The notes under the pieces: model-generated | What the model saw: the letters and a program-made list of their open reading frames with translations, nothing else | What the model was told of the DNA's origin: nothing | The model's database searches: none | Part shown: positions 1 to 14,049 of the stretch, in pieces | How positions within the stretch are numbered: the first letter of the stretch is position 1 | How the letters are laid out: every line of letters starts with the position of its first letter | Virus genome (UHGV): UHGV-0286042 | DNA: 14,049 nucleotides | Source of the DNA: a virus | Reading direction: 5' to 3' (one strand) | Program-made: the position numbers and the translations under genes

Positions 1-8743: not shown

Positions 8744-9094
8744 ATGGGTAAGGCCAAACTTCTAATTTGTGGTGTTCTTTTATCAGTTGTCGGCACGTCA
8801 GAGGCCTTAGCTGATACTCAGTGCGGGCCGTATCGCCTCACTGCGGGCAAAGAAGGACTAATGCTTATTAACGGGGTAAAACCTGAAACGCAAAAAATGT
8901 CTTTTCTCAAGTCTAAAGATGACTACCAAAACATGAAAGCAGAATGGATGGTTGCAACCGACCAACCCGGCCGCTGGGTTGGGCTTGAGTACATCAAGCG
9001 CAACGGCAAAGCCATTCTCAACGCACAGTGGCTGCAAGCCAGCATGAATGCGCCGCGTCAGTATGCAACATACGACTGCGTGAAGGTGAAGTAG
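8744..9094 (+). CDS. moron-encoded small secreted (periplasmic) protein, function unknown
   Basis: ORF track 8684..9094; start chosen at ATG 8744 (MGKAKLLICGVLLSVVGTSEALA|DTQCG...) giving a classical Sec signal peptide with AxA-like cleavage site; mature protein about 93 aa with Cys near both termini; lower GC than flanking tail genes; no structural-gene resemblance. Confidence 0.55.
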   Translation: MGKAKLLICGVLLSVVGTSEALADTQCGPYRLTAGKEGLMLINGVKPETQKMSFLKSKDDYQNMKAEWMVATDQPGRWVGLEYIKRNGKAILNAQWLQASMNAPRQYATYDCVKVK

Positions 9095-9100
9095 GTATAA

Positions 9101-9126
9101 AGAAAAAGCGCCGGGTTGACCGGCGC
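9101..9126 (-). terminator. rho-independent terminator (hairpin GCGCCGG-GTTGA-CCGGCGC, T-run on the minus strand)
   Basis: 7-bp perfect GC-rich stem 9108-9114 / 9120-9126, followed on the minus strand by TTTTTCT (9107-9101); lies directly 3' of minus-strand ORF 9133..9483 and 3' of the + strand secreted-protein gene. Confidence 0.6.
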
Positions 9127-9132
9127 GCCAAG

Positions 9133-9483
9133 TTATTCCTCTTTGAAGCTGATGTTCTTGCACTGCTCCATTACTTCAATCAGTTCTTTTGACGTCAGGT
9201 TTTCTACTTCGATTTTACCTTTCTCTGTGGTCATTGTTATTTTTTTGGATGATCTGGTCTGTATCCATTTTCTTGCGATAGATGCAATGGCTATACAAGC
9301 TGGTGACGACGTGGCTACGATGATAGTTATGTCGACGAGCGTGCCAACCGCATTAATTGAGTCAGCAGTTCTGATTCGCCTGCGTATTTTATAGTCACTT
9401 TCAGGTATGTTATCCTGGATTACGGAGAGCAATTCTTTGCCTATTGCTGGAGTAAATTTTATGGTTGTTTCTGATTTTGGCAT
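9133..9483 (-). CDS. moron-encoded small membrane protein (single predicted TM helix, K/E-rich C-terminus), function unknown
   Basis: 116-aa ORF on the opposite strand to the whole tail operon, in a markedly AT-rich stretch where long ORFs are unlikely by chance; hydrophobic segment LVDITIIVATSSPACIAIASIA; own terminator at 9101-9126; weak RBS. Confidence 0.5.
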   Translation of the reverse strand: MPKSETTIKFTPAIGKELLSVIQDNIPESDYKIRRRIRTADSINAVGTLVDITIIVATSSPACIAIASIARKWIQTRSSKKITMTTEKGKIEVENLTSKELIEVMEQCKNISFKEE

Positions 9484-9622
9484 AAAGGTATCCGGCCCCT
9501 ATCGTGAGAAGCTAAAAATTGCCTTGCGGCTTTTCCTTGGCAGCCTGTATCTCGCTACAAACCACGACGTTACCGTAGTTTTAAGCAAGACCTACATTCA
9601 GGGCTGCAAAGAAGATAAATAG
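9461..9622 (+). CDS. candidate small ORF (53 aa), alternatively a non-coding leader or sRNA ending at the 9663-9687 terminator
   Basis: GGAG at 9449-9452, 8 nt upstream of ATG 9461; ORF overlaps the 5' end of the divergent minus-strand gene; followed about 40 nt later by a + strand intrinsic terminator. Confidence 0.25.
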   Translation: MVVSDFGIKVSGPYREKLKIALRLFLGSLYLATNHDVTVVLSKTYIQGCKEDK

Positions 9623-9662
9623 CACGGACAAATCAGCCTTCAAACCCTGACGTTTGATCAGT

Positions 9663-9687
9663 AACCCGCCGCCGAGCGGGTTTTTTT
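9663..9687 (+). terminator. rho-independent terminator on + strand (CCCGC-CGCCGA-GCGGG followed by TTTTTTT)
   Basis: 5-6 bp GC stem 9665-9669 / 9676-9680 followed by 7 consecutive T (9681-9687); sits inside the tail operon immediately upstream of the spike gene RBS. Confidence 0.6.
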
Positions 9688-9698
9688 ATGGAGTTTTT

Positions 9699-10439
9699 AT
9701 GCCAATTCCAACTCAATCACAGATCGGCGGAGAGCAGCAGACCGCGCAGGCCATTGCCGATTCGGTGTCTACCCAGATGCGCGTAGCGATGCCTGGCATC
9801 ATTCAGTCGTTCGATCCTGATACTGTTACCTGCACAGCAGAGGTGGCGCTTCGCGGTATTGTTGGCGACGGCTCCACCGAATTAAAACCGCTGGTGGATG
9901 TGCCGGTTATCTTTCCTCGCGGCGGTGGTTGCACGCTGACCTTTCCGGTAAAAGAAGGCGATGAGTGCCTGCTGATCTTTGCCGACCGTTGTATCGATTT
10001 CTGGTGGCAGAGCGGCGGCGTTCAGGAGACCGTCGACCCGCGCCAGCATGACTTATCTGATGCGTTCGCCATCGTTGGCCCGCAGTCGCAAGCGCAGAAA
10101 ATCAGCGGTATCAGTACCAGCGCCGCGCAGCTGCGAACCGATGATGGCTCGGCGTTCGTAGAGGTCGCAGCAGGGCATAACATCACCGTTAAAACGCCGG
10201 GCAAGCTTACGGCTACGGCTGAGGGTGGAACGACAATCACATCCCCGACTATCACGCTGAACGGCAACGTAACGATTAACGGTAACCTGTCTCAGGGAAT
10301 GGGAGAAAGTGGCGGTACTGCGACGATGCTTGGGCCGGTGACGGTAACGAATGACGTAACAGCTTCTGGTATCAGTGTCGCCACGCATAAACATGGCGGA
10401 GTACAGACTGGCGGGGGAACTACCGGAGGGCCGCAATAA
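9699..10439 (+). CDS. baseplate central spike protein (P2 gpV / Mu gp45-like)
   Basis: ORF track 9654..10439, but 9654 start would translate through the terminator hairpin; ATG 9699 has GGAG at 9690-9693; Gly/Thr-rich beta-helix-like C-terminus with HKH motif (ATHKHGGVQTGGG) typical of spike apex domains. Confidence 0.65.
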   Translation: MPIPTQSQIGGEQQTAQAIADSVSTQMRVAMPGIIQSFDPDTVTCTAEVALRGIVGDGSTELKPLVDVPVIFPRGGGCTLTFPVKEGDECLLIFADRCIDFWWQSGGVQETVDPRQHDLSDAFAIVGPQSQAQKISGISTSAAQLRTDDGSAFVEVAAGHNITVKTPGKLTATAEGGTTITSPTITLNGNVTINGNLSQGMGESGGTATMLGPVTVTNDVTASGISVATHKHGGVQTGGGTTGGPQ

Positions 10440-10792
10440 TGCGATACCGTCGCGAAGATACTGAAGGCGATTACACTTTCGGCCAGGGTGACGATACTTT
10501 CCTTATCGACAGTCCGGAATGTGTCGCCCAGGCCGTTAAAACCCGTTTCGAACTGTGGCGCGGTCAGTGGTTTCTCGATCTGACGGAAGGCACGCCGTAT
10601 GTTCAGTCAGTGCTTGGGAAGCAGCGATCAGATGTCTACATCCTGGCTATACGCGAACGCATACAGGATACACCGGGCGTTCTGTCGATTCTTTCCTTCG
10701 ATACCAATTATGACGGCACCAGCCGTCGCGTCACCTTCACTTCCTCCATTGACACAATCTACGGCCAGACGACTGTAACAAGCGAGGCATAA
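10439..10792 (+). CDS. small baseplate protein (gpW / gp25-like or related small baseplate wedge family)
   Basis: 117 aa, ATG overlapping upstream stop (TAATG); conserved position between spike and baseplate J genes. Confidence 0.55.
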   Translation: MRYRREDTEGDYTFGQGDDTFLIDSPECVAQAVKTRFELWRGQWFLDLTEGTPYVQSVLGKQRSDVYILAIRERIQDTPGVLSILSFDTNYDGTSRRVTFTSSIDTIYGQTTVTSEA

Positions 10793-11992
10793 ATGGCTTT
10801 GAACCTCGACACGCTGGGGCTATCGGCAACGGTAACCGCCCAGGGGATTAGTGCGCCTGATTACCAGACAATCCTAGATACACTGACCAGCTATTTCAGG
10901 CAGATTTACGGTAGTGATGCCTACCTCGAACCAGACAGCAAAGACGGGCAGATGGTCGCACTGGTGGCTCTTGCCGTGCATGACGCTAACAACACCGCTA
11001 TCGGGATCTACAACTCTTTTTCACCGACGACAGCGCAGGCCGCAGCGCTTAGCAGCAATGTGAAAATTAACGGGATCACGCGAAAAGTAGCGACAAACTC
11101 TACTGCTGACCTTCTGTTAACCGGTACGGCAGGCACGACTATCACGAATGGCTCCGCACGGGATAAAAACGGCATTATCTGGAATTTTCCCGCAAGTGTA
11201 GCGATCGGCGTTGATGGTACTGTGCTGGTGACGGCCACATGTGCGAATAGCGGTTCGGTTGCGGCGCTGGCCGGGACTATTACCACTATCAACACCCCGA
11301 TCCGAGGTTGGGTGTCGGTAACCAACCCGGCTGCGGCTACTGTCGGTTCACCAGCAGAAACCGACGCAGAGCTGCGCATTCGGCAGGGGCAAAGCGTCGC
11401 GCTACCATCGATCACACCGTTTGAAGGTGTCGACGGTGCTATCGCTAATGTTGCTGGCGTGACACGTCACAAACTATATGAGAACGACACTGGGGCAACC
11501 GACAGCAACGGGCTGCCGCCACACTCTATTTCCGCCATCGTCGATGGAGGGGATGTTACCGAGATAGCCCAAACAATCCGGGGGAGTAAAGGGCAGGGAA
11601 CCGCAACTTACGGTAAAACTTCTGTCACGGTGCCGGATACTTACGGTAATCCACACGTCATCAGTTTTTCGCGCTCTACCGATGTGCCAATTTTCGTAGC
11701 CATTACCCTGAAAGTTTTTACCGGCTATACCTCTCAAATCGGCGAGCAGATTAAACAGGCTGTTGCCGATTATATAAATGGCCTGGCAATTGGCGATGAC
11801 GTTCTGCTGAGTCGTATTTATTCCCCGGCAAACCTTGGCGTGGTAAGCGGAGGCAGTGCTCGCTATTACGACATTCAGGAGCTGCTCATCGGCAAATCCT
11901 CTGACTCAGTCGCAAGCGGAAATATCGATATTGCTTATGACGAATCTGCGTCATGCGTTGCGAGTCACGTCACTATCACGGTGACCTCATGA
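10793..11992 (+). CDS. baseplate J-like protein (P2 gpJ / Mu gp47 / e14 JayE analogue)
   Basis: 399 aa; starts 1 nt after upstream stop; size and position typical of baseplate J family. Confidence 0.65.
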   Translation: MALNLDTLGLSATVTAQGISAPDYQTILDTLTSYFRQIYGSDAYLEPDSKDGQMVALVALAVHDANNTAIGIYNSFSPTTAQAAALSSNVKINGITRKVATNSTADLLLTGTAGTTITNGSARDKNGIIWNFPASVAIGVDGTVLVTATCANSGSVAALAGTITTINTPIRGWVSVTNPAAATVGSPAETDAELRIRQGQSVALPSITPFEGVDGAIANVAGVTRHKLYENDTGATDSNGLPPHSISAIVDGGDVTEIAQTIRGSKGQGTATYGKTSVTVPDTYGNPHVISFSRSTDVPIFVAITLKVFTGYTSQIGEQIKQAVADYINGLAIGDDVLLSRIYSPANLGVVSGGSARYYDIQELLIGKSSDSVASGNIDIAYDESASCVASHVTITVTS

Positions 11993-12669
11993 GCAAATAC
12001 ACCGAACTGATCACTAACTACCATGCTACCAAGCCACTCTTTTTTGACCATATAGATCTGAGCACCCGCCCGCTGATTGATGTGTCCAGCACTATGTCAG
12101 GGCTTGTAACAGCCTTCGATATCGATACTGCTGTCGGTGTACAGCTCGACATCCTCGGTCTGTGGATCGGACGCAGTCGCATAGTCAGCCAGCCAATTAG
12201 CGGAGTTTATTTCAGCTGGGACACTGACGGGCTCGGATATGACCAGGGCATCTGGCAAGGGCCATATGATCCTGATTCTGGCTATACGACGCTGAGTGAT
12301 GAGACGTACCGCATCATTCTGAAAGCGAAAATCGCTATCAACAACTGGGATGGTCGGAACGACTCTCTGCCTCCCATCCTTGACGCTGCGACTGCAGGCT
12401 CAGGCCTGAGGATGCAAATTGTCGACAACCAGGACATGACGATATCGGTTTGGGTATTCCCCGAGACTGATATTTCTGATGTGTCTCTTGAACTGATTGC
12501 CGCTATCAAACAGGGCTATCTCACCGTTAAAGCAGCTGGCGTATGGGCCGGTGATGTTGAAACGCCTTCGGTAGAAGCACCATCCGAGGGCTCTAAATTC
12601 TTTGGGTTTGATATGGATAACGAATACATCGGCGGGTTCGATGTTGGAGCATGGGGGAGATTACTTTAA
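11989..12669 (+). CDS. tail protein of the P2 gpI / Mu gp48 / e14 YmfQ type
   Basis: ORF track 11953..12669; ATG 11989 (MSKYTELITNYHATKPLFF...) overlaps J stop as ATGA; synteny J then YmfQ-like then fibre as in e14/Mu-like tails. Confidence 0.6.
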   Translation: MSKYTELITNYHATKPLFFDHIDLSTRPLIDVSSTMSGLVTAFDIDTAVGVQLDILGLWIGRSRIVSQPISGVYFSWDTDGLGYDQGIWQGPYDPDSGYTTLSDETYRIILKAKIAINNWDGRNDSLPPILDAATAGSGLRMQIVDNQDMTISVWVFPETDISDVSLELIAAIKQGYLTVKAAGVWAGDVETPSVEAPSEGSKFFGFDMDNEYIGGFDVGAWGRLL

Positions 12670-13316
12670 TGGCTGGAACTAATGATTTTAAAGCGTTTGC
12701 GACAGATGCTAATGCAAATGTTACCTCGCAGGAGGAATGGGAGACGCTAACCGCACTGAAGAAAGGATTCTCCTCGGGTAAAGCATCCAGCGCACAGGTC
12801 AGTAAAGCGCTGCGCCAACCGTCGACGATGGCGGCTGTACTGGGGCAGTTTATCGCGAACGCCGAACTGGACGCGCTCGATGATGGTGACGTTGATGGAC
12901 TGGTGGCAAAGCTGGCGACAGCGATTACCACAAACCTTGACTTAGGAGATATCAGTGTTGCAGGTGTTGCGACAGGTAGTATGGGCGAAACCGGATATGC
13001 CATATTTCCGATGATGATTGGCGGTACGCGTAAGACGCTTATTATGCAATGGGGAGTAATGACATCTCTGAGGTCAGGCGACACTGCGGTTATTAATCTG
13101 CCGATTGCTTTTCCTACTATGGTGATGCAGGCATATGCAACACATGATAATGTGACACAAACCGCACGCCCGACAGTATATGCAATTGCTCCAACAAGCC
13201 GAACCACTATCACTGCGACGGCGATGAGCTTACATGCTGACTCAGTGGGTGCTGCAGTGACGCGCGGTAGTGACAGTGATTTGTGTTACGGTCGTTATCT
13301 TGCAATAGGGTACTGA
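12669..13316 (+). CDS. tail fibre protein (short; conserved GC-rich N-terminal part plus AT-rich variable C-terminal part)
   Basis: ORF track 12651..13316; ATG 12669 overlaps upstream stop (TAATGG); N-terminus MAGTNDFKAFATDANANVTSQEEWETLTALKKGFSSGKASSAQVSKALRQ resembles conserved tail-fibre N-termini; followed by tfa. Confidence 0.65.
   Translation: MAGTNDFKAFATDANANVTSQEEWETLTALKKGFSSGKASSAQVSKALRQPSTMAAVLGQFIANAELDALDDGDVDGLVAKLATAITTNLDLGDISVAGVATGSMGETGYAIFPMMIGGTRKTLIMQWGVMTSLRSGDTAVINLPIAFPTMVMQAYATHDNVTQTARPTVYAIAPTSRTTITATAMSLHADSVGAAVTRGSDSDLCYGRYLAIGY
12925..12950 (+). other. candidate Hin/Gin/Pin-family crossover site (degenerate) at constant/variable junction of the tail fibre gene
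   Basis: TTACCACAAACC-TT-GACTTAGGAGAT has partial match to the AAACC-NN-GGTTT cored 26-bp sites of serine invertases (recalled consensus; about 17/24 half-site positions) and coincides with an abrupt GC-to-AT compositional shift. Confidence 0.25.
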
Positions 13317-13317
13317 A

Positions 13318-13723
13318 ATGAATATGAAATATTTCTCTGCATCTGAAAATGCGTTTTATGCCGGAGAGCTTAAAGAAAGCTACATCGCAGCAGACTCATG
13401 GCCTTCTGATGCCTTGGAAGTTGATGAAAGTTTGTATCTTGAGTTTATCGATGAGCCGCCAGCAGGTAAGTATCGTGGAGTGGATGATGCAGGTATGCCC
13501 TGCTGGCTTGAAATTCCTCCACCCACCGCAGAGGAAATGGCATCGAATGCAGAGAATATGAGACAGCAGATCATTGATGAGGCAAATGTTTATATAAACA
13601 AACGTCAGTGGCCTGGAAAAGCAGCGATAGGCCGTTTAAAGGCGGATGAACTGGAACGATATAACCTTTGGCTGGATTACCTGGATGCGCTGGAAGTAGT
13701 AGACACCTCCAGCGCGCCAAACA

Positions 13724-13752
<29 letters not shown>
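13318..13752 (+). CDS. tail fibre assembly protein (Tfa chaperone)
   Basis: 144 aa directly downstream of fibre gene; C-terminus ...[14 protein letters not shown] matches the conserved Tfa C-terminal motif (RVDTSTAPDIEWP in lambda Tfa). Confidence 0.7.

Positions 13753-14049
<297 letters not shown>

Follow-up and report, generated by a model that had tools for sequence, protein, structure and literature searches.

EACC1 proteins were first predicted as the constant part of the EACC1-caspase gene pair (Kaur et al. 2020, PMC7159879), and in 2025 EACC1 was shown to be a caspase-activated pore-forming toxin (Evans et al., bioRxiv 10.1101/2025.11.14.688446). In this system the 3' neighbour of the EACC1 gene encodes a caspase-like (or other) protease fused to sensor/effector domains. 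The EACC1 protein that has been studied is an auto-inhibited monomer, which the neighbouring caspase cuts at Asp49; the published cleavage fragments are of 5.7 and 7.1 kDa, and it is the C-terminal fragment that forms membrane pores (bioRxiv 10.1101/2025.11.14.688446). The locus presented below can also be compared with the morons of lambdoid late operons (the Hendrix/Juhala concept), with toxin-antitoxin systems, both those with small membrane toxins under antisense control (hok/sok, tisB/istR) and type II systems such as Phd/Doc, and with the Cor/Llp superinfection-exclusion lipoproteins.

The locus lies in a stretch of 14,049 nucleotides of a virus genome (UHGV-0286042), which, at its full length, is referred to as the window. 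The window is a plus-strand tail and baseplate operon of a temperate phage with a myovirus-type tail. Genes for the sheath (DUF3383; 2281-3441), the tube (3452-3892), a tail assembly chaperone (3896-4321), a tape measure protein with an SLT domain (4499-6766), a Dit-like protein (6766-7368), the plug (7370-7675) and the baseplate hub (7678-8742; phrog_196 'baseplate hub', E 4e-85; PF22759 E217_GP41, 25.8 bits) are followed, beyond a gap, by those for a baseplate spike of the gpV/Gp138 type (9699-10439; PF18352, 138.5 bits, with the Apex motif), the sheath initiator (10439-10792), baseplate J (10793-11992), a DUF2612 wedge protein (11953-12669) and a fibre with its fibre chaperone (from 12651), all on the plus strand. 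The relatives of the window are E. coli prophages, the tail region being present in 57 of 5426 complete genomes, and the Citrobacter phage Omnitron. In the full prophage of E. coli G3/10 the early genes are of the lambdoid type, an antiterminator Q is encoded, and the lysis genes form a cassette of their own.

Between the hub and spike genes, which form the left and right borders of the stretch considered here, the GC content is 0.42-0.46 (8700-9750), compared with 0.52-0.59 in the flanks; it amounts to 0.458 for the stretch 8744-9698 and to 0.437 for 9095-9698, the value of the whole window being 0.530. An earlier note on this DNA had called the stretch AT-richer, which the windowed GC values confirm, and had described it as a moron of two genes, both of which exist exactly as claimed, i.e. 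ORF A on the plus strand (8744-9094) and ORF B on the minus strand (9133-9483). The idea of an accessory insertion in a packed late tail operon, patchily distributed among relatives, holds, but the genes are three, as ORF C (9461-9622, plus strand, 53 aa) had been missed. Their GC contents are 0.493 (ORF A), 0.402 (ORF B) and 0.444 (ORF C), and those of the neighbouring genes 0.53-0.57.

ORFs A and B do not form a single insert, as had been supposed: the unit that is exchanged is 9091-9662, which comprises ORF B and ORF C, and ORF A stays in place with other neighbours. ECONIH5 agrees with the window as far as 9090 and from 9663 onwards, and has a Phd/Doc toxin-antitoxin pair in between. Across the relatives, the replacements of 9091-9662 are set between flanks that are 94-98% identical; besides Phd/Doc they are, in other relatives, which keep an ORF A homologue, a minus-strand DUF4236 gene, a gene for a 210-aa PHROG 1349 protein or one for a 145-aa protein. 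The position of ORF A is unchanged beside quite different neighbours (loci L003, L004, L013 and L014, and phage SEN34), and in the Salmonella phage SEN34 as well as in Klebsiella phages the order is hub, ORF A-like gene, variable gene, spike. On the hub side, homology with the relatives extends to about 8697-8716. No direct or inverted repeats, such as the borders of transposons, were found around the cassette, so its exchange is by recombination in the flanks. The hub-spike gap is best read as a two-part accessory slot, with ORF A as its first part and an exchangeable moron (9091-9662) as its second. The order hub, secreted protein, variable cargo, terminator and spike marks a previously uncharted accessory hotspot in Brunovirus-like temperate phages.

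The slot resembles the lambdoid morons in that extra genes lie between conserved late structural genes, with a lower GC content, terminators, patchy presence in relatives and a Q antiterminator which passes late transcription. The segment 9091-9662 in particular occurs patchily at a fixed site between conserved genes, has a terminator of its own and deviates in composition. The slot differs from the lambdoid morons in being double, i.e. composed of a semi-conserved secreted-protein gene and a variable cassette, in having a closing terminator that belongs to the slot and not to the cargo, and in that a clear promoter of its own was not found in a sequence scan. Nothing convincing of the sigma-70 type was detected for ORF B or ORF C, the best promoter-like matches (9-10/12 to the consensus) all lying within coding sequence of AT-rich DNA.

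A terminator on each strand had been proposed, and both were found by our scan and are kept in relatives with different stems. The intrinsic terminator of ORF B (9099-9126, minus strand) consists of a hairpin with 7 G-C pairs (9108-9126) and a T-run (9099-9107), and equivalent hairpins with differing stems are present in L005, L009, L010 and L017. On the plus strand this hairpin has no T-run, so plus-strand transcription is expected to run through it. The second intrinsic terminator (9663-9689, plus strand), a hairpin at 9663-9682 followed by T7, closes the slot directly before the ribosome-binding site of the spike gene. A pre-spike hairpin with a T-run occurs in 10 of 10 relatives, whatever their cargo, and its five different stems represent compensatory changes; since the hairpin is kept in every relative in spite of five stem sequences, the pre-spike terminator is a selected feature of the slot. 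It belongs to the slot and not to the B-C cargo. As the phage has Q antitermination, late transcription can pass this terminator and other transcription cannot. A sub-threshold Rfam match to sroD, overlapping the terminator, was rejected.

ORF A, which encodes a secreted protein of 116 aa, begins 1 nt past the hub stop codon and would be transcribed along with the late operon. It has 80 homologue clusters and matches phrog_3443 (E 1e-45), PHROG 3443 being a family without assigned function. The signal peptide, of the signal-peptidase-I type, covers residues 1-23 (MGKAKLLICGVLLSVVGTSEALA, followed by D at the cleavage point, with an AxA site), and the mature protein of about 10.6 kDa has two invariant cysteines, Cys27 and Cys112. 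The AF2 model (pLDDT 83) predicts a barrel of 8 beta-strands, and the product is predicted to be a periplasmic, disulfide-bonded, soluble protein. The pN/pS of ORF A is 0.28-0.51, with synonymous sites near saturation. In most related prophages ORF A follows the hub gene independently of the adjoining cargo; it is replaced by an unrelated secreted protein in L009 and by lipoproteins in L012, L015, L019 and L020. Because it is exported, ORF A is unlikely to be a part of the virion: its position is conserved, yet a cleavable signal peptide is always present. The view that the products of this region are not virion-like is upheld by the constant export and occasional replacement of ORF A and by the fact that most relatives are devoid of ORF B and ORF C.

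ORF A probably acts on the cell envelope, and its location, together with the lipoproteins that replace it, suggests that it may take part in exclusion or receptor masking. Like Cor/Llp, it is a small envelope-targeted product encoded within or beside the tail genes of a temperate phage, and some relatives have lipoprotein genes exactly there. On the other hand, its signal is that of signal peptidase I, its predicted fold is a soluble disulfide-bonded beta-barrel, and it shows neither a lipobox nor homology to Cor/Llp, nor any match in Pfam, NCBIfam or PADLOC, which tells against the former suggestion of a Cor/Llp-like protein.

ORF B encodes a protein of 116 aa and 12.96 kDa, which we consider to be an orphan EACC1-family protein. 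It matches PF19953 with an E-value of 5e-5 and 23.6 bits, a score equal to the gathering threshold, over model positions 23-103 of 107. Most of its 21 homologue clusters carry PF19953 or the NCBI name EACC1, and PF19953 is matched by 15 of the 23 wider family members. An hhalign comparison of the ORF B family with a canonical-like set, six of whose seven members match PF19953, gave 98.5% (E 1.8e-15). A profile built from 13 homologues and run against 1.84 billion representatives retrieved 28 proteins, nearly all of 106-127 aa, the nearer ones from Enterobacterales and the farther ones, those of the canonical-like set, typical EACC1; that a caspase gene adjoins these distant ones is taken from the literature. 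Profile evidence of this kind places ORF B in the EACC1 family. The statement that the pair matches no family has to be abandoned, as ORF B is an EACC1 protein (PF19953), NCBI already so names some of its homologues, and ORF A falls into PHROG 3443.

The ORF B protein is laid out as an N-terminal beta-alpha-beta domain (residues 1-38), a linker with Asp41, a hydrophobic segment (49-70), a basic stretch and a C-terminal beta-beta-alpha-beta part. The hydrophobic segment is the only one in the hydropathy profile and is rich in small residues; it corresponds to the single membrane segment attributed earlier to ORF B, just as the signal peptide at residues 1-23 corresponds to the secretion attributed to ORF A. 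The AF2 model, of moderate confidence (pLDDT 69), consists of beta-alpha-beta, a loop, a hydrophobic strand with a helix, and beta-beta-alpha-beta, with elements at 5-10 (beta), 12-25 (alpha), 31-38 (beta), 82-86 (beta), 89-93 (beta) and 98-107 (alpha). The modelled topology fits that of the published EACC1, which has an N-terminal domain and C-terminal strands that could pair with it; comparison of the fold with viral structures gave no significant match. In the alignment, an invariant hydrophobic core, 'SSPACxAIASI', within residues 49-70 is followed by the basic stretch and a conserved C-terminal part, and conservation is highest in this hydrophobic and C-terminal effector portion of the protein. 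Asp41 (codon 9363-9361) belongs to the motif T-x-D-S; all 13 close homologues have it, as do most of the 23 wider ones, and it sits in an indel-rich linker loop of low pLDDT. The pN/pS of ORF B is 0.16-0.31, with synonymous sites near saturation.

Taken as a single sequence, ORF B has a borderline Pfam score. A weak PADLOC match to SngB (E 0.002) was judged spurious, and no real PADLOC match was obtained.

With the EACC1 of the EACC1-caspase system, ORF B shares homology, a mass of about 13 kDa, the N-terminal alpha+beta domain, the Asp linker, the hydrophobic helix rich in small residues and the C-terminal strands; the general EACC1 layout of about 110-125 aa, with one such helix and alpha+beta flanks, is found here. 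It differs in the lack of an adjacent caspase or other protease and of a sensor domain. No protease gene was detected beside ORF B in about 20 loci (the window, L001-L002, L005-L010, L017-L018, L023-L026, L028-L031 and L033), and in the whole G3/10 prophage the only peptidase-type genes are those for an S24 repressor-type peptidase and a DUF2213 head protein. Without a neighbouring protease, ORF B lacks the activation partner by which EACC1 systems are defined, and it falls outside the EACC1-caspase system in the accepted sense. Furthermore, ORF B is prophage-borne in Enterobacterales, in contrast to the known pairs, which are chromosomal in actinobacteria or cyanobacteria, and it is always accompanied by a gene of 46-68 aa, which lies on the other strand and overlaps the 5' end of ORF B.

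In the window this accompanying gene is ORF C. It is read from an ATG 23 nt within ORF B, on the strand opposite to it, and its Shine-Dalgarno sequence, GGAG (9449-9452), is embedded in ORF B codons. The start regions of the two genes overlap head-to-head (9461-9483), so that each mRNA would be antisense to the ribosome-binding region of the other, and the overlap measures 20-23 nt in all lineages. ORF C has 14 homologue clusters, and profile searches gave no family match for it. Its pN/pS of 0.09-0.40 at a pS of 0.34-0.74 (codons 9-53) indicates purifying selection. One may ask whether these are spurious ORFs in AT-rich spacer DNA, since such DNA gives many ORFs and promoter-like matches, and ORF B is omitted by PGAP in several genomes. 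In E. coli, PGAP calls ORF C (WP_016243572.1) and omits ORF B, and in another genome it calls ORF B 'EACC1' and omits ORF C; pipelines annotate one or the other and never both, because the genes overlap. The pN/pS values of ORFs A, B and C, well below 1 at near-saturated synonymous divergence, show that these are genes and not chance ORFs, and there are dozens of homologue clusters as well as family matches. The comparative data already refute the spurious-ORF explanation, to which we attach practically no credence.

We also considered ORF C as a copy of the ORF B N-terminal domain and rejected this (hhalign probability 0.4%); the N-terminal S-[DE]-x-x-I that ORFs B and C have in common is due to their antisense overlap.

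ORF C, with its start codon and Shine-Dalgarno sequence, is present in every locus bearing a full ORF B; none of the loci examined has a full ORF B but lacks ORF C. Such B-C loci occur in Citrobacter, Klebsiella, Symbiopectobacterium, Yersinia, Pantoea and Enterobacter, and the linkage holds even for the ORF B proteins of Yersinia and Pantoea, which are 36-40% identical. ORF C accompanies ORF B even in L026, where the setting is another one, a lambdoid moron region. The opposite state, i.e. a truncated ORF B beside an intact ORF C, is found in L012 and L019-L022 (about 2-3 independent events), and the reverse was never seen. In E. coli M172-1 ORF A and the 3' portion of ORF B have given way to a gene for a 240-aa lipoprotein, and in Yersinia phages to one for a 243-aa homologue of this lipoprotein, with ORF C intact in both cases. 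The survival of ORF C beside a truncated ORF B is the pattern expected of an antitoxin, and tight linkage with an antagonist that outlives the toxin in decayed copies, as in toxin-antitoxin systems, is observed here, in few independent events.

Both hok/sok or tisB/istR-type systems and Phd/Doc offer parallels: there is a small candidate for a membrane-active toxin with a small neighbouring candidate antagonist, the 5' ends overlap in antisense, the 'antitoxin' is kept beside a decayed toxin, and a relative has Phd/Doc in the same slot. The differences are that ORF C is a conserved protein and not RNA alone, and that ORF B, with its 116 aa, has a putative auto-inhibitory domain; profile searches found no sequence relation of B-C to known toxin-antitoxin families. 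A pure toxin-antitoxin (addiction) pair, in which ORF B would be a small membrane toxin restrained by ORF C or by the antisense transcript with no protease step, and which would not sense infection but would stabilise the prophage, or the position that it occupies itself in the slot, is rather unlikely in our estimation, though the likeliest of the alternatives weighed here. The Phd/Doc pair in the slot of ECONIH5, the classic orphan-antitoxin pattern of a truncated ORF B beside an intact ORF C, and overlapping 5' ends that recall antisense-controlled small membrane toxins all agree with it. However, Asp41 is invariant within a linker that is variable and disordered, and the N-terminal domain has been retained, which argues that the cleavage-based licensing of the family has been kept; the conservation of ORF C as a protein means that it is more than an RNA, and divergent overlapping genes are not the usual layout of a type II operon.

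The truncated copies also bear on the idea of an anti-defence decoy, according to which the EACC1 homologue, or its N-terminal domain together with ORF C, would soak up or block a host caspase-EACC1 defence. L012 retains a 45-codon ORF that is exactly the ORF B N-terminal domain through D41-S42, mimics of defence components are common in phages, and E. coli has caspase-like proteases without a linked effector (bioRxiv 10.1101/2025.11.14.688446). Yet the ORF B remnants of Yersinia end elsewhere than that of L012, the most conserved part of ORF B, the hydrophobic and C-terminal effector region, would be needless for a decoy, and canonical EACC1-caspase pairs are reported mainly from actinobacteria and multicellular bacteria (PMC7159879), all of which makes a decoy function very improbable.

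The B-C cassette is present in 11-12 of the 5426 complete E. coli genomes, as against 57 with the tail region, and a scan of genome contigs yielded one locus only. Altogether, a whole clade of protease-less EACC1 genes, each accompanied by this small partner gene, is found within the tail modules of prophages from Escherichia, Klebsiella, Citrobacter, Enterobacter, Yersinia, Pantoea and Pectobacterium. ORF B is found in the same slot, antisense to the late operon, even where hubs are only 58-65% and ORF B proteins 36-40% identical, and this persistence of B homologues from Yersinia to Escherichia might point to a function in the life cycle of the phage itself and not in defence. ORF B might then be an accessory lysis or membrane-depolarising factor, or a membrane superinfection-exclusion protein, tuned by ORF C; its being a small single-pass membrane protein would suit this, as would the fact that even deeply diverged members of the lineage have B-C in this one slot. 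Such a role is nevertheless improbable, as ORF B is oriented against the late operon and lies a long way from the holin/lysozyme/spanin cassette, and most relatives are without B-C, which is present in about 11 of the 57 E. coli prophages of this type. Moreover, the cassette is in none of 50,697 deposited phage records, no isolated phage genome encodes ORF B, and the pair also occurs in the unrelated prophage context of L026.

Most probably the B-C cassette serves the prophage as a module of defence or addiction, of a sort that has not been reported so far in the EACC1 family, and the defence or exclusion role that had been foreseen for this region is judged plausible. We give about even chances to a more specific proposal, namely that B-C is a latent membrane toxin expressed in the lysogen together with its small antagonist, placed in the moron slot of a Q-antiterminated late operon. 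The data show that the genes are real, that ORF B is an EACC1-family member by sequence, that B and C are linked, how the slot is built and that a protease gene is lacking nearby, whereas toxicity, cleavage, the trigger, the role of ORF C and the timing of expression are inferred. ORF B would be made in the lysogen as an auto-inhibited pro-toxin, and a cut in the linker, at the invariant Asp41 or close to it, would remove its N-terminal domain, the protease being supplied in trans by the host, by another element or by an infecting phage. The freed hydrophobic C-terminal part might then oligomerise and permeabilise the inner membrane, leading to abortive infection or addiction. ORF C would be the antagonist of ORF B, acting as a protein, through the mutual antisense overlap of the 5' ends, or both. 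During lytic growth of the prophage, Q-antiterminated late transcription would traverse ORF B in the antisense and ORF C in the sense direction and so turn the guard off, and the plus-strand terminator would keep non-antiterminated transcription out of the spike gene. The weak points of the toxin-module reading are that ORF B has no protease neighbour, no convincing promoter, a Pfam score at the threshold and an AF2 model with a pLDDT of 69, and that truncation events are few.

EACC1 has recently been shown to be a gasdermin-like, protease-licensed pore former, and the descriptions so far treat it only as one partner in an effector-protease pair. The protease-less clade raises the question of what licenses the toxin without a dedicated protease, and ORF C that of whether it is an antitoxin or an adaptor. 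Whether the orphan EACC1 finds a partner in trans among the caspases without an effector that have been reported from E. coli is likewise a testable question. The overlap of ORFs B and C exposes a blind spot of annotation, and the hub-spike hotspot could be mined for further defence genes. As a tentative proposal, less probable than the general one of a latent toxin with its antagonist, the enterobacterial prophages may harbour a distinct, undescribed branch of EACC1 that has lost its caspase and is governed by a head-to-head 53-aa protein, i.e. a prophage guard which would be armed in the lysogen, triggered in trans by a protease or signal of an invading phage, and disarmed by antisense late transcription and ORF C when its own prophage is induced.

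The place of ORF A (8744-9094, plus strand), the secreted protein gene directly 3' of the hub gene, is taken in E. coli and Yersinia prophages by lipoprotein genes (L012, E. coli M172-1, 1651-2373; L015, 1640-2755; L019, 3658-4389; L020, 4967-5698), whose products have a C-terminal domain in common. These lipoproteins gave no match in Pfam, PHROG or PADLOC, and we regard them as candidates for exclusion or receptor masking. Prophages otherwise 95-98% identical differ from one another in a mosaic patch at positions 8697-8891 of the window. It takes in the 3' end of the hub gene together with about 50 codons at the start of ORF A, which encode the signal peptide and first strands; the remainder of ORF A is common to these prophages.

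In L012, a remnant of ORF B was found next to an intact ORF C. This 45-codon ORF (2404-2538) stops right behind D41-S42, the former being the invariant Asp of the linker, and coincides exactly with the N-terminal, putatively inhibitory, domain. Its end at the domain boundary may be due to chance, because the Yersinia remnants are cut at other points (31 codons remain in L020).

The sole non-baseplate context of the B-C pair is L026, a lambdoid prophage, where the pair is adjoined by a gene for a 484-aa ATPase (4474-5928) with a weak match to PADLOC mad8 (E 5e-7). The surroundings of the pair look like a small defence island within a decayed prophage.

The start of ORF B on the minus strand (9477-9486) and that of the spike gene (9696-9705) contain the identical 10 nt, TTTATGCCAA, and the two copies constitute a perfect inverted repeat with a spacing of 209 nt, which is probably fortuitous. 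The terminator located 5' of the spike gene (9663-9689) is retained in all relatives (equivalent sites in L001-L004 and L011-L016), with five different stem sequences that reflect compensatory changes. Its mid-operon position, where transcription must read through, is compatible with Q antitermination.

Outside the accessory slot, a Hin-type recombinase gene adjoins oppositely oriented, frameshifted tail-fibre assembly genes at the end of the E. coli G3/10 prophage (L027, 12118-14275), which looks like an invertible host-range segment; the same arrangement, composed of Resolvase and two Caudo_TAP genes, occurs in the related locus L005. The mechanical ORF list of the window gives a 40-nt overlap (11953-11992) between the gene for baseplate J (10793-11992) and the ORF for the DUF2612 wedge (11953-12669). 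As PGAP calls an overlap of only 4 nt in relatives, the true wedge gene probably begins at a later start codon near 11989.

The NCBI pipeline never calls both ORF B (named 'EACC1') and the 53-aa ORF C at a locus, but only one of the two (e.g. the related loci L001, 3385-3546, and L028, 2513-2863), evidently because their 5' ends overlap (9461-9483 in the window). Therefore, an EACC1 homologue is hidden in most E. coli records.

Follow-up and report, generated by a model that had tools for sequence, protein, structure and literature searches.

Directly downstream of the baseplate hub gene of the phage genome UHGV-0286042, at positions 8744..9094 (plus strand) of the 14,049-nt stretch analysed here (the window), a small gene encodes what is predicted to be an exported beta-barrel protein. 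This gene is a near-universal and positionally fixed component of its tail module and not an occasional prophage add-on, yet it is also the most divergent part of that module. We tentatively favor a role as an allele-specific periplasmic binding protein in phage-against-phage conflict, acting in superinfection exclusion at the penetration or injection step, a reading that we regard as possible rather than probable.

The open reading frame starts with an ATG at 8744, 1 nt downstream of the hub stop codon (TAA, 8740-8742), and ends with a TAG at 9092-9094 (116 aa plus stop); an AGG is found at -9..-7 relative to the ATG. In the ORF listing the same frame could be extended to a TTG at 8684, but the N-termini of the homologs align on the ATG instead. 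The product belongs to PHROG 3443 (phrog_3443, E 1.2e-45, residues 6-116 against profile positions 5-114 of 115), a family whose function is not annotated. The homolog search provided 80 relatives, and the family is spread over prophages of E. coli, Salmonella, Klebsiella, Serratia, Yersinia and Pantoea. No match appeared in Pfam, NCBIfam or PADLOC, and the profile had no similarity to the tail proteins of the window. An exhaustive profile search yielded no more than 60 cluster representatives and did not connect the family to any larger superfamily, and a literature search found no paper on it.

Pfam and PHROG matches identify the window as the tail region of a temperate myophage, with the gene order sheath, tube, chaperone, tape measure protein (TMP, with a C-terminal SLT domain), Dit-like, Pam3-gp18-like plug, hub, barrel, gpV spike, gpW and gpJ. 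The gene had originally been placed in the tail operon, and it does sit there, between the hub (7678..8742, plus strand, 354 aa; phrog_196, E 4e-85) and the gpV spike. The hub protein is also similar to the hub gp19 of Pam3 in the PDB (E 9e-9), and its match to PF22759 (E217_GP41) falls just under the cutoff. A barrel homolog is found at the same place in the annotated phages SEN34, Mulock, ST340-VIM1phi10.1 and vB_EcoM-683R1. To survey this position more widely, we retrieved 80 viral contigs via the hub protein. A barrel family member followed the hub directly in 79/82 evaluable hub-related loci, the slot being taken in the remaining three by an unrelated 241-aa lipoprotein. The genome loci, searched with alignment A2, preserved the arrangement plug-hub-barrel-(variable)-V-W in 23/23 cases from at least 12 genera, with hub identity down to 52% (52-59%). 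The spacing from hub stop to barrel start was mostly -4..+18 nt (67 loci), and the barrel gene is probably co-transcribed with the hub gene and translationally coupled to it.

What varies at this junction is the material that comes after the barrel. The distance from hub to gpV goes from 360 to 2426 bp, and in two loci (L084 and L086) the barrel is the sole intervening gene. The sporadic presence that defines morons is therefore not a property of the barrel (present in 79/82 plus 23/23 loci) but of the cargo on its 3' side: it is the barrel that stays constant, and the true morons sit behind it. In the window this cargo is an antisense EACC1-like gene (9133..9483, minus strand, 116 aa; PF19953 EACC1, 23.6 bits, at the cutoff). 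A homolog is labeled EACC1 by PGAP in E. coli genomes, and the gene occurs in 10 of the surveyed loci. Elsewhere the hotspot contains, besides antisense EACC1, antisense DUF4236, Doc plus Phd, HEPN-like and Bro/KilA-like genes, as well as several small exported or membrane proteins. A GC-rich hairpin (9108..9126, minus strand) separates the barrel gene from the antisense cargo; with a T-run on the minus strand only, it would seem to terminate the antisense gene. The end of the variable region is marked by a second, terminator-like hairpin, AACCCGCCGCCGAGCGGG plus T-run (9663..9690, plus strand), about 10 nt before the likely ATG of gpV at 9699. At least 51 loci, SEN34 and ST340-VIM1phi10.1 among them, have the same stem, with variable loops, ahead of gpV.

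The first 23 residues of the protein (MGKAKLLICGVLLSVVGTSEALA, 8744..8812, plus strand) have the features of a Sec/SPase I signal peptide. They include a basic n-region (K3, K5), the h-region LLICGVLLSVVG (about 12 hydrophobic residues) and A21-L22-A23 followed by D24. Cleavage is predicted after A23 and would leave DTQC as the mature N-terminus. The leader that the original prediction had described (basic n-region, hydrophobic core, Ala-x-Ala site) is thus found residue by residue, and its n/h/c architecture and AxA-type site recur in 69/69 aligned homologs, the leader sequence itself being variable. The signal-peptide codons have a pN/pS of 0.6-0.8 and those of the mature domain one of about 0.15-0.25, the kind of relaxation that a signal peptide should show. 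Together, these sequence heuristics and the conservation within the family support Sec export through a cleavable signal peptide, in agreement with the exported protein first proposed, and from this we infer a periplasmic location. The features of a lipoprotein (SPase II) signal are absent from the window protein. The only early cysteine is C9 in the context LLIC, with Ile at -1 and three hydrophobic residues ahead, and it is not conserved among homologs. Since Cys9 is unconserved and LLIC is not a lipobox, we predict a soluble, non-lipidated protein.

The mature part (93 aa, 8813..9091, plus strand) is modeled by AF2 as an eight-stranded beta-barrel with a pLDDT of about 90-95. It has an N-terminal half that is variable (strands 1-4, about aa 24-55) and a C-terminal half that is conserved. 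Each of the 69 aligned homologs contains exactly two cysteines in this part. In the window protein they are Cys27 in the first strand (8822..8824, plus strand) and Cys112 in the last (9077..9079, plus strand), both invariant in alignments A1, A2 and A4. The terminal pair noticed at the outset is therefore a family trait, kept in close relatives and also in the wider family of 25 divergent members, down to the most distant ones at 25-30% identity. Across the family only C27, L92 and C112 are invariant, and G28, N43 and D60 nearly so. As for the disulfide-stabilised fold that had been suggested, the model bears out a compact barrel with the cysteines on the first and last strands, and a Cys27-Cys112 bond stapling the barrel is probable. 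The structural checks proposed at that time gave a mixed outcome, a confident barrel from prediction and no match at E <= 0.001 from Foldseek against BFVD. Structure comparison puts the protein among ordinary eight-stranded barrels, i.e., the fold is generic, and its likeness to avidin/streptavidin, calycin-like proteins and PliC/MliC appears to be one of general topology only. Membership in the avidin/streptavidin family was considered and rejected: the barrel topology is shared, but neither a significant sequence match nor the biotin-site residues are present. In avidins these form a constellation of Asn/Ser/Tyr/Thr plus several Trp.

The sequences of this gene differ strongly among loci. 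The mean p-distance of the barrel protein is 0.29 versus 0.03-0.13 for the structural proteins of the module, and its divergence is 3-10 times theirs. In the codon analysis (55 unique alleles) pS was 0.71 and saturated, pN of the mature domain was low (0.08-0.2) and the overall dN/dS was about 0.12, which taken together identify a genuine protein-coding gene under purifying selection. Over the same loci, pS was only 0.28 for the hub and 0.35 for gpV. Given this difference in pS and the low pN of the barrel, these are old functional alleles, far older than the young backbones in which they sit. At >=90% identity there are 19 allele groups among the 79 loci, and they are combined freely with different cargo genes. 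We count such ancient, shuffled alleles and extreme divergence as conflict-like evolution.

The variation is confined to a block with sharp edges. When representatives of ten alleles are compared, the nucleotide identity stays at 0.94-0.99 as far as position 8691 and drops to 0.34-0.55 over 8692-8801, which covers the last ~16 codons of the hub and the signal peptide. It then rises along the barrel gene, reaching 0.83-0.86 at 9033-9092, and falls away sharply past the stop codon. The variable block thus consists of the hub tail, the leader and the N-terminal half of the barrel (strands 1-4). Plausibly, the constant C-terminal half serves as a conserved scaffold and the hypervariable N-terminal half would set specificity. 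On its upstream side the block adjoins a conserved anchor at the 3' end of the hub gene (8602..8691, plus strand), with raised synonymous-site conservation (third codon position 0.92-0.96 versus 0.76-0.85 upstream). Inside it, about 100 nt upstream of the barrel, lies a promoter-like pair, TTTATA (8612-8617) and TATACT (8635-8640) with a 17-nt spacer, kept in 91/100 and 96/100 loci respectively. This stretch might serve as an anchor for recombination or as a promoter within the hub gene. In the latter case, for which there are a consensus match and the conserved synonymous sites, the barrel would have a promoter of its own.

The part of the hub that falls within the block is its hypervariable C-terminal tail (GAREMVSQDTLKKWQV, last ~16 codons, 8692..8742, plus strand, delimited by the identity drop from 0.97 to 0.55-0.40 at 8692), for which no domain match was found. 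The tail is inherited along with the barrel allele, which again points to the penetration machinery: tail types and barrel alleles correspond about 1:1 (AMI 0.85, 93 hub/barrel pairs), and identical tail/barrel pairs recur in distant genomes and inside a tandem array described below. Among 58 close relatives, barrel distances were correlated with those of the C-terminal 74 aa of the hub (Mantel r = 0.30, p = 0.001); there was no covariation with the first 280 residues of the hub, gpV or gpI. Mantel tests against TMP segments, Dit, plug, gpV, gpW, gpJ, gpI and fibre gave a weak background, the fibre test being based on 9 loci. The pairing of hub tail and barrel is not proof of interaction, because physical adjacency alone could produce this covariation.

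Some loci have accumulated several barrels. In Pseudescherichia vulneris (locus L097), four divergent barrel genes, three of them intact, stand in tandem; the first comes after the full-length hub gene, and the other three each stand behind a duplicate of the hub C-terminus (~65 codons) with a different tail at its end. In Serratia aquatilis (locus L101) there are seven copies, six intact, without hub fragments, with near-identical C-terminal halves and different N-terminal halves. That several divergent copies have stayed intact speaks for an additive, specificity-dependent value of the alleles. A known parallel is provided by the orphan arrays of CDI, Rhs and bacteriocin loci, made up of a CT fragment plus its immunity gene, a comparison that rests on architecture only. 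Here too the boundary between constant and variable regions is sharp. The stacked unit of L097 likewise consists of the 3' end of an upstream gene plus a small gene, so that a variable upstream C-terminus, a cognate downstream gene and displaced orphan copies are all found. However, the upstream gene here is a structural hub and no toxic domain is evident in its tail of about 15 aa. Lacking the toxin domain of CDI/Rhs cassettes, the locus is an architectural analog and not a member of that class.

Another type of variation connects the slot to lipoproteins and to the TMP. In about 12 loci and 11 database clusters the same slot is occupied by a fusion protein of 284-319 aa, in which a lipoprotein signal (lipoboxes LSGC or VSC) and an all-alpha domain (~170 aa) precede the barrel. 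With these fusions and the three loci bearing an unrelated lipoprotein, the slot would seem to be a place for envelope proteins. The alpha domain was found with the barrel only and had no structural or Pfam match. It carries the motif L..DDC.TW...GKSLI.W.GE.C, bracketed by two conserved Cys, which reappears in the TMP of the window just after a hydrophobic segment (LLYDDYQTWKEGGKSLIDWS, aa 328-347, 5480..5539, plus strand). The two are identical at 14/20 positions (BLASTP, pairwise E 1e-5), and the match was repeated. When the fused-domain profile was run against the six-frame translation of the window, the TMP was the only match (20 bits, E 3e-6), while the best of 2000 shuffled-TMP controls reached 5.3 bits. 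This TMP motif remains near-invariant in phages with as little as about 57-61% hub identity. Through the domain fusion, a TMP juxtamembrane motif that is presumably periplasmic and framed by a disulfide links the barrel family to the penetration or channel-forming step.

These observations, i.e., the location, the link to hub and spike, the exchange for or fusion with lipoproteins, the old alleles, the variable half, the stacking and the fusion with a TMP motif, lead us in combination to the allele-specific conflict protein proposed above. An effect on the cell envelope or on an injection step, as first suggested, is plausible on the indirect grounds of the unrelated lipoproteins in the slot, the TMP-motif fusions, the allelic diversity and the tandem arrays. 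The gene would be an ancestral accessory gene, fixed in position, that belongs to a single family of tail modules from temperate myophages of Enterobacterales. Its product would fold in the periplasm after Sec export and intercept there a component of a superinfecting relative (the hub tip, the TMP or the spike are the candidates), and interception during tail penetration would block genome delivery. Counting against this role are the generic fold and the absence of a covarying partner beyond the adjacent hub tail. A divergent subfamily also occurs in chromosomal contexts outside prophages, at one site near hcp, so the family is not tied to phage tails. The timing is also problematic. From its coupling to the late tail operon one would expect late lytic expression, which fits poorly with classical exclusion (lysogen or early expression) unless the internal promoter is real.

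A more specific version, which we consider a minor possibility, makes the hub tail and the N-terminal half of the barrel a cognate lock-and-key pair. The incoming hub tip would reach the periplasm upon sheath contraction, where a matching resident barrel would bind the tail and plug or stall the channel before TMP and DNA exit. The cassettes of hub tail plus barrel would recombine at the anchor (8602-8691) and at the barrel 3' half, orphan arrays would accumulate and widen the exclusion range, and the lipoprotein fusions would add a mimic of the TMP loop as a second decoy.

Phage-encoded periplasmic proteins and lipoproteins are already known to serve in exclusion (Llp/Cor, Spackle, Imm, Ltp), although no homology of the barrel to characterised exclusion proteins was found in Pfam, PHROG, NCBIfam, PADLOC or Foldseek BFVD. 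Imm and Spackle of T4 reside in the envelope and act after adsorption to stop superinfecting phage, as we propose here, Spackle being a small Sec-exported periplasmic inhibitor of the gp5 tail lysozyme. Their genes are early and lie outside the tail operon. Both proteins are helical, Imm being located in the inner membrane, unlike the all-beta barrel, which has no homology to either. For Imm, binding to the TMP next to a TM segment blocks delivery (bioRxiv 10.64898/2026.03.06.709160).

Instead of a structural component of the incoming tail, the barrel might inhibit a muralytic enzyme, foremost the C-terminal lytic transglycosylase (SLT) domain of the incoming TMP, much as Spackle inhibits the gp5 lysozyme of T4 and PliC/MliC inhibit lysozymes. 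We judge this unlikely, since the protein has no Pfam match to MliC (PF09864) or any other inhibitor family, PliC ranks far below generic barrels in the structure comparison and the residues invariant throughout the family are structural only. Besides, the SLT domain is conserved (mean p-distance 0.04) against a hypervariable barrel, and the covariation between the two is weak (r = 0.20).

The jamming of a receptor, by which the barrel would alter the periplasmic face of an outer membrane receptor and block adsorption or triggering of further virions, was the first function suggested at the outset and has a precedent in T5. Llp, which acts from the periplasmic side, is encoded next to the matching tail gene, and Llp/Cor proteins are small, periplasm-facing phage envelope proteins encoded beside a tail gene, with an intramolecular disulfide (PMC9586334), traits that the barrel probably shares. 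The resemblance extends to the barrel alleles that are lipoprotein fusions and to the other lipoprotein that fills the slot in three loci. In spite of this we find such a role quite doubtful here: the window protein is a soluble one of 93 aa and not a 61-aa lipoprotein, there is no sequence similarity, and the gene adjoins hub and spike and not the fibre genes or a receptor-binding protein. Along the same lines, the barrel does not covary with gpI, the C-terminal part of gpV or the fibre (n=9 loci), so a receptor-matched, Llp-like role gains no support from these tests.

The target might also not be a phage at all. As a moron-type unit, the gene could confer immunity to non-phage periplasmic attack (T6SS effectors, bacteriocins, tailocins) or another host benefit by lysogenic conversion, which we hold to be similarly improbable. 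Like the morons of lambdoid and HK97-like phages (lom, bor, HK97 gp15), it is an accessory gene in a late structural operon with promoter- and terminator-like brackets. Unlike morons, which are sporadic, the barrel gene is found in about 97% of modules and has diverged together with them.

A barrel of the avidin/calycin-like type that sequesters a small periplasmic ligand is very improbable. There is no Pfam match to avidin (PF01382) at E <= 0.1, and the profile meets the avidins of the PDB at E about 1, a single match at 0.006 being to a tandem construct whose individual stretches score 9.4 bits. Moreover, no pocket-like constellation is conserved and a variable half-barrel is unfit for a fixed ligand. 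A cytoplasmic tail-assembly factor or virion component, with a hydrophobic N-terminus that is not a signal peptide, would account for the near-universal presence and the tight coupling to the hub in the tail operon, but is hardly credible given an N-terminus kept in character and not in sequence with AxA in essentially all members, an invariant Cys pair that fits an oxidising compartment, a slot that can be taken by an unrelated lipoprotein or by a barrel fused behind a lipobox, the extra copies in arrays and a divergence far above that of the structural proteins.

We know of no previous description of a barrel gene that is always present at the hub/spike junction and yet hypervariable, of a sharply bounded variable block that takes in the hub C-terminal tail, of tandem allele arrays with displaced hub fragments, or of a barrel fused to a lipoprotein domain with a TMP motif. 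If the allele-specific exclusion proposed here is true, this family would be a new and structurally simple type of periplasmic anti-phage protein, composed of a scaffold and a variable specificity half. The phage tail operon would then hold a polymorphic recognition cassette whose alleles are exchanged and stacked as in toxin-immunity loci. Should the lock-and-key pairing of hub tail and barrel also hold, it would amount to self/non-self recognition in a tail operon, with a CDI/Rhs-like organisation built on a structural protein. Exclusion of this kind would help explain the cross-resistance patterns of lysogens and would be relevant to phage therapy against Enterobacterales. Whatever the function of the barrel, the hub-to-spike junction is a cargo hotspot and offers a defined place in which to seek prophage-borne defence genes.

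The interval between the barrel gene, which encodes the predicted exported beta-barrel, and the spike gene gpV (window 9095-9662) is a hotspot for cargo, measuring 0 to ~2 kb and differing in content between loci. When we surveyed this interval in loci L001-L088, the cargo included an antisense DUF4236 gene in 22 loci, a Fic/Doc toxin plus a Phd-like antitoxin in 4, HEPN-like proteins accompanied by partners of 258-267 aa, Bro/KilA-type proteins, an HExxH protein, and a number of small proteins with a signal peptide or TM segment. Barrel alleles and cargo assort independently.

In the window itself the cargo is a 116-aa ORF on the minus strand (9133-9483) that matches the Pfam family EACC1 (Effector Associated Constant Component 1) with a score exactly at the cutoff, and PADLOC SngB weakly. 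Its homologs in E. coli genomes carry the EACC1 annotation, and the gene was found in 10 surveyed loci. A GC-rich hairpin at 9108-9126, followed on the minus strand by a T-run, looks like the terminator of this antisense gene.

The other border of the hotspot carries a second terminator-like hairpin (9663-9690), with a CCCGC/GCGGG stem, a variable loop and a T-run, that is kept in at least 51 loci, including those of distant phages. Automated ORF calling places the gpV start at TTG 9654; since an ORF from there would cross the hairpin, ATG 9699, which is preceded by GGAG and lies ~10 nt downstream of the hairpin, is the more likely start. The hairpin would insulate gpV from transcription of the cargo, and late transcription would therefore need to read through it. 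Within gpV (9654-10439 as called), the C-terminal ~110 residues are far more variable than the N-terminal part (pN of ~0.2 versus ~0.03), independently of the barrel allele.

The barrel gene is itself multiplied in some tail modules. Four divergent copies stand in tandem in Pseudescherichia vulneris (L097, NZ_BBMZ01000043.1, 3-2849) and seven in Serratia aquatilis (L101, NZ_CP173186.1, 2686-7574), both arrays lying between the baseplate hub gene and gpV. In L097, each copy after the first follows a duplicated fragment of the hub 3' end that has a different tail; in L101, the C-terminal halves are homogenised across the copies and the N-terminal halves are diversified. Elsewhere the slot right after the hub has a different occupant: in L052, L059 and L063 (~7070-7795), tail modules otherwise typical, it is filled by an unrelated 241-aa predicted lipoprotein with the lipobox FLTSC and several Cys, for which a Pfam search returned no match. 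Members of a divergent barrel subfamily (L089, 7001-7342, GCA_000773975.1; L090, 7001-7339, GCA_026549045.1), with the C-terminal motif VRTSxSQIRIxGxYDC, are located outside prophage tail modules. One has a predicted lipoprotein gene before it and a T6SS hcp gene ~1.4 kb downstream; the other is a lone gene amid housekeeping genes.

Further upstream, the tape measure protein (TMP) contains a near-invariant motif, DDYQTWKEGGKSLIDW (window 5480-5539, aa 328-347), immediately C-terminal to a hydrophobic segment and also kept in the TMPs of Mulock and ST340-VIM1phi10.1. Some barrel alleles are fused to a lipoprotein domain that bears a copy of this motif flanked by two Cys. The TMP (4499-6766) is 755 aa long, against ~670 aa in the related TMPs examined (L006/L007, SEN34), and a segment matching its aa 420-570 was found in only 23 of the fetched loci, which suggests that the stretch separating the hydrophobic segments from the SLT domain holds an insertion or is variable.

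Immediately 5' of the hypervariable block, the last ~90 nt before it in the hub gene (8602-8691) show raised synonymous-site conservation (0.92-0.96 versus 0.76-0.85). This stretch includes a sigma-70-like TTTATA-17-TATACT, retained in >90% of loci, and is a candidate internal promoter for the barrel gene, or else a recombination anchor.

Follow-up and report, generated by a model that had tools for sequence, protein, structure and literature searches.

We analyzed a 14,049-nt stretch of a viral genome (UHGV-0286042; hereafter the window, meaning the whole stretch) and followed up a short minus-strand gene within it. By homology, the protein encoded by this gene is a member of the EACC1 family (PF19953). 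We hold, with somewhat more confidence than doubt, that the island around the gene (9095-9662) is a mobile two-gene cargo cassette expressed in the lysogen, in which the EACC1-like protein would be a latent membrane-permeabilizing executioner and a divergently encoded 53-aa protein, s53, its regulator, the two serving abortive infection or addiction. The features on which this reading is built are listed in Table 1.

Table 1 Features of the island and its borders (positions in the window; AF2 elements: E, strand; H, helix)
Feature	Position	Strand	Basis and remarks
EACC1-like intrinsic terminator	9098..9126	-	7-bp GC stem, 5-nt loop, T tract; compensatory stem changes
EACC1-family gene	9133..9483	-	ATG start, 116 aa + stop; predicted latent pore-forming effector
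C-terminal alpha+beta region, aa 73-116	9136..9267	-	AF2: E82-86, E89-93, H98-107, E110-113; aligns with KrEACC1 74-106
Conserved hydrophobic segment, aa 46-72, VGTLVDITIIVATSSPACIAIASIARK	9268..9348	-	Small-residue patch; Kyte-Doolittle 19-residue mean 1.96
Candidate cleavage motif, R38-T39-A40-D41-S42	9358..9372	-	Low-confidence linker; conservation and alignment
N-terminal domain, aa 1-41 (strand, helix, strand)	9361..9483	-	AF2: E5-10, H12-25, E31-38; aligns with KrEACC1 22-49
Overlap of divergent start regions (head-to-head), 23 nt	9461..9483	.	Read from sequence
s53, 53 aa, MVVSDFGIKVSGPYREKLKIALRLFLGSLYLATNHDVTVVLSKTYIQGCKEDK	9461..9622	+	Conserved; partner specific to the phage-borne EACC1 subfamily
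18-nt motif, CCTGACGTTTGATCAGTA (also given as CCTGAYRTTTGATCAGTA)	9646..9663	+	Nearly invariant
Plus-strand intrinsic terminator directly before the gpV-like spike gene (ATG 9699)	9663..9689	+	Stem covariation across loci

Genomic setting and coding evidence

The window covers the tail/baseplate part of a temperate phage, and every credible gene of the tail operon other than 9133-9483 lies on the plus strand. These genes encode, among others, a tape measure protein with an SLT domain, a Dit-like protein, a plug, a hub and a small phrog_3443 protein, as well as a gpV-like spike with an Apex motif, a sheath-initiator/W-like protein and baseplate J. Regulation is lambdoid in a complete, closely related E. 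coli prophage (CI-like repressor, CII and Q antiterminator), which also carries holin, lysozyme and lysis protein genes as one cassette and has its integrase next to a tRNA-Arg gene. With the phrog_3443 stop at 9094 on one side and the spike ATG at 9699 on the other, the island takes up about 600 nt. It is AT-rich, as the first-pass annotation of this DNA had noted: GC content is 0.433 in 9095-9662 and 0.402 in the ORF vs. 0.534 in the remaining window.

The minus-strand ORF proposed by that annotation is present at exactly its coordinates, with an ATG start and 116 aa. All 11 distinct loci compared keep its frame open, and comparison with the Citrobacter, Klebsiella and Symbiopectobacterium orthologues returned pN of 0.13-0.19 vs. 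pS of 0.74-0.80. By its pattern of substitution, 9133-9483 is a real gene under purifying selection. Plus-strand coding of 9133-9400 was rejected, the ORF at 9116-9394 being a shadow frame with one to six stops in other loci. The gene is also the sole credible one on the minus strand, as had been proposed: the other long minus-strand ORFs are located inside plus-strand tail genes and have no Pfam match. The minus-strand terminator said to end the gene is likewise there, as a hairpin (9126..9108) followed by TTTTTCTTT with a folding energy of -14.9 kcal/mol, and its stem covaries between loci (GCGCCGG/CCGGCGC, GTGCCGG/CCGGCAC and GTGCCTG/CAGGCAC). We found no convincing sigma-70 promoter upstream of the EACC1-like ATG by consensus scan and manual inspection; the scan returned only intragenic AT-driven matches, none usable upstream of either start codon. 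Because of this, the independent minus-strand transcription claimed earlier is something that we infer. In RefSeq, loci carry an annotation of either the EACC1-like gene or s53, never both, and the exact allele of the window is left unannotated.

Assignment to a protein family

EACC1 was described as the 5′ gene of a two-gene system, mainly in multicellular bacteria, with a 3′ partner that joins a caspase-superfamily protease to variable sensor/effector domains (Kaur et al. 2020, eLife, PMC7159879). In the system of K. racemifer, KrAvs12 cleaves KrEACC1 at a site modelled at Asp49; canonical full-length EACC1 is nontoxic, the C-terminal fragment alone is toxic, and cleaved KrEACC1 permeabilizes liposomes (Evans et al. 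2025, bioRxiv 10.1101/2025.11.14.688446).

The window protein scored 23.6 bits against PF19953 (E = 5.3e-5), exactly the curated gathering cutoff. KrEACC1 itself (WP_007905045.1; sequence from the supplement of bioRxiv 10.1101/2025.11.14.688446) reached only 28.2 bits on the same model, so a borderline Pfam score is normal in this family. Compared directly with KrEACC1, the window protein gave a BLASTP match over 93 residues (E = 7e-10) and an hhalign probability of 83% (E = 9e-6). Word-indexed protein searches, whether with the single protein or with a clade profile, stayed in a narrow clade; an exhaustive HMM search reached further, and 16 of 25 distant family representatives from it matched PF19953 (best E = 2.4e-9). 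Several close relatives bear the NCBI name EACC1. The build of the protein is also that of the family (about 110-125 aa): it has 116 aa and one conserved hydrophobic helix with alpha+beta elements on both sides. The remote-homology check called for in the first-pass annotation thus found EACC1 membership where that annotation had claimed that no family is recognizable, a claim contradicted by PF19953, BLASTP and hhalign alike. Searches of Pfam, PHROGs, NCBIfam and PADLOC returned no match of the window protein to a holin, Sie or Imm family. The NCBIfam hits were noise only, and a PADLOC match to SngB was dismissed as too weak (E = 0.002, 15 bits).

The named close relatives all come from Enterobacterales (Escherichia, Citrobacter, Klebsiella, Enterobacter, Pantoea, Atlantibacter, Symbiopectobacterium and others), where they lie on prophages or viral contigs, and in the exhaustive search all close relatives (E < 1e-10) with visible context were phage-borne. 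A tblastn search of 50,697 sequenced phage records returned no match; prophages and IMG/VR contigs are the only places where such phage-borne relatives were seen. A scan of species-representative genomes returned one locus only.

Predicted fold and a conserved R-T-x-D junction

In the AF2 model (pLDDT = 72, pTM = 0.61), the window protein folds compactly as alpha+beta, and the linker that holds the candidate cleavage motif is modelled with low confidence. By alignment, aa 1-41 are the counterpart of the autoinhibitory N-fragment of KrEACC1 (bioRxiv 10.1101/2025.11.14.688446) and would, by analogy, be autoinhibitory here. The hydrophobic segment and aa 73-116 would likewise correspond to the toxic C-fragment, toxicity being known for KrEACC1 only. 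Between these parts, R38-T39-A40-D41 is in register with R46-T47-Q48-D49 of KrEACC1 in both the BLASTP and the hhalign alignment. Within the clade T39 and D41 never vary and S42 hardly does; distant relatives retain the Asp at this column. Conservation of this R-T-x-D|S motif suggests that cleavage still matters, although the Asp motif could instead be conserved for folding.

Conservation across the family is highest in the hydrophobic segment (VDITIIVATSSPACIAIASI): S59-I69 is almost wholly invariant, as is the stretch TSSPACIAIAS, and the small-residue patch of the segment agrees with the published description of EACC1. In the AF2 fold this segment is packed, which matches the expectation for a soluble latent pore-former and not for a membrane anchor. 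The topology given in the first-pass annotation needs revision in part. The single hydrophobic segment stands (aa 46-72), the region N-terminal to it is about 45 aa and not 60, and the C-terminal tail described as K/E-rich has eight K/R and eight D/E. The idea of a constitutive membrane protein of Imm/Sie or holin type finds no family match, and the model buries the hydrophobic segment on which it would depend. Most likely, by analogy with KrEACC1, the EACC1-like protein is a latent soluble pore-former whose C-terminal two-thirds would permeabilize the membrane.

Absence of the caspase-like partner

In the window, the 3′ side of the EACC1-like gene holds its own terminator and then a convergent tail gene, with no protease gene. 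We inspected about 42 phage-borne loci, 40 of them in the same slot between the phrog_3443 and gpV-like genes, one between cI and N, and one in another tail island. The same-slot loci include clades whose EACC1-like proteins are 36-39% and 27-31% identical to the window protein, with flanking tail proteins at 60-85%. None of the approximately 42 loci has a Peptidase_C14 gene, and all have s53. The reverse holds for the canonical-type relatives: in the four with retrievable context (P0043, P0040, P0047 and P0045) a Peptidase_C14 gene is present in 4/4, its start falling between 8 nt ahead of and 12 nt past the EACC1 stop, and an s53-like ORF in none.

A search of one whole cassette-bearing prophage also returned no caspase gene. 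A "putative metallopeptidase" encoded in the prophage was considered as a cassette-specific activator and rejected: an identical protein occurs in a sister prophage that carries Phd/Doc as cargo, so the metallopeptidase is a backbone gene and no specific partner. No trans-acting activating protease was identified. Neither of the two EACC1 papers (PMC7159879; bioRxiv 10.1101/2025.11.14.688446) mentions a prophage-borne or protease-less EACC1, and literature found with the term EACC1 held no description of a phage-borne, caspase-less, s53-coupled subfamily. The EACC1 family is already known, some alleles being so labelled in RefSeq; what appears to be new is this subfamily and its occurrence in several cargo positions.

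A divergent overlapping gene, s53

A cross-genus alignment of the island revealed that the sequence upstream of the minus-strand gene has coding character of its own. The AT island holds more than the one gene noted in the first-pass annotation. That minus-strand gene is real, and a second conserved gene, s53, overlooked at the time, lies on the plus strand (9461-9622). In its own frame s53 has pN of 0.12-0.13 vs. pS of 0.60-0.74, and because of this synonymous-site pattern we regard it as protein-coding and not merely an antisense RNA. A conserved plus-strand ORF had been named in the first-pass annotation as evidence that would speak against the minus-strand gene; s53 is such an ORF for 9461-9483 only, and the rest of the minus-strand ORF codes on the minus strand. 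The Shine-Dalgarno sequence of s53 (GGAG, 9448-9451) is located inside the EACC1 coding sequence, 9 nt before the s53 ATG. The start regions of the two genes overlap by 19-41 nt in every phage-borne locus, whatever the clade or context, including a clade with a TTG start.

Homologues of s53 share the pattern [VI]x[VF]xG[SP][YF]xxKLxxAxxL, followed by a hydrophobic stretch and then V.V; the hydrophobicity is borderline for a membrane helix. The AF2 model is a low-confidence single helix (pLDDT = 63), and searches of Pfam, PHROGs, NCBIfam and PADLOC returned no match. One RefSeq annotation of s53 is WP_016243572.1. No phage-borne locus lacks s53, whichever of the three genomic contexts the locus lies in.

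Pairwise identities of the EACC1-like protein and of s53 are strongly correlated (Spearman rank correlation = 0.89, 66 pairs), and neither tracks the identity of the backbone protein W (rho about -0.07): the two genes co-diverge, and do so without regard to the backbone. A reverse search with s53 returned the same contigs and two more (L059 and L060). Both have an intact s53, but of the EACC1-like gene only about 31 codons survive there, frameshifted and abutting a lipoprotein-like ORF of 241 aa that is unrelated. The converse, a toxin gene without s53, was never seen among the loci examined. The asymmetry in L059 and L060 is probably a single event.

Mobility of the pair and the cargo slot

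Sister prophages carry other cargo in the same slot, either a Phd/Doc toxin-antitoxin pair or a minus-strand DUF4236 gene, and among 5426 complete E. coli genomes the flanking tail genes were present in 57 and the cassette in 12. By this comparison of loci, the slot between the small phrog_3443 gene, which follows the baseplate hub gene, and the gpV-like spike gene is a cargo hot-spot. The cassette itself was found at the hub/gpV slot, at a cI-N position (L063) and in another opposite-strand tail island; the EACC1-like gene and s53 move jointly between at least three prophage positions. In L063, the EACC1-like gene lies directly downstream of the CI repressor gene, on the same strand, between cI and N. 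The first-pass view of an opposite-strand gene with its own terminator, set against the late operon, agrees with these results, and the gene is cargo of the moron type: GC content is low (0.43 vs. 0.53), terminators lie on both sides, presence is patchy and alternative cargo exists, with a promoter not identified.

Two neighboring elements were considered as parts of the cassette and set aside. The plus-strand terminator before the spike gene has the same hairpin with Phd/Doc cargo and an analogous hairpin with DUF4236 cargo. It is a backbone feature whatever the cargo, and because it is kept with other cargo we take it as the slot boundary. The 18-nt motif just upstream is kept in 22 distinct same-slot cassettes whose proteins are only 27-39% identical, and is missing when the slot has other cargo. 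It is also missing from the cassettes in L062, L063 and L065, which rules it out as an essential element, and it is not readable as a conserved promoter. A search of the island against Rfam returned nothing above noise (sroD, E = 0.16; Trp leader, E = 0.71).

Proposed mode of action and competing explanations

Homology to EACC1, the reality of the gene, the missing protease gene, the obligate link to s53, mobility and cargo status are shown by the comparisons above. Pore formation, lysogen expression, the role of s53 and the trigger, all of which we infer, would fit together as follows. The full-length EACC1-like protein, by homology with KrEACC1, would be a harmless soluble monomer. Once the N-domain is removed or displaced, the C-terminal part (aa 42-116) would oligomerize and permeabilize the inner membrane, and the cell would die. 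In the lysogen, the cassette would then act as an abortive-infection or addiction module with the EACC1-like protein as executioner; s53 would regulate it, most plausibly by serving as its antidote. Expression in the lysogen and use in abortive infection or addiction are suggested by the orientation against the late genes, by the terminator of the gene's own and by the rexAB-like position of one relative. The lysogen expression proposed in the first-pass annotation gains indirect support from the relative directly downstream of the CI repressor gene, on the same strand in the cI-N position, and, of the three functions offered there, abortive infection fits the protease-released pore-former biochemistry of the EACC1 family.

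Since the two genes overlap head-to-head, the toxin and s53 mRNAs must be complementary across both ribosome-binding sites. Strong late transcription under Q antitermination runs sense through s53 and antisense through the toxin gene; because of the complementarity, it would turn the toxin off and make s53 during the prophage's own lytic growth. The cI-adjacent context has the mirror polarity, and read-through from cI would be sense for the toxin gene. This polarity, together with the survival of s53 alone and never of the toxin alone, leads us weakly to favor an antidote or gate role for s53; the need for an antidote is not obvious, since canonical full-length EACC1 is nontoxic. Activation may proceed through cleavage by a protease from the host or from an incoming phage, and such a protease would have to act in trans because no protease gene is found here while R-T-x-D|S is kept. 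A more specific scenario, which we regard as possible rather than probable, is that phages took the EACC1 pore-former and swapped its caspase-sensor for a head-to-head overlapping protein of about 50 aa, control being either protease-free or exerted by the protease of an invader. In the protease-free form, s53 as antidote or gate and mutual antisense silencing would couple toxin expression to the lysogenic or lytic state. In the other form, the protease of the invading phage would make the cut, so that the effector itself would be the infection sensor.

The account closest to this one is pure toxin-antidote addiction, in which post-segregational killing keeps the prophage, s53 is a labile antidote to a leaky toxin, and there is no anti-phage role. 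The Phd/Doc pair in the same slot of a sister prophage speaks for such an account, as do the tight co-inheritance of the two genes and the persistence of s53 after toxin loss, with the reverse never seen. Conservation of the autoinhibitory N-domain and the Asp motif argues instead for regulated activation rather than titration, and we consider pure addiction unlikely as the whole explanation. It overlaps with the reading that we prefer and does not exclude it, and many toxin-antitoxin modules also act in abortive infection. An anti-defense decoy, which as an EACC1 mimic would block abortive infection by titrating the caspase that activates host EACC1 or by poisoning the host's EACC1 rings, would account for a cleavage-site motif kept without a protease of its own. 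The most conserved part, however, is the hydrophobic effector segment and not the linker; orientation and terminators fit lysogen cargo and not an early or late lytic gene; and the phage-borne setting, in the exhaustive search, of all close relatives (E < 1e-10) with visible context gives no sign of common enterobacterial EACC1-caspase systems for a decoy to target. The conserved s53 partner would also be left unexplained, and we judge the decoy very improbable.

Two further readings start from the hydrophobic segment. An accessory lysis or holin-like protein permeabilizing the membrane at the end of the phage's own lytic cycle would suit a family that makes membrane pores and a small protein with one such segment. 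It is hard to reconcile with a gene that is antisense to the late operon and so opposed by late transcription, with the complete set of holin, lysozyme and lysis protein elsewhere in the related prophage, or with a relative in a lysogenic cI operon position. No holin family is matched and sister phages lack the gene, so that we give the lysis role little credence. Superinfection exclusion of Imm/Sie type, blocking the entry of incoming phage DNA without killing the cell, is compatible with prophage cargo, anti-late orientation and a hydrophobic segment. The protein nevertheless resembles no Sie or Imm family, its homologues form a family for which a pore mechanism activated by cleavage has been demonstrated, and its predicted fold buries the segment and presents no membrane anchor; we consider exclusion very improbable as well. 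Overall, the holin, exclusion and decoy readings appear less consistent with the orientation, the conservation pattern, the separate lysis cassette and the obligate s53 than is the lysogen-expressed executioner.

Relation to known systems

Compared with the EACC1-caspase pair KrEACC1/KrAvs12, the window protein is alike in size, N-terminal alpha+beta domain, R-T-x-D junction, small-residue hydrophobic helix, and C-terminal beta hairpin and helix. By this analogy its effector chemistry is probably the same, that of a latent pore-former. The systems differ in that the phage-borne loci have no 3′ caspase-like/sensor gene, which the canonical relatives have (4/4), and in that the constant partner here is a divergent overlapping gene of about 53 aa. 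Their hosts also differ: temperate phages of Enterobacterales carry the subfamily described here, whereas the canonical system is found mainly in actinobacteria, cyanobacteria and other multicellular bacteria.

Lambda RexA/RexB is lysogen-expressed cargo in which the effector depolarizes the membrane to abort superinfection, RexB being a polytopic channel activated by RexA. The L063 cassette lies exactly between cI and N, as rexAB does in lambda. There is no sequence relationship, however; the pair here consists of a predicted cleavage-type latent pore-former and a 53-aa partner, and the cassette of the window is in the tail module and not in the immunity region. Bacterial gasdermins and Pepco, other defense effectors whose pore-forming part is released by a protease, follow the same logic that we propose for the window protein, in which an inhibitory segment would keep a small pore-former inactive until proteolysis. 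Type I/II toxin-antitoxin systems resemble the cassette in having a small, predicted membrane-active toxin, a small linked partner, 5′ regions overlapping in antisense and a partner that persists alone. They differ in that s53 is protein-coding, neither gene matches a toxin-antitoxin family, and the toxin would have an inhibitory domain of its own.

Pairing with a caspase-like protease has been treated as defining for the recently characterized EACC1, and the phage-borne subfamily breaks this pairing. It poses the directly testable question of what activates or restrains a cleavage-type pore-former once the protease is gone. Possible outcomes are a new form of pore-former gating, an effector that senses a foreign protease directly, or a prophage that silences its own suicide gene at induction.

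As a cargo site, the island appears to resemble prophage morons and hot-spots (HK97/HK022; P2, P4) in being a low-GC insert between late genes with its own terminators and swapped cargo. It differs in that neither this slot, from phrog_3443 to the gpV-like spike, nor its cargo was found described in the literature searched. It adds a cargo hot-spot between the baseplate hub and spike genes in a widespread enterobacterial prophage family, and one of the cassette-bearing strains is G3/10, which is used in a probiotic preparation.

The slot is a site of variable cargo

The gap between the phrog_3443 gene and the gpV-like spike gene, which in the window holds the cassette of s53 (the conserved gene of about 53 aa) and the EACC1-like gene, is occupied in sister E. 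coli prophages by a Phd/YefM-Doc toxin-antitoxin pair (L002) or by a DUF4236 gene (L003), and is therefore a cargo hot-spot, for genes of toxin or defence type. Over the 604 nt of the cassette (9095-9698), the window matches E. coli strain G3/10 (NZ_CP060075.1) with 100% identity; in the 2.5 kb around it, identity to the same strain is only ~94%. This suggests that related prophages exchange the cassette by recombination.

The 18-nt non-coding motif downstream of s53 includes a GATC site and the palindrome TGATCA, and is almost unchanged among cassette clades whose proteins share just 27-39% identity. It is missing from slots with other cargo and from cassettes located in other contexts, and an Rfam search returned no match to it.

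On the other side of the slot, the phrog_3443 protein is far more variable than its neighbors (identity 63-80%, vs. 95-97% for the hub) and has no match in Pfam. It carries a signal-peptide-like hydrophobic N-terminal segment and a conserved Cys (L001 example: MRIIVKLTQVLLATAFIFSSSAFADGQCG). Such a secreted-type protein is a surprising product within a baseplate module.

Coordinates of features in the window and at the compared loci (each locus in its own coordinates)
Sequence	Feature	Position	Strand	Description
Window	phrog_3443 gene	8744-9094	+	Small protein, directly 3′ of baseplate hub gene
Window	EACC1-like gene	9133-9483	-	116 aa
Window	s53, upstream ATG	9407-9622	+	71-aa form
Window	s53, favored start	9461-9622	+	53-aa form
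Window	18-nt non-coding motif	9646-9663		CCTGAYRTTTGATCAGTA
L001	Cassette, window's allele	4135-4624
L041	81%-identical allele	1513-1863
L002	Phd/YefM-Doc pair	2678-3498	+
L003	DUF4236 gene	2619-2909	-	96 aa
L059, L060	241-aa ORF, EACC1-like remnant and s53	2192-3162
L063	Lambdoid immunity region	3112-6050
L061	Inserted block	~11000-23700		Head module

Annotation and start of s53

RefSeq/PGAP annotation of the cassette is inconsistent between alleles: loci with the window's allele (L001) have an annotation for the 53-aa gene alone (WP_016243572.1), the EACC1-like ORF being overlooked, and in the 81%-identical allele (L041) the sole annotation is "effector-associated constant component EACC1" and s53 is overlooked. 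The s53 frame of E. coli alleles continues further upstream, without a stop codon, to an ATG, giving the longer form that also occurs as protein cluster P0048; other genera do not conserve this extension. A conserved Shine-Dalgarno sequence favors the start of the 53-aa form.

The cassette in other prophages

In L063, the cassette sits between the CI repressor and N. Next comes a 134-aa protein of unknown function (phrog_34525) that has a hydrophobic helix at its N-terminus, so that the overall layout mimics lambda cI-rexA-rexB-N. Loci L059 and L060 retain an intact s53 and a frameshifted EACC1-like remnant of ~31 codons; a 241-aa ORF, carrying a lipoprotein-type signal (MMRTIVLVPVITSLLLTAC...) and matching neither Pfam nor PHROG, takes the place of both the phrog_3443 gene and the greater part of the EACC1-like gene.

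An inserted block interrupts the head module of the sister prophage of E. coli ECONIH5 (L061), and copies of a duplicated DUF2280 gene lie at both of its edges. The block contains IS5, a TOPRIM/DUF927 primase, two tyrosine recombinases, one Icd-like and one ash-family gene, and a toxin-antitoxin gene of the TumE family, and looks like a P4-like satellite integrated within the prophage.

Follow-up and report, generated by a model that had tools for sequence, protein, structure and literature searches.

A probable accessory cassette preceding the late-operon spike gene of a lambdoid prophage

Morons, in the sense of Juhala and Hendrix, are stretches of extra DNA of varying content that lie between genes adjacent in relatives, carry their own promoter and terminator, are expressed from the prophage, and sit in an antiterminated late operon. 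In phage P22, transcription through the ant moron, which is itself variable, is thought to affect the level of tailspike (PMC2629481). Moron sites of lambdoid prophages also give rise to small RNAs, the "anti-sRNAs" such as AgvB and AsxR, in which a variable 5′ part is joined to a conserved 3′ scaffold (PMC4104026). A different line of work concerns EACC1. In a two-gene system it is the component that stays constant, its partner being a caspase-like protease (PMC7159879), and a recent preprint presents it as a pore-forming toxin that is autoinhibited until this protease activates it (bioRxiv 10.1101/2025.11.14.688446). Here we analyzed a 14,049-nt stretch of viral DNA, hereafter the window, in which features of these systems meet in front of a tail spike gene. 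An initial annotation had placed a terminated plus-strand unit at 9437-9687, with a candidate promoter, a small open reading frame (ORF), and an intrinsic terminator. We conclude that this interval is probably the right half of a ∼600-bp two-gene accessory cassette, or moron, that sits in a late operon, the prophage being lambdoid with a myovirus-type tail.

The window comprises tail and baseplate genes from a prophage late operon (sheath, tube, tape measure, hub, spike, and baseplate J). Escherichia coli G3/10 (NZ_CP060075.1) has a prophage collinear with it at 88-97% identity and carries an identical copy of the unit, around 2,835,850-2,836,450. The G3/10 prophage is lambdoid, with a CI-type S24 repressor, O/P-type replication genes, NinG/NinE, and a Q-family antiterminator. 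Its lysis, terminase, head, and tail genes lie on the same single strand as the regulatory and Q genes, and two intrinsic terminators are found between Q and the holin gene, ahead of the lysis genes. The Q gene was observed in this close relative, whereas the window itself does not include Q; an antiterminated late operon is therefore seen directly in the G3/10 prophage and would apply to the window's phage by collinearity. The initial annotation had reasoned that late transcription must read through or re-initiate at a terminator placed inside the operon, unless this terminator ends a short transcript. The need for read-through is supported, and the puzzle is resolved because the closest prophage encodes a Q antiterminator: Q-modified RNA polymerase of lambda is expected to ignore intrinsic terminators.

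The DNA between the STY1065-like gene, which ends at 9094, and the spike gene forms a variable slot; the genes on its left are hub-associated. The spike gene with its ribosome-binding site (RBS) occupies 9690-10439 on the plus strand as the next late gene, and its product, with a Gp138-type N domain and a GpV apex motif, matches Pfam PF18352 (8.1e-41), PF18946, and TIGR01644. In the 80 related spike loci taken from IMG/VR, the gap was 72 nt at its shortest, where the slot is empty (L112), and >1400 nt at its longest. Related E. coli prophages carry Phd/Doc, DUF4236, or an EACC1-like gene in the slot, a signal-peptide protein is encoded there in phage Omnitron, and other relatives hold HicA genes or the Arc, antirepressor, KilA-N, and Bro-N genes that the slot shares with known morons. 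In the window, the cargo consists of a minus-strand EACC1-family gene (9133-9483) and a divergent plus-strand gene of 53 codons (9461-9622), bounded by terminators that face outwards, at 9098-9126 on the minus strand and 9663-9687 on the plus strand. The minus-strand intrinsic terminator, which belongs to the EACC1-like gene and marks the left end of the cassette, has a hairpin of 7 G-C pairs (GCGCCGG TCAAC CCGGCGC) followed by TTTTTCTTTA; it is kept in relatives, with a stem change from GCGCC to GTGCC. As in known morons, rapidly exchanged and terminator-bounded DNA separates late genes that stand side by side in some relatives, just before the spike gene and within a late operon that depends on Q. 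The locus differs from the known moron in that the tail is of the myovirus type with a Gp138/GpV spike, the cargo is an EACC1-like gene with a 53-aa gene and not immI genes, and the plus-strand terminator is fixed in the slot, being present even when the slot is empty. In architecture the cassette is mostly ordinary, a terminator-bearing moron within a late operon under Q control.

The plus-strand terminator, the right boundary of the cargo slot, is present as the initial annotation described it. The hairpin at 9663-9682 (AACCCGC/CGCCGA/GCGGGTT) has a 7-bp stem that includes 5 G-C pairs and a 6-nt loop, and it is followed by T7 at 9681-9687. In a scan of the window's coding strand, 9663-9687 was the sole canonical terminator. 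The hairpin, whose free energy had been suggested as a check, gave −10.6 to −11.1 kcal/mol when it was folded alone, and the terminator region folded jointly with a small upstream hairpin gave −15.4 kcal/mol (z = −1.9). The distance of about 10 nt to the spike RBS had been overestimated: the end of the T-run lies 2 nt from the spike GGAG (9690-9693) and 11 nt from the spike ATG (9699). A hairpin and T-run directly 5′ of the spike RBS were found in 80/80 related spike loci, representing 58 unique upstream contexts, whatever cargo fills the slot and also in the empty one. The commonest stem among these loci is ACCCGCC/GGCGGGT; other stems are CCAGC/GCTGG, AGCCGC/GCGGCT, CCCACC/GGTGGG, and CCCGTC/GACGGG, and compensatory changes affect 5 of the 7 stem pairs. 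For this terminator, as for the 53-codon ORF, it is conservation and not single-sequence scans that sets the feature apart from chance. Judged from these alignments, the hairpin is a conserved, covarying coding-strand terminator and a property of the slot before the spike gene. The terminated unit of the initial annotation accordingly stands as regards a conserved terminator, but this terminator is not the unit's own. We also discarded a TTG-initiated ORF at 9654 that would lengthen the spike protein past the terminator, since in loci L036 and L120 its frame differs from that of the spike gene.

A hairpin identical to 9663-9682 also follows the Phd/Doc cargo. In another prophage type, the identical hairpin lies 3′ of a pR′-like promoter (TTGATT-16-TAAATT, with a AACGATGGG pause motif) and just past a Q-type antiterminator gene, i.e., at a tR′-like position; this site is one of ∼937 weak matches (81%) to a 59-nt query in E. 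coli, two of which were inspected. We considered that the slot terminator might mainly be an attenuator, with partial termination setting the dose of spike and baseplate products relative to upstream tail genes during lytic growth and the small gene merely lying in front of it. The occurrence of the terminator in all 80 loci, empty slot included, and its position abutting the spike RBS would fit such a role, as would the proposed effect of ant moron transcription on tailspike level in P22 (PMC2629481). We nevertheless regard attenuation as the main role of the terminator as unlikely. It runs against the read-through expected of a Q-modified polymerase, as in lambda, and the same hairpin serves at the tR′-like position, where read-through with Q is the rule; moreover, no conserved alternative (antiterminator) structure was found.

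The plus-strand ORF upstream of this terminator starts with an ATG at 9461, ends with a stop codon at 9620-9622, and is preceded by a Shine-Dalgarno GGAG at 9449-9452 with an 8-nt spacer to the ATG. The initial annotation had offered either a small protein or an sRNA for this unit, and a purely noncoding cis-antisense sRNA with a fortuitous ORF would be in keeping with the terminator at the unit's end and with the unit's overlap with the 5′ end of the divergent gene. From 36 loci, we obtained 19 unique DNA variants of the small gene, and the ORF was intact at 53 codons in every one of them. Variable sites were distributed 24/12/45 over codon positions 1/2/3, and the median pairwise dN/dS was 0.12 in the gene's own frame, compared with 0.23-2.2 in the other five frames. 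Between clades, where dS is saturated, the length of the ORF is unchanged and the proteins are still 74-89% identical. Synonymous sites show free variation apart from those in the first eight codons, whose DNA also codes for the beginning of the opposite gene. A GGAG or GGAGG precedes the gene in all variants, even where the upstream DNA is unrelated (L036 and L156). By this comparison, the ORF is a genuine protein gene under purifying selection, and the reading of the unit as a noncoding antisense RNA is contradicted by the coding signal and almost certainly wrong. For the ORF body, an sRNA instead of a protein was rejected because of the codon-position pattern and the dN/dS ratio. A leader-peptide attenuator was likewise rejected: the ORF is selected at the protein level, its stop lies 40 nt before the hairpin, and no conserved alternative pairing was seen.

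The conservation check proposed for the 53-aa product was extended by protein searches, which gathered 31 protein clusters of 40-80 aa, most of them 51-63 aa, from E. coli, Klebsiella, Brenneria, and Pectobacterium. A one-genome-per-species scan returned one locus only, and the diversity reported here was drawn from IMG/VR, metagenome contigs, and exact-protein look-ups. PGAP annotates the protein as WP_016243572.1. The small protein had no match in Pfam, NCBIfam, PHROGs, or PADLOC, its profile had none among PDB sequences, and tblastn found none among INPHARED phages and PLSDB plasmids. Comparison with the EACC1-like proteins by hhalign indicated no relationship (probability 0.25%). AlphaFold2, run with a 16-sequence alignment, returned a single long helix (pLDDT 66.5, pTM 0.34), a model too poor for a fold search. 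The family of ∼53-aa proteins is previously undescribed. Since the gene is on the coding strand amid structural genes and, in L036, directly follows another plus-strand gene, its product could be imagined to help assemble the tail or baseplate as part of the late operon proper, rather than to be accessory. We consider this very improbable: only ∼5 of the 80 loci whose spike is closely related have the gene, its companions are EACC1-like and antirepressor-type cargo, the Brenneria copy lies at a distance from a spike gene, and the product matches no PHROG or Pfam structural family.

The gene on the opposite strand (9133-9483) encodes a 116-aa protein with one hydrophobic helix. Its assignment to EACC1 is based on weak HMM scores, with the window member exactly at the cut-off for Pfam PF19953 (23.6 bits); 10 of 11 diverse homologues matched PF19953, the best with an E value of 6.6e-7, and PGAP names copies 80% and 75% identical to the gene EACC1. 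The median dN/dS of the gene was 0.14, which indicates purifying selection. Annotation of the pair is uneven, as PGAP calls only the small gene in G3/10 and M172-1 and only EACC1 in Res13 and Ec-U7. The EACC1-like protein shares with the EACC1-caspase system (PMC7159879; bioRxiv 10.1101/2025.11.14.688446) its membership in a family of small single-helix proteins of ∼116-122 aa, a family that in that system forms membrane pores once the autoinhibitory part is removed. The locus departs from that system in three respects. There is no caspase-like or other protease gene adjacent to the EACC1-like gene, whose neighbors are tail genes and the 53-codon gene only; the partner is instead the divergent, overlapping 53-codon gene; and the setting is an enterobacterial prophage, with weak HMM scores, whereas the EACC1-caspase systems are found in actinobacterial or multicellular-bacterial genomes. 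We only assume that the protease-less version is toxic, because characterized EACC1 needs cleavage by an adjacent protease, which is absent here.

The two cassette genes are arranged head to head, and the overlap of the unit with the 5′ end of the divergent membrane-protein gene, as seen in the initial annotation, amounts to 23 nt (9461-9483) that are coding on both strands. The same 23-nt start overlap occurs in L120, L151, and L152, and an overlap of 20 nt in L113; the RBS of each gene falls inside the opposite gene. The small gene accompanied the EACC1-like gene in 28 of the 28 EACC1-like loci retrieved from IMG/VR, and it also occurs without EACC1. In L006 and L025/26, deletions leave only ∼95-125 nt of the EACC1 5′ end, and in L036, L154, and L156, the small gene lies downstream of unrelated plus-strand genes. 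This asymmetry, in which the EACC1-like gene was never seen alone and the small gene survives alone, resembles that of a toxin and its antidote, as judged from few independent lineages and a pattern-based retrieval. The arrangement recalls type I toxin-antitoxin pairs such as symE/symR, with which it shares (in geometry only) a divergent transcript that would pair with the initiation region of a putative membrane toxin. It also shares with them a putative toxin never seen without its partner, while orphan partners occur. It differs from them in that the partner transcript encodes a protein under purifying selection and is not a noncoding RNA, and in that the putative toxin exceeds the usual length of type I toxins.

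We found no convincing conserved sigma-70 promoter for either cassette gene in the window scan and in the aligned relatives. The letters of the promoter proposed in the initial annotation (TTGCCT at 9437-9442, a 17-nt spacer, and TATGGT at 9460-9465) are present, but the proposal did not hold up. The site matches 8 of 12 positions, with the scan threshold set at 9, and promoter-like sites in the whole window were at chance level (16, versus 11.2 ± 3.2 in shuffles). Neither hexamer is kept in relatives. In addition, the proposed −10 contains the ATG of the ORF; a transcript from it would therefore start 3′ of the start codon and could not express the ORF. Aligned relatives suggest TATGTT at 9405-9410 on the plus strand as the best candidate −10 for the small gene, and this is also the best candidate for a promoter of the moron's own. 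The position reads TATGTT in the window clade, TGGTATAAT in L024, TGGTATGGT in L037/L025, and CACAGT in L005; its conservation is ambiguous because the site is also within the EACC1 coding sequence. Another promoter-like site, at 9477-9505 (TTGGCA-17-TATCGT), was set aside because it is internal to the ORF and the last base of its −10 changes with the codon that follows an invariant Pro-Tyr. Expression of the small gene might come from the late transcript alone.

Beyond the stop codon, the 3′ untranslated region (UTR) of the small gene consists of a spacer (9623-9643) whose length is conserved but whose sequence is not, followed by an ultra-conserved block at 9644-9670 on the same strand, which comprises AYCCTGAYRTTTGAWCAGT (9644-9662) and runs into the 5′ arm of the terminator. 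By the script's count, 30 of 33 unique units have 23 nt from stop to block; the remaining three have 14, 26, and 40. Mean pairwise identity was 90% in the block, compared with 48% in the spacer and 55% at third codon positions. Some loci were retrieved by the block pattern itself, and the conservation also holds in loci found via proteins only. The block (19-27 nt) is unchanged where the proteins are only 21-45% identical (L113, L120, L152, and L154), and it persists next to another terminator hairpin in L156 and, in one case (L076), where the ORF is missing. In Brenneria, the block is degenerate and the ORF reads into it. The moron-cassette model does not account for this element.

Several candidate functions of the block were considered. 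As an RNA hairpin, it could form the stems UCAAAY/RUUUGA or CUGAY/AUCAG, each of which is broken in several variants. LexA boxes have the spacing CTG-N10-CAG; the block reads CTG-N9-CAG, one base short. It contains no conserved hexamers that would make it a minus-strand promoter for the EACC1-like gene. An Rfam scan of 9000-9800 with E values up to 5 gave sub-threshold hits only (sroD, 21 versus 50 bits; Trp_leader, 18.2 versus 41; queA, 16.1 versus 52.6).

In layout, with a variable 5′ part, a conserved U-rich stretch of ∼45 nt, and the terminator, the region would fit a 3′-UTR-derived or Hfq/ProQ-bound RNA module, which we put forward as a hypothesis only. A conserved 3′ UTR segment that ends in the mRNA's own terminator is, in itself, what is looked for in such sRNAs. 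The prophage anti-sRNAs AgvB and AsxR share with it the moron site of a lambdoid prophage and a variable sequence followed by a conserved ∼45 nt ending in a terminator (PMC4104026). They differ from it in that the element here is in the 3′ UTR of a coding gene and has no sequence homology to AgvB or AsxR.

This raises the reading that the mRNA is a dual-function RNA, which would encode the 53-aa protein and also yield a ∼45-nt 3′ regulatory RNA, made up of block and terminator; RNase E would free this RNA by cutting at GAY|AUUU, and Hfq or ProQ would bind it. In its favor are the excess of block identity over that of the spacer and of third codon positions, the retention of the block at low protein identity, with a different hairpin, and without the ORF, the fixed spacer length, the U-rich stretch 5′ of the terminator, and the precedent of the anti-sRNAs at moron sites (PMC4104026). 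Against it, there is no Rfam match and no AgvB or AsxR homology, and neither candidate small hairpin is kept in all variants. Complementarity of the block within the 49-kb prophage offered no outstanding target, the best energy of −27.4 being within the shuffled range of −25 to −32, and pairing of the block with the EACC1 initiation region was not significant (z from 0 to −1.4). The lack of a conserved internal promoter also speaks against it. On balance, a dual-function RNA is possible but rather doubtful. Some of the explanations weighed here are not mutually exclusive.

Returning to the cassette as a moron, we infer the following. During lytic growth, Q-modified RNA polymerase would read through 9663-9687. 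In the lysogen, the terminator would stop cargo-initiated transcripts before they enter the spike and baseplate genes. If transcription started near the candidate −10 at 9405-9410, the small-gene mRNA would be ∼230-270 nt long. The mRNAs of the small gene and the EACC1-like gene would be complementary over at least 9449-9495, including both initiation regions, because each must contain its own RBS; their expression would therefore be mutually antagonistic, each hindering translation of the other. Since the EACC1-like gene is never seen without the small gene, whereas the small gene survives alone, the small gene, acting as protein, mRNA, or both, would most likely be the partner or antidote of the EACC1-like putative membrane toxin. 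The gene pair is possibly toxin-antidote-like. It is conceivable, though we think it unlikely, that the cassette as a whole is a self-contained toxin-antidote or abortive-infection module, in which an orphan EACC1 pore-former with no dedicated protease would be restrained by a partner with two functions (the 53-aa protein together with an RNA element, with block and terminator as an sRNA or chaperone scaffold), embedded in a lambdoid tail operon and insulated from it.

Taken together, these data turn a puzzling intra-operon terminator into a rule, namely that this phage lineage has a terminator-capped landing pad in front of its spike gene. The landing pad takes exchangeable accessory genes, among them toxin-antitoxin pairs, antirepressors, and defence-like genes. 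Two inconsistently annotated genes are rescued by the analysis, one for a family of ∼53-aa proteins and one for a relative of EACC1 that has no protease. What is new is this small-protein family, the protease-less EACC1 relative, and the ultra-conserved 3′ UTR element. With the invariant block there is a concrete candidate regulatory RNA element of a prophage that can be put to the test. All characterized EACC1 systems need a protease, and the relative described here occurs without one; if the pair is a toxin-antidote or defence module, it would mean that a gasdermin-like pore-former can be controlled without proteolysis.

The stretch between the STY1065-like gene and the spike gene (window 9095-9698) is a cargo hot spot, as seen in the related loci L002, L004, L038, L036, L151, L156 and L177. 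Its contents differ from relative to relative and include Phd/Doc, DUF4236, a signal-peptide protein, antirepressor/KilA-N/Bro-N/Arc genes and a HicA-like toxin, and some relatives carry multiple cassettes in tandem. In the DUF4236 cassette (L004 1968-2180), the plus-strand terminator is separated from the minus-strand gene by about 190 nt in which no ORF exceeds 15 codons; this segment could be a promoter region or encode a non-coding plus-strand RNA. Upstream of the slot, the STY1065-like ORF was listed mechanically at 8684-9094 with a TTG start, which is probably wrong, the likely true start being the ATG at 8744. The N terminus of the protein, MGKAKLLICGVLLSVVGTSEALA, resembles a signal peptide. 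Since a signal peptide is unusual for a gene placed between hub and spike, the STY1065-like gene too may have an accessory or exclusion role.

A hairpin identical to the plus-strand terminator before the spike gene (window 9663-9687) was found in E. coli 042 (L149 2450-2560), where AACCCGCCGCCGAGCGGGTTTTTT lies with a lambda-like pR' directly after a Q gene and terminates a predicted transcript of ∼65 nt from that promoter. Weak matches (81% to a 59-nt query) occur in ∼937 other E. coli genomes, two of the matching sites having been inspected, and the sequence upstream of the hairpin, CCTGACGTT, bears a faint likeness to the conserved 3′ untranslated block of the window (9644-9670). Another hairpin in the window, the G+C-rich GGCCCCGAAAGGGGCC (18-35), just upstream of the first gene, is terminator-like on the minus strand only. 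We also considered a TTG-initiated frame (9654-9698) that crosses the terminator and shares the spike gene's reading frame; because it is out of frame in two relatives (L036 and L120), it is an artefact of mechanical ORF listing.

The gene pair in the slot, an EACC1-like gene and a small gene of 53 codons, is called unevenly in RefSeq (L001 3110-3760, L003 2562-3131 and L005 2188-2767). The annotations of G3/10 and M172-1 include the 53-aa gene but lack the EACC1-like gene, although the latter is intact; those of Res13 and Ec-U7 show the opposite, with EACC1 called and the small gene left out. In Brenneria (L151 and L176), the pair lies in an Arc/antirepressor region and not beside a spike gene, and the small ORF is 63 aa long because its reading frame continues into AAATCCTGACAAAATAACAG, a degenerate version of the block. 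When the window clade is compared with the Res13 clade (window 9133-9622 versus L003), the EACC1-like gene has a dS of 1.13, against only 0.30 for the small gene. This difference in divergence suggests a recombination breakpoint within the cassette.
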